Source of the DNA: Escherichia phage vB_EcoM_HZ_ZJUN4
Reading direction: 5' to 3' (one strand)
DNA length: 64,000 nt
Sequence record: PP216085
Numbering within the stretch: position 1 is the first letter of the stretch; each line of letters opens with the position of its first letter. Below the pieces are notes generated by a model. That model did no database searches. It was given only the letters and a program-made list of their open reading frames with translations, and was not told the DNA's origin. Positions 1 through 64,000 of this stretch are shown piece after piece. The translations under genes were made by a program, and so were the position numbers.

Positions 1-2484
1 TGCTTTAACTTCTTGACCGGCAATTAATCTTCCCAAAAGATTATGAATAGTTACGGTCCATTGTAATTTACCATTAGAATAGCTTCTTTCTATATAAGTA
101 ACATTACATCTTCCTGTAGCTGTATAAATCGTTTGTCCTACTAAGTCTTCGGTCAAAGAATCAGATTGAACGATTATATCATATTCAGTACCAGCCCCAG
201 ATTCAATTTCAATTTCAACTTCTTCATTATAAAGAACTTTAAAAAGAAATTTGTATGATGCTTCAATTCCTTTAGTAGAATAAAAATCATAGCTACGTGA
301 TTCAAAAAATCTTGCAACAGCATCACGTTTATCAGCATTTAAATAAATGTTTCTTTTATATATCTCTGACCACAAATATTCCCACGCATGCTCTTCTCGC
401 GGATATTGGTTACGAATTAAATTTCGTAAATTATTATACTGAGTTCCATATCCATCAGAAAGATACTGAATATATGCTTCGCAGAATGCCTCAAAATTAG
501 AATCCTGTAGCAAATAAGAATCAGGCATCATTGTGCCAATCAATGGTCTTAAATCAGGATCAGCTAATCCATGCTCTTCTTCCGGGGACCAAGGAGTTTC
601 ACGCTCTTGGTTTTGTAAAAATGCTTTTAAAAATATTCCAGTTGGCTTCCAAATTATTTCAACCGTGTCTCTCACTCGATAGTTAAAATCATAGTAAGAA
701 ATTATTTCACCAGAAGATTTATAAAAAAGCATCCCAGACGCATATTTTTTAAATCCCGTGAATTTAACATTTGGCATTACTATCGTGCAATCACCATCAT
801 CCCAATATTCATGAACTAATCTATCTGGCGATGTTTCCGGAATATTTTCTATAACTTTAGTGTATTTTAAATCAGCATAAACTACTACAGCTCTATCAGA
901 GTTGTTTATCCAACAGCGTGTGTTAGATTTTTTAGACCAGTTAAAGAATGGTTCTGCATAGTATTTCATCGGCTGAGGCGTAAAAGTTTCCCAATCAGAT
1001 TTTTCATCTGCTATAAATGCCATCATATGATAATGCTTATCAGCTAGCCATTCACGAGGAAATTCATATTTAACAGCACCGATTAACTGATATTTCGCTG
1101 CAGTTTCAGGGTCATTAACAATGTTATCACTTAAAAATTTAAAATTACTCGAAGATAGAGAAACTAATTTACCGTCAGTTGACATATTCGCATATCCAGG
1201 TTGAATACGTCTTCTTTCTTCTTCAGTGTTGCCAAAAACTCTTTTCCATGTTTTCGTAGCATGATTTAAAACATATATTCCTTTATCGGCAGAATCAATT
1301 ATTTTTGATGTTCTAGGATTAGCATTTAATGTTTCAACTTCACCAATAATAAGAGCAAAAACTTTATCACCGACAGAATCCATTTTATAACATACTGCTT
1401 TAGGATTTCCAGTTATAGTCATCGTATCAGGTTCAAATAGCCTTTCCGAATATGTTGGAGATAATGGGTCAGAATCTATAGGTGCATTACTCGTTTTTAT
1501 GTATCTAACTTTGTCTCTGGCGACAACGTAAATGTAATCATTAGTGCAAGTAATAGCTTCTGCAATGCGGTATACATTAGCTGGCAAAGTCGCGTAAGTG
1601 GCAAAAATTTCTACATCAAATCCTAGATGTAATTGGTCGCCAAGTTTAGCGAATGTTATATCCTGCGAACTAAATCTGACATCATCAGCTGACCATCTAA
1701 CATCAGTAGATTTGCGGCCATAGAAAATCTTGTCGTATCCTAGAACGTATGTTGTGTTTGCAGATTGGTAATATACAGTCTTAGATAAAGGATATCCTAC
1801 ACGGTCATTGAAGAGCTTTACAGCTTTCCAGGTTTGTCCTTTATCATTAGATACTTTAACTACAGGTTGATAACGCTCAAAAAGATATAGAATCCCTTCT
1901 GATTCCATCAAATAAACTCGGTTAATATCCTTACATACTTGCTGAATAGAACCTTGTATTTCATGATACTCATTTTCACCAATAATAAAATTACTTATTG
2001 ATGAAACATCAACATATGATGGGCTGAATTGAAACGATTCATTCATCAATGCAGCCATTATAGTGTCATTGTTAAAATTGACATAGTCAGAATTATTAAG
2101 AGTAAATTTTTCCTGAATGAATTTATTAGCTAATTGCATTTCAATCATGTTTTGAAATGTATAAGCGTTTGTAGCAAAAGTTTCAAACTCTTCAGTATAA
2201 ATCCAATCAGACTGCTCAAAATCCTGCGCAGCTGTAGCTACTCTAATAATGTACGATGTCAATGGGTCAGCATTATCAAAAAAGAAGCTGTTATTTGCAG
2301 TATATCCTAAGTTAACCCATCTGTATTGATTACTCGGGAGATTTTCCCCCGAGTCTGTTTTTGTCTCAGCGATTTCTACAAAATAGTAGAAATTAGCACC
2401 AACGTCATCCCAGCGTACTTGCACCTGATTTGCGGATAACTTGGAAATTCTGAGACTAGTGACTGAAGGTGCTTTTACTGTCAT
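1..2484 (-). CDS. 7: baseplate wedge protein gp7, N-terminal ~828 codons (gene continues past window start)
   Basis: Reverse complement of 2400-2484 translates MTVKAPSVTSLRISKLSANQVQVRWDDV, the gp7 N-terminus as I recall it; ATGA start/stop overlap with gene 6; gene order 53-5-6-7. Confidence 0.85.
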   Translation of the reverse strand, partial: MTVKAPSVTSLRISKLSANQVQVRWDDVGANFYYFVEIAETKTDSGENLPSNQYRWVNLGYTANNSFFFDNADPLTSYIIRVATAAQDFEQSDWIYTEEFETFATNAYTFQNMIEMQLANKFIQEKFTLNNSDYVNFNNDTIMAALMNESFQFSPSYVDVSSISNFIIGENEYHEIQGSIQQVCKDINRVYLMESEGILYLFERYQPVVKVSNDKGQTWKAVKLFNDRVGYPLSKTVYYQSANTTYVLGYDKIFYGRKSTDVRWSADDVRFSSQDITFAKLGDQLHLGFDVEIFATYATLPANVYRIAEAITCTNDYIYVVARDKVRYIKTSNAPIDSDPLSPTYSERLFEPDTMTITGNPKAVCYKMDSVGDKVFALIIGEVETLNANPRTSKIIDSADKGIYVLNHATKTWKRVFGNTEEERRRIQPGYANMSTDGKLVSLSSSNFKFLSDNIVNDPETAAKYQLIGAVKYEFPREWLADKHYHMMAFIADEKSDWETFTPQPMKYYAEPFFNWSKKSNTRCWINNSDRAVVVYADLKYTKVIENIPETSPDRLVHEYWDDGDCTIVMPNVKFTGFKKYASGMLFYKSSGEIISYYDFNYRVRDTVEIIWKPTGIFLKAFLQNQERETPWSPEEEHGLADPDLRPLIGTMMPDSYLLQDSNFEAFCEAYIQYLSDGYGTQYNNLRNLIRNQYPREEHAWEYLWSEIYKRNIYLNADKRDAVARFFESRSYDFYSTKGIEASYKFLFKVLYNEEVEIEIESGAGTEYDIIVQSDSLTEDLVGQTIYTATGRCNVTYIERSYSNGKLQWTVTIHNLLGRLIAGQEVKA

Positions 2485-4463
2485 TGTGATATAGGCTCCA
2501 AATCGATAGTTAAGTATTGTGGACGTAAATCATTTTCAAATACAATCAGTGAACCATCGCGTGTGAAAATAACATCGTCTATTGGATCAGAATATAGCTC
2601 AATAGTCTGAACCTCAAATTTATCGGATGTTAAATTAATTTTAGCGATATTCCAATAAATCATGTCAGCTGGATAATTTATTTCACCGATAACGTAGTAT
2701 TTGTCGCGTCCATCGGAACTTGCTAATTTATTAAAATCATTGCCTGTATATGGCTGAATGTTTTCATTTTCTGTAACATCACCCGAAGCAAATGGACCAA
2801 TAATAACTTTACCAATTCCTTTAGAATCTCGGTCTGTTGATACTATACGAACGTCATATAATACATCTTCTTCTAAGCCAGTATCAGGATTTACAACCTT
2901 TCGTCCGGAATTAAATGAAAACGTATTAGATTCCATAGAACGATCTTTTATTTGATTATTGTATTTAATACCCGCTTCAGGCGTTTTATAGAAGTTTTGT
3001 ACTTCACGTACCATTTGAATTGTCGCGGATGAGCCAATAATAGAATGATCTGCATCATCTACATATGTCAACATCTTAGATTTAGCGAAAGATGAGTTAA
3101 AAATTTCTACATCTTCGGTATAATAACGATCAATTTTATCAATTATTTGACCTTCTAGCCACTGTTCTGATTCTTGCAGCTTATTTAAAGCATATGTGAC
3201 TTTTAAATTAGTCTTAACAAAAAGATAATTAGGAGAAATAATTGATGGTGTAATAGGAGCTAAATTATAATCTTTGAGATAATTTTTAATATCTTCACGT
3301 TGTACAGTAGTTAAATATAGTCCTGATTTAGGTTTAGCAGCAATAAATGCATAACCAGGCTTAGTAGAATCAGTGAAAGTCTGAACTGCTTGAATAATAG
3401 AACCGAATCTTTCTGAGACGAATGTATCATAATCAGTCGCAGTTACGCATCGTTGCTGGGTTTCACGTTTAATAGTACCCAATTCGCGAATACGTTCAAT
3501 ATCTTCTGGGTCACCGCCGCCATCTGCCCCAACAAAATCTGGGTCATCGTTTGGGTTTTCGTTAATATTGATGACAGTTATATTTGTTAATGTATCTGCG
3601 TATGAAAATCCGACTGCACCGTTCGCATCTGCACCGTTAGTACTGATGTACTCAATAACAATCGTAGAGTTCTGAGTAGGTTTAAGACCTCCAATATAAT
3701 TAGCAGTCAATGCTCCTTCTGCCGCATTAACGGAAATCTCACCTTCACCAAAATAAAATTCAGTATTTCCATCAATAGTTTCACGCATGTAGTAAATTGT
3801 TGATGTAGAACCAGCATGAACCATTGACTTTCTTGTCCAGTTAATCCATTCTGCTCCATCAACGTATAGTTTAACTTGGTTTCTATCTATATTTTTGTCA
3901 TAAATGATAATAGGTGTTAATTTATCATAAATGATTTCAGTTCTTACTATACGTCCCTGGGCTAATTTTAAACGCGGAAAATATTGGTTATTTTTATCGC
4001 GAATAGCAATAACATCTTCAGTAGATACAAAGTTATAAGGATTAACGGAAGTATCTTTTGCATATGCTAAAAAGCGAGTACCGCGAGGAATAGTAATGTA
4101 ATTTCTATTCAATGCGTCTGTGCAAGTTAGCATAATTTCAGTTTGAGCAGCTGATTTTGAAGTAGGTAAATATCCATTATCTTGTGCCGCTTGAACTACT
4201 GAACTACGTAAGTTAGCAGTACGCATAAAGCTTTCATATACAGCAGCATTACCAAACTGCTGAATGTACAATGTATTATAAGCCAAAAGGTCACACAGAA
4301 CGTTTAATCTTGAGCCTTCAAAATCATAATCCAAAAATTCATTTTGGCCATTAAGCCATTCAATGAGGTTTTGTTTTATTTCAGCAAATGTACCCCCGAC
4401 GAATATCTCGGGAATAGCATTTGCTGTTCTTGTTAATTGATAATTTACAGGGGTCTTTGCCAT
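2481..4463 (-). CDS. 6: baseplate wedge protein gp6 (660 aa)
   Basis: 660-aa ORF starting MAKTPVNYQLTRTAN; length and position between 5.4 and 7 match T4 gp6. Confidence 0.93.
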   Translation of the reverse strand: MAKTPVNYQLTRTANAIPEIFVGGTFAEIKQNLIEWLNGQNEFLDYDFEGSRLNVLCDLLAYNTLYIQQFGNAAVYESFMRTANLRSSVVQAAQDNGYLPTSKSAAQTEIMLTCTDALNRNYITIPRGTRFLAYAKDTSVNPYNFVSTEDVIAIRDKNNQYFPRLKLAQGRIVRTEIIYDKLTPIIIYDKNIDRNQVKLYVDGAEWINWTRKSMVHAGSTSTIYYMRETIDGNTEFYFGEGEISVNAAEGALTANYIGGLKPTQNSTIVIEYISTNGADANGAVGFSYADTLTNITVININENPNDDPDFVGADGGGDPEDIERIRELGTIKRETQQRCVTATDYDTFVSERFGSIIQAVQTFTDSTKPGYAFIAAKPKSGLYLTTVQREDIKNYLKDYNLAPITPSIISPNYLFVKTNLKVTYALNKLQESEQWLEGQIIDKIDRYYTEDVEIFNSSFAKSKMLTYVDDADHSIIGSSATIQMVREVQNFYKTPEAGIKYNNQIKDRSMESNTFSFNSGRKVVNPDTGLEEDVLYDVRIVSTDRDSKGIGKVIIGPFASGDVTENENIQPYTGNDFNKLASSDGRDKYYVIGEINYPADMIYWNIAKINLTSDKFEVQTIELYSDPIDDVIFTRDGSLIVFENDLRPQYLTIDLEPISQ

Positions 4464-4471
4464 TTTAAATC

Positions 4472-4765
4472 CTATTTAATGAATACTTTAGATGATGCCT
4501 GAGCCACAGTATCACCGCATGATATTGGATCAGCCATTTGAACAGCTTTCTTTCCAGTGACATATACCTTAGAAGTTCTAGGTTGTGTCACTCCGCCATG
4601 TGTTTCATATGGCTTTTTAATTTCTGTATGCTCTGTAATTGGATCACCTGCTACGAGAACAGCAATTCCTCCAGTGAATACTTTACTTTGTGTAGCATTC
4701 ACAACTGTTGGAGGCCATGCTTCATGGCCAGCAGTAACACACTTATCATAACTTAATCCTGACAT
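4472..4765 (-). CDS. 5.4: PAAR-type spike-tip protein gp5.4 (97 aa)
   Basis: 97-aa ORF immediately downstream of gene 5 cluster; size and Cys/His-containing sequence match T4 gp5.4. Confidence 0.88.
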
Positions 4766-5322
4766 TATTGCCTCTCATATACGTAGCTTCTCAATTTATT
4801 AGCCCAACGGCTCCAATTTCCAACTATAGTTTTTGTGTAATTTTTAACAAGAGTTTTTCTTATTGGAGCAGGAGGATCGGTTGGTTCAGTAGTATCAGAA
4901 GATGACCTAGAATTACTGCCAGAACCTCCAGATTCACTTTGTTCTTGGTAGTCATATATTAATGTTACTTCGTAAGTGAATGTCTTCTGAAGGTTTTGAG
5001 GAGCTTTCCATAGATATAACTGAGTATTAGAATCAGTTGGAAGGTCTTCCCACGAAGCAGCAGTTTTAAATTCATCATCTAAACGATATTTCAATGCGTC
5101 ATTTCCAAATCCAAACACAGATTCATACGTTCCATATAAACGATTTTCTTCTACTGAAACTCCAGGAGTTTCATCGTAACTAGTTATATTTATAGATACT
5201 AACGTTTCACCCGTTTCTAATTGAGCGGTAAAGGTGACGTCGATAGAAGAACCTTCCATGGATTCTCCTAAATCAGCGCTCATTGGAAGTATATTAGCCA
5301 ATGTCAATCCTCGATCCATCAA
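4765..5322 (-). CDS. conserved hypothetical protein in gp5.1 position (185 aa)
   Basis: 185-aa ORF between genes 5 and 5.4, overlapping the end of gene 5; acidic Ser/Gly-rich C-terminus; identity to T4 5.1 assumed from position only. Confidence 0.65.
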
Positions 5323-7021
5323 TTGTGTATTGACCAGATGAAATAGAACTCATAGATGCCATTTTTTCTGTCCAATCACCACCAACGTCCCAATCAACTG
5401 TCCCAGCAACTTTCCAAGAAAGATTTCCATTTACTGTATTAGTTTGATTTCCTTCAACTAAAGTAGTAGCATCCCCTTTAACTGTAATGTCAGCATTACC
5501 TTCAACTACAATAGTAACATTACCTTTTACTAGGATAGTTCCATTACCTTCAACTGTCTTAGTTTCATCGCCACGTACAAATATTGTATTGCTTCCATCT
5601 ATTTGATGGAGACGATTATCCATGTTGTAATAAATTTCTGATCCACCGACGTTAGTCTTTTTATCGCCAGCTACCAAAAAATTACCATCAGCATTTGTTA
5701 TATCATACAAATTATCAACAGTTTTTCTTGTTCTTCTTCCTGACGGTGATACTTCCTCATATGTTCCAGTCGGATGAACTAATCTGTATCGTTCTTGTCC
5801 CGGGGTATCGTCAAATTCCTGAATATGACCGCTTTCAGTTTCCATTGTATGAACATACGGATATTCACCTTTATATGAAGAAACAGGTTCTTTAAATAAA
5901 ATTCTCGAATCATTCGGAATAGGAGGGTCAGCTGGATCAGAAGACTTTGCTACAGCAGCAGCCATTGCTGACAAAGACCTAGCCGGTGTTTTCACTTCAA
6001 TACCGTATGATTCCAAATTACCTGTAAGAATAATCATGGTAACACGGGATGCACGGCCTTTTGTTTGTTGATACCACAATGAATCACGACCAGCTTTATA
6101 TGCTTTTTCCCAATCTCCGGCTAACATAGCTGTTAACATTGTGTTAAATTTAGCTACACCGCCAACACCCATCTGAAATGCCATATTTTCTAATGCCATT
6201 TGACGAGAACGATTAACTGCTTTCCAAACTGGGCCAACTTTAGAATGTGATTTAATGTCACGTTGCATATCAGCTAAATCACGTTCAAATAAAGTTACCG
6301 CTTCTTCCATTGTAATAGAACCTGGATTTCCGGTAATTTCACGACCAACTTGTTTTGATAAAACTTTATTAATTTGGGCCATATCACGAACTGGCTGCTT
6401 CATGATAAGATGACCAATACCAATTGTCGGATATCCTTCAGTATCCCAATAAACTTTTAGTCTTAATCCTTCATCACGGCGAAGCATTTCAGCCATTGAC
6501 ATATTTGGATTATCATCAGTTGGAATCTCTGATAGCGGTCTATCATCGGGATTTATCGCAGTGTCTAGATTACTATCTTGGATAATATTAGAAGACGAAT
6601 CATATCCTACTTCTCCGCCTTGGTTTAATACGTTAGTATCATTTCCTAGACGTCTAGGATACTGACCAGTTGGGTCAGAAAATCCTTCAAGTCTATTAGG
6701 TTTTTCGCGAACTATTCCACCATACGTTCCAAGGACAATTCCGTTAGTTTTCCATTTGTCTAAAAAATGACCATATACTCTAGTTCCTTCTACTGGCCCT
6801 GTAACAGAACCTCCAATTCCAGACATTGCTGCAGAAGTTATAGGTTGAATAACTGACATCCATGGTAATTTATCAGTTGGAATACCCATTACATCGCCTT
6901 GCGCTCTTTGAGGTGGATGCAGACCAACTACACGAACACGAACACGACCTAATTTTAATGGGTCCATTCTATCTTCAACAACACCAACAAACCAATTGAG
7001 GTTATTACTTATCATTTCCAT
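5294..7021 (-). CDS. 5: baseplate hub / cell-puncturing protein gp5 with internal lysozyme domain (575 aa)
   Basis: 575-aa ORF; central region resembles T4 lysozyme (EGLRLKVYWDTEGYPTIGIGHL); C-terminal VxGxxxxx beta-helix repeats. Confidence 0.94.
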   Translation of the reverse strand: MEMISNNLNWFVGVVEDRMDPLKLGRVRVRVVGLHPPQRAQGDVMGIPTDKLPWMSVIQPITSAAMSGIGGSVTGPVEGTRVYGHFLDKWKTNGIVLGTYGGIVREKPNRLEGFSDPTGQYPRRLGNDTNVLNQGGEVGYDSSSNIIQDSNLDTAINPDDRPLSEIPTDDNPNMSMAEMLRRDEGLRLKVYWDTEGYPTIGIGHLIMKQPVRDMAQINKVLSKQVGREITGNPGSITMEEAVTLFERDLADMQRDIKSHSKVGPVWKAVNRSRQMALENMAFQMGVGGVAKFNTMLTAMLAGDWEKAYKAGRDSLWYQQTKGRASRVTMIILTGNLESYGIEVKTPARSLSAMAAAVAKSSDPADPPIPNDSRILFKEPVSSYKGEYPYVHTMETESGHIQEFDDTPGQERYRLVHPTGTYEEVSPSGRRTRKTVDNLYDITNADGNFLVAGDKKTNVGGSEIYYNMDNRLHQIDGSNTIFVRGDETKTVEGNGTILVKGNVTIVVEGNADITVKGDATTLVEGNQTNTVNGNLSWKVAGTVDWDVGGDWTEKMASMSSISSGQYTIDGSRIDIG

Positions 7022-7595
7022 AAGATTTCTCCATTATACGTATAAGGTCGTTCATAAATGAATTGATGTCTGATTTTGCTATTATTTTTATTTGACGAAG
7101 TTTTTCATTTTCAAGAACAGCAGCTTCATACGTATCGACCGCAGCAAGTGCTCCTTCATATTGAGGATATTTTCTGGCTTTATCGCCTTTGTCATACCAA
7201 ACATATGGATTATCATCGTATGATATTAAATTATAAAATTTTTCACCATTCTCATTCACATGATATACTATTTGGTCTCCACCTATGTTTTTGTATTTTT
7301 GTATAGATGCTTGATAAGCAGCTTCTTGCGAAGTAATCCATCCATAATACGGATCATAATTATCATTACACATCAATAAAACCCAATACAACTGCGGATT
7401 TCCATATATAGCATTTGCTAATTCTTCCGGGCGTGGTGAACCTTTAATATAATAAGTACGTAAACGGTATCCCGCAAGAGCGCGTTTGAAATAGTCTTTA
7501 TAGTTTCTAAAAATGTCTGTCATAGGAATAGTCGGCGCGTTTTTATTCACCGTTTTGGCCGCATATTCAATCGGATCAAAAAATGTAAAGAGCAT
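7005..7595 (-). CDS. 53: baseplate wedge protein gp53 (196 aa)
   Basis: 196-aa ORF upstream of gene 5, overlapping its start; length and order match T4 gp53. Confidence 0.9.
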   Translation of the reverse strand: MLFTFFDPIEYAAKTVNKNAPTIPMTDIFRNYKDYFKRALAGYRLRTYYIKGSPRPEELANAIYGNPQLYWVLLMCNDNYDPYYGWITSQEAAYQASIQKYKNIGGDQIVYHVNENGEKFYNLISYDDNPYVWYDKGDKARKYPQYEGALAAVDTYEAAVLENEKLRQIKIIAKSDINSFMNDLIRIMEKSYGNDK

Positions 7596-7608
7596 GGGCC
7601 CTCCTGTT

Positions 7609-7616
7609 TATAAATA
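7609..7616 (+). promoter_or_regulatory. late promoter TATAAATA upstream of gene 4
   Basis: Exact TATAAATA about 27 nt upstream of the gene 4 ATG in the divergent 53/4 intergenic region. Confidence 0.6.
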
Positions 7617-7623
7617 TATTATC

Positions 7624-7631
7624 TATTTATA
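7624..7631 (-). promoter_or_regulatory. late promoter TATAAATA (minus strand) upstream of gene 53
   Basis: TATTTATA on plus strand equals TATAAATA on minus strand, about 30 nt upstream of the gene 53 start. Confidence 0.6.
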
Positions 7632-7642
7632 AGGAGAATCCA

Positions 7643-8095
7643 ATGGCATATTCTGGAAAATGGGTTCCTAAAAATATATCAAAATATAGAGGTGACCCTA
7701 AAAAAATTACGTATAGATCAAATTGGGAAAAATTCTTTTTTGAATGGTTAGATAAAAATCCAGAAATTATTGCATGGGGTAGTGAAACAGCAGTAATTCC
7801 TTATTTTTGTAATGCAGAAGGGAAAAAACGTAGATACTTCATGGATATTTGGATGAAAGATTCTTCTGGGCAAGAATTTTTTATTGAAATAAAACCTAAA
7901 AAAGAAACACAACCACCAGTTAAACCAGCACATCTAACAACTGCAGCGAAGAAAAGATTTATGAATGAAATTTATACATATTCCGTTAATACTGACAAAT
8001 GGAAAGCAGCACAATCTTTAGCTGAAAAGCGTGGAATAAAATTTAGAATTCTAACAGAAGATGGATTACGAGCTCTTGGCTTTAAGGGGGCATAA
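7643..8095 (+). CDS. 4: head completion protein gp4 (150 aa)
   Basis: 150-aa ORF with AAGGAG ribosome-binding site; size and order (53|4-2-3-1) match T4. Confidence 0.88.
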
Positions 8096-8919
8096 TGGCT
8101 ATTTTTCAAATAATTAATGAAAGCACTCCCCAAGTTCCAAAGGTTAAGCAATCATTAAACGAAAAGAAATGGATTCAGATAGGTCTTGAATACAAAAAGG
8201 CCAAAGCAAAAGGAATGACAGGAAAGCAATTTGCTGAAGAAAAAGGAATTAAATATTCTACGTTTACTTCGGCAATGTCAAAATATGCTTCAGGAATTAA
8301 AACGGCTGAAAAGATTCAAAAGCTTGAATCAAAACCAATGAATAAACTCAATAAGCAAGAAAGACAACTGCTTATGATAAATTCATTCAGACAAACATTG
8401 CGTGATAAAATTCGTAATGAAGGCGCAGCAATTAATAATAAAACCAGAAAGTGGTTTGCTGAAACTATTAAGCAGGTAAAAGGACATAAAGTTGTTCGCC
8501 CGCAGCCGGGACGAATATATGCTTTTGCTTATGATGCTAAACACAAGGAAACTCTTCCTTATTGGGATAAATTTCCTTTGATAATTTACCTCGGTTTAGG
8601 TAAACATAATTTAATGTATGGATTGAACTTGCACTATATTCCACCTAAAGCTCGTCAGCAATTTCTAGAAGAGCTTTTAAAGCAATATTCAAATACACCT
8701 ACTATTACTAATAAAACGAAATTAAAAATTGATTGGAGTCAAGTGAAAGGATTTAGGGGTGCAGACCAAATGATTAAGGCATATATACCCGGTAATATTA
8801 TGGGTAGCCTTGTTGAAATCGCCCCGAAAGACTGGGCGAACGTTGTGTTAATGCCACTTCAGCAGTTCGTTTCAAAAGGAAAACGTTTCTCTGCAAACAA
8901 AGTCTGGTCAAATATCTAA
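8095..8919 (+). CDS. 2: DNA end-protector protein gp2 (274 aa)
   Basis: 274-aa ORF, start overlapping the gene 4 stop; matches T4 gp2 size and position. Confidence 0.88.
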
Positions 8920-9025
8920 TTCTATTATCTTCCATTCTTTTCTATTGTTTGTTCTAATTGGAATTGAATGGAAGGGACTTAGACCCATTATACCACCAAC
9001 ATTTATAAAGCATTATGAGGAATAT

Positions 9026-9556
9026 ATGTCACAAGCTCTGCAACAAATTTTTAACCAAGCAAATACAACTAACTTTGTAGTATCAATACCGCATAGTAAT
9101 ACTACATCTGCTTTTACTTTAAATGCTCAGTCAGTTCCTATTCCGGGAATTAGGATACCTGTTACTGATACCGTGACTGGGCCGTTTGGACTGGGCAGAG
9201 CACAACGTCCAGGAGTTACATTTGAGTACGACCCACTCATCGTGAGATTTATAGTTGATGAAGAGCTTAAGTCGTGGATAGGAATGTATGAATGGATGCT
9301 AGGAACTAGTAACTATCTTACAGGCGAAAATACTGCCCAAAAAACAGGTCCTGAATACATTACGCTTTACATTTTAGATAACAGTAAAACTGAAATCGTG
9401 ATGTCAATAAATTTTTATAAGCCTTGGGTTTCTGACCTGTCCGAAGTAGAATTTAGCTACACGGAAGATTCAGACCCGGCTTTAGTATGTACAGCAACGA
9501 TTCCTTATACGTATTTTCAAGTAGAAAAAGATGGTAAAATTATAGCAGAAGTTTAA
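9026..9556 (+). CDS. 3: tail completion / sheath stabiliser gp3 (176 aa)
   Basis: Internal ATG (MSQALQQIF) with GAGG ribosome-binding site gives 176 aa, the T4 gp3 size; the track's upstream extension has no ribosome-binding site. Confidence 0.85.
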   Translation: MSQALQQIFNQANTTNFVVSIPHSNTTSAFTLNAQSVPIPGIRIPVTDTVTGPFGLGRAQRPGVTFEYDPLIVRFIVDEELKSWIGMYEWMLGTSNYLTGENTAQKTGPEYITLYILDNSKTEIVMSINFYKPWVSDLSEVEFSYTEDSDPALVCTATIPYTYFQVEKDGKIIAEV

Positions 9557-9605
9557 TGCTTCAGTTTCATGTGTTATAATCTTAACTAAATTTGAGGAGA
9601 AACAT

Positions 9606-10318
9606 ATGAAACTAATCTTTTTAAGTGGTGTAAAGCGTAGTGGAAAAGATACTACTGCAGATTTTATTATGAATAATTATTCTGCAGTTAAATATCAACT
9701 TGCTGGTCCTATTAAAGATGCATTGGCTTATGCATGGGGTGTATTTGCAGCAAACACTGACTATCCTTGCTTAACTCGTAAAGAGTTTGAAGGAATTGAC
9801 TATGATCGTGAGACTAATTTAAATCTGACTAAATTAGAAGTAATTACGATTATGGAACAAGCATTTTGCTATCTTAATAGTAAAAGCCCAATTAAAGGCG
9901 TGTTTGTTTTTGATGACGCAGTTAATTTCGTAGCATTTAACAAGATTGCTGACGTTATAAATAATATTGAAGATCAATGGTCAGTCCGTCGTCTGATGCA
10001 AGCCCTAGGTACGGATTTGATTGTTAATAACTTCGACCGCATGTATTGGGTAAAATTATTTGCTTTAGATTATCTTGATAAATTTAACTCAGGTTATGAT
10101 TATTATATCGTTCCTGATACTCGTCAAGATCATGAAATGGATGCGGCTAGGGCGATGGGTGCTACAGTAATTCATGTAGTTCGTCCTGGTCAAAAATCCA
10201 ATGATACACATATTACAGAAGCTGGATTGCCAATTCGTAATGGTGATTTAGTAATTACAAACGATGGTTCTCTTGAAGAACTTTTTTCTAAAATTAAAAA
10301 TACACTAAAGGTACTATA

Positions 10319-10319
<1 letters not shown>
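9606..10319 (+). CDS. 1: dNMP kinase gp1 (237 aa)
   Basis: P-loop GVKRSGKDT near N-terminus; size and position upstream of 57A. Confidence 0.9.
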
Positions 10320-11016
<697 letters not shown>

Positions 11017-11028
11017 TTTCACAAAGTT

Positions 11029-11058
11029 GTTTACACGCTGATGAGGTAGTGATACTAT
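11029..11058 (+). promoter_or_regulatory. early promoter (GTTTAC -35, GATACTAT -10)
   Basis: T4 early-promoter-like motif ACAAAGTTGTTTAC followed by TGATACTAT; same architecture recurs at least 14 times in the window. Confidence 0.6.
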
Positions 11059-11088
11059 TATCTCATCAAAATTAATTAGGAAAATAAA

Positions 11089-11376
11089 ATGAAAACATTT
11101 AAAGAATTTACTTCTACAACTACCCCGGTTTCTACCATTACCGAAGCTACTCTTACTTCTGAAGTTATTAAAGCAAATAAAGGACGAGAAGGTAAACCAA
11201 TGATTAGTCTGGTTGATGGCGAAGAAATCAAAGGTACTGTTTACCTAGGCGATGGGTGGTCTGCTAAAAAGGACGGTGCTACAATCGTTATCTCTCCTGC
11301 TGAAGAAACTGCGTTGTTTAAAGCTAAACACATTTCTGCGGCACATCTCAAAATTATTGCTAAAAATCTTTTGTAA
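11089..11376 (+). CDS. ipI: internal protein I-like capsid-targeted protein (95 aa)
   Basis: N-terminal capsid targeting sequence MKTFKEF and ITE/LTSE protease sites; cleavage after ITE would leave 76 aa, the size I recall for mature IpI. Confidence 0.75.
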   Translation: MKTFKEFTSTTTPVSTITEATLTSEVIKANKGREGKPMISLVDGEEIKGTVYLGDGWSAKKDGATIVISPAEETALFKAKHISAAHLKIIAKNLL

Positions 11377-11394
11377 TAAATATTTCACAAAGTT

Positions 11395-11424
11395 GTTTAC
11401 ATAGGGTTTTAGTTGTGATACTAT
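11395..11424 (+). promoter_or_regulatory. early promoter
   Basis: ACAAAGTTGTTTAC ... TGATACTAT, near-identical to the promoter at 11029. Confidence 0.6.
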
Positions 11425-11452
11425 TACCCTATCAACTACTGAGGAGAATAAA

Positions 11453-11638
11453 ATGAAACGTTGTGAATTAATTCGAAATGTTGCTATTGCAATTTCTGCT
11501 TCTGCTTTTAGTTTTTCAATGTTTGTTGGATTTATATGTGGATTATTAACTACAGCAGAAAACGTTTTTTCACTTGTAGTAGCATTTTTAATTGGTTTAA
11601 TCGCTATTGTTATGGATAAAATTTCTAAAGGTGAATAG
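11453..11638 (+). CDS. small membrane protein (61 aa)
   Basis: ORF with GAGGAG ribosome-binding site and two hydrophobic stretches. Confidence 0.55.
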   Translation: MKRCELIRNVAIAISASAFSFSMFVGFICGLLTTAENVFSLVVAFLIGLIAIVMDKISKGE

Positions 11639-11639
11639 A

Positions 11640-12017
11640 ATGTACAAAGTGTACGCGGATTATCAGGCTAATCCATCTAAAAAGCCAAGCTGTCAAATAG
11701 GATGGGCTCATGATACTTTGCTTGAAGCAGTAGATGCTGCTCAAAAATTGGGATATAAATATGTAGAGATTGTTCAACTTCCATCAGGAACAGTTATTAC
11801 TCTCGAAGAGTTTAATAATATTAAACCAAACTTTTTACTTTTTGCAGGTGATAATTATTATCCTCGTGGTGGATATGATGATTTGATTGCGTATGCTGAA
11901 ACAGAAGATGAATTACGCCAAATTATTGAAGACAATAAATCAAAACGATTTGGCGATAGTTTCGACTGGTGGCAAATCGTAAATGCCCATACACATACTA
12001 TTGTTGATAAAGGTTAA
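11640..12017 (+). CDS. hypothetical protein (125 aa)
   Basis: ATG immediately after the preceding stop; the track ORF extends upstream with a non-ATG start. Confidence 0.6.
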   Translation: MYKVYADYQANPSKKPSCQIGWAHDTLLEAVDAAQKLGYKYVEIVQLPSGTVITLEEFNNIKPNFLLFAGDNYYPRGGYDDLIAYAETEDELRQIIEDNKSKRFGDSFDWWQIVNAHTHTIVDKG

Positions 12018-12019
12018 TA

Positions 12020-12307
12020 ATGATTCTTTATGCGAAAGTATCATCCATTGAAAATGGATATAAATATGATCAAGAAGCAGCTAAAGCCTTGATTGATGAT
12101 TATGGCATTTTAACATGTTTTGAAGTTGAAAAGGTTTACATTGACCGTTCATCTTCTCAAGTTAAATTAGTGAAGGAAGACCGTAAATTTAATACAGTAA
12201 ATTTTGATTTCTTTATTGAAACAGAAAAAGGTCCTCTTGAATATGATATTTTCAAGAATCCTTTGGGTCTTGAATGCATCGTAAATATGTATCATCATAA
12301 ATGGTAA
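12020..12307 (+). CDS. hypothetical protein (95 aa)
   Basis: ORF tightly packed after the preceding gene with an AAAGG ribosome-binding site. Confidence 0.6.
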   Translation: MILYAKVSSIENGYKYDQEAAKALIDDYGILTCFEVEKVYIDRSSSQVKLVKEDRKFNTVNFDFFIETEKGPLEYDIFKNPLGLECIVNMYHHKW

Positions 12308-12404
12308 ATATGCTTTAAGAATTATTTGTTATTATTAACTCATATCGCACTGATTAATACCCTCTATCATCAAGGGTTCTTGCTTGAGAGCCTTTGTTAA
12401 TAAT

Positions 12405-12477
12405 TGGGAATTAGCCAAGTTGGTAAGGCACTGGATTTTGATTCCAGGATGCAAAGGTTCGAGTCCTTTATTCCCAG
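12405..12477 (+). tRNA. tRNA-Gln (anticodon UUG)
   Basis: Cloverleaf: acceptor TGGGAAT/ATTCCCA, anticodon loop TTTTGAT, T-arm GGTTCGAGTCC. Confidence 0.85.
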
Positions 12478-12478
12478 C

Positions 12479-12565
12479 GCGAGAATGGTCAAATTGGTAA
12501 AGGCACAGCACTTAAAATGCTGCGGAATGATTTCCTTGTGGGTTCGAGTCCCACTTCTCGCACCA
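12479..12565 (+). tRNA. tRNA-Leu (anticodon UAA), type II
   Basis: Acceptor GCGAGAA/TTCTCGC, anticodon loop CTTAAAA, long variable arm, encoded CCA. Confidence 0.85.
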
Positions 12566-12570
12566 AATTT

Positions 12571-12644
<74 letters not shown>

Positions 12645-12654
12645 ATTTAATTTA

Positions 12655-12728
12655 CTCCGTGTAGCTCAGTTTGGTAGAGCGCCTGATTTGGGATCAGGAG
12701 GTCCAAGGTTCAAATCCTTGTATGGAGA
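12655..12728 (+). tRNA. tRNA-Pro (anticodon UGG)
   Basis: D-arm GCTCAGTTTGGTAGAGC, anticodon arm CCTGA-TTTGGGA-TCAGG, T-arm CAAGGTTCAAATCCTTG. Confidence 0.8.
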
Positions 12729-12730
12729 CT

Positions 12731-12820
12731 GGAGGCGTGGCAGAGTGGTTTAATGCACCGGTCTTGAAAACCGGCAGTCGCTCCGGCGACTCATAGGTTC
12801 AAATCCTATCGCCTCCGCCA
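12731..12820 (+). tRNA. tRNA-Ser (anticodon UGA), type II
   Basis: Acceptor GGAGGCG/CGCCTCC, anticodon loop CTTGAAA, long variable arm, CCA. Confidence 0.85.
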
Positions 12821-12825
12821 GTTTT

Positions 12826-12901
12826 GCTGATTTAGCTCAGTAGGTAGAGCAACTCACTTGTAATGAGAAGGTCGGCGGTTCGATTCCGTCAATCAGCACC
12901 A
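12826..12901 (+). tRNA. tRNA-Thr (anticodon UGU)
   Basis: Acceptor GCTGATT/AATCAGC, anticodon loop CTTGTAA, T-arm GGCGGTTCGATTCCGTC, CCA. Confidence 0.85.
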
Positions 12902-12902
12902 A

Positions 12903-12977
12903 GGCCCTGTAGCTGGAAGGTTCAAGCAAGCGACTCATAATCGCCAGATGGTGGTTCAATTCCACCCAGGGCCACCA
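12903..12977 (+). tRNA. tRNA-Ile (anticodon CAU, probably lysidine-modified) or tRNA-Met
   Basis: Acceptor GGCCCTG/CAGGGCC, anticodon loop CTCATAA; T4 tRNA-Ile is known to use CAU. Confidence 0.8.
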
Positions 12978-12990
12978 AATTAAGAATTAA

Positions 12991-13077
12991 GGGGAGTTAT
13001 CCCGTAGAGGTAGCGGTGTGGACTGTAAATCCATTGTCATTGCGACTCGGGTGGTTCGACTCCATCACTCCCCACCA
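12991..13077 (+). tRNA. tRNA-Tyr-like (anticodon GUA), type II
   Basis: Acceptor GGGGAGT/ACTCCCC, anticodon arm GTGGA-CTGTAAA-TCCAT, long variable arm resembling bacterial tRNA-Tyr; D-stem only 3 bp. Confidence 0.7.
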
Positions 13078-13081
13078 ATTT

Positions 13082-13156
13082 GGATGTGTAGCTCAATGGC
13101 AGAGCGATCGCCTGTTAAGCGATTGGTTATAGGTTCGAATCCTATCACGTCCGCCA
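13082..13156 (+). tRNA. tRNA-Asn (anticodon GUU)
   Basis: Acceptor GGATGTG/CACGTCC (one G-U), anticodon arm ATCGC-CTGTTAA-GCGAT, T-arm TAGGTTCGAATCCTA, CCA. Confidence 0.8.
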
Positions 13157-13160
13157 AATC

Positions 13161-13236
13161 CGAGGCATAGCTCAGAAGGAAGAGCAAGGACCTTCTAAGT
13201 CCTAGGTCGTAGGTTCGATCCCTACTGCCTCGACCA
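13161..13236 (+). tRNA. tRNA-Arg (anticodon UCU)
   Basis: Acceptor CGAGGCA/TGCCTCG, anticodon arm AGGAC-CTTCTAA-GTCCT, T-arm GTAGGTTCGATCCCTAC, CCA. Confidence 0.8.
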
Positions 13237-13252
13237 ATTAAGTGAGGAAAAT

Positions 13253-13603
13253 ATGAAAGGTAATGTTTATTTAGTAGTTCATGATTTAACATTCTATTTT
13301 AATCACAATGACACTGTTATTTCTGAACGTGTAATTAATTTACTTTATCAGCATGCAGATTATGTTTATGTCGAAAACGAATACGGTCATTGGCAATTTC
13401 TCAAAAATCGTTCATTTGGTTTAGATGGTTACGAATACTTTGAACGTAAAGACCTTTTAGATAAAATTCCGTTATCTACACAATATCAAAATCATAAGTC
13501 TTTATATAAATGCCGTCCAATTCGAAATGCTGAATCTGCGTATGAAGTAATTGATTTATGGCGTAAACGTCGTGGACAGGTTGATGCTTTAAAAGAATAC
13601 TAA
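13253..13603 (+). CDS. hypothetical protein (116 aa)
   Basis: ORF with GTGAGGAAAA ribosome-binding site directly after the tRNA array. Confidence 0.6.
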   Translation: MKGNVYLVVHDLTFYFNHNDTVISERVINLLYQHADYVYVENEYGHWQFLKNRSFGLDGYEYFERKDLLDKIPLSTQYQNHKSLYKCRPIRNAESAYEVIDLWRKRRGQVDALKEY

Positions 13604-13914
13604 GAAACCGGGTCGCTACCGGTAAGTCGTCGGACTGATGTTCCCTGGGTAAGGAATTGTGTTAATAAATCTTTATGATTTGTTGATGCCCTCTTACATC
13701 ACAGCAGAAACGGCGCACCGAATTATCGATTCGAGGAAATATCTTTGCCGTAAGCCGAGTAGCGTTTTTGACGGAACGTTCGGATATGGTCGAGATATGG
13801 CCTTTTAAAAATATTAAGTAGCGTCAACTGCTTAATAACCGGGTTCGAATCCCGGCGTTTCGTACAAACACTTGCCTTAGCAGGTGGAACCCCGACAAGG
13901 TTGCCGCAAGGCTT

Positions 13915-13942
13915 AGCCCCGACCGAAAGGTTGGGGCTTTTT
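13915..13942 (+). terminator. intrinsic terminator hairpin (AGCCCCGACC-GAAA-GGTTGGGGCT + T-tract)
   Basis: GC-rich stem with GAAA tetraloop followed by TTTTT; identical copy at 14473. Confidence 0.7.
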
Positions 13943-13944
13943 AG

Positions 13945-13952
13945 TATAAATA
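13945..13952 (+). promoter_or_regulatory. late promoter TATAAATA upstream of ip-like gene
   Basis: Exact TATAAATA about 40 nt upstream of the ATG at 13992, directly after the terminator. Confidence 0.5.
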
Positions 13953-13991
13953 TAGTAGTGTATTAAATCACGAATTAAAACAGGAAATAAG

Positions 13992-14465
13992 ATGAAATCA
14001 TATGCTCAATTTTTAAATGAAGTGGTGTTAAATGAAGCATCCGCTTCAGATGTTCGCGCTGTAGCAACTGCTGCTATTAAAGCTGGTAAATATTCTTATA
14101 AAGATGCTTCTGACGAATCCCGGTACAAGTTCTACGACGATATGAGAGCTGAAGGCTTTGTGGGTAACTATGTTACCACCGCCTGGAAAAGTCTGGTTGC
14201 TACTGGTGCGGCTTTCGAAAAACCTTCCGGTAAACCTGCTCCTAAAGCAGATCCTAAAGCTGCACAAGAAAAAAATATTGTTAAAGGAATTATCGCTAAA
14301 TATGAAGCTATACTTAAAGAGCTTTTAGTAATTAAAACCGAAGGCCAAAAATTAGCCCGTGCCTATAGTTTCAAAGATAATCCACATGCTCATGACCTAG
14401 AGTATGTTGAAGACATCCAAAAAATTATTAAAGACCGCATTTGGTCTGCTAAACAAATCAAATAA
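13992..14465 (+). CDS. capsid-targeted internal-protein-like protein (157 aa)
   Basis: N-terminus MKSYAQFLNEVVLNE matches the T4 capsid targeting sequence pattern with LNE protease sites; basic Lys/Ala-rich body; flanked by identical terminators. Confidence 0.6.
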   Translation: MKSYAQFLNEVVLNEASASDVRAVATAAIKAGKYSYKDASDESRYKFYDDMRAEGFVGNYVTTAWKSLVATGAAFEKPSGKPAPKADPKAAQEKNIVKGIIAKYEAILKELLVIKTEGQKLARAYSFKDNPHAHDLEYVEDIQKIIKDRIWSAKQIK

Positions 14466-14472
14466 CATTCTT

Positions 14473-14500
14473 AGCCCCGACCGAAAGGTTGGGGCTTTTT
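14473..14500 (+). terminator. intrinsic terminator hairpin, identical to 13915-13942
   Basis: Same 34-nt sequence CTTAGCCCCGACCGAAAGGTTGGGGCTTTTTAGT as upstream copy. Confidence 0.7.
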
Positions 14501-14590
14501 AGTTTGAATCGCATAGAGAATGCTGTTACGGATAATAACAAAGTAATAAATAATTAATAACTGACCGATAAATTATTTCAAGGATTTTAA

Positions 14591-15154
14591 ATGAAAACCT
14601 ATGCCGAATTTTTAACCGAAGCAGCAAAATTACCATCTGAAGCAGAACTTACTAAAGTATTCTTCCAATTGGACCCAAAAGACCGTGGCGATTTTCTTAA
14701 GTGGAAAGCTAAAGCTATTGAAATGTATAACATTGATAATAGTTCTTTTACGATGAGTCAAGAAAATAAATTCAATAAAGCATTTTTCAAAATTTCTAAG
14801 AAACTGGCATCTGGCGCTCAGGTTCCTAAATCTGCCTTAGCTACTCCTGAACGTGCGCCTGTTAAAATTTCTAAGAATATGTTCGACACTAAAAAATACG
14901 TTAATGCTTTGAATAAAGCTCTTGATGCATTGGATGATGCAAAGAAGGCAGCCCGTGATCTTCAAGACGTGTACATCGATTTTGATCGTAAAACTAAAGG
15001 TTCTATTTCAAATAGCGAACGCAATAGTGTAAGCGTTTATTCTGATAGCCTTGACGTTCTTGGCGATGCGTATACTGAAATTAAAAATCGTATTAACACC
15101 GCATCTAAACTAAAAGCTGCCGCAGAAGCTATAATAGCTAAACTAGGTAAATAA
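14591..15154 (+). CDS. capsid-targeted internal-protein-like protein (187 aa)
   Basis: N-terminus MKTYAEFLTEAAK (capsid targeting sequence plus LTE cleavage site); Lys-rich helical body. Confidence 0.6.
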   Translation: MKTYAEFLTEAAKLPSEAELTKVFFQLDPKDRGDFLKWKAKAIEMYNIDNSSFTMSQENKFNKAFFKISKKLASGAQVPKSALATPERAPVKISKNMFDTKKYVNALNKALDALDDAKKAARDLQDVYIDFDRKTKGSISNSERNSVSVYSDSLDVLGDAYTEIKNRINTASKLKAAAEAIIAKLGK

Positions 15155-15163
15155 TTTTAAACC

Positions 15164-15188
15164 CCCTATCTAAATGATAGGGCTTTTT
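15164..15188 (+). terminator. intrinsic terminator hairpin (CCCTATC-TAAAT-GATAGGG + T-tract)
   Basis: Perfect 7-bp stem followed by CTTTTTGG. Confidence 0.65.
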
Positions 15189-15322
15189 GGTATCTAGGCC
15201 TTTCTGGACCTCTCTAAGAATCATTTAGTTTCTACCCTTTATAATATATTATCCTATCCTTTAATTGCCCCTCCCTGTCCTAGAATTCCCTAAAACTTTT
15301 TAAAAAATTTTTTCACAAAACT

Positions 15323-15354
15323 GTTTACATCCCCGTTCTTCCATGGTACTATAC
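15323..15354 (+). promoter_or_regulatory. early promoter with conserved leader (ACAACTATCAACTG)
   Basis: GTTTAC ... GGTACTATAC; promoter plus leader is near-identical to copies at about 29887 and 56973. Confidence 0.65.
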
Positions 15355-15395
15355 AACTATCAACTGCTGATACAGAAAACAACTTGGAGAATGAA

Positions 15396-15659
15396 ATGGA
15401 TAATTACGGCGAACTGTTCAACTTCTTTATGAAATGCGTTTCAGAAGATTTCGGTCGTACAGTGAATGATATTAAAGTCATCGGTCCTGACCATCCGATG
15501 TTTGAAACTTACGCAGTAATGGGTAATGAAGACGGTCAGTGGTATACTGTAAAAGTTGTGATTAATATGTTCACTGCTGAAGGTTATGTTAAACTGTCTT
15601 CTAAAGTTTACCACGATAACGATGAAATCGCAGAAGAATATTTCAATAATATGAAATAA
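15396..15659 (+). CDS. hypothetical protein (87 aa)
   Basis: ATG 6 nt after GGAGAA ribosome-binding site; the track start at 15384 is a TTG. Confidence 0.6.
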   Translation: MDNYGELFNFFMKCVSEDFGRTVNDIKVIGPDHPMFETYAVMGNEDGQWYTVKVVINMFTAEGYVKLSSKVYHDNDEIAEEYFNNMK

Positions 15660-15726
15660 GTGTGTACAAACACCAAGGACGGTGTTATTATAGACTTATC
15701 AAAACAATCACAGAAGCGGAGAAATA

Positions 15727-15904
15727 AATGACTACTTTAACTATTTGGTTTGACGAAAATGAAGAAACATACTGTGTGAACATTGATGAAAGTACAATGC
15801 CAGAATTTGAATCTTTAGATAAAAACTCGGTTGTATCTTGGGTTGAAGGTTATAAAGCAGCAAAAGGCGATGTTGAAATAGTTTACAAACTATCCGGAGT
15901 ATAA
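15727..15904 (+). CDS. small hypothetical protein (about 58 aa, not in ORF track)
   Basis: ATG after GCGGAGAAATAA; translates MTTLTIWFDENEETYCVNIDESTMPEF...; coordinates approximate. Confidence 0.4.
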
Positions 15905-15947
15905 TACTCTCATGGATTTTAAATCTTAATTAACCTAAGGAAATACT

Positions 15948-16541
15948 ATGAACACACTGAAGAAAATTGTTGATTTTATTCGCACTAAACTTGGTTCTGC
16001 AATGGCTAAAAATCTATCTGTTGAAGAACAGTATACTGCTGCAGCAGCAAAACTGCTTGATAAAATTAAAGACCTAAAAACTGCTTCTGTTAAATCTATT
16101 AATGAAGAAAAACGTATTCGTGAACTTATTGTTGAAAAGAATAAACAGGCTGAATCAAAAGAGCGTGAAATTCGCAAGCTTCTTTCCGAAGGTCAAGATG
16201 TAACAATGCATGCTAAACTTGGCTTGCTATATCGTCGAACAGCTGAACAGCTGACTACTAAAGCTGATGGGTATGCTGAAATGCGAATTGAAATCGCCAA
16301 GAAAGTAGTTGAGTTAGATGATGCTCGTCAAGAACTTGCAGTTAAATTGGAATATATCCGTGAAACTCGTGCGGCAAATGCCCTTGGAATTAGTACTGCT
16401 GATGATGTAGTTGAAATCGCAGCGCTAACTAAGGTTGATATTGAAGATACCCTTGCTCGAGTTGAAACCTTTAACGGTAATATTTCTGGGGTTGAAACCA
16501 CTTCTGCCGATGTTCAGGAATACATTAATTCTCTGAAATAA
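15948..16541 (+). CDS. coiled-coil protein, possibly PspA/IM30-like (197 aa)
   Basis: Almost entirely predicted helical, Glu/Lys/Arg-rich with amphipathic N-terminal helix; family assignment is a guess from composition only. Confidence 0.55.
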
Positions 16542-16546
16542 TGATA

Positions 16547-16562
16547 AGGGGCTTCGGCCCCT
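16547..16562 (+). other. GGGGC-TTCG-GCCCC hairpin at gene end
   Basis: Stable UUCG-tetraloop hairpin without a strong T-tract; same motif recurs after several genes. Confidence 0.45.
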
Positions 16563-16581
16563 ATTACTGGAGTAAATAGGA

Positions 16582-17190
16582 ATGAGAATGCAAAATGATT
16601 TCAATTCAATGTTTGAAGAGTTCCAAAGACATGTTGATGTTCCAGACCAATTACTAAATGCTCTTAAACGTATGGCAGAAGGACGTAATTACTATTGGGG
16701 CTCTTCGTATGAAACTGATGAAAGCCTTTCTGGAAGACTTTATAGAGGTAAAAAGTCTTTAATACGTCCTGGAATACTTATTAACAGTATTGAATCAATT
16801 CATTCATTGACATGTGATTTTGATGTTGAATTTACTGATTTCATTTCCCCTGAATGGACGGTATGCTATTTAAACGATGATTATGACTATCTTGGCATTT
16901 ATAGTTTAAGTGACGCGGGGTTTAGACGTAATTTACAAAAGTCAAATTTATTTTATATTGATACTACGGTAAAATTTCAAGGCAAGAAATATTTCTTTAC
17001 TCTTATAGTTGACTCTGAAACAAAATATGAAAATAAACGTATTCTTAGTAAAAAGAATATCTTGACTATTATTGATGATCTTTTTGATAAATTCGTGGAA
17101 AATCCTAATTTTGAAAGCGATTTATTATTAGAAAAATTTGTTAAGGAATGTAGAGAATATGTCAAAGCCATCACTATACCTTCCAAGTAA
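16582..17190 (+). CDS. hypothetical protein (202 aa)
   Basis: ORF following a hairpin; no recognisable motif. Confidence 0.6.
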   Translation: MRMQNDFNSMFEEFQRHVDVPDQLLNALKRMAEGRNYYWGSSYETDESLSGRLYRGKKSLIRPGILINSIESIHSLTCDFDVEFTDFISPEWTVCYLNDDYDYLGIYSLSDAGFRRNLQKSNLFYIDTTVKFQGKKYFFTLIVDSETKYENKRILSKKNILTIIDDLFDKFVENPNFESDLLLEKFVKECREYVKAITIPSK

Positions 17191-17551
17191 ACCTTTGAAG
17201 TATGAATTAAAGCGCCAGATAATTTCTACCGATGTATTAATAGGTCCTGTTATACTCATATCATTTGTAATTCTATTGATTATTGGAGGTGTTTTAGATG
17301 TTATGACTGATATTGATTCTGGCGAAATACTTGTATTAATGCTAATTCTTCCATTAATAGTTCCATTTTTATTAGTACCTGTAAATTGGGTAGGATACTG
17401 GTATCAAGGAAGGCATTATCGTAAACGCGTACGTGATTGGAAAGCACAGTGTAAAAAGATTAAAAAGGAACACCAGCTTAAACTAGATATGTATGAATTT
17501 GATGAAATTATGAAATTTGTTAAGGAATCACGATGCAAAGGCCAAAACTAA
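17159..17551 (+). CDS. membrane protein (130 aa)
   Basis: Internal ATG (MSKPSLYLPSK); two strongly hydrophobic segments; basic C-terminus. Confidence 0.55.
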   Translation: MSKPSLYLPSKPLKYELKRQIISTDVLIGPVILISFVILLIIGGVLDVMTDIDSGEILVLMLILPLIVPFLLVPVNWVGYWYQGRHYRKRVRDWKAQCKKIKKEHQLKLDMYEFDEIMKFVKESRCKGQN

Positions 17552-17895
17552 ATAAAGTCAAATATTCGCTTCCTGAGTCATTTTTAATTTTTGCTGTGGC
17601 GTTGGCTGCAGCTCTTGCGGGTAGTCTTTTTGGATTGTTAATTGACTGTCTTATTTTAAACATCGATGGCACAGTAAATATAATAGAAGTTTGGAGTGAA
17701 CTTCGCTATACTAAAATTATTTCATTATTTTCATTCTTTTGTATCATTCTATATTTTCATTATGATAATTTTAAAATAAATTGGCAAAGAAAAAAGGATT
17801 ACAAAATACAATTAAAAGAATATAATAGCTACATGTCTTATATTGAAAATGAATCAATGAAAGAGTTTGTGATTGATTGCAGGAAATTAAAATGA
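17533..17895 (+). CDS. membrane protein (120 aa)
   Basis: ATG with AAGGA ribosome-binding site; two hydrophobic helices. Confidence 0.55.
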   Translation: MQRPKLNKVKYSLPESFLIFAVALAAALAGSLFGLLIDCLILNIDGTVNIIEVWSELRYTKIISLFSFFCIILYFHYDNFKINWQRKKDYKIQLKEYNSYMSYIENESMKEFVIDCRKLK

Positions 17896-18332
17896 AAACA
17901 TTATCAGCTGGTATTATCTTTATGACAGAAGATAAAGATTTATTCATGGGACGGGTTACCGGTTCTCGTAAGTCTGGAATGATGGCCCATCGCTGGGATA
18001 TTCCAAAGGGCCGTGTAGAAAATTCTGATTTAAGCGCACTAGAGGCAGCACGAAGAGAGTGTTTAGAAGAGACTGGCTTTAGCAATTATAATCCAGACCT
18101 TCTAGAAGACCTAGGTGTATTTAAATATTCTAGTAATAAAGACTTACAGTTATTTTATTATACGATTCCAGTAGAGCATGAGATGTTTAGAAATTGCCAC
18201 TGCGAGTCTTATTTTGAAAATAAAGATGGCGTTATGATTCCAGAGATGGACGCTTTTGCTCTTATTCCTCGTACTCAGTGGCAATATGTGATGGGTCCTT
18301 CACTTTACCGAATAATGAACAACCTCTTTTAA
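17892..18332 (+). CDS. nudE: Nudix hydrolase NudE (146 aa)
   Basis: Nudix box GRVENSDLSALEAARRECLEETGF; located immediately upstream of e as in T4 (e.1). Confidence 0.85.
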   Translation: MKTLSAGIIFMTEDKDLFMGRVTGSRKSGMMAHRWDIPKGRVENSDLSALEAARRECLEETGFSNYNPDLLEDLGVFKYSSNKDLQLFYYTIPVEHEMFRNCHCESYFENKDGVMIPEMDAFALIPRTQWQYVMGPSLYRIMNNLF

Positions 18333-18863
<531 letters not shown>

Positions 18864-18867
18864 AGTT

Positions 18868-18897
18868 GTTTACTTTCTCCTAGAACTGTGATAGTAT
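18868..18897 (+). promoter_or_regulatory. early promoter
   Basis: AAAGTTGTTTAC ... TGATAGTAT. Confidence 0.6.
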
Positions 18898-18934
18898 ATT
18901 CATAGTTACTAATTAAAATATTTAAAGGAACCAT

Positions 18935-19252
18935 ATGAAAACGTTTAAAGAATTTATTGCAGAATCTGCCCAAGGACAACGTGTAGAAGGCGGTTATATC
19001 TGGATTGAACAAGTTGAGCCGCCAAGTCGCACTTCTACAGGTAAATGGAAAATCACTGTTGATGGTCCTGGTGGTAAACGTAGGACTCTTAAAGAAATTA
19101 ACGGGTACTATGAAGAAGCTCTTTCTGACGCGGGTACTTATATGATGCAAATCATGATTAAAAACCCAGAAAATCGTTTTGCGGCTAGAGTTTTCCGCCG
19201 TATTGGAAATAAGCTTTATGATGCATATTCTAAAAACTTCCCTAAAGAATAA
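18935..19252 (+). CDS. capsid-targeted internal protein (ipIII/ipII position, 105 aa)
   Basis: N-terminus MKTFKEFIAE (capsid targeting sequence plus IAE protease site); located after e as the ip genes are in T4. Confidence 0.7.
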   Translation: MKTFKEFIAESAQGQRVEGGYIWIEQVEPPSRTSTGKWKITVDGPGGKRRTLKEINGYYEEALSDAGTYMMQIMIKNPENRFAARVFRRIGNKLYDAYSKNFPKE

Positions 19253-19268
19253 AAATTAAAGGATACAC

Positions 19269-19742
19269 ATGAAAACATATCAAGAATTTATTACTGAAGC
19301 AGCTATTAATTCTCAAATTATTGCTGAATCTTTTACTGATCTTTTGAAATTTAAAAAAGGACAGAAAATCACTGCTGTATTGGATGATGGTACAGAAGTT
19401 GAGATGGATGTACAGGGATATAATTATGCAGTAGATGGAAAACTGTATAATAAATCTCATGCTAAATTTGATTCATTTGACGACTTTGTTAATACAGTTG
19501 AAGATGAAAAAACTCGTCGATCCATTGCAACTGGTGATGCTAAGGTTCTTATGGCACATGGTCATGAACGCATTCGCGCTAAACAGAATAAAATGGGTGA
19601 AGATAATTTTGCATTAGTTGGTTATCAATCTGGTAAGCAAACTTATGGCTATCAGCGTACTGCTACCATGTATAATAAAAATGGTAAAATCGCTTTCGTG
19701 AATAGTAAAGGTTCTATTCAGTACGTTAAATCGTTCAAATAA
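19269..19742 (+). CDS. capsid-targeted internal protein (ipII/ipIII position, 157 aa)
   Basis: N-terminus MKTYQEFITEAAINSQIIAE with two protease sites. Confidence 0.7.
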   Translation: MKTYQEFITEAAINSQIIAESFTDLLKFKKGQKITAVLDDGTEVEMDVQGYNYAVDGKLYNKSHAKFDSFDDFVNTVEDEKTRRSIATGDAKVLMAHGHERIRAKQNKMGEDNFALVGYQSGKQTYGYQRTATMYNKNGKIAFVNSKGSIQYVKSFK

Positions 19743-19882
19743 TATGGGAACAACCTGGACCTCATGATTCTGTGAGGGATTCCCGCCAACCTGTAATAAG
19801 GTCGAGCCCAAGTGCGGTAATGGGTAAATACAGAAATGGACAATTCATGCGCCACGGAATGGCCCAAATTTAGAGAGAAGAA

Positions 19883-20422
19883 ATGAGAACATTTTTAACT
19901 GGTCCTTATCTATCCCTGATGAATGCTTTTACACACCATTCTGATGCTAGAGTAGAAGAAATTTGTAAAAACGAATATATCCCGCCATTTGAAGACTTAC
20001 TTAAACAGTACTGCACACTTCGACTAGATGGTGGACGTCAATCCGGTAAATCAACTGCAATAACTAATTTTGCCGCTAATTGGTTATATGATGGTGGAAC
20101 AGTTATTGTTCTTTCTAATACTTCAGCTTACGCTAAAATTTCTGCGGGCCACATTAAAAAAGAATTTTCTCGTTATTCTAGCGATGATATTCGATTCCGC
20201 TTATTTACCGATTCTGTCCGTAGTTTTATCGGTAATAAAGGAAGCAAGTTCAGAGGTTTATCGCTTTCGCGGATTTTGTATATAATCGATGAGCCTGTTA
20301 AATCTCCTGATATGGATAAGATTTATAGTGTCCATATTGACACTGTACACTGCTGCTGTAATATTAAATGTTGTATTGGTGGTATTACTCGTCCACAGTT
20401 TTTCGTAATCGGAATGCAATGA
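19883..20422 (+). CDS. small P-loop NTPase-like protein (179 aa)
   Basis: Walker A DGGRQSGKST and Walker B-like ILYIIDEP; Cys cluster HCCCNIKCC at C-terminus. Confidence 0.6.
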   Translation: MRTFLTGPYLSLMNAFTHHSDARVEEICKNEYIPPFEDLLKQYCTLRLDGGRQSGKSTAITNFAANWLYDGGTVIVLSNTSAYAKISAGHIKKEFSRYSSDDIRFRLFTDSVRSFIGNKGSKFRGLSLSRILYIIDEPVKSPDMDKIYSVHIDTVHCCCNIKCCIGGITRPQFFVIGMQ

Positions 20423-20748
20423 TGACAGACACTCAGCTTTTCGAATATCTTTATTTTTCGCCAAAAACTATTAAAAATAAATTGGTGAATCATTTTGAAA
20501 TTTTGGCAAATAACAACGTCTTGAGCGAATTTTATCCTAAGCAATACAAATTACAAAAAGGTGTATTCAAAGGATGCAGAGTTTTGTGCACTGCTCCTAA
20601 TGAAAGATTAATGAATAAAATTCCATATTTTACCATGGAATTTATTGATGGACCTTTTAAAGGACTAATCACCCAAAGTTTAATGGCATATGATTCTGAG
20701 CCATTTTTAATTAAAGAACAATCTTGGATAAATTTATTTTCTAATTGA
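20419..20748 (+). CDS. hypothetical protein, start overlapping the P-loop gene stop (109 aa)
   Basis: ATGATG overlapping the upstream TGA stop. Confidence 0.55.
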
Positions 20749-20755
20749 GGTTTAT

Positions 20756-21118
20756 ATGAAAGCATATCAAATTCTTGAAGGCACACATAAAGGTACTATT
20801 TATTTTGAAGACGGTATTCAAGCACGAATTATTGTTTCTAAAACCTTTAAAGAGGACTCTTTTGTAGACCCAGAAATTTTCTATGGTTTGCATGCCCGTG
20901 AAATTGAAATTGAAACACAACCTACAGTTAAAATCGAGGGTGGTCAACACCTGAACGTTAACGTTCTGCGTCGTGAAACTCTGGAAGATGCAGTTAAGCA
21001 TCCGGAAAAATATCCGCAACTGACCATCCGTGTATCCGGTTATGCAGTTCGCTTTAACTCTCTGACTCCGGAACAGCAGCGCGACGTTATCGCTCGTACC
21101 TTTACTGAGAGCCTATAA
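20756..21118 (+). CDS. GrcA/YfiD-like autonomous glycyl-radical cofactor (120 aa)
   Basis: C-terminus ...[28 protein letters not shown] carries the RVSGY glycyl-radical signature and closely resembles the PflB C-terminus / E. coli GrcA. Confidence 0.85.
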
Positions 21119-21339
21119 TGGCAAAGATAATTATTGAAGGTTCTGAAGATGTGTTAAATGCTTTCGCCGAATGGTTTAGTAATTCAGGCGAACAGCAATT
21201 TAACGAAGCGTGGAACATGGGTGATATTAATGGAATTTATCCTACGACAGAAATTTCTGTTCAAGGATATGGCATTAATGAGCCTATTCGTTTAGTTGAA
21301 TATGATTTGGGAACAGGTGAGGAAGTCAAATATGATTGA
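21118..21339 (+). CDS. small acidic protein (73 aa)
   Basis: ORF with ATG overlapping the upstream stop (TAATG). Confidence 0.55.
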   Translation: MAKIIIEGSEDVLNAFAEWFSNSGEQQFNEAWNMGDINGIYPTTEISVQGYGINEPIRLVEYDLGTGEEVKYD

Positions 21340-21598
21340 AGACATTAAAGGTTATAAGCCACATACTGACGATAAAATCAGTAAAGTGAATGCTATCAAA
21401 GACGCTGAAGTTCGTTTAGGACTTATCTTTGATGCTTTATATGATGAATTCTGGGAAGCGCTAGATAATTGTGAAGATGATGAACTCACGAAGAATTACG
21501 CCGAAAGCCTCGATCAGTTAACTATTGCTAAAACGAAACTCAAAGAAGCCAGTATGTGGGCTTGTCGTGCAGTGTTCCAACCAGAGGAAAAATACTAA
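21332..21598 (+). CDS. small helical protein (88 aa), vs-region
   Basis: Internal ATG ([14 protein letters not shown]); acidic helical protein. Confidence 0.55.
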
Positions 21599-21876
21599 TG
21601 GCTCAATTAAGCGCAGGGTTTGGTTATGAGTATTATACTGCCCCTCGTCGTGTATCTGTCGCTCCTAAGAAAATTCAAAGTCTTGATGACTTCCAAGAAG
21701 TAGTCCGTAAAGCTTTCCAGGACTACGCATGTTATCTTAAAGAAGATTCACAGGACTGTCTCGAAGAAGATGAAATTGCTTACTATGAGCAGCGTCTTGA
21801 ACAGCTTAAAAACTTACATGAGGTTCGTGCAGAAGTTACAAAGTCTATGAATAAATTGATTAGATTTAAAGAATAA
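21598..21876 (+). CDS. small protein (92 aa), vs-region
   Basis: ATG overlapping upstream stop (TAATG); [18 protein letters not shown]... Confidence 0.55.
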
Positions 21877-21878
21877 CT

Positions 21879-21908
21879 GTTTACTTTTCCTCTTGACTGT
21901 GGTATAAT
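21879..21908 (+). promoter_or_regulatory. early promoter
   Basis: CTGTTTAC ... GTGGTATAAT. Confidence 0.6.
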
Positions 21909-21935
21909 TTTTCTATCAGTTAAGAGGAGAATAAC

Positions 21936-22397
21936 ATGACTATCAACACAGAAGTTTTTATCCGTCGAAATAAACTCCGTCGTCACTTTGAGTCGGAGTT
22001 TCGTCAAATTAACAATGAGATTCGTGAGGCATCAAAAGCAGCAGGAGTCTCATCGTTTCATCTAAAATATTCTCAACATCTTCTTGATCGTGCAATTCAA
22101 CGGGAGATTGATGAGACATATGTTTTTGAATTATTCCATAAAATAAAAGACCATGTTTTAGAAGTTAATGAATTCCTGAGTATGCCTCCACGCCCTGACA
22201 TTGACGAGGATTTTATTGATGGGGTTGAATATCGTCCTGGGCGTTTAGAAATCACTGATGGAAATCTTTGGCTTGGATTTACAGTTTGTAAACCTAATGC
22301 GAAGTTCAAAGACCCGTCACTTCAGTGCAGGATGGCAATTATCAATAGTCGTCGTTTACCAGGAAAGGCTTCTAAAGCAGTAATTAAAACTCAATGA
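21936..22397 (+). CDS. regB: RegB site-specific endoribonuclease (153 aa)
   Basis: 153-aa ORF MTINTEVFIRRNKLRRHFESEF...; size, basic character and position match T4 RegB as I recall it. Confidence 0.8.
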   Translation: MTINTEVFIRRNKLRRHFESEFRQINNEIREASKAAGVSSFHLKYSQHLLDRAIQREIDETYVFELFHKIKDHVLEVNEFLSMPPRPDIDEDFIDGVEYRPGRLEITDGNLWLGFTVCKPNAKFKDPSLQCRMAIINSRRLPGKASKAVIKTQ

Positions 22398-22404
22398 GGT
22401 AAGC

Positions 22405-22950
22405 ATGAGAAAAGCACTACTCGCTGGTCTATTGGCCATTTCAATGATGGCACATAGCTCCGAGCATACTTTCAGTAATGTCCAACTCGATAACATGCGT
22501 TACGCGTATCAATTCGGGGAACAATTTTCTAAGGATGGAAAATATAAAACACATAAAAATATCCACAAGAGCGGATTAGGTCATATAATGGCTGCTATTT
22601 TATGGCAAGAAAGCTCTGCCGGAGTTAATTTAAAATCTAAACCAAAGCATCATGCCTACGGAATGTTCCAAAATTATTTGCCAACTATGCGAGCAAGAGT
22701 TAAGGAACTTGGTTATAATATGACCGATGCCGAAATAAAAAGAATGTTGAATAAACGGTCCAATTCAGCTTCCTGGGCGTACATTGAACTTTCTTATTGG
22801 TTAAATATACATAAGGGCGATATAAGAAAGGCAATATCCTCTTATAATTCGGGATGGAATGTTAAAGCAGGTTCTAAATATGCTTCTGAAGTCCTAGAAA
22901 AGGCTAACTACCTTAAAAATAATAAACTACTGGAAATAGTAAATGACTAA
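22405..22950 (+). CDS. secreted lytic transglycosylase-like protein (181 aa)
   Basis: Signal peptide MRKALLAGLLAISMMAHS; SLT-like motifs AILWQESSAG and HAYGMFQ. Confidence 0.65.
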   Translation: MRKALLAGLLAISMMAHSSEHTFSNVQLDNMRYAYQFGEQFSKDGKYKTHKNIHKSGLGHIMAAILWQESSAGVNLKSKPKHHAYGMFQNYLPTMRARVKELGYNMTDAEIKRMLNKRSNSASWAYIELSYWLNIHKGDIRKAISSYNSGWNVKAGSKYASEVLEKANYLKNNKLLEIVND

Positions 22951-23284
22951 AATTTTGGTTTTATGTGTAGGATTAATTTCATTTTCTGCGTTAGCAAATA
23001 CATCATACACTGAAATTAGAGAGTATGCAAACCGTACTGCCGCGGATTATTGTGGGAAAAATAAAGCATGCCAAGCTGAATTTGCACAGAAATTAATATA
23101 TGCATATAAAGACGGAGAAAGAGATAAATCAAGCAGATATAAAAATGATACTTTATTAAAACGATATGCTAAAAAGTGGAATACCTTAGAATGTTCAGTT
23201 GCGGAGGAGAAAGATAAAGCCGCTTGTCATTCAATGGTTGACCGTTTGGTAGATTCTTATAATCGAGGATTGAGTACTAGATGA
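22943..23284 (+). CDS. secreted small protein (113 aa), possibly vs
   Basis: Signal peptide MTKILVLCVGLISFSALA; four Cys; size near T4 Vs (115 aa) but identity unverified. Confidence 0.5.
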   Translation: MTKILVLCVGLISFSALANTSYTEIREYANRTAADYCGKNKACQAEFAQKLIYAYKDGERDKSSRYKNDTLLKRYAKKWNTLECSVAEEKDKAACHSMVDRLVDSYNRGLSTR

Positions 23285-23760
23285 TTGTAAAATATATCAA
23301 GGGCGATATTGTCGCCCTATTTCTTCAAGGTAATATTATTGCGCACGGATGCAACTGCTTCCACACAATGGGCTCTGGTGTAGCGGGTCAATTAGCAAGA
23401 GCCTATCCTAAAATTTTAGAAATAGATAAAACCACTACCGAATACGGTTCTCGTGATAAATTAGGCGATATGTCTATTGTTTTTAAGCATAGCCCTACGG
23501 GATTTGGTATATGCTATAACCTGTATACACAATACGAACCGGGTCCTAATCTTGATTATGGTGCTTTAGTAAATTGCATGATAGAATTAAATCTACAGGC
23601 AGAAACCCTTTTGTTTAAACCAGTAATTTACATTCCACGCATAGGTTGCGGTATTGCTGGAGGCGATTGGGATAAGGTTTCTAAATTAATCGACATGTTT
23701 ACTCCTGATATTGATTTAATAGTGGTGGATTATGAAAGTACATTACCCGCATCCGTTTGA
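23281..23760 (+). CDS. macrodomain protein (159 aa)
   Basis: GDIVALF...IIAHGCNCFHTMGSGVAGQL and later IPRIGCGIAGG match the macrodomain ADP-ribose-binding signature pattern. Confidence 0.7.
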   Translation: MIVKYIKGDIVALFLQGNIIAHGCNCFHTMGSGVAGQLARAYPKILEIDKTTTEYGSRDKLGDMSIVFKHSPTGFGICYNLYTQYEPGPNLDYGALVNCMIELNLQAETLLFKPVIYIPRIGCGIAGGDWDKVSKLIDMFTPDIDLIVVDYESTLPASV

Positions 23761-23944
23761 CCCTAAAAATAAAGCGGAAATTATTCGTCAATGGGAACGC
23801 ATTTGCCGTACTAAATGCCCAATTAATAGTCCACATGATGTAGATAAAGACTACATCGGAACATTCGTTGAATATACCTTTATTGATAAGAAAGGTCGTA
23901 AACAACATGTAGAAGAATATTGCTTAAAGGTTACATGGTTATGA
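23732..23944 (+). CDS. hypothetical protein (70 aa)
   Basis: ORF overlapping the macrodomain gene end; Cys-containing. Confidence 0.45.
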   Translation: MKVHYPHPFDPKNKAEIIRQWERICRTKCPINSPHDVDKDYIGTFVEYTFIDKKGRKQHVEEYCLKVTWL

Positions 23945-24126
23945 GTTTAAGTAAAGAACAAAAAGACAGACTGTTTTCTCTTATTCACGAAGTTATTGAT
24001 AAAAATAGTGAATTGGAAAAAGTTTGCGATGAATGCGGTCCTTTTAATACCGACGAATACGAAGAACTGTGTAAAGATTTCGACGATAAAGAACAAGAAC
24101 TTATTGATTATATAAATTCCTTATGA
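23941..24126 (+). CDS. small acidic helical protein (61 aa)
   Basis: ATG overlapping upstream stop; member of a small paralogous family. Confidence 0.55.
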   Translation: MSLSKEQKDRLFSLIHEVIDKNSELEKVCDECGPFNTDEYEELCKDFDDKEQELIDYINSL

Positions 24127-24311
24127 TTACTCGCGAACAAAAGAATGAAATACGATTTTTAATCAGCGAAATTATTAGTTTAGAACGAGATTTATCTTTT
24201 GAATTGGCTTCGGATTATGGAGATGCTGAAACATACTACGAATTAGTAAAATCTATCGATAAAGCTGAAAATGATTTAGAAACATATTTAGAAAATTTAA
24301 CTAAGGACTAA
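24123..24311 (+). CDS. small acidic helical protein (62 aa)
   Basis: Paralogue of the preceding ORF (similar length, EQK...L(I/V)SEII pattern). Confidence 0.55.
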   Translation: MITREQKNEIRFLISEIISLERDLSFELASDYGDAETYYELVKSIDKAENDLETYLENLTKD

Positions 24312-24312
24312 G

Positions 24313-24894
24313 ATGGCGAGTTTAATTTTTACTTATGCAGCAATGAATGCTGGAAAATCTGCTTCTCTTTTGACTGCTGCGCATAATTATAAAGAACGCG
24401 GAATGAGTGTATTAGTTCTTAAGCCTGCTATTGATACTCGCGATTCTGTTTGTGAAGTCGTTTCTCGCATTGGAATTAAGCAGGAAGCGAATATTATTAC
24501 GGATGATATGGATATTTTTGAGTTCTATAAATGGGCTGAAGCACAAAAAGATATTCATTGCGTATTTGTAGATGAAGCACAGTTTTTAAAAACTGAACAG
24601 GTGCATCAATTAAGCCGAATTGTCGATACATATAATGTTCCTGTTATGGCTTATGGTCTAAGGACTGATTTCGCTGGAAAATTATTTGAAGGTTCTAAGG
24701 AACTTTTGGCGATTGCAGATAAACTTATTGAACTGAAGGCAGTTTGTCATTGCGGTAAAAAAGCGATTATGACAGCTCGATTAATGGAAGATGGAACACC
24801 AGTTAAAGAAGGTAATCAAATCTGTATTGGTGATGAAATTTATGTTTCTTTGTGTAGAAAACATTGGAATGAATTAACTAAAAAGCTTGGTTAG
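24313..24894 (+). CDS. tk: thymidine kinase (193 aa)
   Basis: P-loop YAAMNAGKSASLL, Zn-binding Cys pairs near C-terminus; 193 aa as in T4 Tk. Confidence 0.93.
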   Translation: MASLIFTYAAMNAGKSASLLTAAHNYKERGMSVLVLKPAIDTRDSVCEVVSRIGIKQEANIITDDMDIFEFYKWAEAQKDIHCVFVDEAQFLKTEQVHQLSRIVDTYNVPVMAYGLRTDFAGKLFEGSKELLAIADKLIELKAVCHCGKKAIMTARLMEDGTPVKEGNQICIGDEIYVSLCRKHWNELTKKLG

Positions 24895-24903
24895 TCCAAA
24901 AGT

Positions 24904-24911
24904 TATAAATA
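24904..24911 (+). promoter_or_regulatory. late promoter TATAAATA upstream of rI region
   Basis: Exact TATAAATA 25 nt upstream of the ATG at 24937. Confidence 0.55.
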
Positions 24912-24936
24912 GGTTTATCTAACTAAAGGGGTATAT

Positions 24937-25149
24937 ATGCTACAATTAACTGAAAAGCAACTTCGCAATCTTACTGTGCTTCAATTAGATGAAATTCGTA
25001 GGGAAGTTGGAAATATCATTTCAGCTTTGCGTCGAGAAGTATCGCTCAACCAATCTCCGGCAGACTATACTAGATTGCGAAATTTTGAAAAATACCTTGA
25101 TAAAGTTAAGGCCGTGCACCGGCATAAAGTAAATACAGGACAAAAATGA
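24937..25149 (+). CDS. hypothetical protein (70 aa), rI.-1 position
   Basis: ORF between tk and rI with ribosome-binding site AAAGGGG. Confidence 0.6.
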
Positions 25150-25161
25150 TAGGAGGCCTTT

Positions 25162-25455
25162 ATGGCCTTAAAAGCAACGGCACTATTCGCCATGCTAGGA
25201 TTAGCGTTTGTTTTATCTCCGCCGATTGAAGCGAATGTCGATCCTCATTTTGATAAATTTATGGAATCTGGTATTAGGCACGTTTATACACTTTTTGAAA
25301 ATAAAAGCGTAGAATCGTCTGAACAATTCTATAGTTTTATGAGAACGACCTATAAAAATGACCCGTGCTCTTCTGATTTTGAATGTATAGAGCGAGGCGC
25401 GGAGATGGCACAATCATACGCTAGAATTATGAACATTAAATTGGAGACTGAATGA
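25162..25455 (+). CDS. rI: lysis inhibition regulator RI (97 aa)
   Basis: 97-aa protein with N-terminal signal-anchor MALKATALFAMLGLAFVLSPPIEA; matches T4 RI size and sequence as recalled. Confidence 0.85.
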   Translation: MALKATALFAMLGLAFVLSPPIEANVDPHFDKFMESGIRHVYTLFENKSVESSEQFYSFMRTTYKNDPCSSDFECIERGAEMAQSYARIMNIKLETE

Positions 25456-25838
25456 AATTCAGCGACTTTTCACAAAGTGGAAAACCTTCAAAGGCAGATG
25501 AATACTTAGGTTTATTAATGGCTGCACAAGCTTATTTTCATTCTGCACATTTTGAAACTAAAAGTTATGCTAGACACAAAGCATACGATTTTATTTTTTC
25601 CGAGTTGCCAGATTTGATTGATAAATTTGGTGAGCAATATTTGGGGTATTCTGGTAGAAAATACACACCTTCAATTCCAGATGCTAGTAAACTTCCTACA
25701 GACACAATTAAAATGATTGATCGTATACTAGACCAATCTAACATCATTTACAAAGAAATGCCTCCAGCCATTCAAAGCACGATAGATGATATTACTGGAA
25801 TGTTTTATCAAAGTAAATATCTTCTTTCCCTAGAATAA
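25452..25838 (+). CDS. hypothetical protein (128 aa), rI.1 position
   Basis: ORF overlapping the rI stop (TGAATG). Confidence 0.6.
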
Positions 25839-25842
25839 CATT

Positions 25843-25866
25843 AGTCTCCTTCGGGAGACTTTTTTC
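25843..25866 (+). terminator. intrinsic terminator (AGTCTCC-TTCG-GGAGACT + TTTTTT)
   Basis: Perfect hairpin with UUCG loop and T-tract. Confidence 0.75.
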
Positions 25867-25875
25867 ATTTTACCG

Positions 25876-25905
25876 GTTTACTTTCCATTTGAGCTGTGAT
25901 ACTAT
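25876..25905 (+). promoter_or_regulatory. early promoter
   Basis: CGGTTTAC ... TGATACTATAC followed by conserved leader. Confidence 0.6.
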
Positions 25906-25933
25906 ACAACTATCGGATAAAGAGGAGAACATC

Positions 25934-26122
25934 ATGAAAATTGAAGCACTTAATCAAGAAGGAAATATCTACGTCATCATTAATGGTGATTTTTTCGTCG
26001 ACATGGATGAAGTTACTAGTGAAGAACTTGAAGAACTTCTTAAGAAACGTTATGATATGTGTGATGAAGCTGCAACTCATATGGCGTGTGCAATATTCTC
26101 TCTTTCATATGTGGTGGAATAA
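25934..26122 (+). CDS. small acidic protein (62 aa)
   Basis: ATG after GAGGAGAA ribosome-binding site downstream of the promoter; the track's longer ORF starts upstream of the promoter. Confidence 0.55.
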
Positions 26123-26325
26123 TGATTAGTATCGAACAAGCAGATAAAATTAAAGAATTGGTAGCTTTAATTCGCAAAGCAGATGAGGAACTTAGTGACT
26201 TTGCTTGGTTTTCGGCAGGCATTGCAAATAAAGGTATTGAAGAATTTGAAGCTAAAGTTGATAATGCTGTAGAAGCTTTAGATATGTTTCTTGATGAAAT
26301 TATCGATCACAATACGAGAGTTTAA
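26122..26325 (+). CDS. small helical protein (67 aa)
   Basis: ATG overlapping the upstream stop; EQ..KI.ELV pattern shared with neighbours. Confidence 0.5.
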   Translation: MISIEQADKIKELVALIRKADEELSDFAWFSAGIANKGIEEFEAKVDNAVEALDMFLDEIIDHNTRV

Positions 26326-26327
26326 GT

Positions 26328-26522
26328 ATGCTGACACACGAACAGTTTGAAAAAATCATTAAATTAGCACGTGATGTTGAAATAGATTCATATCAATTAG
26401 CAGTTGAGCATTGTGAAGGATATTCATACGAAGGTATAGCAGCAGCTAAAAGAGATTTGGATAAATCTAAAGCTAAGTTAGTTCAATATCTTGAAATGAT
26501 TAGGTGGAATAATGAAAACTGA
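26328..26522 (+). CDS. small helical protein (64 aa)
   Basis: MLTHEQFEKIIKLARDVEID...; paralogous pattern. Confidence 0.5.
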   Translation: MLTHEQFEKIIKLARDVEIDSYQLAVEHCEGYSYEGIAAAKRDLDKSKAKLVQYLEMIRWNNEN

Positions 26523-26685
26523 AAAGCAGATGTTTTTAATGAAGCTAATTGAAGAATATGCTAATGCAGTTTCTGACTATGAGTGTTCTTCTCGTGAAAG
26601 GGGTATAGCTTTCGCAAAAGAAGAAATGAAAATCATGGTTGATGCTCACACAAAGCTTCAGAATTTTATTGAAAACGTCATTTAA
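26512..26685 (+). CDS. small helical protein (57 aa, not in ORF track)
   Basis: ATG overlapping the upstream stop; MKTEKQMFLMKLIEEYANAV...; same family pattern. Confidence 0.45.
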   Translation: MKTEKQMFLMKLIEEYANAVSDYECSSRERGIAFAKEEMKIMVDAHTKLQNFIENVI

Positions 26686-26687
26686 CG

Positions 26688-26717
26688 GTTTACAAGTTGG
26701 CAAGGTTATGGTATAGT
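26688..26717 (+). promoter_or_regulatory. early promoter
   Basis: CGGTTTACAAG ... GGTATAGTAAT. Confidence 0.6.
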
Positions 26718-26849
26718 AATCTTGTCAACTGCTAAGGAGAAGAGAATGAAAATTTTGTTTGTTGTGTATGTGATGATTCAATATAATTACCCAATGTTTA
26801 CTTATAATCTGGTGAACAACATTATTGATATTATTCAAAGGAGCATGTA

Positions 26850-27035
26850 ATGACAAGTGAGCAGGCTTTTAAATTAAGAGAATTAATTGAGATGTATAGT
26901 AAAGCTGTTCATGCATCAACAGTTATTGATGAATCAGCTTTCTCCGGACATGCTAATAAGATTAAATACAAAACTCTTATGGAAGAAGCTAAAGTAAATC
27001 TTGATTCTTATATTGAAACTTTAATTGGTGAATAA
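26850..27035 (+). CDS. small helical protein (61 aa)
   Basis: MTSEQAFKLRELIEMYSKAV...; same small paralogous family. Confidence 0.55.
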   Translation: MTSEQAFKLRELIEMYSKAVHASTVIDESAFSGHANKIKYKTLMEEAKVNLDSYIETLIGE

Positions 27036-27036
27036 C

Positions 27037-27303
27037 ATGAGCTTTCCTAAATTAGAAGTAGGCGATTTAGTCTTAACAAAATTGTGGAATGATGCTCAAT
27101 CAGTAGAAATCTGTCAATATCGTGGAGCAACAGGTAATTTGATGTACACGATTTATAACCCAGAAATTTTGTTAGAGTGTCATTTGGAACGCTTTATAAA
27201 AGACACCGATAGTATGCCTTATAGTGTATCGATTGTACGTAAATCTGATACAAAGGAATACTCTAAAATTTTAGAACAAATTCATGCCAATAAAAAGGAT
27301 TAA
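27037..27303 (+). CDS. hypothetical protein (88 aa)
   Basis: ATG directly after the upstream stop. Confidence 0.55.
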   Translation: MSFPKLEVGDLVLTKLWNDAQSVEICQYRGATGNLMYTIYNPEILLECHLERFIKDTDSMPYSVSIVRKSDTKEYSKILEQIHANKKD

Positions 27304-27304
27304 T

Positions 27305-27835
27305 ATGAAACGATTAGTACTAGAAGTTAGTTCACTTTTTGGTGAATTGGCTATAGAAAAAGTAAATAATATGTATCGTTTGACGCAAGAAGACGATATG
27401 CTATATTTTACGCCTAGCGAAATTATTCATTTAACCCAAATTGAAAAACCTTACACTGATAAAATTGTAAGCATTAATGATGAGCATAAAATTCATTTTT
27501 ATTCTTTATGCCCAGGATTTAATATTGAAAGCGAGTCAATATGCTTATCAATTAATAATTGGGATAATTTTATAGCTAAGATTAAATATTTCTATTATTC
27601 TAATGAAAGAAAACATGGTTTAAAATGGTTTAAAAATTGCAATGCTATTATTACTAACGCTTGTAATCAAAATTATGAAACTGTTTTAAATGTATCAAAA
27701 TGCTATGAAGAGGGAGATGTCTTAACTATTCGTCAATCGGTAAATGATGTTAATGTTGTTGTATTAAACAAAGAAGAAGCTGTTTTATTAAAGACTTATC
27801 TTGATTCTGTCATTCCAACTATGATTTCAAAGTGA
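27305..27835 (+). CDS. hypothetical protein, paralogue A (176 aa)
   Basis: ATG after upstream stop; shares GFNIE(S/D)E and C-terminal YL..V.P.M motifs with the next ORF. Confidence 0.6.
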   Translation: MKRLVLEVSSLFGELAIEKVNNMYRLTQEDDMLYFTPSEIIHLTQIEKPYTDKIVSINDEHKIHFYSLCPGFNIESESICLSINNWDNFIAKIKYFYYSNERKHGLKWFKNCNAIITNACNQNYETVLNVSKCYEEGDVLTIRQSVNDVNVVVLNKEEAVLLKTYLDSVIPTMISK

Positions 27836-27841
27836 GGAAAT

Positions 27842-28363
27842 ATGTTTATTTCAAGTGGAAGTGGTTTAATTCGTGTTGAATTTAAAAATGACATCTTTCT
27901 TATTCAAGGAGATGATATTATTAAAATGAGTTATGACGAAATCAAGAAAATTTGTCATGCTCTTGAAAGTCATGGAAAAGTGAACGCTGTTATTGATATT
28001 GGCGATTTATGGGTGACACTTTATGAAGTATCCGAAGGATTTAACATTGAAGATGAAAATAACATTTTAGCTATTGATAAAAGAAGTGATTTGTTTGATG
28101 TATTAAAAATTTATGAACAGCCAAATGGCGGAAGAAAAGCTGTATTGATTTATCAAAAACCGCATTCATGCGGAACTGCTTCAATCATTTCAAATATTGA
28201 AGATGAAACTGATACTTATATGTGTGTTTTAAAAGCTGGTGGTGATCGTCATCCGGATTTTATTTCTATTCGTCAAAACAATGAAGAAATTTCATTATCA
28301 AAATCAGAAGCTGAAGCTATGATTAAGTATTTAACAACTGTTACACCTTCAATGAAAGGATAG
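27842..28363 (+). CDS. hypothetical protein, paralogue B (173 aa)
   Basis: Similar length and shared motifs with 27305-27835. Confidence 0.6.
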   Translation: MFISSGSGLIRVEFKNDIFLIQGDDIIKMSYDEIKKICHALESHGKVNAVIDIGDLWVTLYEVSEGFNIEDENNILAIDKRSDLFDVLKIYEQPNGGRKAVLIYQKPHSCGTASIISNIEDETDTYMCVLKAGGDRHPDFISIRQNNEEISLSKSEAEAMIKYLTTVTPSMKG

Positions 28364-28365
28364 TT

Positions 28366-28827
28366 ATGATTATTAATGAAAGCTCTTGGCACTATAAATT
28401 ATTCAAAATGTTTAATGATGAATGGAAACGACCTAAGACACTGTGCGCGTATTTTTGGTCTATTGTTATTCCTACATTTTTCGTTTCTTTTTTCGGATGT
28501 ACTATACTCGCAGGTCTAACTATCATCTGCGCAGAAATCATACAGAAATGGCTTATTTTTGGTAGTTTATGGACTCTTATTCCATCAGCATTTATACTTG
28601 CCATTTTGCTTGTTTTACTTATTATCGGTTCATTTGTTATTCCTGCACATTTGCGTGAAAAATATAAAGATTATAAATGGAAAAAGGATTATGCTTTACA
28701 TGTAGAAAATATTGATAGGGCGTATAAAGGTTTACCTCCTATTCAACCCAAGAAATCTATTATCGTCAAATTTTTAAAAGCCCGTAAAGCTAAAGTATGT
28801 CCTGTTATTGAATATAAGGCTGAATGA
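28366..28827 (+). CDS. membrane protein (153 aa)
   Basis: Three predicted transmembrane segments. Confidence 0.6.
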   Translation: MIINESSWHYKLFKMFNDEWKRPKTLCAYFWSIVIPTFFVSFFGCTILAGLTIICAEIIQKWLIFGSLWTLIPSAFILAILLVLLIIGSFVIPAHLREKYKDYKWKKDYALHVENIDRAYKGLPPIQPKKSIIVKFLKARKAKVCPVIEYKAE

Positions 28828-29837
28828 TGAAAACAGTAATGAAAAGCTATTTTGGTAGTCATCTTTATGGAACTTCTACTCCAGAATCTGATGTAGATTT
28901 TAAAGAAATCTTTGTTCCTCCTGCTCGCGATATTCTTATCGGAAATGTTAAAGAGCATATGAGTAAAAACACTAACAACACATCATCTAAAAACACTAAA
29001 GATGATATTGACCATGAACTATACAGTCTTAAATATTTCTTTAAATTAGCAGCAGATGGTGAAACTGTAGCATTGGATATGCTCCACACTCCACCTGAAC
29101 TGGTAGTTAAATCTGATTTGCCTGATGTATGGAAGTTTATTCAAGACAATCGTTCTCGTTTTTATACAACTAACATGAAATCTTATTTAGGATATGTCCG
29201 CAAGCAAGCTTCTAAATATGGTGTCAAGGGTTCTCGTTTGGCCGCATTGCGTGATGTATTGAAAGTAGTTAATCAAATCCCCGATCAGTGGGTTGATTAT
29301 CAAGAAGACGGTTCCATTAAGCAGCGTCGCACTAAAGTTGAAGATATTAAGCATCGTCTTCCAGAAAACGAATTCTGTGAATGGGTGTTCCATAATCATG
29401 AGAAAACAGGCCCACAAATGTTCTATACTGTGTTGGGTCGTAAATATCAGACAACTCTTTCTCTTATTGAGCTTAAGCAGTCTTTGAATAAACTTGATGC
29501 TGAATACGGCGAACGTGCTCGTAAAGCTGAAGCGAATGAGGGCATTGACTGGAAAGCACTGAGTCATGCTTGCCGCGGTGGACTCCAACTATTGGAAATT
29601 TACAAAACTGGTGACTTAGTCTATCCACTTCAAGATGCTCCGTTTATTCTCGACGTGAAGCTGGGTAAACATCCATTTAAAACTGTTCAAGAGTTTTTGG
29701 AAGATGTGGTCGATCAAGTAGAAGCAGCATCCATTGAAGCTTCTAAGAACGGTATGCAGCAAAAAGTAGACATGGGTTTCTGGGATGACTTCCTTGAGAG
29801 GGTTTATCTTGAAAACCACCGAAGTTATTATAAATGA
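28824..29837 (+). CDS. Pol-beta-superfamily nucleotidyltransferase-like protein (337 aa)
   Basis: N-terminal motif YFGSHLYGTSTPESDVDF (GS-x11-DxD) typical of the minimal nucleotidyltransferase fold; further acidic residues downstream. Confidence 0.6.
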   Translation: MMKTVMKSYFGSHLYGTSTPESDVDFKEIFVPPARDILIGNVKEHMSKNTNNTSSKNTKDDIDHELYSLKYFFKLAADGETVALDMLHTPPELVVKSDLPDVWKFIQDNRSRFYTTNMKSYLGYVRKQASKYGVKGSRLAALRDVLKVVNQIPDQWVDYQEDGSIKQRRTKVEDIKHRLPENEFCEWVFHNHEKTGPQMFYTVLGRKYQTTLSLIELKQSLNKLDAEYGERARKAEANEGIDWKALSHACRGGLQLLEIYKTGDLVYPLQDAPFILDVKLGKHPFKTVQEFLEDVVDQVEAASIEASKNGMQQKVDMGFWDDFLERVYLENHRSYYK

Positions 29838-29839
29838 TA

Positions 29840-29864
29840 GGGAGCCTTCGGGCTCCCTTTTTTG
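29840..29864 (+). terminator. intrinsic terminator (GGGAGCC-TTCG-GGCTCCC + TTTTTT)
   Basis: Perfect 7-bp GC-rich stem, UUCG loop, T-tract. Confidence 0.75.
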
Positions 29865-29886
29865 TTTAAAATGACGTCACAAAGTT

Positions 29887-29918
29887 GTTTACAGGCATAA
29901 AGCTTTATGGTATTATAC
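29887..29918 (+). promoter_or_regulatory. early promoter with conserved leader
   Basis: AAAGTTGTTTAC ... GGTATTATACAACTATCAACTG; near-identical to modules at 15323 and 56973. Confidence 0.65.
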
Positions 29919-29950
29919 AACTATCAACTGATACGGATTTGGAGAATAAA

Positions 29951-30919
29951 ATGAAAACTGTAACTATCAATAAGGGTATCTACTTCGGTAAAGAAATCTC
30001 TGGAACTTTTGAGCTCTTAGGCGAATGGTTCCCAGATAATGCTCCGGTAGATGCACAAGGAGATGGTAAAGTTTTTGTTGAAATTGACGGCAAACGCCGC
30101 GGTGTTTGGGTTTACAAATCAGATATTTCATATGATGGTGTAAAAGTTGAAGAAGTTAAAGAATCATATGAAGATATGAAAACCCGCATTAATAAAAGAT
30201 TTAATGTTATGGGAATGATGACGAATGGTATTATTAACGGAAATATTCGTTCATTAATTATCTCTGGTGCGGCGGGTATTGGTAAAACGTATTCTTTAGA
30301 TAAAGCTTTGAATAAAGCAAATGATAATGGATACATTGAATATAAAAGCATTAATGGTAAAATCTCTGGTATCGGTCTTTATGAACAGCTTTGGAATAAT
30401 CGTGAAGAGAATTCTGTCCTTTTGATTGATGATGTGGATGTTTTCTCTGATATGGACATTCTTAATCTTCTGAAAGCTGCTCTGGACACTGGAGAGTCCC
30501 GTAAAGTCTGCTGGAGCACTGAATCTTCTTACTTAGAAGAAAAAGACATTGACCGTGAGTTTGAATTTAAAGGAACGATTGTTTTTATCACAAACGTTGA
30601 CATTGACCGCGAATTAGACCGTGGTACTAAACTTGCTCCACACTTACAAGCATTAGTGTCCCGCTCAGTTTATTTGGATTTGGGTGTTCACACTAATGAA
30701 GAAATTATGGTCAGGGTTGAAGATGTTATTCTTTCAACTGACATGATGCAAAAGCGCGGTCTTTCTGATGAAGAAACTTATAAAGCATTATCATGGATGA
30801 AAGTTAATGTTAATCGTTTACGCAATGTTTCACTGCGTACTGCTCTTTATCTTGCTGACTTTATTATGACCGACAAAAACGGTTGGGAAGAAATTGCTGA
30901 GGTTACTCTTCTGAAATAA
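29951..30919 (+). CDS. P-loop ATPase (AAA-like, 322 aa)
   Basis: Walker A GAAGIGKT and Walker B VLLIDDVD; start at ATG after GGAGAATAAA ribosome-binding site downstream of the promoter. Confidence 0.65.
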   Translation: MKTVTINKGIYFGKEISGTFELLGEWFPDNAPVDAQGDGKVFVEIDGKRRGVWVYKSDISYDGVKVEEVKESYEDMKTRINKRFNVMGMMTNGIINGNIRSLIISGAAGIGKTYSLDKALNKANDNGYIEYKSINGKISGIGLYEQLWNNREENSVLLIDDVDVFSDMDILNLLKAALDTGESRKVCWSTESSYLEEKDIDREFEFKGTIVFITNVDIDRELDRGTKLAPHLQALVSRSVYLDLGVHTNEEIMVRVEDVILSTDMMQKRGLSDEETYKALSWMKVNVNRLRNVSLRTALYLADFIMTDKNGWEEIAEVTLLK

Positions 30920-31008
30920 TTCATAAGAGGACTTCTATGACAAAAAGGCAGTTCAGAAATAGATTATATGGACTGCCATCAAAAAGATGACTAGAATTAA
31001 ACTGGTGA

Positions 31009-31323
31009 ATGGAGGTAGTGATGTTATACTCAAAGGCTCGTGAAATTTACGAAACTAAGATTAAAGAAGCTGTATTTCAATTCGCAACGACAATGCGATG
31101 GACAAATGACTGGGAGTATTCAAAAAATCATAAGAAGCCCATGGTGACAAGAAAGGCTCATATGTTAGTGTTAATAGACCGTGAGCAGATTAAAGCCCGA
31201 GAAGCCCTCCAGAATCATAAAAAGGCTGCCTTTGAATGGTTTATGGATAACACTGCACCCGAGACTAAGAAAGCAGTGAGCGCATGGTTCAGTGGAAAAA
31301 ATTGTGAAAGAAGTTTCTTTTAG
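31009..31323 (+). CDS. hypothetical protein (about 100 aa)
   Basis: Basic ORF; likely start at second ATG (about 31021) after GGAGG. Confidence 0.55.
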   Translation: MEVVMLYSKAREIYETKIKEAVFQFATTMRWTNDWEYSKNHKKPMVTRKAHMLVLIDREQIKAREALQNHKKAAFEWFMDNTAPETKKAVSAWFSGKNCERSFF

Positions 31324-31325
31324 TG

Positions 31326-31357
31326 GTTTACAAGACTGTTCCTCTGTGGTACTATAC
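31326..31357 (+). promoter_or_regulatory. early promoter with conserved leader
   Basis: GGTTTACAAG ... GGTACTATACAACTATCAACT. Confidence 0.6.
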
Positions 31358-31383
31358 AACTATCAACTACGGAGGAACAGAAA

Positions 31384-31911
31384 ATGAACGCTAAAGATAT
31401 TTTCAACCTGGTAAATTACAACGATGGTAAATTTAAATCTGAAGCACAAAGCAAGTTCTTTAATGACATCTCAATCGGAGGTGAAATCACTGTTGATGGA
31501 GGACAAATTTACAAATCCCGTTGGAATTGGATCGTTATTATTGATGAGATCGGTATTGTAGAAATTTACAAGAATACGAATAAAAATCGTACATTACACT
31601 GGTCTCGTGATACTAACGAACAGTACAAAAAGGATAAAGCATCTAAAATGTCTCGTGTAACTCAAGAAGATATTGAGTTCATCAAGAAAGATATTTTAAT
31701 GTATGATAACTTAATTGCTGAAGAGCAAGCTGTTATTGATAAATTTGATGAGATTAAAGCTTCTCGTGAAATTCCTGATTTTATGAAAGAATCAGTAAAT
31801 GAACGATACTCTCTCATTTCAGAGCGTATTGAAACTTACAAAAAGCAAAGAGCTGAACGCCAAAATACTCTTCGGAAGTTTGAAGAACGGTTAAAGACGG
31901 TACTCGCATAA
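31384..31911 (+). CDS. hypothetical protein (175 aa)
   Basis: ORF after promoter and GGAGGAA ribosome-binding site; C-terminal half predicted helical. Confidence 0.6.
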   Translation: MNAKDIFNLVNYNDGKFKSEAQSKFFNDISIGGEITVDGGQIYKSRWNWIVIIDEIGIVEIYKNTNKNRTLHWSRDTNEQYKKDKASKMSRVTQEDIEFIKKDILMYDNLIAEEQAVIDKFDEIKASREIPDFMKESVNERYSLISERIETYKKQRAERQNTLRKFEERLKTVLA

Positions 31912-31966
31912 CCGCTTTATACCAAGGATGGTATAATGGTTCTAAGCCCTTTTAATTGAGATTATT

Positions 31967-32374
31967 ATGAAACAGTTGATAATTAAAAGATTGAATTTAT
32001 TGATATGTTGTTTATGTGTAGTAGTTGCATACGGTTATTACGCAATTAATGATTATATGCATTATAAAGATTATGATGTTACTGTAGTTAATACCATTAC
32101 AGGAACACAAGGAAAAGGGTCTAGTTTATCGTTTATTGCCGTATATGAACTCAAAGACGGTTATAGATTTAGTGAATATATTTCCCCAGAGATGTATTCT
32201 TCAATAGAAAAGGGTGATAATATTACTGTAAGTTTACGTCCTTTCGACGTAAAACAGACACTGTTTGATAATATTGTTTGGTTCTTTGGGATGGTATTAG
32301 TTCAATCCGTGTGTGGCGCTTATGTAGTCTGTTCAATCATATTCTGTGTATTTAGTAAAATTGAAATTGAGTGA
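31967..32374 (+). CDS. membrane protein (135 aa)
   Basis: N- and C-terminal hydrophobic segments. Confidence 0.55.
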   Translation: MKQLIIKRLNLLICCLCVVVAYGYYAINDYMHYKDYDVTVVNTITGTQGKGSSLSFIAVYELKDGYRFSEYISPEMYSSIEKGDNITVSLRPFDVKQTLFDNIVWFFGMVLVQSVCGAYVVCSIIFCVFSKIEIE

Positions 32375-32381
32375 GGAAAAT

Positions 32382-33272
32382 ATGTCAGTAGTAATTAATA
32401 ATGTCAATGCAGTAATTAAATCATTAGTTAATAAAAAAATGATGAATGAATGGACTGTACTTCGCCGTGGAGAGCCAGATAAATTTTTTCATAGATTTAA
32501 CCCAACTTTGGATTTGAATGTTATCGACAAAGATGTTCATGCAGAAATTTTAGATAAGTTTAAAGTTGATATTGGATTTGGATTAGAAAAACATTTGCAG
32601 CGAACAACCGGGTCTGGAATGAGTTTATCTAATCGCATTATGAAAGCCCTTAATAAAATTGGAGCGTTGTCTCGTATTAATGCGAGCGAAATCCTTCGTA
32701 ATTATAATAAAGGATATGACCTTTACGGTCGACTAATGCCAAAATTATCATTCGATCAAATGATTGCGGATTTGTGGGAAAATCAACGACGATTATTAGC
32801 ATTAGGCGCTCGATTAGCTAAAGGTCTAGATAAACAAATGATTTTTAAGACCAATAATACAGAAGACCTTAAATGCTTTAAATTTAGTATTCGCGGAGAT
32901 GATTATTACATCAGAGCTCGCTCTACAGATTATGTTAATATGGGACATCATCTCTGTTTAGCTTTTGAAGTTTTAAAAGAAGCTGGAACACTAGAATATT
33001 CATCTGGTGCTAAATGCCCTATTGGTTCAAGTTGTATTTTAATTTATCGCCCGGATGAATCCAGTTCAACTAAATTGCCTACGAAACCTGTGCCAGTTCG
33101 TAGTAACGAAAAACATTCTGAACAAATTGATTATTTTAATAAGCAGATTGAAGAGCTGAATATTTCTATTCAACAATATGACGATGAAATTTTCAGACTA
33201 TCTGGATTGAGTAGTAAAGCTAAATCTGAGCGTGAAAAGTTAATTAAAATTGTTGATTTACTTAAATCTTAA
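32382..33272 (+). CDS. hypothetical protein with C-terminal coiled coil, array member 1 (296 aa)
   Basis: ATG after GAGGAAAA; last ~40 aa heptad-like (QIEELNISIQQYDDEIFRL...). Confidence 0.6.
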   Translation: MSVVINNVNAVIKSLVNKKMMNEWTVLRRGEPDKFFHRFNPTLDLNVIDKDVHAEILDKFKVDIGFGLEKHLQRTTGSGMSLSNRIMKALNKIGALSRINASEILRNYNKGYDLYGRLMPKLSFDQMIADLWENQRRLLALGARLAKGLDKQMIFKTNNTEDLKCFKFSIRGDDYYIRARSTDYVNMGHHLCLAFEVLKEAGTLEYSSGAKCPIGSSCILIYRPDESSSTKLPTKPVPVRSNEKHSEQIDYFNKQIEELNISIQQYDDEIFRLSGLSSKAKSEREKLIKIVDLLKS

Positions 33273-33280
33273 GGAACACT

Positions 33281-34309
33281 ATGAAAACTCGTTCTCAAAT
33301 TGAAGATATGGTTCGTAATGCTAGCTATACTCGTGATGTTATGACATTTTTGTGTGAAAATAATTTAGACCCTGATAAAGTTAATCGTGTTATTCATCAC
33401 TTTAAGTATACGAATAGCAGTGAATGGGTGCGTAATTTTAGTAAAGCGGGGTATATTACACAAATGACGGCTCGTGAGCAGCTCACCGATTTCTGTAAAA
33501 CTATTGATTATAAAAATCCTCTATTTGTTCAAGGCGTTGGTCAAAGTAAGGTCGATTTATCATCTGGATTTTTCAATCCAAATCATTATCGTATTGAATG
33601 GAGATTTATTGCTCTGTTCCGTAGACAATTAAAGCAAATTTTATCAACTGCGAGTCGATTAAAAGGTTCTGATATTAACTTAAAGAATCTGAAATTTGAT
33701 GGTTATACTCTTCAGATGGAAGTAAGACCATTAAAAGAAAATAATAGAACTGCACGAATTAGCTTTAAACCTAATACAAAAAATTCTCTTTCAATTTGCG
33801 AATGCCTTAAATTGCAGTTGACAGAAGCATTTAAGTATATGGATGTTGTTGCCGCTGTTCAGTCTAAGATTTTACCTCGTTTTGAGCGAAATTGGGAACA
33901 TACAACAACGTATGAACTTGATATGATCGTTTCATTTAAATACGATTTTTTGAGAAAGGACGAAGTCCCGCAAGAGAAAAAGCAGGAAGTACAAGATAAC
34001 TTAAATTTAAATTTATCCAATTACTCATCAAACGATCCTAAATTTTGGATGTATAGTTCAGGTAATAAAGATGCATGGAAATTCAATAAAGTGAATTTTC
34101 TTCCTGTTGAAAATCCGAGTCTTAAACCTGTTGAAAAATGGCACGCGGATGCGATTGAGAAGTCTATCAAGGCAGTAGATGATGAACTCGTTAAAGCAAC
34201 TAATGAAGTGCTAGAAGCTGAAAAGATGCTAGAAAAAGCTCAAGAAAAAGTCAAAAATCTCACGAAGCAACGTTCTAAACTGAACAATGCACTAAATGCA
34301 CTAAACTAG
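33281..34309 (+). CDS. hypothetical protein with C-terminal coiled coil, array member 2 (342 aa)
   Basis: Starts MKTRSQIEDMVRN; C-terminal coiled coil (VDDELVKATNEVLEAEKMLEKAQEKVKNL). Confidence 0.6.
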   Translation: MKTRSQIEDMVRNASYTRDVMTFLCENNLDPDKVNRVIHHFKYTNSSEWVRNFSKAGYITQMTAREQLTDFCKTIDYKNPLFVQGVGQSKVDLSSGFFNPNHYRIEWRFIALFRRQLKQILSTASRLKGSDINLKNLKFDGYTLQMEVRPLKENNRTARISFKPNTKNSLSICECLKLQLTEAFKYMDVVAAVQSKILPRFERNWEHTTTYELDMIVSFKYDFLRKDEVPQEKKQEVQDNLNLNLSNYSSNDPKFWMYSSGNKDAWKFNKVNFLPVENPSLKPVEKWHADAIEKSIKAVDDELVKATNEVLEAEKMLEKAQEKVKNLTKQRSKLNNALNALN

Positions 34310-34338
34310 TTTACTTTGCCACAAGGATGTGGTATAAT
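34309..34338 (+). promoter_or_regulatory. early promoter
   Basis: TAGTTTAC ... GTGGTATAAT. Confidence 0.6.
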
Positions 34339-34366
34339 GTTCTTACTTTCTACTGAGGAGATTAAT

Positions 34367-35368
34367 ATGACTCGTAACGAATATATCAAATCATTCAATA
34401 GTGTTATTGATGATAAAGCTATACCGGTGTTTGGCCAAAATAGCGTTATTTCTATTATCAATCAATGGCTCAATAGCGTTGACGCGAGTATTGTTTCTTC
34501 TGCTAAATTTATTCATGAAATTCGTAAAATTTCTAGCCGTGTAGATAAAGATGTTATCAAGAAAACCTTTAAAGAGTCTCGTCTTCTTTCATATTTGGTT
34601 AATCGGGATATTCTTGGTAATTTTGGGAAAGAAATTAAACGAACCAAAGATGTAGTAGGATATAATTGGTTCGGTGATGTTAATTCTTATCATCTTAATG
34701 TCAAAGAAGACCCTGAGAATATTTTTACTCGTCGTTGGATTAGTAATTTCAGACTTTTCAAAGGACAGATTCTAAAATCAGCTTCTAAATTATGTTATGG
34801 CGATTATCGTCAAATTCATCCTTTGGCTTCTGATATGATTATCATAAAAGAATATGAACTTGATAAAAATAAAGTATCTATTTTTGTGAATTATGGATTT
34901 TTTACACCAGAAACTAACCAAAAGAATATTAATAAATTTTTCTCAATTGCTAGCACTATAACTCGTCAATTAGAAACCGCATTACTTTGTATGGAAACGG
35001 TAGAAAATATTCATACTTATCCTTTTAAGAATATGTGTGGTTGGGAAGGATATAAAATTATAATTAGCCTTCGTGAAGTGAAATGCGCTTATTCACCGAC
35101 TGATAAAGAAATTTACCAACAAAAATGTGATGAAATTGTGAATACTCCTAAAGAAGAAACTACCCTTGAAGAACTAATGGATAATCTTGACGATTCGCCT
35201 GAACCGATAGAAATTCGTCCAGAAGTTATTGCACTAGAAAAAGCTTATAAAGAAGTTCTAGAAATTTCTAATAAAGCGCAGAAAGAATATGAGAAGGCTA
35301 AAAGGATTTGGGAAGAATCTGTTAATCGCCTGGATCGTCTTGAACAAGCTTTACAGCTAATTAAGTAA
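34367..35368 (+). CDS. hypothetical protein with C-terminal coiled coil, array member 3 (333 aa)
   Basis: ATG after GAGGAGATTAAT downstream of promoter; starts MTRNEYIKSFNSV; C-terminal coiled coil. Confidence 0.6.
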   Translation: MTRNEYIKSFNSVIDDKAIPVFGQNSVISIINQWLNSVDASIVSSAKFIHEIRKISSRVDKDVIKKTFKESRLLSYLVNRDILGNFGKEIKRTKDVVGYNWFGDVNSYHLNVKEDPENIFTRRWISNFRLFKGQILKSASKLCYGDYRQIHPLASDMIIIKEYELDKNKVSIFVNYGFFTPETNQKNINKFFSIASTITRQLETALLCMETVENIHTYPFKNMCGWEGYKIIISLREVKCAYSPTDKEIYQQKCDEIVNTPKEETTLEELMDNLDDSPEPIEIRPEVIALEKAYKEVLEISNKAQKEYEKAKRIWEESVNRLDRLEQALQLIK

Positions 35369-35420
35369 TTTAAAGCCAAGGATGGCTCGGAGTATAAATC
35401 ATTAACCAAGTGAGAAGAAC

Positions 35421-36350
35421 ATGAAAACTCGTAAACATTATATTGATTATTTTGACAGTCTTATTACTAAACATCGTAATTATCAGATAGGACATAGAGC
35501 AGTAATCAATAATATTCTTCGTGATTTCCTTCAATATGTTGGCCAGGAAAATCATATCTGTAAAGATACACAGAACGCTTATTCTCATTCGTTGGGCAAT
35601 TTGCTTCAATGGTTTAAACGTTCTCGTATGTTATCTTCTACTGTAGCTCGTGATAACATTAAAAACTTTATGAAGCCGAGCTTTATTAAATCTGAGACAT
35701 CTATAACTGATTTGGTTGAATTTACTATTGTTAACGATGTTAAAAAGACCCATTTGGCTGATTGGTTATCTACCATTCCTGAAACTAAATTTGCTGATAA
35801 ATTCGCTTGTCAATTCAATGACCAAGTGAATATGCTTTTTAAGCATGCTCGTAAACTATTTACCGCAGGCGATGACCGTACAAATACAGTTCATGTTAAG
35901 GACTGGGTTATTGCTGATGAAGTAACGCACAAGCCAGGTGGTTCATCAGTATTAATTAATATCCAGGTTCCTTATTATTACTCACGTAATCTCGGCACCA
36001 TGACAGCTAGAGAAATTAATAAGCATAACAAAACTATTCGTTCGTTGTCTTATAAACTCTGCACGATGGTGGAGATGATGGACGTAGTGGAAATGTATGA
36101 TGAAACCGAAGATAATAGTTCAATGTTATACAGTTCACGCATTTTAATTAAACTGAAGAATCCTAATACATATAAGCCAGTTGTAAAAGAACCTAAAGTA
36201 GAAAAGGTTGATAACTTGAGCGAAGAACGTGAATACCTCAAATCTCGACTAGTTGAAGTTGAAGCCCAGATTGCCGAACACACCAAATTGTTAAAAGCTC
36301 TTAATGCAAAAGCAAATGGTTTACGCAATGCTATTGAGGTATTGAAATGA
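35421..36350 (+). CDS. hypothetical protein with C-terminal coiled coil, array member 4 (309 aa)
   Basis: Starts MKTRKHYIDYFDSL; C-terminal coiled coil (EREYLKSRLVEVEAQIAEHTKLLKALNAK). Confidence 0.6.
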   Translation: MKTRKHYIDYFDSLITKHRNYQIGHRAVINNILRDFLQYVGQENHICKDTQNAYSHSLGNLLQWFKRSRMLSSTVARDNIKNFMKPSFIKSETSITDLVEFTIVNDVKKTHLADWLSTIPETKFADKFACQFNDQVNMLFKHARKLFTAGDDRTNTVHVKDWVIADEVTHKPGGSSVLINIQVPYYYSRNLGTMTAREINKHNKTIRSLSYKLCTMVEMMDVVEMYDETEDNSSMLYSSRILIKLKNPNTYKPVVKEPKVEKVDNLSEEREYLKSRLVEVEAQIAEHTKLLKALNAKANGLRNAIEVLK

Positions 36351-36664
36351 AAAAGCGTCTATTAGAAGATATTGCAGCTTCAAGTAATTCCAGTCTAATT
36401 AAAATTATTATGGCTGGTGAAGAAGACGATCTGGAAATGCGCGGAAAGATTCATGGTTGTGACGATCTAGACTTTAAACCTCCTGCTTGGGATGCCATTA
36501 TGGCTATGGTTGAACGTCGCGAAAGGGCTTCTAAGAGTGTTCCGAACTGCCCAAAATGTGGTACCGAACAGGTACAATTAGTTCATTGGCAGACTAGTAT
36601 TCTTCGTTATAAATGTCGTCATTGCAAACACCGATTTAACCGAGAAGAAAATGACAAAGCGTAA
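36347..36664 (+). CDS. zinc-ribbon protein (105 aa)
   Basis: CPKCG ... CRHCKH four-Cys zinc-ribbon near C-terminus; acidic N-terminus. Confidence 0.6.
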
Positions 36665-36893
36665 AGAATATATGGAGATTGCTGAAAAAGCAGTCCGTGA
36701 ATTAGCAATAGCTTATTATAATGAACATGGTAAATTTCCTGATAGATACAGCGTGCTTAAATCTGCTTTAACTCGTTCATATAAAAATATGCTATCAGAA
36801 GTAAGTGATATTATATACAAACATAAAGAACAAACTGGCCAAAGTCTTGATTATGACGAGACTTTTAAACAAGTACTAGGAATTAAGGAATAA
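36651..36893 (+). CDS. hypothetical protein (80 aa)
   Basis: ORF overlapping the upstream stop; helical. Confidence 0.55.
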
Positions 36894-36894
36894 T

Positions 36895-37158
36895 ATGTTT
36901 AAAGTATATGGTTATGATAGCAACATCCATAAATGTGTGTATTGTGATAATGCAAAACGTCTCTTGACTGTGAAGAAACAGCCGTTTGAATTTATCAACA
37001 TTATGCCGGAAAAAGGTGTTTTTGATGATGAGAAAATCGCTGAGCTTCTGACTAAACTAGGTCGTGATACTCAAATCGGATTGACGATGCCTCAGGTATT
37101 TGCTCCTGATGGAAGTCATATTGGTGGATTTGACCAATTGCGGGAATACTTTAAATGA
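36895..37158 (+). CDS. nrdC: thioredoxin/glutaredoxin NrdC (87 aa)
   Basis: MFKVYGYDSNIHKCVYCDNAKRLL... with CVYC active site; 87 aa as in T4 NrdC. Confidence 0.92.
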   Translation: MFKVYGYDSNIHKCVYCDNAKRLLTVKKQPFEFINIMPEKGVFDDEKIAELLTKLGRDTQIGLTMPQVFAPDGSHIGGFDQLREYFK

Positions 37159-37370
37159 TGCTTGAAGGAACTGATTATATCCATGACTACCGCGGAAGCG
37201 CGGTATATGTGGGTGATGAGGTTGCAGTTTATTATGGGTATGGAACTTTGATGACAGCAAAGGTTATTCAAATTAAAAATGGCCGTGCTAAACTCGAAGT
37301 TTATTATTCTAATGGTGAAAAGTCTATTTCTAAATGGAAATATGGCGATTGCATGGTTAAACTGGGGTAA
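37155..37370 (+). CDS. hypothetical protein (71 aa)
   Basis: ORF overlapping the nrdC stop. Confidence 0.55.
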   Translation: MMLEGTDYIHDYRGSAVYVGDEVAVYYGYGTLMTAKVIQIKNGRAKLEVYYSNGEKSISKWKYGDCMVKLG

Positions 37371-37372
37371 AT

Positions 37373-37681
37373 ATGATTTACGATGTTGATGCAGTTTTGA
37401 GCGAAATCATCGAAGACCATGATGCATTTTCTGAAAATTATGATTTCGATTTTTCGGATTATCTTAAACCTATCGAAATAGAAGACTGGGTACAAGATGG
37501 CAAATGCCAATATCGGCAGTGTGTTTATTTTAGCCCAAAACATAATGTACATGTTTCCGTAAATGAATGCCGTTCAGGTTCTTATCATTCTGACTGGTAT
37601 TATGCAGTTCCAACTGTTGAGTTAGTTGAACTACGAGAACGTGTAGTAACTCAGACAATACGAGAATGGATTACGCTATAA
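37373..37681 (+). CDS. hypothetical protein (102 aa)
   Basis: Acidic ORF with four Cys. Confidence 0.55.
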   Translation: MIYDVDAVLSEIIEDHDAFSENYDFDFSDYLKPIEIEDWVQDGKCQYRQCVYFSPKHNVHVSVNECRSGSYHSDWYYAVPTVELVELRERVVTQTIREWITL

Positions 37682-37804
37682 AACCCTGGTGGGCGGCTAG
37701 ATGGGAAACTGTAGAGCCAGAGCCGGAAGAACCGGTTTACACTGATGAAGAAACAGTATATAATGAACCAACGATAAATGACTTAATTGATATGGAGATG
37801 GGAT

Positions 37805-38251
37805 ATGATTGCAGTAGATAAGTGGTTTAGAATTAATCGTGCTGATAAAGGGCTGTGTAATTACTGGCCGGAACTTAGTGCAGGTACTGTCTTTAAAGTT
37901 CGTGAACTTGCAAAAGAATGTGAAGACGATATAGAACCTGATACTGGAATTATTGAAATTGAACTTTCTGGCGGAAAGATTATTAACATCTATGATAAGC
38001 CTATTACATATTGGTGCTTGTGGAATACTGAATCAGTAGAAAATGGCGAAATTGAAGAAGTTGTAGAACGAGTTGATCAAGCTATTCATAAACCTAAAGC
38101 CGCTTTTCAAGGTGAACGTATTTCATATGCATTAGCTAAATTAGCTGCACAAGAAAATAACGATGGTTATGAAGGAAATTTGATGCAAGCTGCGGCAGAA
38201 TATATTGAATGGCTTGAAACTCAAATTTCTTTTTCTGACCGAGCGTTTTAA
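37805..38251 (+). CDS. hypothetical protein (148 aa), pin/49.x position
   Basis: ATG after GGAG; located between nrdC and gene 49 where T4 carries pin; identity unverified. Confidence 0.5.
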   Translation: MIAVDKWFRINRADKGLCNYWPELSAGTVFKVRELAKECEDDIEPDTGIIEIELSGGKIINIYDKPITYWCLWNTESVENGEIEEVVERVDQAIHKPKAAFQGERISYALAKLAAQENNDGYEGNLMQAAAEYIEWLETQISFSDRAF

Positions 38252-38300
38252 TACTTGAAAATAATAAATACCCTTATCTATTCAAGGTAAGGGTTTTATT

Positions 38301-38774
38301 ATGTTATTGACTGGCAAATTGTACAAAGAAGAAAAACAAAAATTTTATGATGCACAAAACGGTAAATGCTTAATTTGCCAACGAGAATTAAATCCTGATG
38401 TTCAAGCTAATCACCTTGACCATGACCATGAATTAAATGGACCGAAAGCTGGAAAGGTACGTGGGTTGCTTTGTAATCTCTGTAATGCGGCAGAAGGTCA
38501 AATGAAACATAAATTTAATCGTTCTGGCTTAAAAGGACAAGGCGTTGATTATCTTGAATGGTTAGAAAATTTACTTACTTATTTAAAATCCGATTACACC
38601 CAAAATAATATTCACCCTAACTTTGTTGGAGATAAATCAAAGGAATTTTCTCGTTTAGGAAAAGAGGAAATGATGGCTGAGATGCTTCAAAGAGGATTTG
38701 AATATAATGAATCTGACACTAAAACACAATTAATAGCTTCATTTAAGAAGCAGCTTAGAAAGAGTTTAAAATGA
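38301..38774 (+). CDS. 49: endonuclease VII, Holliday-junction resolvase (157 aa)
   Basis: MLLTGKLYKEEKQKFYDAQNGKCLICQREL...HLDHDH; Zn-binding Cys and His-box; matches T4 gp49. Confidence 0.93.
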   Translation: MLLTGKLYKEEKQKFYDAQNGKCLICQRELNPDVQANHLDHDHELNGPKAGKVRGLLCNLCNAAEGQMKHKFNRSGLKGQGVDYLEWLENLLTYLKSDYTQNNIHPNFVGDKSKEFSRLGKEEMMAEMLQRGFEYNESDTKTQLIASFKKQLRKSLK

Positions 38775-40588
38775 CAATTGAAAAAGAAATTGAAGGATTA
38801 ATTCATAAAACTAATAAAGACCTTTTGAACGAGAATGCTAATAAAGATTCTCGTGTTTTTCCAACTCAACGGGACCTTATGGCTGGTATTGTGTCTAAAC
38901 ACATTGCCAAAAATATGGTCCCGTCTTTTATTATGAAAGCGCATGAAAGCGGAATTATTCATTTCCATGATATTGATTATTCCCCTGCTCTTCCATTTAC
39001 TAATTGCTGTTTAGTAGATTTAAAAGGAATGCTTGAGAACGGGTTTAAGCTTGGTAATGCACAGATTGAAACCCCTAAATCAATCGGCGTTGCTACTGCA
39101 ATTATGGCACAAATTACTGCACAGGTTGCTTCCCATCAATACGGTGGAACGACTTTTGCGAATGTAGATAAAGTCCTTTCTCCTTATGTTAAACGCACCT
39201 ATGCAAAACATATTGAAGACGCGGAAAAATGGCAAATCACTGATGCGTTGAATTATGCCCAATCTAAAACAGAAAAAGATGTATACGATGCGTTCCAAGC
39301 TTATGAATATGAAGTAAATACTCTCTTTAGTTCAAACGGACAAACGCCTTTTGTAACAATTACATTTGGTACGGGAACTGACTGGACTGAACGAATGATT
39401 CAGAAAGCAATTCTGAAAAATCGTATTAAAGGTCTTGGTCGTGACGGGATAACTCCTATTTTCCCTAAACTTGTTATGTTCGTTGAAGAAGGTGTTAATC
39501 TTTATAAAGACGATCCGAACTATGATATTAAGCAGCTTGCTCTAGAGTGTGCAAGCAAAAGAATGTATCCTGATATTATTTCAGCTAAGAACAATAAAGC
39601 TATCACCGGTTCATCTATTCCTGTTTCTCCAATGGGTTGCCGTAGTTTCTTGAGCGTATGGAAAGATTCGACTGGTAATGAAATTCTTGATGGACGTAAT
39701 AATCTTGGTGTTGTAACACTGAATCTTCCTCGCATTGCACTAGATTCTTATATTGGAACACAGTTCAATGAACAGAAATTTGCCGAATTGTTCAATGAGA
39801 GAATGGATTTATGTTTTGAAGCATTGATGTGTAGAATTAGTTCCTTAAAAGGAGTTAAAGCTACTGTTGCTCCTATTCTTTACCAAGAAGGTGCATTCGG
39901 GGTTCGTCTTAAACCTGATGACGATATAATTGAGTTATTTAAAAACGGTAGAAGTTCAGTGTCCCTAGGATACATTGGTATTCACGAATTGAATATTCTT
40001 GTCGGTCGTGATATTGGACAAGAAATTTTAACTAAAATGAATACTCATCTTAAGCAGTGGACTGAAAGAACCGGTTTTGCTTTTAGCTTGTATTCTACTC
40101 CTGCTGAAAACCTGTGCTATCGCTTCTGTAAACTTGATACTGAGAAATATGGAAGTGTAAAAGATGTTACTGATAAAGGATGGTACACTAATAGTTTCCA
40201 TGTTTCAGTAGAAGAAAATATCACTCCGTTTGAAAAGATTTCTCGTGAAGCACCATATCATTTCATTGCGACAGGTGGTCACATTTCTTATGTTGAACTT
40301 CCTGATATGAAAAATAACTTAAAAGGTCTTGAGGCTGTATGGGATTATGCTGCGCAACATTTAGATTATTTTGGCGTTAACATGCCAGTAGATAAATGTT
40401 TTACGTGTGGAAGTACCCATGAAATGACTCCTACTGAAAACGGATTTGTTTGTTCTATTTGTGGAGAAACTGATCCTAAAAAGATGAACACAATAAGAAG
40501 AACTTGTGGTTATTTGGGAAATCCGAATGAACGCGGATTTAATCTTGGCAAAAATAAAGAAATCATGCATAGGGTTAAACACCAATGA
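38771..40588 (+). CDS. nrdD: anaerobic ribonucleotide reductase NrdD (605 aa), intronless
   Basis: 605-aa continuous ORF with C-terminal glycyl-radical motif RRTCGYLG and Cys-rich Zn site CFTCGS...CSICG. Confidence 0.93.
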   Translation: MTIEKEIEGLIHKTNKDLLNENANKDSRVFPTQRDLMAGIVSKHIAKNMVPSFIMKAHESGIIHFHDIDYSPALPFTNCCLVDLKGMLENGFKLGNAQIETPKSIGVATAIMAQITAQVASHQYGGTTFANVDKVLSPYVKRTYAKHIEDAEKWQITDALNYAQSKTEKDVYDAFQAYEYEVNTLFSSNGQTPFVTITFGTGTDWTERMIQKAILKNRIKGLGRDGITPIFPKLVMFVEEGVNLYKDDPNYDIKQLALECASKRMYPDIISAKNNKAITGSSIPVSPMGCRSFLSVWKDSTGNEILDGRNNLGVVTLNLPRIALDSYIGTQFNEQKFAELFNERMDLCFEALMCRISSLKGVKATVAPILYQEGAFGVRLKPDDDIIELFKNGRSSVSLGYIGIHELNILVGRDIGQEILTKMNTHLKQWTERTGFAFSLYSTPAENLCYRFCKLDTEKYGSVKDVTDKGWYTNSFHVSVEENITPFEKISREAPYHFIATGGHISYVELPDMKNNLKGLEAVWDYAAQHLDYFGVNMPVDKCFTCGSTHEMTPTENGFVCSICGETDPKKMNTIRRTCGYLGNPNERGFNLGKNKEIMHRVKHQ

Positions 40589-41424
40589 ATTACGATAGAT
40601 TTTATCCCTGTGATTTTGTGAATGATAAATTATCTTTAATATTTGAAGAAAATAATGATTTACTATTGTCATATGTTGATTTGATAACAAAAAATTATAA
40701 TAATCCTAAAATAAAAGGAAAAACGGAAGCACATCACGTGCTTCCCAAATCTATATTTCCCGAATATAAAACAGATAAATGGAATATTGTTAATTTGTCA
40801 TATTATGACCACGCGTTAGCTCATTACTATTTAGCTAAAACAAGTAATAGTAAAATGTGTTATGCCTTTCATAGAATGATAAACTCGAATACCGATAGAT
40901 TTAATACAGATGAATTGGATGAAATTCTTAAATTGTATTCCAGTGAAAAGGAATTATTTCACCGCTCTATGTCAAAATTATCGAAAAATATATGGAAGGA
41001 TGACGATTTTAGAAAAAGACATAGAGAACTAACTAAGTTAGCAATGCAAAAACCTGAAGTTAGAAATAAAACTTTATTAAATTTGTCAAATGCAATGAAA
41101 ACTGACGAAGTTAGAAATAAAATTTCCAGGCTAACTAAGTTAGCAATGCAAAAACCTGAAGTAAAAGAAAAACATAGAAATTCATTGAGGTTGGCGTATG
41201 CAAATCCTGAGGTTATGAAAAGAAAACATCAACGTCTTCGAGAAAAATATACTCTTAATTTATTTGGCGCATATAAAGATGGTGTTCTTTTAAAAACATT
41301 TAATTATATACCAGACGCAGCAAAATATTTTAATATTTCTAGCAAAGGAAATATTTTAAAATGTTTAAATGGCGAACGTAAAAGTGTTGAAGGCTATAAT
41401 TGGAAATATATAAATGAATTATGA
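40585..41424 (+). mobile_element. HNH-family homing endonuclease gene (279 aa) inserted upstream of nrdG
   Basis: HNH-like motif EAHHVLPKS ... NIVNLSYYDHALAH; first 13 codons (MNYDRFYPCDFVN) duplicate the nrdG N-terminus; repeated KLAMQKPEV modules. Confidence 0.7.
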
Positions 41425-41884
41425 CAGAATATACCCGTGCTGCTTTGTGAATGGCCCTGGATGCAGGACCGTTCTTTTCGTTACAGGTTGTTTGCATAAA
41501 TGTGAAGGGTGTTATAATAAATCAACATGGAATGCTAGAAATGGCGTTCCATTCACTGGTGAAACACTGGAACAATTAATTAAATGTTTGAATAATGATT
41601 ATATAGAAGGATTAACTATAACTGGAGGAGACCCTCTTTATCCTGATAACCGAGATGTTGTTCATTGCATTGTTCAAACAGTAAAAAATCTTTATCCAAA
41701 TAAAAGCATTTGGTTGTGGACAGGATATAAGTTTGAAGATATTAAACAACTAGAAATGCTTAAATATGTTGATGTTATTATTGATGGGAAGTATGAGAAA
41801 AATCTTCCGACCAAAAAGCTGTGGCGAGGTTCAGATAATCAGCGACTTTGGTCAAATACCGATGGGGTGTGGAAACATGATTAA
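41414..41884 (+). CDS. nrdG: anaerobic RNR activase NrdG, radical SAM (156 aa)
   Basis: MNYDRIYPCCFVNGPGCRTVLFVTGCLHKCEGC (CxxxCxxC); 156 aa. Confidence 0.92.
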   Translation: MNYDRIYPCCFVNGPGCRTVLFVTGCLHKCEGCYNKSTWNARNGVPFTGETLEQLIKCLNNDYIEGLTITGGDPLYPDNRDVVHCIVQTVKNLYPNKSIWLWTGYKFEDIKQLEMLKYVDVIIDGKYEKNLPTKKLWRGSDNQRLWSNTDGVWKHD

Positions 41885-41998
41885 ACTGAATTATATTATT
41901 GATACTATAAATGATATGATTTTTCATTTTGGTCCAGAATTTTATTCGCAGTATAGTTTAGTACTTATCAATGCTTGGTTAATCAATTAAGGGTAAAT

Positions 41999-42214
41999 AT
42001 GTATAAATTTCGTAAAGGTTTAGCTGATTTTCTTACAACTGTAACGTTCTTTTTGTTTATGGCAGTTGGTGCTATTTTTCTTATTCCTTTTATTGCTATA
42101 TTTTTCGTGATTAGTTTGATTTCTCCAGAAAAAGGACTGTCTTCTAGCGAGTTCAATGAACGCCTGGATAAAATTACTAATAAGCTGAATGCTGTTCTTG
42201 ATAAAAAGGATTAA
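41999..42214 (+). CDS. small membrane protein (71 aa)
   Basis: Internal ATG after GGGTAAAT; one long hydrophobic helix. Confidence 0.5.
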   Translation: MYKFRKGLADFLTTVTFFLFMAVGAIFLIPFIAIFFVISLISPEKGLSSSEFNERLDKITNKLNAVLDKKD

Positions 42215-42216
42215 TT

Positions 42217-42528
42217 ATGATTAGTTTTGAGCGGTATGTGGTAGAGAGTTGGAAAGGTTTTGATATGTTCGGTAATGACTATTATTTTTACGAATGTAAT
42301 CTAAATCCTAGTTTTTGGGCTGGACGTGAACGAGATCTCGAAGAAATTAATGCTCGTGCCGAATTGTTAGGTGAACTACCTACGGTTTATTTTACCTTTG
42401 ATGCATCTGGATTTGTTATCCAGGTTTATTTTCCTGAAGAAAACTCTGGTGAGGATTCTGTTAACCCGCCATACTGGGCTTATCAAGGAATTATTTCTCG
42501 TGGAACAAAACTCGAACTTAAAGAATAA
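42217..42528 (+). CDS. hypothetical protein (103 aa)
   Basis: ORF immediately after the upstream stop. Confidence 0.55.
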   Translation: MISFERYVVESWKGFDMFGNDYYFYECNLNPSFWAGRERDLEEINARAELLGELPTVYFTFDASGFVIQVYFPEENSGEDSVNPPYWAYQGIISRGTKLELKE

Positions 42529-42823
42529 GATTGAAGTCTATGGAATTCCAGATGAAGTAGGTCGTTGTCCTGGATGTCAATCAGTTACAAAACTTCTAAA
42601 GGAGCTCAATGCTCCTTTTACTTTCTATAAAGTTCTTACAAATAATGGTAAGATCGAGTATGATCGTCCATTGATTGTATCTCTTGCTAAACGCGCTGGA
42701 TTCACATCTCTTAACATTCGTTATCCAGTCATTTTCATCAATGATTCTAGACAAAAGAACATTAAACACTTCAAAGAAACTCTCATTTCACTTGGATATG
42801 ATAGAGATATCATAGAAGACTAA
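42500..42823 (+). CDS. nrdH: NrdH-like glutaredoxin (about 107 aa), probable GTG start
   Basis: KIEVYGIPDEVGRCPGCQSV carries a CPGC redox motif; no in-frame ATG near the domain start, GTG at about 42500 is preceded by AAGGA. Confidence 0.6.
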   Translation: MEQNSNLKNKIEVYGIPDEVGRCPGCQSVTKLLKELNAPFTFYKVLTNNGKIEYDRPLIVSLAKRAGFTSLNIRYPVIFINDSRQKNIKHFKETLISLGYDRDIIED

Positions 42824-42825
42824 GA

Positions 42826-42849
42826 CGGGCCCTCTGGGCCTTTCTTTCT
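42826..42849 (+). terminator. intrinsic terminator (GGGCCC-TCT-GGGCC + T-rich)
   Basis: GC hairpin followed by TTTCTTTCT. Confidence 0.6.
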
Positions 42850-42920
42850 CGCATTCTGTATATTACCATTCTAAGCTATCGTTCCCTTCTTATCATTCCC
42901 TAAAATAATTTCACAAAGTT

Positions 42921-42950
42921 GTTTACAAGAAGTTCAAACTGTGGTATTAT
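42921..42950 (+). promoter_or_regulatory. early promoter
   Basis: ACAAAGTTGTTTAC ... GTGGTATTAT. Confidence 0.6.
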
Positions 42951-42980
42951 TAACATATGAATTGCCTTTGAGGATTTGAT

Positions 42981-43163
42981 ATGGTTGTGGTTGATAAAGA
43001 AATTAAAAAGGGACAATATTATTTTATTAATGGTAATGTTGTTCGTGTTACTTATGTAAACGGTTTTGAAGTTTATTATCTTATACTCAAGTTACATAAA
43101 CAGATGATTTGTGATCGTGCTGTATTTAGTTCAGTTGCTAAGGAAATTAAACTCCATGGGTAA
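42981..43163 (+). CDS. hypothetical protein (60 aa)
   Basis: ORF after promoter with GAGGATTTGAT ribosome-binding site. Confidence 0.5.
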   Translation: MVVVDKEIKKGQYYFINGNVVRVTYVNGFEVYYLILKLHKQMICDRAVFSSVAKEIKLHG

Positions 43164-43588
43164 AACGTATCGTCGTAAAGATTTAAAAGTACGTGATTAT
43201 GACTATTTCGGAAAGCGTAAAGCTCCTGATGGTGTAAGTCATAAAGATATGGTTGAAAACATTTTTCACTCAGATAAATGACGTAGAATGAAAGGCATTG
43301 ATTCAGAAGTTAAAGATGAGTTAAATCGTCAATTACGTGGTGAAGTAAGAAAGTTGAAAAAATCAGTTTACATTGACGATGATTTTGATTACAATACTTC
43401 TCAACGAGTTGCTAAGCGTAAATCAAACGAGTGCTATCGTTACAGCTGAGGAAAATATGAATATCAAACGCATGCTTTTTAAACAGGGATTATATACTTT
43501 AAATGTTGCTCCAAAAGGCGATACGACCAAGTGGTCAGTAAATGACTGGATTAAATTTATTGATGAAAACGGTAACTGGAAAATTTAA

Positions 43589-43789
43589 ATGAATCCTGAA
43601 TCTAAATTATCGCAACGAATTGCTGAAGCTCGTCGTCAGTTCTTTGAAAATATGATAGCCCAAGGTATTGATGACGAAGTTTTTCTGAACTGGTTTTGGA
43701 ATCACAAATATTCAAAATGCGCAGGAGCAATATTAATATCAGCCGCAATGATGTACGAAGGCTGGAAGGGTGCCAAACAGTTTAGCTAA
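43589..43789 (+). CDS. hypothetical protein (66 aa)
   Basis: Followed by hairpin AGGGC-TTCG-GCCCT plus TTTTT at about 43789-43807. Confidence 0.5.
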   Translation: MNPESKLSQRIAEARRQFFENMIAQGIDDEVFLNWFWNHKYSKCAGAILISAAMMYEGWKGAKQFS

Positions 43790-43841
43790 GGGCTTCGGCC
43801 CTTTTTGGATAATAAAATTTTAATGCAATTGAGGATAATGT

Positions 43842-44168
43842 ATGACTATTCAAATTAAAAACGCCATCAATTCTTACGCATATGATAAAGTAGTTTCTTT
43901 GCTAGAAAAAGGCGATATTGTAACTCCTCAAATTTTGGATAAATGGGAAAAAGAGCTTCATCAGACGATGAAACAGAATGATCAGAAAATTGGACGAAAT
44001 ACTATCCGTGAATTGTTGGTTCAATATATCTTGTCAGAATTTGATGTTAAAGCTTTTGGCGTAGAATCTAAAGCTTATCAAAAGCATGAAATTTCTGATA
44101 AAACTATTCGTCGTATGAAAAATCAACGCAAGAAAAAATTTGCTGACCTGAAAATTGCTAAGGTATGA
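43842..44168 (+). CDS. hypothetical protein (108 aa)
   Basis: ORF with ribosome-binding site GAGGATAATGT. Confidence 0.55.
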   Translation: MTIQIKNAINSYAYDKVVSLLEKGDIVTPQILDKWEKELHQTMKQNDQKIGRNTIRELLVQYILSEFDVKAFGVESKAYQKHEISDKTIRRMKNQRKKKFADLKIAKV

Positions 44169-44386
44169 ATATGAACGAAGCTCTTATTAACGATTTGCGT
44201 CTTGCCGGATATGAAGTAAATACAAACGGCATTGGTTTAACTCAAATTGAAGGAAATGGATTCATCCTTGAGTATGAATTTAGCCAATGGTGGTTATACG
44301 CTAATTACGGCGAATTGATTGAATACGTTGACCAGTTTGATTCACTAGATGCAGCTCTCGAAGCGGCTAAGTTGATGAATGTATGA
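44165..44386 (+). CDS. hypothetical protein (73 aa)
   Basis: ORF overlapping the upstream stop. Confidence 0.5.
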   Translation: MNMNEALINDLRLAGYEVNTNGIGLTQIEGNGFILEYEFSQWWLYANYGELIEYVDQFDSLDAALEAAKLMNV

Positions 44387-44652
44387 AATTTATTAATATT
44401 TCTATTACTATTGAAAATTATGGAATTTTCTATGTTGACCAATACATGAAAATTTCATTTTTCCCAAATAAGACTGGTGTTGGATATTGGGAAAGCCATG
44501 TTTCTGAATTAAATGAAAGTGAATATGCTAGCACACATGAAAAGTTTTTAGACTTTTTATATCATGCTGATTTAACTAGTCATTACATAGATATTCATGA
44601 ATTTAAAAAGATGATGGAGAAAGTGTTCCAAGCATACTGTTTACTTAGATAA
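44383..44652 (+). CDS. hypothetical protein (89 aa)
   Basis: ORF overlapping the upstream stop. Confidence 0.5.
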   Translation: MKFINISITIENYGIFYVDQYMKISFFPNKTGVGYWESHVSELNESEYASTHEKFLDFLYHADLTSHYIDIHEFKKMMEKVFQAYCLLR

Positions 44653-44664
44653 CTGATATCCTCT

Positions 44665-44701
44665 ATGCTTTAAGATAGATCTTCAAATATTATGATATAA
44701 T
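44665..44701 (+). promoter_or_regulatory. possible MotA-dependent middle promoter upstream of gene 55
   Basis: MotA-box-like ATGCTTTA followed by TATTAT / GATATAAT; spacing not ideal. Confidence 0.4.
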
Positions 44702-44730
44702 AGATCTATGAATTGAGCTAAGAGGTGAAA

Positions 44731-45288
44731 ATGTCAGAAACTAAGCCTAAATATAATTACGTAAACAATAAAGAGCTTTTACAGGCTATTATTGATTGGA
44801 AAACAGAATTAGCAAATAATAAAGACCCAAATAAAGTAGTTCGTCAGAATGATACTATCGGATTAGCCATTATGCTTATCGCAGAAGGCTTATCTAAACG
44901 TTTCAACTTTTCAGGATACACCCAATCTTGGAAACAAGAAATGATTGCAGATGGTATAGAAGCTTCTATTAAGGGGCTTCATAATTTTGATGAAACGAAA
45001 TATAAAAACCCACATGCATATATAACTCAAGCTTGTTTTAATGCATTCGTCCAACGTATTAAAAAAGAACGTAAGGAAGTTGCAAAGAAATATAGTTACT
45101 TCGTTCACAATGTCTATGACAGTCGTGACGACGATATGGTTGCGTTAGTAGATGAAACTTTTATTCAAGACATCTACGATAAAATGACGCATTACGAAGA
45201 ATCAACCTATAGAACACCAGGGGCTGAAAAGAAAAGTGTTGTAGACGATTCTCCTAGTTTGGATTTTTTATATGAGGCTAACGATTAA
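44731..45288 (+). CDS. 55: late sigma factor gp55 (185 aa)
   Basis: ATG after AGAGGTG; 185 aa; position upstream of a-gt as in T4. Confidence 0.9.
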
Positions 45289-45490
45289 CCTCTCCGGATT
45301 CTTGGAAGAAATACCTGAAGTTGAAGCTATTCCCTATTTACTTAAAATGTATCTCAGGGAAGTTTTAGCTCTTGACATTGATATTGATCCAGAAAATCCG
45401 TATGATACCGCTTTTAAATCTAATGGTGTAGAATTAAACTATCGGTATCATTTAACAGATGATGATTTTTATTTTATATTAGAGAAATAA
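45272..45490 (+). CDS. hypothetical protein (72 aa)
   Basis: ORF overlapping the gene 55 end. Confidence 0.5.
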
Positions 45491-45491
45491 T

Positions 45492-45809
45492 ATGACTGAT
45501 AAACCCGAAATTAATGATGAAGTGGAAAAGCTTATTTCTTCTATTGAAGAAAAGAACCGTCTTGAAGCAGAAAGAAAAGCAAATAAGTTATTGTCTAAAA
45601 ATAAACGCGAACTGAACCGTCTTTATAAACACGCTCAGATTGCAGCTGAAAACAATAATTTTGCTCAATACGAATATGCTATCAAGAAAAGTCGGGATAT
45701 TCTAAAACAGCCATATAATGATGAACTCATTAGTATTCTTTGGAAGACTACTAGATCGCAGATTGAGGATATGATTGATGCTTACACACGTAAAATTCAA
45801 GCGTCTTAA
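45492..45809 (+). CDS. hypothetical protein (105 aa)
   Basis: Helical Lys/Glu-rich ORF. Confidence 0.55.
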   Translation: MTDKPEINDEVEKLISSIEEKNRLEAERKANKLLSKNKRELNRLYKHAQIAAENNNFAQYEYAIKKSRDILKQPYNDELISILWKTTRSQIEDMIDAYTRKIQAS

Positions 45810-45981
45810 AATTAATGCAGGATTTACTGAATCTTTGAACGGTCATCTTTGTGTGAAAATTTCTGAAAAAGAATACCATGATAGTTCAATTAAAGAAGTT
45901 AATCCTCCTATTGTAAGAGCAGACCCTAATATGAAAGTGTGGGTTGATTCTTATCAAGTCAAAAAATGGTGGCAACTGTGA
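45775..45981 (+). CDS. hypothetical protein (68 aa)
   Basis: ORF overlapping upstream gene end. Confidence 0.45.
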   Translation: MMLTHVKFKRLKINAGFTESLNGHLCVKISEKEYHDSSIKEVNPPIVRADPNMKVWVDSYQVKKWWQL

Positions 45982-46224
45982 AAGATGAACACCCAGACTT
46001 CTGAAATAGATTATAACAAAATTCGTTCCTCTAAAGTAGAAATGATGAGACGCTTTAAAGAGGCTCATGATAAAGCTAAAGCAGAAGGAACTATAACATA
46101 TAAACGCATAAAATTTAGAAGCTCTAATGAGCCTCTGTATGGTGTATTATGTGGATAGGAGCTTCGGCTCCTATATTGCTTTATAAATTTTTGGTAAAAT
46201 AAACCAAAACAATGAGGATATTAA

Positions 46225-47427
46225 ATGAAAGTATGTATTTTTATGGCTCGAGGTCTTGAAGGTTGCGGTGTAACTAAATTTTCTCTTGAGCAGCGTGATT
46301 GGTTTATTAAAAATGGTCATGAAGTAACTTTGGTTTATGCTAAAGATAAATCATTTACTCGTAATTGCGCGCATGATTATAAATCATTTTCAATTCCGGT
46401 TTTATTGGCAAAAGAATACGATAAAACACTTAAGTTGGTAAATGATTGTGATATTCTAATTATCAATTCAGTTCCTGCTACTTCAGTTGAAGAAGACACG
46501 ATTAATAACTATAAAAAAATTATTGATAACATTAAACCTTCGGTTCGTGTTGTAGTTTATCAGCATGACCATTCTTCTCTTTCTTTACGCCGAAATTTGG
46601 GATTAGAAGAAACTGTTCGTCGAGCTGATGTTATTTTTAGCCATTCTGATAATGGCGATTTTAATAAAGTTTTAATGAAAGAATGGTATCCAGAAACTGT
46701 TTCACTGTTTGATGATATTGAAGAAGCACCGACTGTATATAACTTTCAGCCTCCTATGGATATTGCGAAGGTTCGATCAACTTACTGGAAAGATGTTTCT
46801 GAAATTAACATGAATATCAACCGTTGGATTGGTCGTACTACTACATGGAAAGGCTTTTATCAGATGTTTGATTTTCACGAAAAACATCTTAAACCTGCAG
46901 GACTAAGTACTATTATGGAAGGTCTGGAACGTTCTCCAGCGTTCATTCCTATTAAAGAAAAAGGAATTCCATACGAGTATTATCGTCTTCATCAAGTAGA
47001 CCAAATTAAAATTGCTCCTAATTTGCCAACGCAAATTCTCGACCGTTATGTAAATAGCGAAATGCTTGAACGTATGAGTAAATCCGGATTTGGTTATCAG
47101 CTGAGTAAATTAGATAAAAAATATCTACAACGTTCTTTAGAATACACTCATCTCGAGCTTGGTGCATGCGGAACAATTCCAGTATTTTGGAAATCTACTG
47201 GTGAAAATTTAAAATTCCGTGTTGATAATACTCCGTTAATTTCTCATGATAGCGGTATCGTTTGGTTTGATGAAAATGACATGAAATCAACATTTGAGCG
47301 TATTAAAGAACTGTCATCTGACCGAGCTCTTTATGACCGTGAACGTGAAAAAGCTTATGAATTTTTGTATCAGCATCAAGATTCAAGCTTCTGCTTTAAA
47401 GAGCAGTTTGACATTATTACAAAATAA
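46225..47427 (+). CDS. a-gt: DNA alpha-glucosyltransferase (400 aa)
   Basis: 400-aa ORF MKVCIFMARGLEGCGVTKFSLEQRDWF...; size and position between 55 and 47 match T4 a-gt. Confidence 0.88.
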   Translation: MKVCIFMARGLEGCGVTKFSLEQRDWFIKNGHEVTLVYAKDKSFTRNCAHDYKSFSIPVLLAKEYDKTLKLVNDCDILIINSVPATSVEEDTINNYKKIIDNIKPSVRVVVYQHDHSSLSLRRNLGLEETVRRADVIFSHSDNGDFNKVLMKEWYPETVSLFDDIEEAPTVYNFQPPMDIAKVRSTYWKDVSEINMNINRWIGRTTTWKGFYQMFDFHEKHLKPAGLSTIMEGLERSPAFIPIKEKGIPYEYYRLHQVDQIKIAPNLPTQILDRYVNSEMLERMSKSGFGYQLSKLDKKYLQRSLEYTHLELGACGTIPVFWKSTGENLKFRVDNTPLISHDSGIVWFDENDMKSTFERIKELSSDRALYDREREKAYEFLYQHQDSSFCFKEQFDIITK

Positions 47428-47603
47428 AGGGCTTCGGCCCTTTAGCTTTATACGGAGTTTGATATAATGATATTTCTTGGATATGTGATACTTTTTCTTG
47501 CATTTTATCTATTTGCTAGAGCATGTTGGATTGGGTTCTTTAGCACTCCAGATGGATTTATTTCAATAATTTTATTTTGCATTTCAATGACGGTTCTTGA
47601 TAT

Positions 47604-48623
47604 ATGAAAATTTTAAATTTAGGTGATTGGCATTTAGGCGTTAAAGCTGATGATGAGTGGATTCAATCAATCCAGTTGGATGGAATTAAGCAAGCGATAG
47701 AATATTCTAAGAAAAACGGAATTACTACATGGATTCAATACGGCGATATTTTTGATGTGCGAAAAGCAATCACACATAAAACTATGGAGTTCGCCCGTGA
47801 AATAGTTCAAATGCTTGATGATGCTGGTATTACCCTGCATACTGTTGTAGGAAACCATGATATGCACTTTAAAAATACTTTAACTCCAAATGCTTCTACT
47901 GAGCTTTTGGCTAAATATCCTAATGTTAAAGTATATGATAAGCCTACTACAGTAGATTTTGACGGATGTTTGATTGATTTAATTCCTTGGATGTGTGAAG
48001 AAAATACCGGTGAAATTCTTGAACACATCAAAACTTCATCTGCTTCTTTTTGTGTTGGTCACTGGGAACTGAATGGATTTTATTTTTATAAAGGAATGAA
48101 ATCTCACGGTCTTGAACCTGATTTCCTTAAGACTTATAAAGAGGTGTGGTCTGGTCACTTCCATACTATCTCTGAGGCTGCTAACGTCAAATATATTGGG
48201 ACACCATGGACACTAACTGCAGGTGACGAGAATGACCCTCGCGGGTTCTGGATGTTTGATACAGAAACAGAACGAATGGAATTTATTCCAAACAACACTA
48301 CCTGGCATCGTCGAATTCAATATCCATTTAAGGGAAAAATTGACTACAAAGATTTTACAAATCTATCAGTACGTGTTATAGTAACTGAAGTAGACAAAAA
48401 TCTAACGAAGTTCGAATCTGAACTAGAAAAAGTTGTGCATTCATTACGAGTTGTGTCAAAGATTGATAACTCTGTCGAGTCAGATGATAGCGAAGAAGTT
48501 GAAGTTCAATCTCTTCAGACGTTGATGGAAGAATACATTAATGCAATTCCAGACATCACTGATTCTGATCGCGAAGCACTTATTCAATATGCAAATCAGT
48601 TATATGTAGAGGCAACACAATGA
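47604..48623 (+). CDS. 47: recombination nuclease subunit gp47 (Mre11/SbcD-like, 339 aa)
   Basis: Phosphoesterase motifs LGDWHLG, GDIFD, GNHD, GHWE, GHFH; 339 aa. Confidence 0.93.
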   Translation: MKILNLGDWHLGVKADDEWIQSIQLDGIKQAIEYSKKNGITTWIQYGDIFDVRKAITHKTMEFAREIVQMLDDAGITLHTVVGNHDMHFKNTLTPNASTELLAKYPNVKVYDKPTTVDFDGCLIDLIPWMCEENTGEILEHIKTSSASFCVGHWELNGFYFYKGMKSHGLEPDFLKTYKEVWSGHFHTISEAANVKYIGTPWTLTAGDENDPRGFWMFDTETERMEFIPNNTTWHRRIQYPFKGKIDYKDFTNLSVRVIVTEVDKNLTKFESELEKVVHSLRVVSKIDNSVESDDSEEVEVQSLQTLMEEYINAIPDITDSDREALIQYANQLYVEATQ

Positions 48624-48883
48624 CTTTTGATGAATTTAAAAATGTTATGATGTGTCAGCATTTTGAATGCGAAGTAAAAGATGATATTGGGCATAAAGAA
48701 ATTATTGAATATTGGTTTGAACCGCTAGAGGTTGAAGATAATTGTATTAAAAAGGTCACGGTCTGCACTGACTGGGCGGTATCTTTTAACTTCAACATTT
48801 TAGATAATGACACACCTAAATCATTACAAGATATGGCTGTATCTTGTATTAAGGATGCATACTGTGAAGTTTTCGACATTTGA
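48620..48883 (+). CDS. hypothetical protein (87 aa), 46.x position
   Basis: ORF overlapping the gene 47 stop; Cys-rich. Confidence 0.55.
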   Translation: MTFDEFKNVMMCQHFECEVKDDIGHKEIIEYWFEPLEVEDNCIKKVTVCTDWAVSFNFNILDNDTPKSLQDMAVSCIKDAYCEVFDI

Positions 48884-49066
48884 CATTAACGATGAATTCA
48901 TAGCAAATATTGATTACACCGAAGAAGATTCTAGATATGTTGGAATAATTTATATCACATCAAAAGCAGCACAAGGTGTTGTTTGCATGGCTGAATTTGA
49001 TGAATACTTTTTAGATTATGATGATATGATAGAATGGTCTAAAAGATACATTAAAAGGAATCTTTT

Positions 49067-50749
49067 GTGAAGAATTTTAAACTAAACCGAGTTAGGTATC
49101 AAAATATAATGTCAGTAGGTGGAAATCCTATTGACATTCAACTAGATAAGGTTCAAAAAACTCTTATTACTGGACGAAATGGCGGTGGTAAGTCTACTAT
49201 GTTAGAAGCCATCACATTTGGGCTTTTTGGCAAGCCATTCCGTGATGTAAAGAAAGGTCAATTAATAAACAGCACAAATAAGAAAGAACTTTTAGTTGAA
49301 CTGTGGATGGAATATGATGAGAAAAAGTACTATATCAAAAGAGGACAAAAACCAAACGTTTTCGAAATCACCGTTAACGGTACACGTCTTAATGAATCTG
49401 CCAGCAGTAAAGATTTCCAAGCAGAATTTGAACAGCTTATCGGAATGTCATATGCCAGTTTCAAGCAGATCGTCGTACTCGGCACGGCTGGATATACCCC
49501 TTTCATGGGCCTATCCACTCCTGCAAGAAGAAAACTCGTCGAAGACCTGCTCGAGGTAGGAACATTAGCTGAAATGGATAAGCTTAATAAAGCACTAATA
49601 CGTGAATTAAATTCACAAAACCAAGTGCTTGATGTTAAAAAAGATAGTATTATCCAACAAATTAAAATATATAATGATAACGTTGAACGCCAGAAAAAAT
49701 TAACCGGTGATAACCTTACTCGTCTGCAGAATATGTATGATGATTTGGCAAAAGAAGCTAGAACGTTAAAATCGGAAATAGAAGAAGCTAATGAAAGATT
49801 AGTTAATATTGTTTTGGATGAAGACCCGACTGATGCATTTAATAAAATCGGTCAAGAAGCATTTTTAATTAAATCAAAAATTGACTCGTATAATAAAGTC
49901 ATTAATATGTATCACGAAGGTGGATTATGTCCAACCTGTTTGTCACAATTAAGTTCCGGTGATAAAGTTGTTTCTAAAATTAAAGATAAAGTTTCTGAAT
50001 GCACGCATTCGTTTGAACAGCTTTCAACGCATCGTGATAATTTAAAAGTTCTTGTTGATGAATACCGAGATAATATTAAAACCCAGCAGACGTTGGCGAA
50101 TGATATTCGCAATAAAAAGCAATCCTTAATCACGACGGTAGATAAAGCTAAAAAGGTTAAAGCGGCTATAGAAAAAGCATCATCTGAGTTTATTGACCAT
50201 GCTGATGAAATAGCACTGCTTCAAGAAGAACTTGATAAAATTGTTAAGACAAAAACTAATTTGGTAATGGAAAAATACCACAGAGGAATTTTGACTGACA
50301 TGCTCAAAGATTCTGGTATTAAAGGTGCTATTATTAAAAAGTACATTCCATTATTTAATAAGCAGATTAACCATTATCTTAAAATAATGGAAGCGGATTA
50401 TGTGTTTACATTAGATGAAGAATTTAATGAGACAATTAAATCACGTGGTCGTGAAGATTTTAGTTATGCTTCATTTAGTGAAGGTGAAAAAGCACGAATC
50501 GATATTGCTCTTTTATTTACTTGGCGTGATATTGCTTCTATCGTATCTGGTGTTAGTATTAGTACATTAATTCTTGATGAAGTGTTTGATGGGTCATTTG
50601 ATGCCGAAGGTATTAAAGGCGTAGCTAATATTATAAATTCAATGAAAAATACTAATGTTTTTATAATTTCGCATAAAGACCATGACCCGCAAGAATATGG
50701 TCAGCATCTTCAAATGAAGAAAGTTGGTCGGTTTACTGTAATGGTTTAA
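49067..50749 (+). CDS. 46: recombination ATPase gp46 (Rad50/SbcC-like, 560 aa), GTG start
   Basis: Walker A GRNGGGKST, coiled-coil centre with CPTC zinc hook, signature SFSEGEKARI and Walker B LILDEVFDG; 560 aa from GTG. Confidence 0.92.
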   Translation: MKNFKLNRVRYQNIMSVGGNPIDIQLDKVQKTLITGRNGGGKSTMLEAITFGLFGKPFRDVKKGQLINSTNKKELLVELWMEYDEKKYYIKRGQKPNVFEITVNGTRLNESASSKDFQAEFEQLIGMSYASFKQIVVLGTAGYTPFMGLSTPARRKLVEDLLEVGTLAEMDKLNKALIRELNSQNQVLDVKKDSIIQQIKIYNDNVERQKKLTGDNLTRLQNMYDDLAKEARTLKSEIEEANERLVNIVLDEDPTDAFNKIGQEAFLIKSKIDSYNKVINMYHEGGLCPTCLSQLSSGDKVVSKIKDKVSECTHSFEQLSTHRDNLKVLVDEYRDNIKTQQTLANDIRNKKQSLITTVDKAKKVKAAIEKASSEFIDHADEIALLQEELDKIVKTKTNLVMEKYHRGILTDMLKDSGIKGAIIKKYIPLFNKQINHYLKIMEADYVFTLDEEFNETIKSRGREDFSYASFSEGEKARIDIALLFTWRDIASIVSGVSISTLILDEVFDGSFDAEGIKGVANIINSMKNTNVFIISHKDHDPQEYGQHLQMKKVGRFTVMV

Positions 50750-50762
50750 TTTATAAGAGATT

Positions 50763-50788
50763 ATGCTTTAATTTATTAGAGTATAATC
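50763..50788 (+). promoter_or_regulatory. MotA-dependent middle promoter
   Basis: MotA box ATGCTTTA, 12-nt spacer, TATAAT; upstream of ORF at 50805. Confidence 0.55.
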
Positions 50789-50804
50789 TCTATGGAGGAA
50801 AAAC

Positions 50805-50993
50805 ATGGAATATTCAACTGGACAGCATCTATTAACTATTCCCGAAATAAAACGATATATTCTGAGAAATAATTTTTCTAATGAAGAGCATATAGTTACT
50901 GAATCTATGCTTAAGAATGCATTTAAATCAGAATATACGAAAATAATGTCCAACAGAAATGAAGCTTGGACTGTTACTGATTATTATGACTAA
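50805..50993 (+). CDS. hypothetical protein (62 aa)
   Basis: ORF with GGAGGAAAAAC ribosome-binding site. Confidence 0.55.
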   Translation: MEYSTGQHLLTIPEIKRYILRNNFSNEEHIVTESMLKNAFKSEYTKIMSNRNEAWTVTDYYD

Positions 50994-51002
50994 AGGTGTA
51001 TT

Positions 51003-51392
51003 ATGACTAAAATTACTGTGAATTATAGTGTTGATGTAAAAGATATTCAGCCAAAACACGTGCGTTCTGAATCAAATCCACAAAACCAAAATAAAATTCG
51101 TCGAGCATGGGTTTTGTCTCTTTCTGATAACGCGATGGAAGTTATTCAGAGCAAAATTAAATCTGCACCTGCTCGTCATGCGTATTATGAAGCTATCGAT
51201 CGTGAAGTGAGTGATAAATGGATTGAACTGATGCGCAAACATACGGCAGAATCTCTAAACGCTGGTGCCAAATTTATTATGACTTCATGTGGTGAACGCC
51301 TTGAAGATGATTATTGCGGTAATGCAGATGAACGTCTAATTGTTGCTGCTCAAATTGTTGCGGAAATAATTGCTGCTGATTTTAATCGTTAA
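51003..51392 (+). CDS. rpbA: RNA polymerase-binding protein RpbA (129 aa)
   Basis: 129-aa ORF between 46 and 45; size and position as in T4. Confidence 0.8.
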
Positions 51393-51418
51393 TTGCTTTA
51401 TTAAATTAGTTATAAAAT
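51393..51418 (+). promoter_or_regulatory. MotA-dependent middle promoter of gene 45
   Basis: MotA box TTGCTTTA, about 11-nt spacer, TATAAAAT; about 30 nt upstream of gene 45. Confidence 0.55.
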
Positions 51419-51447
51419 TAAATCTCATTTGAATTGAAGGAAATTAC

Positions 51448-52134
51448 ATGAAACTGTCTAAAGATACTACTGCTCTGCTTAAAAATTTCGCTACTATTAA
51501 CTCTGGTATTATGCTTAAATCCGGTCAATTTATTATGACTCGCGCGGTTAATGGTACTACTTATGCGGAAGCAAATATTTCTGACACTATTGATTTTGAT
51601 GTAGCAATTTACGATTTGAACGGTTTTCTCGGTATTCTGTCTCTAGTTAATGACGATGCAGAAATTTCCCAGTCAGAAGATGGTAATATTAAAATTGCTG
51701 ATGCCCGTTCAACAATTTTTTGGCCAGCAGCCGATCCGAGTACAGTAGTTGCTCCTAATAAACCAATTCCATTCCCGGTAGCATCTGTTGTTACTGAAAT
51801 TAAAGCTGAAGACCTTCAACAGCTGTTGCGTGTATCTCGTGGTCTGCAGATTGATACAATTGCTATCACAGTAAAAGAAGGTAAAATCGTAATTAATGGT
51901 TTTAATAAAGTGGAAGATTCTGCTTTGACTCGTGTTAAATATTCTTTGACTCTTGGTGATTATGATGGTGAAAATACATTTAATTTCATTATCAATATGG
52001 CAAATATGAAAATGCAACCAGGAAATTATAAACTTCTGCTCTGGGCAAAAGGTAAACAAGGTGCTGCTAAATTTGAAGGTGAACACGCGAATTATGTAGT
52101 AGCTCTTGAAGCTGATTCTACCCACGATTTTTAA
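51448..52134 (+). CDS. 45: sliding clamp gp45 (228 aa)
   Basis: 228-aa ORF MKLSKDTTALLKNFATINSGIML...; matches T4 gp45. Confidence 0.93.
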   Translation: MKLSKDTTALLKNFATINSGIMLKSGQFIMTRAVNGTTYAEANISDTIDFDVAIYDLNGFLGILSLVNDDAEISQSEDGNIKIADARSTIFWPAADPSTVVAPNKPIPFPVASVVTEIKAEDLQQLLRVSRGLQIDTIAITVKEGKIVINGFNKVEDSALTRVKYSLTLGDYDGENTFNFIINMANMKMQPGNYKLLLWAKGKQGAAKFEGEHANYVVALEADSTHDF

Positions 52135-52185
52135 TAGAGGGCTTCGGCCCTTTATAATTTACATTAAAACTTGAATGAGGAAATT

Positions 52186-53145
52186 ATGATTACTGTAAAT
52201 GAAAAAGAACACATTCTTGAACAGAAATATCGTCCATCTACTATCGATGAATGTATTCTTCCCGCCTTTGATAAAGAAACCTTTAAATCTATTACAAGTA
52301 AAGGTAAAATTCCACATATTATTCTTCATTCTCCTTCTCCAGGAACAGGTAAAACAACCGTAGCAAAAGCATTATGTCATGATGTAAATGCTGATATGAT
52401 GTTTGTGAATGGGTCAGATTGTAAAATTGATTTCGTTCGCGGTCCTTTGACTAATTTTGCTAGTGCAGCTTCATTTGATGGTCGTCAAAAAGTAATTGTT
52501 ATTGATGAATTTGACCGTTCAGGGTTAGCAGAGTCTCAGCGACATCTTCGTTCCTTTATGGAAGCTTATAGTTCAAACTGTAGTATTATTATTACTGCTA
52601 ACAATATTGATGGTATTATTAAACCGCTTCAGTCACGCTGCCGAGTTATTACATTCGGTCAACCAACCGATGAAGATAAAATTGAAATGATGAAGCAGAT
52701 GATTCGTCGATTGACTGAAATCTGTAAGCATGAAGGAATTGCTATAGCTGATATGAAAGTTGTAGCAGCTTTGGTTAAAAAGAATTTTCCTGATTTTCGT
52801 AAAACTATTGGCGAGCTCGATAGTTATTCGTCTAAAGGTGTTTTGGATGCTGGTATTTTATCACTGGTTACTAACGATCGTGGTGCTATTGATGATGTTC
52901 TTGAATCTCTCAAAAATAAAGATGTTAAACAGCTCAGAGCTTTAGCACCAAAATATGCAGCTGATTATTCGTGGTTCGTAGGTAAACTTGCCGAAGAAAT
53001 TTATACACGCGTAACTCCGCAAAGTATTATTCGTATGTATGAAATTGTTGGTGAAAATAACCAGTATCATGGAATTGCGGCTAATACTGAATTACATTTA
53101 GCATATCTTTTCATTCAATTGGCATGTGAAATGCAGTGGAAGTGA
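52186..53145 (+). CDS. 44: clamp loader large subunit gp44 (319 aa)
   Basis: Internal ATG gives 319 aa; Walker [18 protein letters not shown] motif. Confidence 0.93.
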
Positions 53146-53146
53146 T

Positions 53147-53710
53147 ATGAGCTTATTTGAAGATGATATTCAATTAAACGAGCATCAAGTTGCTTGGTAT
53201 TCAAAAGATTGGACAGCTGTCCAATCTGCTGCTGATTCTTTTAAAGAAAAAGCTGAAAATGAGTTTTTTGAAATAATTGGGGCTATCAATAATAAAACTA
53301 AATGCTCTATTGCTCAAAAAGATTATTCAAAATACATGGTTGAAAATGCATTATCACAATTTCCGGAGTGCATGCCAGCTGTATATGCTATGAATTTAAT
53401 TGGATCAGGTTTAAGCGATGAAGCCCATTTTAATTATCTGATGGCTGCTGTTCCTCGGGGTAAAAGATACGGTAAATGGGCAAAACTGGTTGAAGATTCT
53501 ACCGAAGTATTGATTATTAAGTTACTTGCTAAGAGGTATCAAGTTAATACAAATGATGCAATTAACTATAAATCAATTCTTACTAAAAATGGAAAACTTC
53601 CTTTAGTATTAAAAGAACTAAAAGGTTTAGTCACGGATGATTTTTTGAAAGAAGTGACTAAGAATGTAAAAGAACAGAAACAACTTAAAAAACTAGCATT
53701 GGAATGGTAA
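53147..53710 (+). CDS. 62: clamp loader small subunit gp62 (187 aa)
   Basis: ATG overlapping the gene 44 stop; 187 aa. Confidence 0.9.
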
Positions 53711-53711
53711 A

Positions 53712-54080
53712 ATGATTGAAATTACTCTTAAAAAACCTGAAGATTTTCTGAAAGTAAAAGAAACTTTGACTCGCATGGGAATTGCTAATAATAAAGATAA
53801 AGTTCTGTATCAGTCCTGTCATATTCTTCAGAAAAAAGGACTATACTATATCGTTCATTTTAAAGAAATGCTTCGTATGGATGGTCGTCAAGTTGAAATG
53901 ACAGAAGAAGATGAAGTTCGTCGTGATTCGATTGCATGGCTGTTAGAAGATTGGGGACTGATTGAAATCGCTCCAGGTCAAAGAACTTTTATGAAAGATT
54001 TAACTAATAACTTCCGAGTTATTTCTTTTAAGCAAAAACATGAATGGAAACTCGTTCCTAAATATACGATTGGAAATTAA
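53712..54080 (+). CDS. regA: translational repressor RegA (122 aa)
   Basis: 122-aa ORF MIEITLKKPEDFLKVKETLTRMGIANNKDK...; matches T4 RegA. Confidence 0.92.
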   Translation: MIEITLKKPEDFLKVKETLTRMGIANNKDKVLYQSCHILQKKGLYYIVHFKEMLRMDGRQVEMTEEDEVRRDSIAWLLEDWGLIEIAPGQRTFMKDLTNNFRVISFKQKHEWKLVPKYTIGN

Positions 54081-54158
54081 GCAAGGGGCTTCGGCCCCTT
54101 ATTTGGAGTATAATATATCAAGAGCCTAATAACTCGGGCTATAAACTAAGGAATATCT

Positions 54159-56855
54159 ATGAAAGAATTTTATATCTCTATTGAAACAGTCGGAAATAAC
54201 ATTGTTGAACGTTATATTGATGAAAATGGAAAGGAACGTACTCGTGAAGTAGAATATCTTCCGACTATGTTTAGGCATTGTAAGGAAGAGTCAAAATACA
54301 AAGACATTTATGGTAAAAATTGTGCTCCTCAAAAATTTCCATCAATGAAAGATGCCCGAGACTGGATGAAACGAATGGAAGACATCGGTCTCGAAGCTCT
54401 CGGTATGAACGATTTTAAACTCGCTTATATCAGTGATACATATGGTTCAGAAATTGTTTATGACCGAAAATTTGTTCGTGTAGCTAACTGTGACATTGAG
54501 GTTACTGGTGATAAATTTCCTGACCCAATGAAAGCAGAATATGAAATTGATGCTATCACTCATTATGATTCAATTGACGACCGTTTTTACGTCTTTGATT
54601 TGTTGAATTCAATGTACGGTTCAGTATCAAAATGGGATGCAAAGTTAGCTGCTAAGCTTGACTGTGAAGGTGGTGATGAAGTTCCTCAAGAAATTCTTGA
54701 CCGAGTAATTTATATGCCATTTGATAATGAGCGTGATATGCTCATGGAATATATTAATCTCTGGGAACAGAAACGACCTGCTATTTTTACTGGTTGGAAT
54801 ATTGAGGGATTTGACGTTCCGTATATCATGAATCGTGTTAAAATGGTTCTCGGCGAACGCAGTATGAAACGCTTCTCTCCAATCGGTCGAGTAAAATCTA
54901 AACTAATTCAAAATATGTACGGTAGCAAAGAAATTTATTCTATTGATGGCGTATCTATTCTTGATTATTTAGATTTGTACAAGAAATTCGCATTTACTAA
55001 TTTGCCATCATTCTCTTTGGAATCAGTTGCTCAGCACGAAACCAAAAAAGGTAAATTACCATACGACGGTCCTATTAATAAACTTCGTGAGACTAATCAT
55101 CAACGATACATTAGTTATAACATCATTGACGTAGAATCAGTTCAAGCAATTGATAAAATTCGCGGGTTTATTGATCTAGTTTTAAGTATGTCTTATTACG
55201 CTAAAATGCCTTTTTCTGGTGTAATGAGTCCTATTAAAACTTGGGATGCTATTATTTTTAACTCATTGAAAGGTGAACATAAGGTTATTCCTCAACAAGG
55301 TTCGCACGTTAAACAAAGTTTTCCAGGTGCATTTGTATTTGAACCTAAAGCGATTGCTCGTCGATACATTATGAGTTTTGACTTGACGTCTCTGTATCCG
55401 AGTATTATTCGTCAGGTTAACATTAGTCCTGAAACTATTCGTGGTCAGTTTAAAGTTCATCCAATTCATGAATATATCGCAGGAACAGCTCCTAAACCGA
55501 GTGATGAATATTCTTGTTCTCCGAATGGATGGATGTATGATAAGCATCAAGAAGGTATCATTCCAAAGGAAATCGCTAAAGTATTTTTCCAGCGTAAAGA
55601 TTGGAAAAAGAAAATGTTCGCCGAAGAAATGAATGCCGAAGCTATTAAAAAGATTATTATGAAAGGTGCAGGGTCTTGTTCAACTAAACCAGAAGTTGAA
55701 CGATATGTTAAGTTCAATGATGATTTCTTAAATGAATTATCGAATTACACCGAATCTGTTCTTAATAGTCTGATCGAAGAATGTGAAAAAGCAGCTACAC
55801 TTGCTAACACAAATCAGCTGAACCGTAAAATTCTTATTAACAGTCTTTATGGTGCTCTTGGTAACATTCATTTCCGCTATTATGATTTGCGAAATGCTAC
55901 TGCTATCACAATTTTTGGTCAAGTCGGTATTCAGTGGATTGCTCGTAAAATTAATGAATACCTGAATAAAGTGTGTGGAACTGATGGTGAAGATTTCATT
56001 GCAGCGGGTGACACTGATTCTGTATATGTTTGTGTAGATAAAGTAATTGAAAAAGTAGGTCTTGACCGCTTTAAAGAACAAAATGATTTAGTTGAATTCA
56101 TGAATCAGTTCGGTAAGAAAAAGATGGAACCTATGATTGATGTTGCATATCGTGAGTTATGTGATTATATGAATAACCGCGAGCATCTGATGCATATGGA
56201 CCGTGAAGCTATTTCTTGTCCTCCGCTTGGTTCAAAGGGTGTCGGTGGATTTTGGAAAGCGAAAAAACGTTATGCTCTAAACGTTTATGATATGGAAGAT
56301 AAGCGATTTGCTGAACCACATCTAAAAATCATGGGTATGGAAACTCAGCAGAGTTCAACACCAAAAGCAGTACAAGAAGCTCTCGAAGAAAGTATTCGTC
56401 GTATTCTTCAGGAAGGCGAAGAGTCTGTCCAAGAATACTACAAGAACTTTGAGAAAGAATATCGTCAACTTGACTATAAAGTTATTGCTGAAGTAAAAAC
56501 TGCGAATGATATAGCGAAATATGATGATAAAGGTTGGCCAGGATTTAAATGCCCGTTCCACATTCGCGGGGTGCTAACTTATCGTCGAGCTGTTAGTGGT
56601 TTAGGTGTAGCTCCAATTTTGGATGGAAATAAGGTAATGGTTCTTCCATTACGTGAGGGAAATCCATTTGGTGACAAGTGCATTGCTTGGCCATCAGGTA
56701 CGGAACTTCCAAAAGAAATTCGTTCTGATGTACTGTCTTGGATTGACTACTCAACTTTGTTCCAAAAATCGTTTGTTAAACCGCTTGCGGGCATGTGTGA
56801 ATCGGCAGGTATGGACTATGAGGAAAAAGCTTCGTTAGACTTCCTGTTTGGCTGA
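54159..56855 (+). CDS. 43: DNA polymerase gp43 (family B, 898 aa)
   Basis: Exonuclease motifs (DIE, YNIIDV) and polymerase motifs (DLTSLYPS, KILINSLYGALG, GDTDS); 898 aa. Confidence 0.96.
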   Translation: MKEFYISIETVGNNIVERYIDENGKERTREVEYLPTMFRHCKEESKYKDIYGKNCAPQKFPSMKDARDWMKRMEDIGLEALGMNDFKLAYISDTYGSEIVYDRKFVRVANCDIEVTGDKFPDPMKAEYEIDAITHYDSIDDRFYVFDLLNSMYGSVSKWDAKLAAKLDCEGGDEVPQEILDRVIYMPFDNERDMLMEYINLWEQKRPAIFTGWNIEGFDVPYIMNRVKMVLGERSMKRFSPIGRVKSKLIQNMYGSKEIYSIDGVSILDYLDLYKKFAFTNLPSFSLESVAQHETKKGKLPYDGPINKLRETNHQRYISYNIIDVESVQAIDKIRGFIDLVLSMSYYAKMPFSGVMSPIKTWDAIIFNSLKGEHKVIPQQGSHVKQSFPGAFVFEPKAIARRYIMSFDLTSLYPSIIRQVNISPETIRGQFKVHPIHEYIAGTAPKPSDEYSCSPNGWMYDKHQEGIIPKEIAKVFFQRKDWKKKMFAEEMNAEAIKKIIMKGAGSCSTKPEVERYVKFNDDFLNELSNYTESVLNSLIEECEKAATLANTNQLNRKILINSLYGALGNIHFRYYDLRNATAITIFGQVGIQWIARKINEYLNKVCGTDGEDFIAAGDTDSVYVCVDKVIEKVGLDRFKEQNDLVEFMNQFGKKKMEPMIDVAYRELCDYMNNREHLMHMDREAISCPPLGSKGVGGFWKAKKRYALNVYDMEDKRFAEPHLKIMGMETQQSSTPKAVQEALEESIRRILQEGEESVQEYYKNFEKEYRQLDYKVIAEVKTANDIAKYDDKGWPGFKCPFHIRGVLTYRRAVSGLGVAPILDGNKVMVLPLREGNPFGDKCIAWPSGTELPKEIRSDVLSWIDYSTLFQKSFVKPLAGMCESAGMDYEEKASLDFLFG

Positions 56856-56868
56856 TAGAATAAATCTA

Positions 56869-56889
56869 GGGACCTCCGGGTCCCTTTTT
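56869..56889 (+). terminator. intrinsic terminator (GGGACC-TCCG-GGTCCC + TTTTT)
   Basis: Perfect hairpin plus T-tract after gene 43. Confidence 0.7.
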
Positions 56890-56972
56890 CATACAAGTAA
56901 TATAAATCTATACTTAGGAAAAATAGATGATTCTGGGCCCTTTGAATTCATTAAAAATTTTTTCACAAAATG

Positions 56973-57004
56973 GTTTACATCTCTGTTCTTCCGTGGTACT
57001 ATAC
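56973..57004 (+). promoter_or_regulatory. early promoter with conserved leader
   Basis: TGGTTTAC ... GGTACTATACAACTATCAACTG; leader and ribosome-binding site GGATTTGGAGAATGAAATG identical to module at 15323. Confidence 0.65.
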
Positions 57005-57036
57005 AACTATCAACTGATGCGGATTTGGAGAATGAA

Positions 57037-57417
57037 ATGAAAATCGCTATTTTGGTTATTGCATTGGGTCTTACTGGTTGTGTAGCTCAAGGACCGGTAG
57101 TAAATCAATCTGATGTAGGAAAAATTGTAAACTGTTCAAGCAAATTTTATAATCCTAATGTTAAGTGTTATAAAGAAGCTCCAAAACAGACATTAGAACA
57201 AATGCAGGCGAATTTTGATGAAGCTATTCGTCCAGATGAATCTGCACAAGCATATCGTAATTCAGATGTAATTACACGCGAAGAAAAAATTGAAAACTAC
57301 TGCGCTGTGCTTTGGGCAAATTGGGCTAATAATTACCAATGGCGCACAGGTAAAAATGCTCCAATGGAGTATGTAGTGAATTCTTATAATTCATGTGTAA
57401 AAAATTTGACTAAGTGA
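57037..57417 (+). CDS. lipoprotein (126 aa), imm.1 position
   Basis: Signal peptide with lipobox LTGC (MKIAILVIALGLTGC); start downstream of the promoter rather than at the track start. Confidence 0.65.
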   Translation: MKIAILVIALGLTGCVAQGPVVNQSDVGKIVNCSSKFYNPNVKCYKEAPKQTLEQMQANFDEAIRPDESAQAYRNSDVITREEKIENYCAVLWANWANNYQWRTGKNAPMEYVVNSYNSCVKNLTK

Positions 57418-57424
57418 GGAAAAC

Positions 57425-57676
57425 ATGGAAACTTTAGTAGCAGGTTCAATTTTTATGGTTTTAGTTTCAGGCGTGTTGGCTATTATTATATACATGCTTC
57501 CATGGTTCATCGCCTTGATGCGCGGGTCAAAATCGACAGTAGGAATCTTTTTCACATCTTTACTGTTTAACTGGTCAATTATTGGTTGGTTTATTACATT
57601 TATTTGGTCAATTGCTGGTGAAACTAAAAAATCTGCGCAGCCAAATCAGGTAATTATCATCAGAGAGAAGGAATGA
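57425..57676 (+). CDS. imm: superinfection immunity protein Imm (83 aa)
   Basis: 83-aa two-helix membrane protein; size and position between 43 and 42. Confidence 0.85.
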   Translation: METLVAGSIFMVLVSGVLAIIIYMLPWFIALMRGSKSTVGIFFTSLLFNWSIIGWFITFIWSIAGETKKSAQPNQVIIIREKE

Positions 57677-57829
57677 AAAGCAAAATTTTAGCAGTATTGC
57701 TTTTAATATTGATGATTATAATAAGTATATACTATAGCGTAACAGTTCCTTGTATGATTCCGCCACTTATTATAGGTTGGGGTTTATTACTGTTACAAGT
57801 TAAATATGAATGTATCAATTGAGGTTTAA

Positions 57830-58570
57830 ATGATTAATGACTCTATGACAGTTGAAGAAATTCGTCTTCATTTGGGAATTGCATTAAAGGAAAAAGATTT
57901 TGTAATTGACAAAACCGGGGTTAAAACTATTGAAATTATTGGTGCATCATTTGTAGCAGATGAACCTTTTATTTTTGGCGCTCTTAATGATGAATACATT
58001 CAGCGTGAACTTGAATGGTATAAGTCTCAAAGTTTGTTTGTTAAAGATATTCCAGGTGAAACACCAAAGATTTGGCAGCAGGTAGCATCTTCTAAAGGCG
58101 AAATTAACTCGAATTATGGTTGGGCTATTTGGTCAGAAGATAACTATGCTCAGTATGATATGTGTTTAGCTGAACTTGGTCAAAATCCTGATTCTCGGCG
58201 TGGTATCATGATTTATACTCGTCCATCCATGCAGTTTGACTACAATAAAGATGGTATGTCAGATTTCATGTGTACGAATACAGTACAGTACCTGATTCGT
58301 GATAAGAAAGTCAATGCAGTAGTAAGCATGAGAAGCAATGATTGCTGGGCAGGCTATCGTAATGATTATGCTTGGCAAAAATACGTACTAGATAAATTAG
58401 TATCTGACTTGAATGCAGGCGACCCATCGCGGCAATATAAAGCAGGTTCTATTATATGGAACGTTGGAAGTCTTCATGTGTACGAAAATCAGTTTTATTT
58501 AGTTGACCATTGGTGGAACACCGGTGAGACTCATATTGCTAAAAAGGATTATACTGGAAAATGGAAGTAA
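57830..58570 (+). CDS. 42: dCMP hydroxymethylase gp42 (246 aa)
   Basis: 246-aa ORF MINDSMTVEEIRLHLG...; thymidylate-synthase-like fold; matches T4 gp42. Confidence 0.93.
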   Translation: MINDSMTVEEIRLHLGIALKEKDFVIDKTGVKTIEIIGASFVADEPFIFGALNDEYIQRELEWYKSQSLFVKDIPGETPKIWQQVASSKGEINSNYGWAIWSEDNYAQYDMCLAELGQNPDSRRGIMIYTRPSMQFDYNKDGMSDFMCTNTVQYLIRDKKVNAVVSMRSNDCWAGYRNDYAWQKYVLDKLVSDLNAGDPSRQYKAGSIIWNVGSLHVYENQFYLVDHWWNTGETHIAKKDYTGKWK

Positions 58571-59202
58571 ATGTGCCACATGTTTATAAGTATAAACATC
58601 CTAAAACTAAAAAGTGGTATATAGGAAGTCATGATGGTCACAACCCGAATTATGATGGTTCGGGTGTAGTTTGGCAACATGCTAAAAAGAAATATGGAAT
58701 AAAATCCTTTAATAAAGAAATATTATATGAAGGACCAATGTTTAGACAGGTTGAAGAAATTATTTTAACTTGTTTAGATGCTGCTAATTGTCCGGATTCA
58801 TATAATTTAAAGAATGAAGCATGGGGAGGAAGTTTTCCAGGCAAATTAAATGGAATGTACGGTAAAAAACTATCTCCAGAAGAAAGATATAAGTGCGGAA
58901 ATGCCTTTCGTGGAATCAAGCGTCCTGATCATTCTAAAAGAATGAAAGGCGAAGGTAATCCAATGTATGGTAAAAATGAGCAGGCATATGGAATTATAAA
59001 TCGAGCCAAGGAAAATTCTGGTAAAACTTATGAAGAAATTTTTGGCGTAGAAAAAGCTAAAATAATTAAAGAAACGATGTCTAAAAATCGTAAAGGAAAA
59101 CCTCATAATTTGATAGAAAAAATATGTCCGCATTGCGGACTAAAAGGACGTGGGCCAAATATGACAAGATACCATTTTGACAAATGTAAGGCACTTAAAT
59201 GA
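58561..59202 (+). mobile_element. GIY-YIG homing endonuclease (seg-like, 213 aa)
   Basis: GIY-YIG motif VYKYKHPKTKKWYIGS near N-terminus; repeated NUMOD-like modules (NGMYGKK, NPMYGKN); C-terminal Cys pair. Confidence 0.75.
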
Positions 59203-60041
59203 TTCAATTCGTAATTCCAAGTTATCAACGCGTAGGGGCAGTTTCTGCCCTTGATATGTTTCCGACTGATTATGAACCTCATATTGTAGTACGTGAACAC
59301 GAAGAAAAAGCTTATTATGACGCTTACGGGTCTAGAGCTAAAATTATAACTATTCCTGATGATGTTAATGGAATTGCTGGAACTCGTAAAGCAATTACTG
59401 ATATGTATGCAGGTCAACGAATCTGGATGATTGACGATGATACTACTATTCGTATGAGTTCAATGCGAAAGAAAGATGATCGTCGCTGCGTAGATAAAAT
59501 TAACCAGTTAACTCGTGAACAGTTCTATGAATTGATTCAATACGTTGAAGATGCCATGGATTGCGGGTATTATCATGGTCATGCTCGTTTACCTATTTTT
59601 AAAATTACTTCATCTTGGGGTAATTATCGTGAAAATTCATATGGATTCACGAATACTTGGTATGACCTCGGAAAACTTGCAACAGAACAAATTGGGTATG
59701 GAAAAATTGATTTATGCGAAGATATGTATGCATTTCTCAATTTAATTAATCAAGGTTATCCGCATTTGGCCTTGTTCAAATATCTAGTTGTATCTGGAAA
59801 AGCACAGGCTCCCGGTGGATGCAGCTCAATTCGTAGTAATTCAAAACATAATAGAGCGCTTGAGCAAATCAATAGAGAGTTTCCAGAGCAAGCTCGTTGG
59901 AAAACTTCTAATATTGAAAAACGAAAATCATTGGGTGAAGAAGACGAGCCATTAAAGGTTCTTCGCATGTGTGTTTCACGCAAAGAAAAGTCAGAAGCAT
60001 TTCATAAGTTTAATGCTATTCATCCAATAGCAGTTGATTAA
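59199..60041 (+). CDS. probable DNA glycosyltransferase at the beta-gt locus (280 aa)
   Basis: Located between 42 and uvsX where T4 has beta-gt, but at 280 aa it does not match T4 beta-gt as I recall it; possibly the T2/T6-type second glucosyltransferase. Confidence 0.5.
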   Translation: MIQFVIPSYQRVGAVSALDMFPTDYEPHIVVREHEEKAYYDAYGSRAKIITIPDDVNGIAGTRKAITDMYAGQRIWMIDDDTTIRMSSMRKKDDRRCVDKINQLTREQFYELIQYVEDAMDCGYYHGHARLPIFKITSSWGNYRENSYGFTNTWYDLGKLATEQIGYGKIDLCEDMYAFLNLINQGYPHLALFKYLVVSGKAQAPGGCSSIRSNSKHNRALEQINREFPEQARWKTSNIEKRKSLGEEDEPLKVLRMCVSRKEKSEAFHKFNAIHPIAVD

Positions 60042-60065
60042 TGCCTAAATTTATTGTGTTATAAT
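60041..60065 (+). promoter_or_regulatory. possible middle promoter upstream of uvsX
   Basis: MotA-box-like ATGCCTAA with TATAAT about 11 nt downstream. Confidence 0.4.
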
Positions 60066-60118
60066 TACTTTATCTTTAACCAGTGAGGAAAATATAATGA
60101 TGCCTATGGAAAAAATGA

Positions 60119-61300
60119 ATGTCTATTGCAGATTTAAAATCCCGTTTGATTAAAGCTTCCACTTCTAAAATGACTGCTGAACTGACTACATCTAAATTCT
60201 TTAATGAAAAGGATGTAATCCGTACAAAAATCCCAATGCTTAATATCGCTATTTCAGGTGCGATTGACGGTGGTATGCAGTCTGGTTTAACCATTTTTGC
60301 AGGTCCTTCTAAACACTTTAAATCAAATATGTCTTTGACTATGGTTGCGGCGTATTTGAACAAATATCCTGACGCGGTATGTCTATTTTATGATAGCGAA
60401 TTTGGTATTACTCCAGCTTATTTGCGATCCATGGGAGTTGACCCGGAACGAGTAATTCATACACCAATCCAGTCAGTTGAACAACTGAAAATTGATATGG
60501 TGAATCAGCTTGAAGCTATTGAGCGCGGTGAAAAAGTTATTGTATTCATCGACTCAATCGGTAATATGGCTTCTAAGAAAGAAACGGAAGATGCCTTGAA
60601 TGAAAAATCTGTGGCAGATATGACTCGTGCTAAATCACTGAAGTCATTATTCCGTATTGTTACTCCTTATTTTAGCATTAAAAATATTCCATGCGTTGCG
60701 GTTAACCATACAATTGAAACAATTGAAATGTTTAGTAAAACCGTGATGACAGGTGGTACAGGCGTAATGTATTCGGCTGATACTGTATTCATTATCGGTA
60801 AGCGTCAGATTAAAGATGGTTCTGATCTTCAGGGGTATCAATTTGTTCTAAATGTAGAAAAATCTCGTACCGTTAAAGAAAAAAGTAAATTCTTTATTGA
60901 TGTTAAATTTGACGGTGGTATCGATCCTTATTCTGGATTGTTAGATATGGCTCTTGAATTAGGATTTGTGGTAAAACCTAAAAATGGCTGGTATGCTCGT
61001 GAATTTCTTGATGAAGAAACCGGCGAGATGATTCGTGAAGAAAAATCTTGGCGTGCAAAAGATACCAATTGCACTACATTCTGGGGTCCTTTATTTAAGC
61101 ATCAACCATTCCGAGATGCTATTAAACGTGCTTATCAGTTAGGTGCTATTGATAGTAATGAAATTGTTGAAGCTGAAGTTGATGAATTGATTAACTCAAA
61201 GGTTGAAAAATTTAAATCTCCAGAAAGTAAAAGTAAATCAGCAGCTGATTTAGAAACTGACCTAGAACAGTTAAGTGATATGGAAGAATTTAATGAATAA
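60119..61300 (+). CDS. uvsX: RecA-like recombinase UvsX (393 aa)
   Basis: Walker A GPSKHFKS; extensive identity to T4 UvsX as recalled (including C-terminus ...DLETDLEQLSDMEEFNE). Confidence 0.96.
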   Translation: MSIADLKSRLIKASTSKMTAELTTSKFFNEKDVIRTKIPMLNIAISGAIDGGMQSGLTIFAGPSKHFKSNMSLTMVAAYLNKYPDAVCLFYDSEFGITPAYLRSMGVDPERVIHTPIQSVEQLKIDMVNQLEAIERGEKVIVFIDSIGNMASKKETEDALNEKSVADMTRAKSLKSLFRIVTPYFSIKNIPCVAVNHTIETIEMFSKTVMTGGTGVMYSADTVFIIGKRQIKDGSDLQGYQFVLNVEKSRTVKEKSKFFIDVKFDGGIDPYSGLLDMALELGFVVKPKNGWYAREFLDEETGEMIREEKSWRAKDTNCTTFWGPLFKHQPFRDAIKRAYQLGAIDSNEIVEAEVDELINSKVEKFKSPESKSKSAADLETDLEQLSDMEEFNE

Positions 61301-61637
61301 AGATGATTTAGATTTAGATCTAGAAATTATCGACGAATCCCCCTCTTCGGAGGGGGAAGAAGAAAGAAAAGAACGTCTTTTTAATGAATCTCTTAAGATA
61401 ATTAAATCTGCCATGGAAAATGTTATCCAGGAGATTGTCATTAAACTAGAAGATGGTTCTACACACATTGTGTATGTGACAAAATTAGATTGGGTTGATG
61501 GAAAAGTCGTAATGGACTTTGCTGTTCTTGACCAAGAAAGAAAAGCTGAGTTAGCTCCTCATGTAGAAAAATGTATTACAATGCAACTACAAGATGCATT
61601 TAATAAAAGGTCAAAGAAAAAATTTAAATTCTTTTAA
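61293..61637 (+). CDS. 40: head vertex assembly chaperone gp40 (114 aa)
   Basis: ATG overlapping the uvsX end; MNKDDLDLDLEIIDESPSS... Confidence 0.85.
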   Translation: MNKDDLDLDLEIIDESPSSEGEEERKERLFNESLKIIKSAMENVIQEIVIKLEDGSTHIVYVTKLDWVDGKVVMDFAVLDQERKAELAPHVEKCITMQLQDAFNKRSKKKFKFF

Positions 61638-61646
61638 GGAGTAAGT

Positions 61647-63074
61647 GTGGTAGAAATTATTCTTTCTCATCTCATATTTGATCAAGCTTATTTTTCAAAA
61701 GTTTGGCCATATATGGATTCAGAATATTTTGAAAGTGGTCCAGCTAAAAATACATTCAAATTAATTAAATCACATGTTAATGAGTATCATAGCGTTCCAT
61801 CTATTAATGCGTTAAATGTTGCATTAGAAAATAGTTCATTTACTGAAACAGAATATTCTGGTGTAAAAACACTTATTTCAAAACTAACCGATTCTCCGGA
61901 AGACCACAGCTGGTTAGTAAAAGAAACAGAAAAATATGTTCAGCAAAGGGCGATGTTTAACGCCACATCTAAAATAATTGAAATTCAAACCAATGCTGAG
62001 CTTCCTCCAGAAAAACGAAATAAGAAAATGCCGGATGTAGGTGCTATTCCTGACATCATGCGCCAAGCATTATCAATTTCATTTGATAGTTACGTTGGTC
62101 ATGATTGGATGGATGACTATGAAGCACGTTGGCTATCTTATATGAATAAAGCTCGTAAGGTTCCATTTAAACTCAAAATTCTAAATAAAATTACTAAAGG
62201 CGGAGCTGAGACTGGAACACTGAACGTTTTAATGGCTGGTGTTAACGTTGGTAAGTCATTAGGTCTATGTTCATTGGCAGCAGATTATTTGCAGCTCGGT
62301 CATAATGTTCTTTACATTTCAATGGAAATGGCAGAAGAAGTCTGTGCTAAACGTATTGACGCTAATATGCTTGACGTTTCTCTTGATGACATTGATGATG
62401 GGCATATTTCTTACGCTGAATATAAAGGAAAAATGGAAAAATGGCGTGAGAAATCTACTCTCGGTCGTTTAATCGTTAAACAGTATCCTACTGGTGGTGC
62501 AGACGCTAATACATTTCGTTCTCTTTTGAACGAATTGAAGCTCAAGAAGAATTTTGTTCCAACAATCATTATTGTTGACTATCTAGGTATTTGTAAATCT
62601 TGTCGCATCAGAGTTTACTCAGAAAATAGTTACACAACTGTTAAAGCTATCGCAGAGGAATTGCGTGCTCTGGCTGTTGAAACCGAAACTGTTCTTTGGA
62701 CTGCAGCACAGGTTGGTAAGCAGGCTTGGGATTCTTCTGATGTTAACATGAGCGATATTGCAGAATCCGCCGGTCTTCCAGCAACAGCCGATTTTATGCT
62801 TGCGGTCATTGAAACCGAGGAGTTAGCAGCTGCTGAACAACAACTCATTAAGCAAATCAAATCACGATATGGTGATAAGAATAAATGGAATAAGTTTTTG
62901 ATGGGTGTTCAAAAAGGAAATCAAAAATGGGTAGAAATTGAGCAAGATTCTACTCCAACCGAAGTGAACGAAGTAGCAGGTTCACAGCAGATTCAGGCTG
63001 AGCAGAATCGCTATCAAAGAAACGAATCTACTCGAGCCCAGTTAGATGCTTTGGCAAATGAATTAAAATTTTAG
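61647..63074 (+). CDS. 41: replicative DNA helicase gp41 (475 aa), GTG start
   Basis: DnaB-like: Walker A GVNVGKS, Walker B IIIVDYLG; GTG start 6 nt after AAGGAG. Confidence 0.94.
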   Translation: MVEIILSHLIFDQAYFSKVWPYMDSEYFESGPAKNTFKLIKSHVNEYHSVPSINALNVALENSSFTETEYSGVKTLISKLTDSPEDHSWLVKETEKYVQQRAMFNATSKIIEIQTNAELPPEKRNKKMPDVGAIPDIMRQALSISFDSYVGHDWMDDYEARWLSYMNKARKVPFKLKILNKITKGGAETGTLNVLMAGVNVGKSLGLCSLAADYLQLGHNVLYISMEMAEEVCAKRIDANMLDVSLDDIDDGHISYAEYKGKMEKWREKSTLGRLIVKQYPTGGADANTFRSLLNELKLKKNFVPTIIIVDYLGICKSCRIRVYSENSYTTVKAIAEELRALAVETETVLWTAAQVGKQAWDSSDVNMSDIAESAGLPATADFMLAVIETEELAAAEQQLIKQIKSRYGDKNKWNKFLMGVQKGNQKWVEIEQDSTPTEVNEVAGSQQIQAEQNRYQRNESTRAQLDALANELKF

Positions 63075-63103
63075 TTTACAAGCTGACAGGACTATGGTAT
63101 AGT
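63074..63103 (+). promoter_or_regulatory. early promoter
   Basis: TAGTTTACAAG ... GGTATAGTAG. Confidence 0.6.
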
Positions 63104-63132
63104 AGTCTTGTTGGTTAAATGAGGAGATTGTT

Positions 63133-63315
63133 ATGGAATTGGTAAAGGTAGTTTTTATGGGGTGGTTTAAGAATGAAAGCATGTTTACTAAAGAAATCAC
63201 AATGATGAAAGACGACGTTCAATGGGCTACTACTCAATATGCTGAAGTTAATAAAGCATTAGTTAAAGCTTTCATTGATGACAAGAAAGTATGCGAAGTG
63301 GATTGCCGAGGATAA
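63133..63315 (+). CDS. hypothetical protein (60 aa)
   Basis: ORF after promoter with GAGGAGATTGTT ribosome-binding site. Confidence 0.5.
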   Translation: MELVKVVFMGWFKNESMFTKEITMMKDDVQWATTQYAEVNKALVKAFIDDKKVCEVDCRG

Positions 63316-63316
63316 T

Positions 63317-63571
63317 ATGCACATTGTTTTATTTAAACCTACTCCATACAGTGAATCATACTGTGTTAGGAAAAATACAAAATTTAAATTACCTATTTCA
63401 TCCGCATGGGAATTGGTATTAGATATTCCAGCAGAAGAAAGCCCTCCATTCGGTCGAGTGGAATTTATTGAGTTTGTTGTACGTCCTACGAAGCGACAGA
63501 TTCGCCAATGCAAAAGATACTTTCGTAAAATAGTCAAGTTAGAGAAACAGTTACTGATGCTAGTAAAATAG
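63317..63571 (+). CDS. hypothetical protein (84 aa)
   Basis: Internal ATG after GAGGATAAT; basic C-terminus. Confidence 0.5.
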   Translation: MHIVLFKPTPYSESYCVRKNTKFKLPISSAWELVLDIPAEESPPFGRVEFIEFVVRPTKRQIRQCKRYFRKIVKLEKQLLMLVK

Positions 63572-63573
63572 TA

Positions 63574-63604
63574 GTTTACAAGCTGATAGAGTTGTGTTAT
63601 AGTA
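63574..63604 (+). promoter_or_regulatory. early promoter
   Basis: TAGTTTACAAG ... GTTATAGTAAT. Confidence 0.6.
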
Positions 63605-63634
63605 ATTCTATCAGCTAATCGCGGAGAAAAGAAA

Positions 63635-63889
63635 ATGATGCTAGTTAATAGAGAATATCAGTTTAAATCAGAAGAAGATTTGGAAAAATTCGCAAGTGGT
63701 TGTGAACTGAATAGACGCACAGCTAAAGTCATAGGATTAAAACCCTTTACAGTTCTAGATTGTGAAGTTTCTAAATTCCGCAGAGGGTGTTCTATTAGCG
63801 GTCATGCTCTGGTTGATGGGAACACATTTTTCTTTGTTTTTAGCGTCAGAGAACTTTTATTGATTAACGAACTTGAGGAAATAAAATAG
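63635..63889 (+). CDS. hypothetical protein (84 aa)
   Basis: ORF after promoter and GGAGAAAAGAAA ribosome-binding site. Confidence 0.5.
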   Translation: MMLVNREYQFKSEEDLEKFASGCELNRRTAKVIGLKPFTVLDCEVSKFRRGCSISGHALVDGNTFFFVFSVRELLLINELEEIK

Positions 63890-63918
63890 TTTACTTTTGT
63901 TGGAAATTGAGATACTAT
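63889..63918 (+). promoter_or_regulatory. early promoter
   Basis: TAGTTTAC ... GAGATACTAT. Confidence 0.6.
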
Positions 63919-63947
63919 ATAAACATAAACTACTGAGGAGATTATCA

Positions 63948-64000
63948 TGAAAAAATTTGTTTTTGCTGCAATTTTTGCTTTGACTTCTTGTGCTGCTCAG
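63948..64000 (+). CDS. lipoprotein, N-terminal fragment (continues past window end)
   Basis: MKKFVFAAIFALTSCAAQ: signal peptide with lipobox LTSC after GAGGAGATTATC ribosome-binding site. Confidence 0.5.

Follow-up and report, generated by a model that had tools for sequence, protein, structure and literature searches.

A terminator-repeat-bounded cassette encoding a candidate internal protein between rnaC and e.8 of a Tequatrovirus phage

In our study, the region between rnaC and e.8 of a Tequatrovirus phage was found to contain a 558-bp cassette with an open reading frame, ORF1, bounded by two identical copies of a strong terminator. ORF1 is probably a T-even internal protein (Ip) that is expressed late, packaged in the head and likely directed against host defence, and the cassette is probably exchangeable through its flanking repeats. 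The window, i.e., the whole stretch of 64,000 nucleotides that was analysed, comes from Escherichia phage vB_EcoM_HZ_ZJUN4 (PP216085). The cassette and its left flank contained the following features.

13606..13911, + strand: rnaD, rnaC and a 3' trailer, which close the tRNA transcription unit and adjoin the cassette on its left
13912..13945, + strand: repeat copy 1, terminator of the tRNA/rnaD/rnaC unit, with a hairpin at 13915-13938 followed by T5 (terminator scan and folding)
13945..13952, + strand: T4-type late promoter motif TATAAATA, its first base being the final one of repeat copy 1
13982..13986, + strand: ribosome-binding site AGGAA, 5 nt 5' of the ATG (read from the sequence)
13992..14465, + strand: ORF1, candidate internal protein of 157 aa from the ORF list, with the start MKSYAQFLNEVVLNEA
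14470..14503, + strand: repeat copy 2, terminator of ORF1 and right edge of the 558-bp cassette

The 34-nt sequence CTTAGCCCCGACCGAAAGGTTGGGGCTTTTTAGT was present as two exact copies on the + strand (13912-13945 and 14470-14503), and no further match with three or fewer mismatches was found in the 64-kb window, where 0 were expected from 100 shuffles. Each copy contained a 10-bp GC-rich stem and a GAAA loop followed by TTTTT, and is an intrinsic terminator; the free energy of the hairpin was -20.3 kcal/mol, with z values of -3.6 and -4.8 for the two copies against shuffled sequences. The first-pass annotation had described identical 34-nt terminator repeats around ORF1, and the exact pair was confirmed, the ends given there (13915-14500) lying about 3 nt inside the real ones. 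It was silent on copy 1 being the terminator of the rnaC/tRNA operon and on the gene with a capsid targeting sequence (CTS) directly downstream. In T4 and T2, this terminator was found in single copy, directly after rnaC. The rnaD/rnaC segment was collinear with the T4 features of those names and 100% identical to phage G50, and its RNAs matched no Rfam family. In T4, rnaD and rnaC are the stable RNAs called 'species 2' and 'species 1', respectively. In five of ten loci of relatives the two repeat copies differed by one or two positions. In SA21RB an identical G-to-A change was present in each copy, and the pair in WG01 had co-diverged, which points to an exchange of sequence between the copies.

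The content of the locus varied among the relatives. The locus was empty in T4, T2, and PST; ORF1 alone was present in slur13, EC128, L004, and L009; the neighbouring ORF2 alone was present in IME340, HY03, RB14, and ECO07P1; and both ORFs were present in the window, G50, SA21RB, Bas37, L005, and L006. Every indel junction among the sampled relatives was found to fall in the terminator. ECO07P1 was about 98% identical to the window over 4.2 kb, with a single gap at 13912-14469 (558 bp) and one intact repeat left; the gap corresponds to one repeat plus the ORF1 cassette. The approximate numbers of records were 760 for the locus, 511 for ORF1, 164 for ORF2, and 125 for both, and ORF1 was absent from roughly a third of the related genomes. 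The ORF1 family was present at one locus in several genera of the Tevenvirinae (at least four were seen). The survey was drawn from GenBank phages, since only six loci were obtained when IMG/VR was scanned for the repeat. Gain and loss of the cassette at the repeat, as proposed in the first-pass annotation, was thus strongly supported by the repeat-bounded presence and absence in relatives, ECO07P1 being without exactly 13912-14469. The comparison of the locus across T-even genomes, which the annotation had put forward as a check, did not show a universal, syntenic and repeat-free ORF1.

The following features were assigned within ORF1.

13992..14036, + strand: CTS-like propeptide MKSYAQFLNE/VVLNE/A, with two candidate L-x-E cleavage sites for gp21
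14040..14204, + strand: predicted N-terminal three-helix domain, residues 17-71 (AF2 pLDDT 80-92)
14217..14252, + strand: disordered Pro/Lys/Ala-rich linker, residues 76-87 (pLDDT <50)
14253..14453, + strand: predicted C-terminal long helical hairpin, residues 88-154 (AF2 model)
14269..14275, + strand: A7 homopolymer in the coding sequence just past the linker, source of truncated alleles

ORF1 belonged to phrog_2280 (E = 1.7e-54), and its homologues were found in 511 phage records. All the records listed were labelled hypothetical or 'Phage protein', and no inspected record of the family named an internal protein. No Pfam match was found, including the IPI_T4 domain (PF11634), and nothing informative was found in PADLOC, in the PDB sequence profile, or by Foldseek against PDB and BFVD. 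No similarity in sequence or fold was found between ORF1 and IPI, or between ORF1 and inhibitors that are known or structurally solved. When 1.84 billion representative sequences were searched exhaustively with HMMER, only eight relatives of ORF1 were obtained, all apparently phage-derived fragments or variants. The dN/dS of ORF1 was 0.15-0.18; ORF1 is a real gene under purifying selection. The predicted mature protein is basic, with a mass of 15.7-16.3 kDa and a pI of 9.2-9.3.

ORF1 is predicted to be helical and to contain two domains. The N-domain was the best-conserved module across genera, yet it was allelically mosaic within Tequatrovirus. Compared with G50, the identity fell to 71-81% in the N-domain only and was again 92-98% from about 14189. 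In clusters P0013 and P0015, the N-domain of ORF1 was fused to other C-termini. One breakpoint of the mosaic was located at the ORF1 leader, and the linker, which was invariant in the family (alignment columns G80-K94), appears from the alignment to be the right-hand breakpoint of the exchange. The truncated clusters P0007-P0009 departed from ORF1 at the A7 tract, and EC128 contained A8 in place of A7, with an ORF1 of only 97 aa. The PDB and BFVD matches of the C-terminal hairpin were limited to homologues.

The leader of ORF1 contained L-x-E sites ending at residues 10 (F-L-N-E) and 15 (V-L-N-E); a third L-x-E was found at residue 110, inside the predicted C-terminal helix. Previous studies reported that the first 10 residues of IPIII are enough for head targeting, that residues 4 and 7 control targeting whereas 8 and 10 control processing, that gp21 cleaves after L/I-X-E to release propeptides of 10-19 residues, and that the T4 internal proteins are basic, about 8-20 kDa in size (PMC9026906). 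Y4, F7, L8, and E10 of ORF1 matched all four experimentally critical CTS positions of IPIII-type leaders. When the CTS rule was applied to the window, four of the 478 candidate Met starts matched, all of them at Ip-type loci. The annotated Ips of T4, PST, WG01, RB69, and Bas37 also carried this type of leader, and the leader was kept in ORF1 homologues at 40-74% identity (Mosigvirus, Dhakavirus, Jiaodavirus). The CTS-like N-terminus with LNE sites noticed earlier was therefore well supported at the sequence level, the four residues mapped by mutagenesis being matched (PMC9026906). We infer from this leader that ORF1 would be packaged, cleaved and injected.

The late promoter motif TATAAATA was located 40 nt upstream of ORF1, and together with the hairpin it formed a composite terminator/late-promoter element. 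It was found in the same place in G50, SA21RB, slur13, EC128, WG01, ST0, and the IMG/VR loci, and in the Klebsiella phage KpnM6E1 it was kept behind a different hairpin. The motif was not enriched in the window (10 observed against 10.6 expected), so the promoter call depends on where the motif lies and on its being conserved in relatives. The motif of the late promoter claimed for ORF1 in the earlier reading was confirmed as to presence, position and conservation; as a promoter it is putative. ORF1 is presumably transcribed late.

The gene and the terminator next to the cassette were as follows.

14591..15154, + strand: ORF2, 187 aa, CTS-bearing (MKTYAEFLTE), a separate adjoining cassette
15164..15188, + strand: third terminator, unlike CTTAGCCCCGACCGAAAGGTTGGGGCTTTTTAGT, consisting of CCCTATCTAAATGATAGGG followed by CTTTTT

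The 3' end of the third terminator, GGGCTTTTTGGTATCT, restores the right junction of the T4 type. The predicted architecture of ORF2 was the same as that of ORF1, and the leader was the only detectable sequence homology between the two. Tandem paralogy of ORF1 and ORF2 was considered and rejected, as outside the 10-residue leader no similarity was detected by BLASTP or by shuffled Smith-Waterman comparison (z = 0.15). An intermediate sequence connected ORF1 to a 208-aa ORF of ST0 and not to ORF2. A distant kinship of the two is suggested only by the common PHROG and the similar predicted architecture. The ORF2-type gene behaved as essential in phage Bas37, and most relatives were without it. 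The true IPI of the window phage was found at 11089-11376 (PF11634, E = 7e-54), where ipI was bracketed by 54-nt early-promoter repeats. The leader DNA was repeated at the Ip genes (repeat family D1).

Public Tn-seq data of Bas37, the sole experimental results located, showed that the ORF1 homologue bas37_0244 was non-essential, with 29 of its 34 TA sites disrupted; such dispensability is typical of Ips. Relative to K-12, disruption did not alter fitness, the log2FC being -0.11 on CFT073 and -0.30 on CFE299 (adjusted p = 1), comparisons that cover two of the six conditional sheets of Bas37 and a narrow host range. No virion proteomics of ORF1-carrying phages was found in the Tequatrovirus virion-proteome literature, including the fPS-phage paper.

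Among phage products, the injected internal proteins are the first that host immunity encounters. Previous studies reported that Ip1, Ip2, and Ip3 each block a distinct GmrSD enzyme (PMC12373910), and that the CTS-bearing Bas37_0260, found by HIDEN-SEQ, inhibits McrBC (bioRxiv 10.1101/2025.11.20.689424). By analogy with these proteins, ORF1 may have an anti-defence role. The four internal proteins with known targets are all highly specific inhibitors of type IV restriction. The conserved locus and the purifying selection of ORF1 are less like the extreme diversity of the classical Ips, and could indicate a more general role.

In the explanation that we favour, the 10-residue CTS of ORF1 would bind the scaffolding core of the prohead, and the gp21 prohead protease would cut the protein after L-N-E, at residue 10, residue 15 or both. 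What is left, a mature form of about 16 kDa, would enter the head together with the DNA and pass by injection into the next host cell, where it would most likely neutralise a host defence in the manner of Ip1, Ip2, Ip3, and Bas37_0260. The 558-bp cassette, which is self-contained (late promoter, ORF, and terminator), would have entered the genome at the tRNA/rnaC operon terminator, and this insertion would leave the 34-bp direct repeat of the terminator on both sides. Homologous recombination between the two copies would then delete the cassette, and during co-infection the recombination of a cassette-bearing with an empty genome would transfer it. T4 recombination was reported to need less than 50 bp of homology (PMC2839356, PMC4122927), and excised circular cassette intermediates were addressed by inverse PCR on infected-cell/virion DNA (Arbiol et al., 2010; PMC2839356).

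Other explanations of ORF1 and of its repeats were weighed against this one. ORF1 could be packaged through its CTS and serve the virion itself, as a basic DNA-associated protein or as a helper in the assembly of the scaffolding core. Such a role would suit its basic character (pI 9.2-9.3) and Pro/Lys-rich linker, its dN/dS of 0.15-0.18, its residence at one locus across at least four Tevenvirinae genera, which differ in their DNA modifications as far as these are known (PMC8594841), the lack of a conditional phenotype of bas37_0244 on two clinical strains, and the report that loss of IPIII halves the rate of head assembly (PMC9026906). However, T4, T2, PST, and about a third of the related genomes assemble heads normally without ORF1, bas37_0244 was fully dispensable (29 of 34 TA sites hit), and the allelic mosaicism of the N-domain is more typical of genes for host interaction; we consider a virion role unlikely. 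It is still more improbable that ORF1 is left unpackaged and acts late in the infected cell, its leader DNA persisting as a recombination joint. The repetition of the leader DNA at Ip genes (family D1), the mosaic breakpoint at the leader and the lack of proteomic evidence for packaging in the literature would agree with this. Against it, the four mapped residues were kept at the amino-acid level despite changed nucleotides and neighbours (MKSYAQFLNE, MKTYNEFLTE, MYTFNEFLAE, MLKFNEFLAE, and MKFKEFLAE), and 10 leader residues are enough to direct foreign proteins into T4 heads (PMC9026906).

The duplicated terminator, in turn, could reflect a plain functional need without any role in mobility, the presence and absence of ORF1 being due to unrelated deletions. 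Both copies are strong terminators sited where they are needed, and the homologue in a Klebsiella phage has differing hairpins on its two sides and no repeat. But convergence would not yield identity at 34 of 34 positions including the flanks outside the stem, all the sampled indels ended in the repeat, one of them at exactly 558 bp, and the shared G-to-A change of SA21RB and the co-diverged pair of WG01 point to exchange between the copies, which makes this explanation very improbable. A wider proposal was also considered, which we put forward only tentatively and regard as somewhat doubtful: rnaC-e.8 would be a third Ip locus of the Tevenvirinae, with the terminator/late-promoter element as its joint, and phrog_2280 an old, multi-genus family of two-domain injected proteins that exchange their N-domains and are not accessory. 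If this third-locus proposal were true, the essentiality of the ORF2-type gene would imply a need that depends on the background, e.g., the neutralising of a function encoded by the host or by the phage. The explanation of ORF1 as a packaged, probably anti-defence Ip in an exchangeable cassette was retained.

The idea had been treated as fresh in the first-pass annotation, but Ip cassettes have been in print since 1994 and Ips are established inhibitors of type IV restriction. As cited in later papers, Repoila (1994) described cassettes of Ip genes with a shared leader, shuffled through flanking regulatory repeats, and the inhibition of type IV restriction by Ips was published between 2007 and 2025. 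Like ORF1, the T-even Ips (including Ip4-Ip10, IpIV-VI of PST, and Ip7/Ip9 of WG01) are small and basic with the leader as the sole common sequence, contain an L/I-x-E site for gp21, are non-essential and patchy in close relatives, and are bounded by repeated regulatory DNA. Unlike the named Ips, the mature part of ORF1 was without homology to any of them; the ORF1 family is conserved across genera, whereas most Ips are not, and its packaging is putative. Identity of ORF1 with one of the named Ip4-Ip10 was rejected, as the annotated Ips of PST, WG01, RB69, and Bas37 were located in the classical loci and differed from ORF1. No sequence matching ORF1 was found in the supplements of Silas et al. 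Arbiol et al. (2010) stated that Ip genes are absent outside two loci, 57B-trna.4 and e-denV (PMC2839356). However in our study, ORF1 was located between rnaC and e.8; the placement in two loci is a positional habit of the Ips and not a functional requirement.

The IP-associated elements and PeSLs (Arbiol et al., 2010, PMC2839356; Comeau et al., 2014, PMC4122927) resemble the ORF1 cassette in having a stem-loop and a promoter on both sides of a small accessory ORF and in that the indels of relatives end inside the element. The published IP-associated elements contain T4 early promoters and weak AT-rich stem-loops, and the PeSLs contain sigma-70-like early promoters, whereas the ORF1 element contained a strong GC-rich intrinsic terminator (-20 kcal/mol) and a late promoter motif. 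The IpVI-like Bas37_0260 is similar to ORF1 in being a cassette-encoded orphan with only the CTS in common with the T4 IPs; its target was demonstrated, whereas two comparisons from the same screen gave no conditional phenotype for bas37_0244. Bas37 carries homologues of both ORF1 and ORF2 besides Bas37_0260.

Cassettes of this kind have been known since 1994, and the ORF1 cassette adds a new and so far unnamed one; its novelty is modest. As the principle is thirty years old, the gain is incremental. The new part is probably a third Ip-type locus, in which an element of strong terminator and late promoter takes the place of the early-promoter stem-loops. Such a locus would amend the published view of Ip genes as limited to two loci, and the probable Ips in it provide more candidates to be screened against orphan defence systems. 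Homologues of ORF1 are present in about 500 T4-like phages with sequenced genomes, and many of these phages are candidates for therapy. The 558-bp cassette, with natural isolates that carry or lack it, offers a ready, isogenic-like comparison.

The window was found to belong to a Tequatrovirus, a T4-like coliphage, and the 34-nt sequence CTTAGCCCCGACCGAAAGGTTGGGGCTTTTTAGT occurred in it exactly twice, at 13912-13945 (copy 1) and 14470-14503 (copy 2). No near-matches were found elsewhere in the window or in shuffled controls, and a repeat search over 10 kb returned the same pair with a spacing of 558 bp. Each copy formed a GC-rich hairpin, with a 10-bp stem and a GAAA loop, that ran into a T5 tail; its energy was -20.3 kcal/mol, well under that of shuffled sequence. 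From the repeat search and the positions of the ORF and motifs, all the features described in the first-pass annotation (repeat pair, ORF, leader and promoter motif) were therefore present, displaced by at most 3 nt.

Features of the locus and its upstream region in the window
11089-11376: ipI (PF11634), flanked by 54-nt direct repeats
last ending at 13236: ten tRNA genes
13253-13603: 116-aa ORF between tRNA-Arg and rnaD, phrog_3355 (function listed as unknown)
13606-13911: rnaD and rnaC (T4 species 2 and 1 stable RNAs), collinear with annotated T4 features
13945-13952: late-promoter motif TATAAATA, read from the sequence
5 nt upstream of the ORF1 ATG: AGGAA, read from the sequence
13992-14465: ORF1, the candidate internal-protein (Ip) gene, 157 aa, between the repeat copies, beginning MKSYAQFLNEVVLNEA
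14591-15154: ORF2, 187 aa, with the capsid targeting sequence (CTS)-like leader MKTYAEFLTE
15164-15188: third terminator, of different sequence, closing ORF2

The same hairpin was single-copy in T4, 47-74 nt past rnaC, followed by TTTTTGGTATCTAAGCC... and, 284 bp further on, by gene e.8 with no intervening ORF; from this arrangement, copy 1 is the terminator that closes the tRNA/rnaD/rnaC unit, and ORF1 is terminated by copy 2. The T4-type right junction GGGCTTTTTGGTATCTAGGCC was present in the window solely downstream of the third terminator. The rnaD/rnaC region showed 100% identity to G50, and a search of Rfam reported the ten tRNAs alone, with no family for this region at gathering threshold. 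The tRNA cluster was without segB, a T4 homing endonuclease gene, and contained 10 tRNAs versus 8 in T4, which has no counterpart of the 116-aa ORF at the tRNA-Arg/rnaD interval.

The 1.7 kb around the cassette matched about 760 phage records in GenBank, almost all from T4 relatives of Escherichia, Shigella, Yersinia and Salmonella. The locus was mapped at base level in the retrieved relatives, and four states were scored.

Locus states in the retrieved relatives
Empty: T4, T2, PST
ORF1 only: slur13, EC128, two IMG/VR contigs
ORF2 only: IME340, HY03, RB14
Both genes: window, G50, SA21RB, Bas37/KarlGJung, two IMG/VR contigs

Records by gene content (BLAST summaries, approximate)
Locus recognisable: about 760
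ORF1 present: 511, of which 467 full length
ORF2 present: 164
Both: about 125

The junctions of all four states fell inside the terminator, without exception among these relatives. The T4-type flank directly abutted copy 2 in the ORF1-only genomes, and the ORF2-only genomes contained a single repeat copy followed by AGTTTGAATC, which is the copy 2 flank of the window. ECO07P1 was ~98% identical to the window over a 4.2-kb alignment with one gap, at 13912-14469 (exactly 558 bp), where one intact repeat was kept; this is the product that would be expected of recombination between the two copies. In T4, homology of <50 bp is reportedly enough for recombination (Singer et al., 1982, cited in PMC2839356). 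The proposed gain and loss of the gene at the repeats was thus supported by the terminator junctions and by the ECO07P1 gap, and presence or absence bounded by the repeat was seen among the retrieved relatives, the site being empty in T4, T2 and PST. The reading as a recombination cassette is strongly supported and very probably correct.

The flanking repeats, proposed to be identical, were exact in the window; of 10 loci carrying ORF1, five had an identical repeat core and the other five differed at 1-2 positions. In SA21RB both copies shared one G-to-A change. In WG01 (Dhakavirus) a co-diverged pair, GGCCCTTCCGAAAGGTTGGGCC, enclosed a two-gene unit (2781-4062 of its locus, L018) in which a different terminator separated the ORF1 homologue from the gene of a predicted membrane protein of 184 aa (phrog_2143). 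The shared change and the co-diverged pair suggest exchange between copies. The bracketing was seen in Tequatrovirus and Dhakavirus and was absent from the Klebsiella Jiaodavirus KpnM6E1, where the ORF1 homologue likewise followed the tRNA cluster and was preceded by hairpin-TTTTTAGTATAAATA with a different stem, with no flanking direct repeat. In ST0 (Mosigvirus) a relative of 208 aa had a late-promoter motif at the same place. These two arrangements indicate that the order of terminator, late-promoter motif and CTS gene is conserved between genera of the Tevenvirinae; the bracketing repeat is a trait of the Tequatrovirus and Dhakavirus lineages, and the unit is older than the repeat.

In IPIII, the first 10 residues are enough to bring a protein into the head; targeting is set by residues 4 and 7 and processing by residues 8 and 10, and the prohead protease gp21 cleaves after L/I-X-E (reviewed in PMC9026906). 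The claimed CTS-like N-terminus of ORF1 was confirmed at Y4, F7, L8 and E10, which match the T4 CTS. When the window was scanned for [YF]4-F7-[LI]8-E10, only four of 478 candidate starts at Met matched: ORF1, ORF2 and two ORFs of the e-denV locus. The latter encode a 105-aa protein (18935-19252; phrog_3966, function listed as unknown) and a protein of 157 aa (19269-19742) with 100% identity to PST IpIV; the phage therefore codes for five CTS proteins at three loci within 9 kb. Proteins annotated as internal head proteins in T4, PST, WG01, RB69 and Bas37 had the same leader type. ORF1 homologues of other genera, at 40-74% identity, kept it as MKTYNEFLTE, MYTFNEFLAE, MLKFNEFLAE and MKFKEFLAE, a retention that points to selection acting at the peptide level. 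After predicted cleavage, ORF1 has a computed mass of 15.7-16.3 kDa and pI of 9.2-9.3. The internal-protein reading is well supported by the sequence and likely.

ORF1 belongs to phrog_2280 (function listed as unknown) and had no match in Pfam; its homologues were 'hypothetical protein', 'Phage protein' or unannotated in all 60 records examined of the 511. In the AlphaFold model (pLDDT 73), residues 18-71 form an N-domain of three helices and residues 88-154 a long helical hairpin, joined by a disordered Pro/Lys linker at residues 76-87. Nothing similar was found in the PDB, and the BFVD matches were uncharacterised homologues alone, one from Serratia phage PS2. The dN/dS was 0.15-0.18, which marks ORF1 as a real gene under constraint. 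Compared with neighbour genes, ORF1 had 3-5x the synonymous divergence from relatives, and an identity profile limited the excess to the N-domain (13989-14189; 71-81% nucleotide identity and dS about 0.5 in most relatives), and the leader, linker, C-half and flanks were 92-100% identical. This limit indicates that the N-domain is swapped as one module, bounded by the leader on one side and the invariant linker on the other, and the joining of ORF1-type N-domains to other, unrelated C-termini in two database phage proteins (P0013 and P0015) agrees with such exchange. Just past the linker, an A7 homopolymer (14269-14275) was A8 in EC128, giving an ORF truncated to 97 aa, and the sequences of several database clusters, 93-111 aa long, diverged at this tract; these variants are either slippage-prone inactivation sparing the CTS and N-domain or homopolymer sequencing errors.

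T-even phages have many Ips known by signal sequence alone (Repoila et al., 1994, as cited in PMC12373910), and conserved regulatory sequences around IP genes, with shuffling proposed, are attributed to the same authors (cited in PMC4122927, PMC2839356). The IP-cassette idea is thus already known, and the present finding adds a new and unnamed member to a class that has long been known. The ipI repeats (11016-11069 and 11382-11435) were 78% identical and contained a T4 early promoter and stem-loop, the classical IP-associated element; the early-promoter core TTTCACAAAGTTGTTTAC recurred at 15307-15328 (before e.8) and 18852-18873 (before the CTS ORF at 18935). IP-associated elements are early-promoter based with weak AT-rich stem-loops (Arbiol et al., PMC2839356), whereas in the ORF1 cassette a strong terminator ran into a late-promoter motif. 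It also occupied a third site, rnaC-e.8, whereas the classical IP genes lie at 57B-trna.4 and e-denV, outside which Arbiol et al. stated IP genes to be absent; the curated records of RB69, PST, WG01 and SA21RB name Ips only at these two loci and leave the rnaC-e.8 ORFs unnamed. The added value is modest: a third locus of IP type, with flanking joints of another kind.

Of the GmrSD type IV restriction enzymes, Ip1, Ip2 and Ip3 each block a different one (PMC12373910), and Bas37_0260, another CTS protein, is an McrBC inhibitor (bioRxiv 10.1101/2025.11.20.689424). The main rival to an anti-defence function of ORF1 is a virion-intrinsic role. Both genes were present in Bas37 (KarlGJung, MZ501089): bas37_0244, with 86% identity to ORF1, and bas37_0243, of the ORF2 type. 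In HIDEN-SEQ, a transposon-disruption screen including Bas37, bas37_0244 was non-essential (29/34 TA sites hit; supplement), its fitness did not change between K-12 and CFT073 (log2FC -0.11, adjusted p = 1) or CFE299 (log2FC -0.30, adjusted p = 1), and the main text of the paper never named it as a hit. The non-essentiality and these two strain comparisons fit a dispensable, narrowly specific Ip and gave no positive sign of an anti-defence role, which we hold to be a reasonable extrapolation with slightly under an even chance.

The screen supplement classed bas37_0243 (3029-3592 of the Bas37 locus, L019) as 'Essential' (1/48 TA sites hit, mean 0.2 reads), and the paper did not mention it. The ORF2 gene was missing from T4, T2, slur13 and most relatives (carried by 164 of ~760 records) and was far more uniform than ORF1 (95-99% identity in 158/164). 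The 'Essential' call could reflect an artefact, of the stock or of mapping, or else a real requirement that depends on the background. Just downstream of the cassette, the homologue of e.6 (15948-16541), bas37_0240, was strongly depleted on uropathogenic CFT073 (log2FC -6.49, adjusted p = 0), and that of e.5 (16582-17190), bas37_0239, was significantly depleted too (adjusted p = 0; HIDEN-SEQ, CFT073 table); both genes may be conditionally required.

Follow-up and report, generated by a model that had tools for sequence, protein, structure and literature searches.

What is the product of a 187-codon gene that sits between the small stable RNA genes and e.8 of a T4-like phage and begins with ten residues closely resembling the capsid targeting sequence (CTS) of T4 internal proteins (Ips)? 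We addressed this question for ORF B, one of two adjacent genes of this type in a 64-kb stretch of phage DNA (the window; all coordinates below refer to its + strand), starting from a sequence-only reading that had proposed a capsid-targeted protein at this position. Injected CTS proteins are well known as a kind; the family to which ORF B belongs and the genomic site that it occupies are unnamed so far. With a probability of roughly three in four, judged from the sequence, we consider ORF B to be a CTS-targeted internal protein processed by the prohead protease gp21. What such a protein might do, and which other readings compete with this one, is taken up as the relevant evidence is presented.

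ORF B and its leader

ORF B (14591..15154) starts with ATG, encodes 187 amino acids with the N-terminus MKTYAEFLTEAAK, and ends with a stop codon at 15152-15154. A Shine-Dalgarno sequence, AAGGA (14580..14584), lies 6 nt 5' of the ATG. Downstream, a terminator scan and the analysis of a repeat family both identified a hairpin, CCCTATC-TAAAT-GATAGGG (CCCTATCTAAATGATAGGG), followed by CTTTTTGG (15164..15188), and the annotations of phages G50, G29, and OE5505 list its equivalent as a terminator. The sequence-only reading was therefore right to give the gene its own terminator-like hairpin and to place its start at 14591, but the end that it gave, 15188, is that of the terminator and not of the gene, because the hairpin and CTTTTTGG occupy 15164-15188. 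Comparison with the orthologs in RB14, G50, and F26 revealed 12 to 19 synonymous and 5 to 8 nonsynonymous differences (pN/pS, 0.07 to 0.18), and ORF B is thus a genuine coding sequence under purifying selection. It corresponds to RB14ncORF136c and bas37_0243 and is present in roughly one in three sequenced T4-genus phages, including many therapy candidates. All matches listed, from 164 phage records, are called "hypothetical."

A putative promoter of its own lies 38 nt upstream of the ORF B start codon, where the box AATAAATA (14545..14552) is a variant of the T4 late promoter, with A at −13, rather than the consensus. A(−13) is the commonest natural variant among T4 late promoters, being found at 9 of 50 sites (PMC2988020), and ATAAATA is retained 5' of the ORF B orthologs in RB14 (GATAAATA) and RB69.

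The first 10 codons (14591..14620) specify MKTYAEFLTE, which is identical to the MKTYQEFIAE leader of T4 IPII and IPIII at 7 of 10 positions (1 to 4, 6, 7, and 10), with a conservative I-to-L change at position 8. In the T4 CTS, targeting depends on residues 4 and 7 and processing on residues 8 and 10 (PMC9026906). ORF B keeps both the targeting residues (Y4 and F7) and the processing residues (L8 and E10), and gp21 is predicted to cut after Glu10 (LTE|A). LTE is a proven gp21 site, since gp21 has been shown to cleave Alt at LTE-619 as well as at ITE-6 (PMC5694885). The ORF B protein has no [LI]-x-E site other than L8-T9-E10|A11, although depletion of further sites was not significant as a sign of selection (P = 0.30; shuffled sequences had a mean of about 1.1 extra sites). 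The claim that this 187-residue ORF carries a capsid targeting sequence with a protease site was therefore borne out at each of the key residues. If processing occurs as predicted, the N-terminal peptide of the mature protein would be the semitryptic AAKLPSEAELTK, and that of the intact form would be TYAEFLTEAAK.

In a six-frame translation of the 64-kb window, the strict motif MK[ST][YF].[EQ]F gave five matches, all at the starts of + strand ORFs (11089, 13992, 14591, 18935, and 19269). Because only 0.01 match was expected from composition, five leaders within about 9 kb are far beyond chance (500-fold). The first belongs to ipI (Pfam IPI_T4; 11089..11376), a classical CTS gene in the first Ip locus. 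The last two lie in the second Ip locus, downstream of e, and are a 105-aa CTS ORF of phrog_3966 (18935-19252) and an Ip4/DUF7412 gene (19269-19742) whose leader is identical to that of RB32 Ip4 (first 40 residues compared). The count of five predicted capsid-targeted proteins in 9 kb held up, and it does exceed the three classical T4 internal proteins, but such a number is nothing out of the ordinary: at least 10 Ips have been described in T-even phages (PMC12373910).

Tandem cassettes between rnaC and e.8

Homologs of the T4 small stable RNAs rnaD and rnaC occupy 13603..13947 (95% identity to the T4 rnaD/rnaC region). The terminator scan and the repeat family showed that the rnaC 3' hairpin and its T-run (13915-13938) form the first of three copies of a repeated terminator. 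Directly 3' of this copy is a perfect T4 late-promoter box, TATAAATA (13945..13952), 39 nt 5' of the start of ORF A (13992..14465), a 157-aa paralogous CTS gene beginning MKSYAQFLNE|V. The second copy (AGCCCCGACCGAAAGGTTGGGGCT, then TTTTT; 14473..14496) forms the junction between the ORF A and ORF B cassettes, and the ORF B terminator is a diverged third copy. T4 homology restarts at 15163. There are thus two tandem cassettes, each flanked by copies of the rnaC hairpin and inserted exactly at ...GGGGCTTTTT| between rnaC and e.8. Since the cassettes are bounded by hairpin copies at the insertion point, recombination at these repeats can add, remove, or stack them. In PG7 (TATAAATA) and Marfa (CATAAATA), family members are preceded by the same arrangement of hairpin and late box.

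The site is empty in T2, T4, and T6, and ORF B is also absent from RB32 and fD1. ORF A is found without ORF B and ORF B without ORF A, which rules out a toxin-antitoxin pair. The copy of ORF B in RB69, a Mosigvirus, is 95% identical in DNA to the Tequatrovirus copies. Silas et al. refer to "the two Ip loci," namely, the ipI locus and the ipII/ipIII locus by e; ORF B lies outside both, at a third site. Location at a recognized Ip locus is typical of Ips but not strictly defining, and the paralogous ORF A and ORF B cassettes together occupy a third site of the Ip type, which has no name as yet. From the names given by the annotators of RB14 and RB32, who recognized Ip4, Ip5, Ip7, and Ip9 but left the ORF A and ORF B equivalents unnamed, we conclude that neither protein is among Ip4 to Ip13. 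The supplement of Silas et al., in which only ip4 to ip10 were assayed, contained no sequence matching the leader of either ORF.

Could the leader instead be a remnant, or a recombination joint between Ip cassettes, on a late cytoplasmic protein that is never packaged? The position outside the two recognized loci and the silence of the RB14 and RB32 annotators would suit this idea, as would a late promoter that is only a variant. Against it, the leader has been kept as protein despite divergence of the DNA. PG7, Marfa, and P0013 differ in codons and in noncritical leader residues but keep F/Y4, F/I7, L/I8, and E10. Moreover, the 10-residue T4 CTS alone is enough to bring foreign proteins into T4 heads (PMC9026906; PMC3012670), so any late-expressed carrier should enter proheads (PMC9026906). 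The paralog encoded by fD1, Gp140, has been reported to be particle associated, though in an unspecific list that also includes lysozyme e, NudE, DenV, and thymidine kinase; the fPS-65/fPS-90 paper reported no virion proteome. We therefore regard a nonpackaged ORF B protein as very unlikely.

A modular family with a helical body

ORF B matched the phrog_2280 profile with an E value of 3.4e-53 (residues 1 to 181 on profile positions 1 to 178 of 178), and ORF A matched it with an E value of 1.7e-54. The equivalents of ORF A are RB32ORF133c, fD1 g140 (Gp140), and bas37_0244; other members of the family are PG7_146, Marfa_137, and RB69ORF148c/149c. All of these resemble ORF B in PHROG, in the tRNA-to-e.8 slot, and in having the leader, the linker, and the C-terminal hairpin. 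BLASTP aligned ORF A and ORF B over the leader only, the N domains not being detectably related, but hhalign of B-type against A-type profiles gave a probability of 95% (E = 2e-8) across the C-terminal hairpin. In a 17-sequence family alignment, the bodies were 16 to 26% identical, the only invariant columns were M1, L8, E10, and one Lys, and position 4 was always Y or F. The distant members PG7, Marfa, and P0013 begin M-x-x-F-x-[ED]-[FI]-[IL]-x-E. Members P0028 to P0033, unlike ORF B, have an unrelated C domain (DIPGLKVRGKYGS...). The family is therefore modular, consisting of a leader, a helical N domain, a Pro/Ala/Lys linker, and an antiparallel helical hairpin, and it occupies the tRNA-to-e.8 slot in Tequatro-, Mosig-, Karam-, and Marfavirus. 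A scan of IMG/VR added 7 loci. A search of 1.8 billion representatives yielded one informative distant relative, P0013; the rest were fragments and two chance matches to repeat proteins.

In ORF B, the N domain spans approximately residues 17 to 73, the linker approximately 74 to 94, and the two helices of the hairpin 101 to 134 and 141 to 184. The linker-coding segment is flanked by a pair of perfect 14-nt direct repeats, AAAATTTCTAAGAA, at 14789-14802 and 14864-14877 (span, 14789..14877), and in phage CT01 precisely the 75 nt between the repeats are gone, in frame, removing the linker. The predicted mature protein, residues 11 to 187 (14621..15154, including the stop codon), has 177 aa, a mass of 19.6 kDa, a pI of 9.5, a net charge of +9, and no Cys or His. 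It thus shares the small, basic, nonenzymatic character of Ips. Lysine makes up 14.4% of the ORF B protein (27/187), and the AlphaFold model is all-helical, the AF2 model from a single sequence being poor (pLDDT, 62) and that from a multiple alignment usable (75.6). These values agree with the Lys-rich, helical body described in the sequence-only reading, although the helices are those of a model.

No domain in Pfam, NCBIfam, or PADLOC was found above threshold, in line with the earlier statement that the body has no recognizable enzymatic motif; a subthreshold Pfam match to cytochrome b562 (E = 0.007; 17 bits versus a cutoff of 30) merely reflects a helical bundle. Structure prediction and a fold search had been proposed along with that statement. 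They gave the helical model just described and fold matches to generic hairpins only: Foldseek returned no PDB match with an E value below 0.1 (ferritins, with TM scores of 0.2 to 0.3), the BFVD structure search returned family members only, and a PDB profile search returned designed antiparallel coiled coils only. The fold and domain searches thus give no functional inference for ORF B.

Transposon essentiality and candidate function

A transposon study of phage Bas37 (HIDEN-SEQ; preprint) scored the ORF B ortholog bas37_0243 as "Essential" in the reference library, with insertions at 1 of 48 TA sites in every condition, while all adjoining genes had insertions at 85 to 100% of their sites. 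The other CTS-type genes scored there, bas37_0244, bas37_0260, and bas37_0261, were all nonessential, so the score of bas37_0243 is atypical for a gene of this type; its ORF A neighbor tolerates insertions and ORF B does not. The call also contrasts with the frameshifted copies of ORF B in three isolated phages, G29, OE5505, and RB69, which show that some backgrounds can do without the gene. The gap cannot be put down to a promoterless marker being poorly transcribed at this locus, since the transposon carries its own J23119 promoter, and toxicity of truncated CTS peptides is unlikely, natural truncations at residues 50, 100, and 122 being tolerated.

One explanation for such a gap is that ORF B is a required component of the head core or an organizer of DNA, a basic coiled coil delivered by the CTS that aids core assembly or neutralizes the charge of packaged DNA and is necessary for viable heads in the phages that carry it, rather than an anti-defense effector. 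The contrast with the neighboring genes fits, as does the need for both insertion orientations to have been lost given J23119 on the transposon. The modeled long antiparallel hairpin, with a net charge of +9 and 14.7% Lys, would suit a scaffold-like or DNA-associated protein, and occupation of the same slot in four genera points to something older and more conserved than typical Ips. However, T2, T4, T6, RB32, and fD1 build normal heads without ORF B, frameshifts in the gene have left G29, OE5505, and RB69 viable, and CT01 lacks the linker. [quoted passage not shown] We consider this structural role improbable.

The "Essential" signal might also say nothing about the capsid, arising instead from an addiction-like or cis effect, with ORF B as antidote to a phage or host toxin, or from an artifact, a Bas37 stock lacking the 688-bp cassette. 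The gene has a patchy, cassette-like distribution, its 95% DNA identity between RB69 and Tequatrovirus suggests horizontal spread, and the flanking hairpin repeats could drive precise loss. Yet the frameshift alleles argue against obligate addiction, the separate occurrence of ORF A and ORF B excludes their being such a pair, and purifying selection together with a family-wide CTS demands an explanation at the level of the protein. The artifact version fits the transposon data but is silent on what the protein does. Explanations of this kind seem to us highly improbable.

For the packaged internal protein that we favor, the following sequence of events can be proposed. ORF B would be transcribed late, from its own AATAAATA box, by readthrough from the TATAAATA box of ORF A, or both. 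Its leader would dock the precursor on the scaffolding core of the assembling prohead, a step for which the sufficiency of the motif is established in T4, and gp21 would cleave once, at LTE|A, leaving the 177-aa helical protein free in the capsid among the DNA. The genes for the protease and the scaffolding core, 21 and 22, are not within the 64-kb window and are presumed present from the genus, as orthologs in complete Tequatrovirus genomes suggest. By analogy, the mature protein would exit with the DNA at infection and act ahead of any phage gene expression. In the most speculative step, it would bind a host factor stoichiometrically, the likeliest target being a defense nuclease directed against glucosyl-hmC DNA or another barrier met before expression; the model for such a binder is provided by all four characterized CTS proteins (Ip1, Ip2, Ip3, and Bas37_0260). 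Genes for an alpha-glucosyltransferase, a hydroxymethylase resembling gp42, and a second glycosyltransferase are present in the window, so the phage DNA is presumably glucosyl-hmC and hence a substrate for GmrSD-type enzymes.

Each of Ip1, Ip2, and Ip3 inhibits a single GmrSD variant. IPII and IPIII (Ip2 and Ip3) are like ORF B in having a nearly identical 10-residue CTS with a gp21 site at residues 8 to 10 followed by Ala, in being small, basic, and nonenzymatic, and in being encoded by genes that come and go among T-even phages. They differ in position (beside e, rather than between rnaC and e.8), in lacking the architecture of N domain, linker, and hairpin, and in sequence: body comparisons of ORF B with T4 IPI, IPII, IPIII, and other named Ips all scored below 3 bits. 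A further difference is that IPII and IPIII are established inhibitors of specific GmrSD enzymes. IPI* (PF11634), a GmrSD inhibitor with a copy in the window (the ipI gene above), is targeted to the head, cleaved at ITE|A, and injected, but its propeptide is 19 residues long and its fold is of a compact alpha/beta type (PMC3012670), compared with the 10-residue leader and all-helical model of ORF B, which has no PF11634 match.

Nor is inhibition of GmrSD a rule for Ips, because ten other ip genes, seven of them without a known target, gave no new inhibition of newly tested GmrSD systems. Bas37_0260, an McrBC inhibitor from the ipI locus (HIDEN-SEQ preprint), bears a CTS and has only the leader in common with Ip1 to Ip3, showing that new Ip families can have activity against type IV restriction; phage Bas37 also carries the ORF B ortholog. 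Its gene was nonessential in the reference library (15 of 15 TA sites) and conditionally needed on BW25113, as against 1 of 48 sites in every condition for bas37_0243. For an injected protein that scores as essential on K-12, there is a precedent in T4 gp2, the DNA-end protector, which is carried in the head, delivered with the DNA, and conditionally essential by blocking the resident host nuclease RecBCD (PMC3012670). This analogy is functional only: gp2 has no sequence kinship with ORF B and no CTS, binds DNA ends, and is a conserved core protein, whereas ORF B is an accessory one.

Because the body of ORF B is unlike characterized Ips, or solved structures beyond generic hairpins, the case for an anti-defense role is one of analogy, and we put forward such an action tentatively, as slightly short of an even chance. 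A bolder reading would make the rnaC-to-e.8 slot a third internal-protein locus, overlooked because it is empty in T2, T4, and T6, and home to a domain-shuffled injected family older than the classical Ips. Bas37-type phages would then truly need ORF B on E. coli K-12, even on a host lacking McrA, McrBC, Mrr, and EcoKI, and the protein would either neutralize a resident K-12 barrier at DNA entry or be a head component on which the phage depends. We think this unlikely as a whole, though worth stating.

Because they are active before phage gene expression, injected CTS proteins serve the phage as its first counterdefense. The four characterized so far all inactivate type IV restriction, each with a single enzyme as its target. 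ORF B would define a further, candidate family of injected-type proteins, in a cassette site that the classical T-even phages leave empty. Should the "Essential" call be true, a suppressor screen in K-12 could reveal the host factor that ORF B counters. The hairpin-bounded cassettes, for their part, show concretely how such genes are swapped and stacked.

Gene structure and predicted capsid targeting leader

The window is a segment of a T4-genus (Tequatrovirus) phage and carries, in order, genes 3, 1, 57A, 57B, ipI, tRNA.4/.3/.2, ten tRNAs, the ORF A/B region, e.8 to nudE and e, and two further genes of internal protein (Ip) type. ORF B (14591-15154, plus strand) encodes 187 aa with the N terminus MKTYAEFLTEAAK. 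A Shine-Dalgarno sequence, AAGGA, lies 6 nt 5' of its start, and the hairpin and T-run found 3' of it at 15164-15188 bear out the terminator of its own that the sequence-only reading had given it. Compared with three orthologues, ORF B had 12 to 19 synonymous and 5 to 8 nonsynonymous differences; synonymous changes predominate (pN/pS 0.07-0.18), which shows it to be a real gene.

We scanned a six-frame translation of the whole window for the leader motif MK[ST][YF].[EQ]F and found five matches where 0.01 was expected. All five were plus-strand ORF starts, agreeing with the five leader-bearing ORFs counted in the sequence-only reading. In an alignment of 17 family sequences (body identity to ORF B, 16-26%), no column was invariant except M1, L8, E10 and that of a single lysine; Y or F stood at position 4 throughout, and F or I at position 7. 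Amber suppression in the IPIII leader has assigned residues 4 and 7 to targeting and residues 8 and 10 to processing, and the first 10 leader residues suffice to bring GFP, a nuclease or β-galactosidase into the T4 head (PMC9026906; PMC3012670). The residues kept across the ORF B family leaders are those that matter in T4. The prohead protease, gp21, cleaves Alt after ITE-6 and LTE-619 (PMC5694885), and LTE-10 of ORF B parallels the second of these sites. The capsid targeting sequence (CTS) and protease site originally proposed for ORF B are thus both supported. Leader conservation, a comparative and motif-based argument, is the strongest reason for considering the product capsid targeted, and its packaging and gp21-type processing are likewise strongly predicted.

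A 105-aa ORF directly 3' of e (18935-19252) also has a CTS (MKTFKEFIAE|S). It belongs to phrog_3966 ("unknown function"), so PHROGs leaves this leader-bearing protein, too, without an internal-protein label. It is preceded not by a late box but by a T4 early-type promoter (GTTTAC...TAGTAT), as is ipI.

Distribution, cassette site and family plan

We found the ORF B protein in 164 phage records (phages of Escherichia, Shigella, Yersinia, Citrobacter and Salmonella), and identity was 95% or higher in 163; every match listed was labelled "hypothetical" or "phage protein". It corresponds to RB14ncORF136c in RB14 and to bas37_0243 in Bas37/KarlGJung, and the copy in RB69 (Mosigvirus) is split into ORF148c/149c. 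The RB14 and RB32 records name Ip4, Ip5, Ip7 and Ip9, yet leave ORF B and its neighbour unnamed. The ORF B body had no similarity to T4 IPI-III, RB32 Ip4/5/7/9 or the RB69 Ips, and ORF B is therefore not one of these described proteins. Apart from near-identical copies, searches in sets of 5.8 and 1.8 billion proteins yielded a single distant relative (P0013, 32% identity), which itself matches 350 phage records from Karamvirus, Marfavirus and others. The DNA of the RB69 copy (RB69 11429-11991, against 14591-15154 here) and of its upstream promoter region shares about 95% identity with that of the Tequatrovirus copies, which suggests recent cassette exchange between the two genera.

In T4, the rnaC 3' hairpin (AGCCCCGACCGAAAGGTTGGGGCTTTTT) leads straight into the e.8 upstream region. 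In RB32, the insert, placed exactly after CTTTTT, is ORF A, the paralogue of ORF B, and a second hairpin copy comes next; in RB14, ORF B takes that place and has a diverged hairpin 3' of it. In the window and in Bas37, A precedes B and the hairpin occurs three times (at 13917, 14475 and 15163 in the window). The site is empty in T2 and T6, as in T4, which is probably why the locus is missing from the classical literature and probably also why Silas et al. speak of "the two Ip loci" (PMC12373910). A perfect late box, TATAAATA, precedes ORF A, and in PG7 and Marfa the hairpin is followed by TATAAATA or CATAAATA. The sequence 38 nt 5' of ORF B, AATAAATA, is the A(-13) form of the late box, the commonest natural late-promoter variant (9 of 50 T4 late sites; PMC2988020). 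Family members occupy the slot 3' of the tRNA array and 5' of e.8 in PG7 (Karamvirus), Marfa (Marfavirus), RB69 and the Tequatroviruses.

The ten tRNAs at 12405-13236 (Gln, Leu, Gly, Pro, Ser, Thr, Met/Ile-CAT, Tyr, Asn, Arg) are uninterrupted, whereas the eight of T4 are split by the homing endonuclease gene segB, which the window array lacks. Between tRNA-Arg and the rnaD homologue lies a 116-aa ORF without a CTS (13253-13603), absent from T4 and T6 and present in T2, G50, F26 and Bas37 (bas37_0245, nonessential); RB69 has an ORF of similar size, ORF150c, at the corresponding position. The rnaD and rnaC homologues (13603-13947), small stable RNAs in T4, are 95% identical to their T4 counterparts and matched nothing in Rfam at E values up to 1, so they appear to have no Rfam family.

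Both ORF A (157 aa, 13992-14465) and ORF B matched phrog_2280 over their full length (E about 1e-53). BLASTP aligned only their leaders, and profile-profile comparison revealed a common C-terminal domain (probability 95%, E 2e-8). Alignments from four genera gave a family plan of leader, helical N domain, Pro/Ala/Lys-rich linker and C domain. The N domains are of at least two unrelated types, and the C domain is mostly of a hairpin type, with another type in P0028-P0033. The metagenomic and phage relatives P0028-P0033 and P0037 join a PG7/Marfa-type leader and N domain to an entirely different C-terminal domain (DIPGLKVRGKYGSI...LSYNA), which indicates domain shuffling around the linker.

The ORF B body is Lys-rich (14.4%; mature pI 9.5) and helical in the model, with no recognizable domains, as first described. 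Of the structure prediction and fold search proposed at that stage, AlphaFold with the family alignment yielded a model (mean pLDDT 75.6) but the exercise gave no information on function: fold and profile searches returned family members or generic helical hairpins and nothing else. In the AlphaFold model, a disordered leader precedes a small helical N domain (residues ~17-73), and a linker of low confidence connects this to a long antiparallel hairpin (101-134 and 141-184). The gene contains two perfect 14-nt direct repeats (AAAATTTCTAAGAA), at 14789-14802 and 14864-14877, with a spacing of 75 nt. Shigella phage CT01 carries an exact in-frame deletion between them that removes the linker and joins the two helical domains, which fits a flexible tether.

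An essentiality signal in Bas37

HIDEN-SEQ transposon mapping of Bas37 recorded insertions at 1 of 48 TA sites in bas37_0243 (saturation 0.02; mean counts 0.2 versus 300 to 900 in neighbours), and the consensus call was "Essential"; the authors' main text does not mention the gene. All its neighbours were nonessential, including ORF A (29/34 TA sites), bas37_0245 (33/38) and e.8 (23/23), as were the Ip genes 0260 (15/15) and 0261 (18/18). We rejected poor marker expression as the cause of the gap, since the transposon has its own strong promoter. The signal may reflect a real need that depends on context, for instance to counter some K-12 factor (not McrA, McrBC, Mrr or EcoKI), much as gp2 is needed against RecBCD. 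It may instead reflect a dependence specific to Bas37, or a Bas37 working stock without the cassette. ORF B is absent from T2, T4, T6, RB32 and fD1, and its orthologues in three isolated phages carry independent 1-nt deletions causing frameshifts: G29 (nt 151), OE5505 (nt 301, inside an A6 run) and RB69 (nt 368), the first and last outside homopolymer runs. These represent either recurrent natural pseudogenization or sequencing errors.

Nearby, e.6 (15948-16541; bas37_0240) and e.5 (16582-17190; bas37_0239) have orthologues strongly depleted in the clinical-strain comparison of the HIDEN-SEQ supplement (log2FC -6.49 and -3.62, apparently from the first resampling sheet, K-12 versus CFT073). 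That study lists a bas37_0240 knockout plasmid, and its main text discusses neither gene. Both are candidate conditionally essential or antidefence genes adjacent to the ORF B region.

Likely function

The window encodes a DNA alpha-glucosyltransferase (46225-47427; PF11440, E 1e-235), a gp42-like dCMP hydroxymethylase of the thymidylate synthase family (57830-58570) and an adjoining 280-aa TAGT-like glycosyltransferase (59199-60041), so the phage DNA presumably contains glucosyl-hmC, on which GmrSD-type enzymes act. The gene set points to T2/T6-style glucosylation rather than the beta-gt of T4. Each of the proteins Ip1 to Ip3 inhibits a single GmrSD variant without cross-protection, and none of ten ip genes showed a new inhibitory interaction with newly tested GmrSD systems (PMC12373910). 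Bas37_0260, a CTS protein with an unrelated body, inhibits McrBC (preprint 10.1101/2025.11.20.689424). By analogy, our best guess, with a probability of about 0.45, is that the ORF B product would be injected and would inhibit a host barrier stoichiometrically; the sequence itself gives no hint of a target.

ORF B is thus a new, unnamed and predicted addition to the CTS internal proteins of T-even phages, a well-known kind, to which it adds a third cassette locus, a multigenus, domain-shuffled family and a previously unremarked essentiality signal.

Follow-up and report, generated by a model that had tools for sequence, protein, structure and literature searches.

We analysed a 64,000-nt stretch of DNA from Escherichia phage vB_EcoM_HZ_ZJUN4 (sequence record PP216085; hereafter the window), which represents the early region of a Tequatrovirus (T-even) phage read on the + strand. 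An array of tRNA genes is followed by nudE, the lysozyme gene e, two internal-protein (ip) genes and the vs block (Table 1). The second ip gene encodes a 157-aa ipIV-like internal virion protein whose orthologue in phage PP01 is annotated ipIV, and it fills the position that ipII and denV hold together in T4. Between its stop codon and the next conserved open reading frame (ORF) lies a gap of 140 nt, after which vs.8, vs.7 and vs.6 follow one another closely. The presence of vs.6, the gene for a GrcA-like autonomous glycyl-radical cofactor, shows that the vs block is intact, and regB, vs.1, vs and tk.4 come after it. The same run in PP01 is annotated ip10, ipIV, vs.8, vs.7, vs.6, whereas the order in T4 is ipIII, ipII, denV, vs.8, vs.7, vs.6; the ip cassette thus consists of an ip10-like and an ipIV-like gene in the window and of ipIII and ipII in T4.

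As the initial annotation had reported, denV does not occupy the slot between the ip genes and vs.8 that it has in T4. A tblastn search of the 64-kb window with T4 DenV returned no homologue (best E = 1.5), and the layout is that of T2, whose record PV648363 shows an ipIV-like gene, the same 140-nt element, vs.8, vs.7 and vs.6, with denV absent at the locus. That T2-type phages lack denV is classical knowledge. Contiguous ipIV, element and vs.8 occur in at least 309 phage records, and DenV homologues are present in 1119, making the presence or absence of denV a common polymorphism of the cassette. Its absence here is ordinary. Homology between T4 and the window is lost at the ip genes and regained exactly at the denV stop codon, and the 140 nt of the gap are ~97% identical to the T4 sequence after denV. 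The gap sequence therefore coexists with denV in T4.

The two ORFs beyond the gap had been described as a P-loop NTPase gene and a coupled partner that took the place of denV. They are instead orthologues of vs.8 and vs.7, which are standard T4 genes. The 179-aa product is 96% identical to residues 41-219 of T4 Vs.8 (NP_049732) and belongs to the family of phrog_1488 (7e-79, residues 3-179 on profile positions 2-177); the 109-aa product is 97% identical to T4 Vs.7 (NP_049731) over 109 aa and belongs to phrog_2049 (1.3e-53), the sole PHROG that it matches. The described overlap of the 109-aa frame with the upstream gene is real: the vs.7 start overlaps the vs.8 stop as ATGA, with an identical 4-nt overlap in T4. 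Gene order, overlap and the downstream vs.6-vs.1 block are all as in T4, and since T4 itself has vs.8 and vs.7 directly downstream of denV, the pair replaces nothing; of the two observations that the initial annotation had named together as refuting a replacement, this is one.

The Walker motifs recognized earlier in the 179-aa protein are present, Walker A as G50-GRQSGKS-T58 and Walker B as 132-LYIIDE-137. G50-K56-S57 and D136-E137 hardly vary, if at all, among 17 family members, and an N-terminal YLSLMNAF and a C-terminal FFVIGMQ are also conserved. Foldseek searches with an AF2 model (pLDDT 81.5) retrieved terminase-ATPase and helicase domain-1 folds at TM 0.45-0.53, the best being the P74-26 TerL ATPase and the DSH9 helicase, and the model depicts Vs.8 as a predicted single-domain ASCE/RecA-like P-loop NTPase. 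It would share the ASCE P-loop fold and both Walker motifs with the TerL ATPase and with domain 1 of SF1/SF2 helicases, but differ from terminases and helicases in being one 179-aa domain without a nuclease or a second RecA domain. Sequence searches of Pfam, NCBIfam, PADLOC and PDB sequences gave nothing above threshold for Vs.8, every Pfam match falling under its cut-off (Terminase_6N, 15.2 bits against 22), and no match for Vs.7. The C-terminal cysteine cluster to which attention had been drawn exists (HCCCNIKCC, residues 156-164) but is not a family trait: residues 157-164 lie where the alignment varies most, several members lack cysteine at these positions, and pLDDT is below 50.

Table 1. 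Positions of genes and RNA features in the window
Feature	Position	Strand	Remarks
tRNA array	12405-13236	+	10 tRNAs in window (ARAGORN)
nudE	17877-18332	+	
Lysozyme gene e	18369-18863	+	
First of two internal-protein genes	18935-19252	+	
ipIV-like gene	19269-19742	+	157 aa; Pfam DUF7412, 5.7e-96; phrog_3155, 'internal virion protein'; stop codon 19740-19742
Gap	19743-19882		140 nt; next conserved ORF starts at 19883
RNA element, core	19746-19834	+	pseudoknotted
P1	19746-50/19780-84	+	GGGAA/UUCCC
Pseudoknot	19754-57/19831-34	+	CCUG/CAGA
P2	19760-64/19773-77	+	
P3	19785-88/19821 and 19823-25	+	GCCA/U[G]GGU; bulged G at 19822
P4	19789-92/19799-802	+	hairpin ACCU-GUAAUA-AGGU
Nearly invariant core	19789-19822	+	ACCUGUAAUAAGGU-CGAGCCCAAGUGCGGUAA-U-G
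3' extension	19835-19865	+	T4-like phages only; hairpin GCCA-CGGAA-UGGC at 19851-19863
33-codon GTG ORF	19772-19873	+	vs.8 frame; TAG at 19871-19873; probably not a gene
vs.8	19883-20422	+	179 aa
vs.7	20419-20748	+	109 aa
vs.6	20756-21118	+	GrcA-like; Pfam Gly_radical, 2.2e-18; named from T4 annotation

A probable RNA element in the spacer

Most of the gap is taken up by a candidate RNA element with five helices (Table 1). P1 encloses an internal loop and the hairpin P2; P3, which carries an invariant bulged G, encloses the hairpin P4 and an 18-nt strand, CGAGCC-NNNG-N-GCGGUAA. A segment of the P1 internal loop is paired with nucleotides 3' of P3, and the P1/P2 and P3 domains joined by this pseudoknot make up a predicted nested double pseudoknot. 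The pseudoknot helix is short in T4- and T2-type copies (CUG/CAG, 3 bp) and reaches 4 bp in locus L071. P4, the 18-nt single-stranded segment and the bulged G form a nearly invariant core, whose family-wide version, ACCUGUAAYAAGGUCGAGCC-NNNGNGCGGUAA-N-G, is almost unchanged, 24 columns being the same in all 36 sequences, which come from six or more phage groups. Neither P4 nor the 18-nt strand varies among copies, and their conformation is a prediction. In T4-like phages the core is followed by a 3' extension, kept in 14 of 14 sequences (alignment A3) and missing from the non-T4 families, for which RNAalifold predicts a hairpin that displays no covariation.

We assessed the proposed pairs in a manual alignment (A4), which was arranged around the structure and comprises 36 distinct sequences. 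Standard pairs fill 95% of its cells, 17 of the 22 pairs have changed on both sides, and compensatory changes occur in four of the five helices, namely P1, P2, P3 and the pseudoknot. Covariation is 0.636, compared with 0.161 ± 0.013 in shuffled alignments (none of 500 reaching the observed value) and no more than 0.14 with slid partners. Because A4 had been fitted by eye, we repeated the count on a plain, unfitted MAFFT alignment of 20 natural T4-like sequences (A7), which gave 0.239 against 0.063 when shuffled (again 0 of 500) and at most 0.051 in slid controls. Pair types in A7 include GC, CG and AU in P1; UA, UG, CG and AU as well as CG, GC and GU in P3; and CG, UA, AU and GC (all four at pair 17/113) as well as GC and CG in the pseudoknot. 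In both alignments, pairs are thus kept through compensatory changes in independent lineages, as proposed for a structured RNA family, and the occurrence of G-U pairs on this strand only indicates that the RNA is read from the + strand. The minimum free energy fold of the window copy had no excess of stability over shuffled sequence (z = +0.42). RNAalifold on a plain MAFFT alignment found invariant hairpins and, beyond these, a GCCC/GGGU pairing, which we rejected because the copies in Ivi, L028 and L032 cannot form it and P3 covaries.

The core is also readily distinguished from background. Its pattern has a single match in the window, with 0 expected by chance, and a covariance model of the core (R1) scores 71.8 bits at the element (E = 3e-22) compared with 12.9 bits at the next-best window site. 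The model sets true copies (51-73 bits) apart from the diverged second copies of Karamvirus-type loci, at 30-43 bits, and from chance matches, all under 28 bits.

No family of Rfam 15 corresponds to the element. Searches with the 4227 models of Rfam 15 found nothing that overlaps it, in the window at E <= 10 or in five loci from four phage groups at E <= 5, and neither ARAGORN nor the Rfam tRNA model detected a tRNA or tmRNA at 19743-19882. Literature searches on this sequence, on vs.8 and vs.7 and on T4 non-coding RNAs turned up no description of it; a 2023 catalogue of ~10,000 viral RNA candidates could include it. A parallel is offered by the stable RNAs C and D of T4 (rnaC, rnaD), small phage RNAs that lie with tRNA genes, a habit that the element shares outside the T4-like phages. 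There is no sequence similarity between either of them and the element, which differs further in being pseudoknotted, in spanning several phage families and in lying ~6 kb from the T4 tRNA cluster. Our preferred reading, to which we assign a probability of roughly 0.8, is that the locus is an ordinary ip/vs junction of the denV-less T2 type whose gap carries a conserved RNA, read from the + strand and folded as a nested double pseudoknot. The spacer probably represents a new family of structured RNAs that also occurs in T4, under a mis-annotation.

Distribution and genomic context

A blastn search with the gap matched 1116 phage records, and unrelated phages share its central 45 nt at 86-95% identity. 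These comprise rV5-like Vequintavirus members (nimi, O157 typing phage 4, CM1 and the mislabelled "Campylobacter" phage A112b), the 44.9-kb coliphage Ivi and Karamvirus; in all three groups the element sits between genes, in DNA without annotation. Mosigvirus-like phages, T4-like phages of Klebsiella and contigs of 46-48 kb related to Klebsiella and Salmonella siphoviruses came to light in pattern scans of IMG/VR and metagenomes, as did two contigs without a cultured relative, L035 and L028, which match nothing in the phage collection. Core identity exceeds 90% across myoviruses and siphoviruses of Enterobacterales. Cellular genomes yielded two chance matches among 185,579 bacterial and archaeal species genomes and nothing in the set of 5,426 complete E. 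coli genomes. One match, in a 137.6-kb "plasmid", probably belongs to an rV5-like phage. We discarded about 11 of the 39 metagenome matches as GC-rich, CoA-transferase-like coding sequence; those reported by the covariance model at E <= 1 score below 15 bits.

The surroundings of the element differ from one phage group to another. In T4-like phages it begins 1-3 nt after the stop codon of whichever gene lies upstream, and vs.8 is nearly always the next gene. Outside the T4-like phages, tRNA arrays are usually found on the same strand at distances of 36 nt to 1.2 kb. In L083 the element follows four tRNAs at a distance of 36 nt, in L061 it is embedded in the array, and rV5-likes have it about 550 nt ahead of theirs; four 46-kb contigs (L030, L033, L038 and L040) carry it 200-400 nt upstream of tRNAs, whereas it is downstream of the tRNAs in L032, L052 and L035. 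Within the DNA examined, Ivi and L028 gave no sign of a tRNA association. An intrinsic terminator can be recognized 3' of the element in L035, Ivi and L028; in Ivi a promoter-like site precedes the element and another lies past the terminator, and in nimi a sigma-70 promoter matching 11 of 12 positions starts right after it. The orientation of the element always agrees with that of the flanking genes or tRNAs.

Candidate roles of the element

We surmise that the element would be transcribed within the early/middle ip-vs transcript, in this phage and in T4, and would act as a folded RNA module and neither as protein nor as DNA, with its invariant unpaired core as a putative partner-binding site. 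As a stable or processed small RNA it may bind a conserved host or phage factor tied to the expression or protection of untranslated transcripts from the tRNA region. A small RNA of this kind is favoured by the spread of the element among unrelated Enterobacterales phages, by the neighbourhood of tRNA arrays and by the occasional promoter-to-terminator unit. Confinement to Enterobacterales phages, combined with a near-identical core, suggests that the element recognizes a common host or phage factor, and from the gene neighbourhood we infer a possible link with tRNA biology. We consider it somewhat better than an even chance that a widespread, undescribed family of phage RNAs, with a core of ~30 nt and T4 among its carriers, has a putative biochemical activity of its own. 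The activities considered were binding of an Enterobacterial or phage factor, catalysis, and the protection or antitermination of untranslated transcripts from tRNA regions. If expressed, the element would be a third orphan small RNA in T4, beside RNA C and RNA D. As a candidate for an RNA directed at a host factor it is easy to test.

The strongest of the alternatives is a cis-acting 5' leader through which a riboswitch or a protein-binding operator would control vs.8 and vs.7, in translation or in transcription. Such a role would fit the position of the element in T4-like phages, directly ahead of vs.8 and 84-125 nt from its ATG in most of 40 loci (up to 207 nt where there are two copies), as well as the window, where neither promoter nor terminator separates the two. 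It would also fit the order of element, intrinsic terminator, ribosome-binding site and gene in L035, as in an attenuating riboswitch. However, Vs.8 homologues are limited to T4-like phages, and the element occurs in rV5-likes, siphoviruses and Ivi as well. The gene downstream varies with the phage family among vs.8, an ip gene (in L016, the exception among T4-likes), tRNAs and unrelated ORFs; in L061 and L083 the element sits amid tRNA genes; nimi and Ivi have separate promoters after the element; and the part adjoining the vs.8 ribosome-binding site is the least conserved of all. The promoter, terminator and tRNA contexts favour an RNA module capable of standing alone over a dedicated vs.8 leader, which we regard as unlikely.

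Could the element be a self-cleaving ribozyme of a new class? HDV-like ribozymes fold as nested double pseudoknots in which P4 is dispensable. The order of helix strands here (A, a, hairpin, A', domain, a'), taken from the pairs counted in A4, is presumably that of the HDV fold, a likeness in topology only. A large invariant unpaired core and the phage and tRNA-processing contexts would suit a ribozyme. Against this, no Rfam 15 model of HDV, twister, pistol, hatchet or hammerhead ribozymes matches the element, even at E = 10, and its conserved nucleotides sit in a different domain from those of HDV: conservation lies in the domain resembling the dispensable P4 and not in an equivalent of L3 or J4/2. 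Catalysis of this kind seems improbable. Comparably doubtful is an RNA for processive antitermination, or against Rho, an idea drawn from genomic context, that would carry RNA polymerase through untranslated regions of tRNAs and non-coding RNAs. Copies upstream of tRNA arrays on the same strand, in rV5-likes and the four 46-kb contigs, would be well placed for it, and the copy in L033 lies in an ORF-free stretch of ~1.1 kb; yet in L035, L052 and L032 the order is the reverse, with the element after the tRNAs, translated genes flank it in T4-like phages, and it bears no resemblance to put or boxA.

We think it very improbable that the stretch encodes protein, despite annotations in two reference phages. 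The T4 counterpart of the gap comes right behind the denV stop and is given as codons 1-40 of a 219-aa Vs.8, an open extension with its own ATG; in the window the same frame contains a 33-codon ORF with a GTG start that overlies the RNA, and the T2 record annotates this 33-aa ORF as a gene. T4 has no in-frame TAG because of a 9-bp insertion. Among the 40 loci with a vs.8 homologue downstream, the frame through the element is open in three. The distance from core to vs.8 ATG (84, 85, 86, 87, 89, 90, 91, 93, 94 nt and so on) changes in steps that are not multiples of three, which a conserved reading frame would not allow. The family profile phrog_1488 covers 177 aa, so that the 179 aa of the window protein agree with the family consensus and T4 Vs.8 stands apart by 40 added codons over the RNA element. 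Substitutions in the helices are compensatory, and the same core recurs in the intergenic DNA of unrelated phages. On these sequence comparisons the start of T4 Vs.8 should move to Met41 and the 33-aa ORF of T2, which appears spurious, should be dropped from its annotation. The reference annotation of the best-studied phage would then have masked a conserved pseudoknotted RNA as protein.

An action at the DNA level, as a site of recombination, homing or replication, is just as hard to sustain. The element does border a hypervariable cassette (the ip genes and denV), but its compensatory changes preserve pairing, each G-U pair would turn into an A-C mismatch in the complementary strand, and its orientation is constant relative to flanking genes and tRNAs.

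Least credible is the reading with which the locus was first annotated, that of a short scar left by a deletion of denV: a non-coding stretch of about 140 bp does exist at the denV position, with a G+C content above that of its surroundings, but it resembles denV neither as DNA nor as protein, is kept by unrelated phage families and lies side by side with denV in T4 and L021, beginning 1-3 nt past the denV stop, so that the T4 alignment rejects it as a remnant. Around the junction, 45-nt repeats precede each ip gene and are plausible recombination substrates; the nearest genome in the phage collection is about 95-96% identical and mosaic.

Tandem and enclosed copies of the RNA element

Karamvirus-type phages carry two copies of the RNA element, arranged in tandem and diverged from one another. 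The second copy reads CAGYCC-GCGR-CGGUAA in its core, and its P4 hairpin pairs GCCU with AGGC instead of ACCU with AGGU.

Siphovirus-like contigs of 46-48 kb show a different setting: L033 (~4540-5690 on its reverse strand), and likewise L030, L032, L038, L040, L046, L052, L070 and L081. There, the element sits beside tRNAs in an ORF-free stretch of ~1.1 kb, and the two strands of a long stem flank it (GUGCYMUUWYCGUUGUGAC ... GUCACAACACACAACAGGUAAGAGCA). Because the motif of the stem's 5' strand, GUGCUCUU(U/A)(C/U)CG..., is found again both before and after the element, the sequence suggests that these contigs carry processed RNA cassettes in a string.

The 19-base pattern used to search for the element also gives chance matches in GC-rich metagenomic sequence. 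We rejected eleven collected loci as such matches (L045, L047, L051, L054, L056, L058, L059, L065, L069, L073 and L078). Much of this GC-rich sequence is coding, reading ...KVEPPGGN... and CoA-transferase-like, and those of the loci that the covariance model reported at E up to 1 scored below 15 bits.

Features and coordinates
Feature	Record	Position	Remark
Tandem RNA element copies	L037 (Karamvirus-type phage)	5092-5252
Tandem RNA element copies	L039 (Karamvirus-type phage)	9019-9180
Tandem RNA element copies	L080 (Karamvirus-type phage)	361-522
33-aa ORF annotated over RNA element	L084 (T2, PV648363)	1829-1930
vs.8, annotated as two separate CDS	L084 (T2, PV648363)	1940-2475
45-nt repeat	window	18920-18964
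45-nt repeat	window	19256-19300
vs.6	window	20756-21118	Pfam Gly_radical, 2.2e-18
tRNA array	window	12405-13236	Gln, Leu, Gly, Pro, Ser, Thr, Met, Tyr, Asn, Arg
116-aa ORF	window	13253-13603

Repeats and gene models around the element

Ahead of each internal-protein gene of the window lies one 45-nt repeat, and T4 has sequences of 89-91% identity in front of ipIII and ipII. These repeats probably mediate swapping of the ip/denV cassette.

The reference T4 model of vs.8 appears to be 40 codons too long (codons 1-40, NC_000866 64793-64912); the conserved start in T4 is Met41, at coordinate ~64792. The split of vs.8 in the T2 record may reflect a pseudogene or a sequencing frameshift. Window vs.6 encodes a GrcA/YfiD-like autonomous glycyl-radical cofactor, in agreement with the T4 annotation.

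The tRNA array

The window array holds ten tRNA genes, compared with eight in T4, and no segB lies inside it. In T4, the rnaD sequence directly adjoins tRNA-Arg, whereas in the window the 116-aa ORF separates tRNA-Arg from the start of the rnaD-like sequence.

What the first reader, a model, noticed from the sequence alone, without database searches (positions are those of the whole stretch)
23281..23760. Phage-encoded macrodomain protein
The 159-aa ORF carries the macrodomain glycine-rich ADP-ribose-binding pattern (GDIVALF...HGCNCFHTMGSGVAGQL, later IPRIGCGIAGG). Macrodomains remove or bind ADP-ribose; in a lytic phage this could reverse host ADP-ribosylating defence toxins (for example DarT-type DNA ADP-ribosylation) or sequester or degrade ADP-ribose-derived immune signals. 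It sits in the early vs-tk accessory block next to secreted proteins.
Basis: partly seen in the sequence, partly recalled or inferred. Interest (0 to 1): 0.6.

Follow-up and report, generated by a model that had tools for sequence, protein, structure and literature searches.

The report
T4-family anti-DarT2 macrodomain (Tk.4/AdfM)
This gene is a real macrodomain enzyme, the counterpart of phage T4 gene tk.4 (AdfM), which was recently shown to protect T4 from the bacterial DarTG2 defence that tags DNA with ADP-ribose, so the finding is correct but already known.

Summary
The 159-aa ORF at 23281-23760 (+) exists as described and is a confident macrodomain. It scores 32 bits against Pfam Macro (cut-off 22). 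A family profile matches solved macrodomains at E=1e-19. The AlphaFold2 model has pLDDT 94, and Foldseek matches TARG1, Poa1p, BT1257 and DarG with probability 1.0.

The window is a T4-like phage (Tequatrovirus). The ORF sits between vs and tk.3, which is the slot of T4 tk.4. A 2025 preprint (HIDEN-SEQ) showed that T4 tk.4 is the single gene needed to resist DarTG2 and renamed it adfM.

Two details go beyond the annotation:
- **Catalytic residue.** This family lacks the catalytic lysine of DarG and TARG1. It has an invariant glutamine (Q84), as in Streptomyces SCO6735, which removes thymidine-linked ADP-ribose from DNA.
- **Diverged allele.** The window carries an allele only 58% identical to the tested T4 protein, while the flanking genes are 96-99% identical in protein (dS 1.86 against 0.10-0.16). 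This points to a cassette exchanged by recombination.

No biochemistry exists for this allele. Verdict: ordinary and already known, with low interest.

The parts
23281..23760 (+). tk.4/adfM orthologue: stand-alone 159-aa macrodomain of the ALC1-like class, Gln type. Residues invariant in 118 homologues are H22, G23, N25, C26, G33, A35, D49, N80, Y82, Q84, P119 and W130. The diphosphate-binding loop is P119-RIGCGIAGG-128.
23290..23751 (+). Sharply bounded divergent cassette. Nucleotide identity to T4 is 43-85% here, against mostly 93-100% upstream and in tk/rI. The tk.3-tk.1 stretch downstream is partly lower, at 83-92%. dS is 1.86 against 0.10-0.16 in regB, vs.1, vs, tk and rI, and dN/dS is 0.20.
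22943..23284 (+). vs (valyl-tRNA synthetase modifier), the upstream gene. Its stop codon overlaps the macro gene's ATG (ATGA), which suggests co-transcription and translational coupling.
23732..23944 (+). tk.3 (DUF7202), the downstream gene. It overlaps the 3' end of the macro gene by 29 nt in this allele, against 4 nt in T4.
21880..21908 (+). Best sigma-70-like promoter match upstream of the regB-vs.1-vs-tk.4 gene run (TTTACT-17-TATAAT with an extended TG). It is a candidate early promoter for the block, based on a consensus match only.

Best explanation
The ORF is the Tequatrovirus tk.4/adfM gene, carried here as an allele class that differs from the one in reference T4. It encodes a single-domain macrodomain of the ALC1-like class (TARG1, DarG, SCO6735, Poa1p, BT1257).

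The most likely mechanism is as follows. The gene is expressed with the regB-vs block. The protein binds ADP-ribose attached by the host toxin DarT2 to thymidines in single-stranded phage DNA. It then hydrolyses the ribose-base bond, which restores DNA that can be replicated and so cancels DarTG2 abortive defence.

Chemically it should work like SCO6735 rather than like DarG. The position of the catalytic lysine (DarG K80, TARG1 K84) holds an invariant glutamine (Q84), and TARG1 D125 is replaced by A126. Catalysis is therefore presumably water-mediated, with Q84, N25 and H22 positioning the distal ribose.

Shown here: the fold, the class, the conserved residues, synteny with T4 tk.4, and the recombinant nature of the allele.
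Shown by others for the T4 allele: the genetic requirement against DarTG2.
Inferred: enzymatic removal of T-ADPr by this protein, the mechanism, and the timing of expression.
For: - **Macrodomain fold and class:**
- **Weak but specific matches to DarG models over the macro part only:** NCBIfam NF048014 at 1.5e-6 and PADLOC DarG at 5e-7.
- **Synteny.** The order regB, vs.1, vs, [ORF], tk.3 ... tk, rI is identical to T2 and T4, where the slot is annotated tk.4. BLASTP to T4 Tk.4 gives 58% identity, E=1e-70, with no gaps over 155 aa.
- **Genetics on the orthologue.** T4 tk.4 is the sole DarTG2-conditional essential gene, and its knock-out is DarTG2-sensitive. T4 and T2 lacking adfA and adfN stay DarTG2-resistant, which had predicted such a factor.
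- **Catalytic position.** Q84 aligns with TARG1 K84 and A126 with TARG1 D125. Q84, H22 and N25 are invariant in 118 homologues.
- **SCO6735 precedent.** SCO6735 has Gln85 at the K80/K84 position, the Q85A mutant is dead, and the enzyme cleaves dT-ADPr on DNA and protects against DarT (PMC9411070).
- **Shared loop.** SCO6735 and BT1257 share the PRIGCGxAGGxW loop with the window protein.
- **Selection.** dN/dS of 0.20 between the two alleles shows that both are kept under purifying selection.
Against: - No biochemical or genetic test exists for this allele, which is 58% identical to the tested one.
- The evidence for the T4 allele comes from a preprint and is genetic only. Enzymatic removal of ADPr was proposed there, not shown.
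- The DarG catalytic lysine is absent, so DarG-like chemistry cannot simply be transferred.
- The protein also conserves the residues mutated in yeast Poa1p (H23 aligns with H22, S30 with T29), so a small-molecule phosphatase activity is not excluded.
- SCO6735 also inhibits DarT by direct interaction when catalytically dead, so protection need not be purely enzymatic.
Confidence: 0.72

Rival explanations
1. ADP-ribose-1''-phosphate phosphatase, or another enzyme that processes small soluble ADP-ribose derivatives. This is the historical annotation ('phosphatase', 'A1pp motif'). It would be Poa1p-like, clearing by-products of RNA repair or degrading ADPr-derived immune signals.
For: PHROG 335 is labelled 'phosphatase' and the T4 record notes an 'A1pp phosphatase motif'. 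Yeast Poa1p is among the best sequence and fold matches. Comparison of mutant and wild-type chains shows that Poa1p H23 aligns with H22 and S30 with T29. [quoted passage not shown]
Against: In T4 the orthologue gives a specific DarTG2 phenotype. No KptA/Tpt1-type source of Appr1p was noted beside the gene. The 'phosphatase' label is an annotation transferred by similarity, not a tested activity. The closest Gln-type relative that has been characterised, SCO6735, acts on DNA and protein adducts.
Confidence: 0.1
2. A protein or RNA de-ADP-ribosylase. It would erase modifications placed by other host defence ADP-ribosyltransferases, or tune the phage's own Alt, ModA and ModB enzymes.
For: TARG1 and SCO6735, the nearest characterised relatives, both remove ADPr from proteins as well as DNA. 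T4-like phages are known from the literature to encode three ADP-ribosyltransferases; this rests on my own knowledge and was not examined in this window.
Against: By established knowledge, Alt and Mod enzymes modify arginine, a linkage that macrodomains are not known to cleave. The TARG1 Lys/Asp dyad used for Glu/Asp-linked ADPr is absent. The T4 screen found the gene conditionally essential on the DarTG2 host.
Confidence: 0.1
3. A mainly non-catalytic protector. It would bind ADP-ribose or ADP-ribosylated DNA, or bind and block DarT2 directly as an antitoxin mimic, without needing hydrolysis.
For: Catalytically dead SCO6735 Q85A still inhibits DarT efficiently by interaction. Other phage anti-DarT factors (AdfA, AdfB) neutralise the toxin rather than repair its product. 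The deep allele dimorphism would fit co-evolution with a protein partner.
Against: The residues invariant across 118 homologues are the active-site ones (H22, N25, Q84 and the Gly-rich loops). That pattern is expected for an enzyme. The protein lacks the C-terminal DarT-binding domain of DarG, being 159 aa and macrodomain only.
Confidence: 0.06

Closest known systems
Phage T4 Tk.4 = AdfM (anti-DarT factor Macrodomain), bioRxiv 10.1101/2025.11.20.689424
   Same: It occupies the same genomic slot, between vs and tk.3. It has the same single-domain architecture and a similar length (159 against 155 aa). Identity is 58% with no gaps, E=1e-70. It has the same invariant residues, including Q84.
   Different: It belongs to a different allele class. 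dS is 1.86 against about 0.1 in the flanks. The C-terminus is four residues longer and overlaps tk.3 by 29 nt. The window-type allele (at least 90% identical in 312 phage records) has not been tested against DarTG2.
Streptomyces coelicolor SCO6735 (PDB 5E3B), a stand-alone ALC1-like macrodomain that cleaves thymidine-linked ADP-ribose on DNA
   Same: It has Gln at the catalytic position instead of Lys, and the same PRIGCGxAGGxW loop. It is stand-alone, with no DarT-binding domain. The PDB match is E=8.5e-8 with the single sequence and 1.6e-15 with the profile.
   Different: It is a bacterial housekeeping or DNA-damage-induced gene, not a phage gene. Sequence identity is low. It has a longer mobile loop carrying Lys89 and Lys94, and equivalence of that loop was not tested here.
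DarG antitoxin macrodomain (T. aquaticus 5M31/5M3E, M. tuberculosis 5M3I) and the chimallivirus AdfM (PhiKZ gp104)
   Same: It has the same macrodomain class and fold (Foldseek TM 0.73-0.78). The proposed substrate, DarT2-made T-ADPr on ssDNA, is also the same.
   Different: DarG and PhiKZ AdfM use a catalytic lysine (K80 and K78), whereas the window protein has Gln. DarG has a C-terminal DarT-binding domain and is encoded next to darT, and neither is true here. The NCBIfam DarG score is 27.7 against a cut-off of 250.
Human TARG1/OARD1 and yeast Poa1p
   Same: These are the best fold matches. They share the N-terminal H-x-x-(N/S) and G-x-G loops and the PRIGCG loop.
   Different: TARG1 K84 and D125 are replaced by Q84 and A126. 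These are eukaryotic enzymes that act on protein-linked ADPr or on Appr1p.

Membership tests
Macro domain superfamily (Pfam PF01661) | Scores above the curated Pfam gathering threshold over nearly the full model | tested here: met
   32 bits against a cut-off of 22, profile positions 2-117 of 118
Macro domain superfamily (Pfam PF01661) | Three-layer alpha/beta/alpha macrodomain fold | tested here: met
   AF2 model with pLDDT 94.3 and pTM 0.89. Foldseek probability 1.00 to many solved macrodomains, with 164 hits at E<=0.001.
Macro domain superfamily (Pfam PF01661) | Binds ADP-ribose | not testable with these tools
   Only the Gly-rich loops (G31-S-G33 and P119-RIGCGIAGG-128) can be seen, and they are conserved.
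ALC1-like macrodomain class (TARG1, DarG, SCO6735, Poa1p) | Closest sequence and structure relatives are members of this class rather than MacroD, PARG or viral Mac1 types | tested here: met
   The top 20 Foldseek hits are TARG1, Poa1p, BT1257 and DarG. Coronavirus Mac1 and other classes rank lower. The profile-against-PDB search gives the same order.
T4 Tk.4/AdfM anti-DarTG2 factor | Positional orthology: encoded between vs and tk.3 in a Tequatrovirus genome | tested here: met
   Gene order is identical to T2 and T4, and flanking DNA is mostly 93-100% identical to T4.
T4 Tk.4/AdfM anti-DarTG2 factor | Full-length sequence homology to T4 Tk.4 | tested here: met
   58% identity, 74% positives, no gaps, E=1e-70
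T4 Tk.4/AdfM anti-DarTG2 factor | Loss of the gene sensitises the phage to DarTG2 | not testable with these tools
   Shown only for the T4 allele, in the literature.
DarG antitoxin (type II TA, NCBIfam NF048014) | Scores above the equivalog cut-off | tested here: not met
   27.7 bits against a cut-off of 250. Only model positions 2-142 of 338 are matched.
DarG antitoxin (type II TA, NCBIfam NF048014) | Catalytic lysine (K80) | tested here: not met
   Q84 occupies the position aligned to TARG1 K84, which is equivalent to DarG K80 according to PMC9411070. Q84 is invariant in 118 homologues.
DarG antitoxin (type II TA, NCBIfam NF048014) | C-terminal DarT-binding domain and an adjacent darT gene | tested here: not met
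   The protein is 159 aa and consists of the macrodomain only. Its neighbours are vs and tk.3.
SCO6735-type (Gln-type) DNA ADP-ribosyl hydrolases | Gln at the catalytic position, together with the conserved His, Asn and loop Gly | tested here: met
   Q84, H22 and N25 are invariant and G124 is at least 90% conserved. The loop PRIGCGIAGGDW matches PRIGCGLAGGTW of 5E3B. Equivalence of H22 and N25 to SCO6735 His24 and Asn27 is inferred from the H-x-x-N spacing, not from a displayed alignment.
SCO6735-type (Gln-type) DNA ADP-ribosyl hydrolases | Hydrolyses thymidine-linked ADP-ribose on ssDNA | not testable with these tools
Poa1p-type ADP-ribose-1''-phosphate phosphatase | His23 and Ser30 of Poa1p (the residues mutated in PDB entries 6LFS and 6LFT) | tested here: inconclusive
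   H22 aligns with H23, and T29 (a conservative change) aligns with S30. Conservation of these residues does not distinguish a phosphatase from a glycohydrolase.

The most novel reading that the evidence does not exclude
The deep allele classes of adfM are swapped as a roughly 460-bp cassette between otherwise near-identical Tequatrovirus genomes. They may be functionally non-equivalent. Each could be tuned to a different set of DarT2 variants or other ADP-ribosylating defence toxins, through direct toxin contact as seen for SCO6735, or each could escape a host factor that recognises AdfM. On that reading the window allele would have a counter-defence spectrum different from that of T4 AdfM.
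Probability: 0.15. Interest if true: 0.5.

Novelty: already known. Interest (0 to 1): 0.2.

Why it matters
DarTG systems stop phage replication by ADP-ribosylating phage DNA, and knowing which phage genes cancel them helps predict host range, for example in phage therapy. This gene's orthologue in T4 has already been identified as the anti-DarTG2 factor, and macrodomains are known to occur in about 41% of myoviruses (PMC9503650). The finding therefore confirms existing knowledge rather than extending it.

Two points are worth passing on to specialists. First, the T4-family AdfM proteins are Gln-type (SCO6735-like) rather than Lys-type (DarG-like or PhiKZ-like). This implies that phages recruited anti-DarT2 macrodomains from two different branches. 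Second, the gene exists as deeply diverged recombining alleles, of which only one has been tested.

Tried and rejected
- **'T4_ev240' is not reference T4.** I first took the 99%-identical protein of this record to mean that the window protein is T4 Tk.4 itself. The reference T4 record (NC_000866) showed otherwise: true T4 Tk.4 is the 155-aa allele, at 58% identity.
- **DarG membership** was tested and rejected. The score is far below the cut-off, there is no catalytic Lys, no C-terminal domain and no darT neighbour.
- **YmdB / 'RNase III inhibitor' / O-acetyl-ADPr deacetylase labels** appear in some records. I treat them as transferred annotation. The NCBIfam O-acetyl-ADPr deacetylase model scores 15.7 against a cut-off of 291, and the best structural relatives are not MacroD/YmdB-type.
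- **Displaying the N-terminal alignment to SCO6735 (5E3B)** with sub-sequence queries failed. Only the C-terminal loop was recovered.
- **The hairpin at 23300-23318** looked like a terminator in the consensus scan, but its folding z-score is only -1.8. I did not follow it further.
- **One bacterial homologue** (Pelagimonas) was checked for a darT neighbour and none was found. A single case does not settle where the phage gene came from.
- **A literature search for 'AdfM'** was swamped by unrelated word-start matches, but it still surfaced the chimallivirus paper.

Full report
**Observation.** The ORF is real. The ORF listing gives an ATG ORF at 23281..23760 (+) of 159 aa containing the quoted motifs. 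Its ATG overlaps the stop codon of the upstream gene (ATGA), and its 3' end overlaps the next ORF by 29 nt.

**Which genome.** The surrounding 2.5 kb is 98.6% identical to Tequatrovirus phages such as Escherichia phage EP01 and P922, and matches 733 phage records. The gene order in the window is regB, vs.1, vs, [ORF], tk.3, two DUF7438 ORFs, tk, rI.1, rI. This is the same as in T2 and T4, where the slot is annotated tk.4, 'phosphatase; contains A1pp phosphatase motif'. The ORF is therefore the positional orthologue of T4 tk.4.

**Is it a macrodomain?** Yes.
- Pfam Macro scores 32 bits against a cut-off of 22 and covers nearly the whole model.
- phmmer against PDB finds BT1257, yeast Poa1p, SCO6735, the M. 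tuberculosis DarG macrodomain and TARG1.
- A profile of 118 homologues (alignment A2) improves these matches to between 7.5e-19 and 5.9e-10.
- AlphaFold2 on that alignment gives pLDDT 94.3 and pTM 0.89.
- Foldseek against PDB returns TARG1, Poa1p, BT1257 and DarG as the top hits, with probability 1.00 and TM 0.7-0.83. Coronavirus and alphavirus macrodomains rank lower.

The protein belongs to the ALC1-like class. The NCBIfam and PADLOC DarG models match weakly, and only over their macrodomain part.

**What is already known.**
- A bioRxiv preprint of November 2025 (HIDEN-SEQ, 10.1101/2025.11.20.689424) infected a DarTG2-expressing host with a T4 transposon library. It found tk.4 as the single significant hit, confirmed that a clean knock-out sensitises T4 to DarTG2, noted the structural similarity to M. 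tuberculosis DarG, and named the gene adfM.
- An earlier paper had shown that T4 and T2 remain DarTG2-resistant without adfA and adfN, and predicted a further factor (PMC11825919).
- Independently, chimallivirus macrodomains (PhiKZ gp104), also named AdfM, were shown biochemically to remove T-ADPr from oligonucleotides and to protect against DarTG2 (PMC13309987).
- Phage macrodomains in general are common, occurring in about 41% of myoviruses (PMC9503650).

**Detail 1: catalytic residues.** In the profile alignment to TARG1, the family's invariant Q84 aligns with TARG1 K84, and A126 aligns with TARG1 D125. Q84, H22, G23, N25, C26, G33, A35, D49, N80, Y82, P119 and W130 are invariant in all 118 homologues. 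T4 Tk.4 also has Q84.

The SCO6735 paper states that Gln85 of SCO6735 is equivalent to TARG1 K84 and DarG K80. It also reports that Q85A abolishes activity, that the enzyme cleaves thymidine-linked ADPr on DNA and protects against DarT, and that the catalytically dead mutant still inhibits DarT by interaction (PMC9411070). SCO6735 and BT1257 share the loop PRIGCG(L/I)AGG(T/K/D)W with the window protein.

By contrast, DarG and PhiKZ AdfM are Lys-type (K80 and K78). The T4-family AdfM is therefore a Gln-type, SCO6735-like enzyme. It fails the DarG membership tests: score, catalytic Lys, C-terminal domain and darT neighbour. It probably still does the same job. By inference, phages recruited anti-DarT2 macrodomains from at least two branches of the class.

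**Detail 2: allele dimorphism.** The window protein is 58% identical to reference T4 and T2 Tk.4, although the flanking genes are 96-99% identical at the protein level.
- Sliding nucleotide identity to T4 is mostly 93-100% upstream and in tk/rI, and somewhat lower (83-92%) over tk.3-tk.1. It falls to 43-85% between 23290 and 23751.
- Nei-Gojobori estimates give dS=1.86 and dN=0.37 for tk.4, against dS=0.10-0.16 and dN=0.002-0.015 for regB, vs.1, vs, tk and rI. dN/dS is 0.20.
- Saturated synonymous divergence combined with purifying selection indicates an ancient allele moved in by recombination. It does not indicate fast adaptive change in place.
- In the phage collection, the window-type allele (at least 90% aa identity) occurs in 312 records. 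The T4-type allele occurs in 224 records, and a further class 80-90% identical to T4 occurs in 159.
- Only the T4-type allele has been tested experimentally. The record 'T4_ev240' carries the window-type allele at 99% identity, so it is not a proxy for reference T4.

**Mechanism.** The best-supported reading has confidence of about 0.7. The protein is made from the regB-vs-tk early block. It is translationally coupled to vs, and a promoter-like site lies at 21880-21908. It removes DarT2-placed ADP-ribose from thymidines of phage ssDNA by an SCO6735-like, lysine-independent hydrolysis.

The rivals are:
- a Poa1p-like Appr1p or small-molecule phosphatase (Poa1p H23 and S30 align with H22 and T29);
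- a protein or RNA de-ADP-ribosylase;
- a largely non-catalytic binder or direct DarT2 inhibitor.

None of these is excluded by sequence. The T4 genetics favours the DarT2 role.

**Verdict.** The feature is ordinary and already described for the orthologue. Interest is low. The residual novelty lies in the untested allele class and in the Gln-type chemistry.

Noticed in passing
window 23300-23318 (+): An inverted repeat, AGGGCGAT-ATT-GTCGCCCT, followed by a T-rich tail. It lies inside codons 7-13 of the macro gene, 20 nt after the start codon. It is identical in T4 and T2 although the rest of the gene has diverged. One GenBank record (OL631480) annotates a 'terminator' under this stretch. The folding z-score is only -1.8, so it may simply reflect the conserved KGDIVAL codons. 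It could also be an attenuator or coupling element between vs and tk.4.
   Followed up: partly
window 23732-23760: In this allele the macro gene runs 29 nt into tk.3, whereas in T4 and T2 the overlap is 4 nt. The right-hand cassette boundary therefore lies inside the tk.3 start region. tk.3 itself has a raised dS of 0.49 against T4.
   Followed up: partly
window 22405-22950 and 22943-23284: vs.1 has a Pfam SLT lytic transglycosylase domain (E=4.8e-5). Both vs.1 and vs begin with hydrophobic, signal-peptide-like N-termini (MRKALLAGLLAISMMAHS and MTKILVLCVGLISFSALA). An exported Vs fits poorly with its name, 'valyl-tRNA synthetase modifier'. The HIDEN-SEQ preprint reports vs as the most depleted T4 gene in minimal medium.
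   Followed up: no
window 23941-24311: Two adjacent small ORFs are paralogues of the same family, DUF7438. T2 and several other Tequatroviruses carry about 380 bp more, with two additional small ORFs, between tk.3 and tk.2. This stretch is 83-88% identical to T4, lower than the other flanking DNA.
   Followed up: no
L004 4001-4459 (Pelagimonas phthalicica, GCA_004364805.1): A bacterial homologue (P0094, 40% identical) is a stand-alone gene among unrelated housekeeping genes, with no darT-like neighbour. This fits an origin of the T4-family gene from orphan SCO6735/BT1257-like macrodomains rather than from a DarG antitoxin. It is a single example.
   Followed up: partly
hit H105 (Microbacterium phage record with a masked name): A 30%-identical macrodomain match lies under a CDS annotated 'ADP-ribosyltransferase'. 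This suggests either a macro-ART fusion or a mis-annotation in an actinophage.
   Followed up: no
L002 1388-1867 (LR597657, 'T4_ev240'): This record is named as an evolved T4, but it carries the window-type tk.4 allele (99% identical) rather than the reference T4 allele. It also has the extra small ORFs seen in T2. At this locus it is therefore a recombinant or a different Tequatrovirus.
   Followed up: partly
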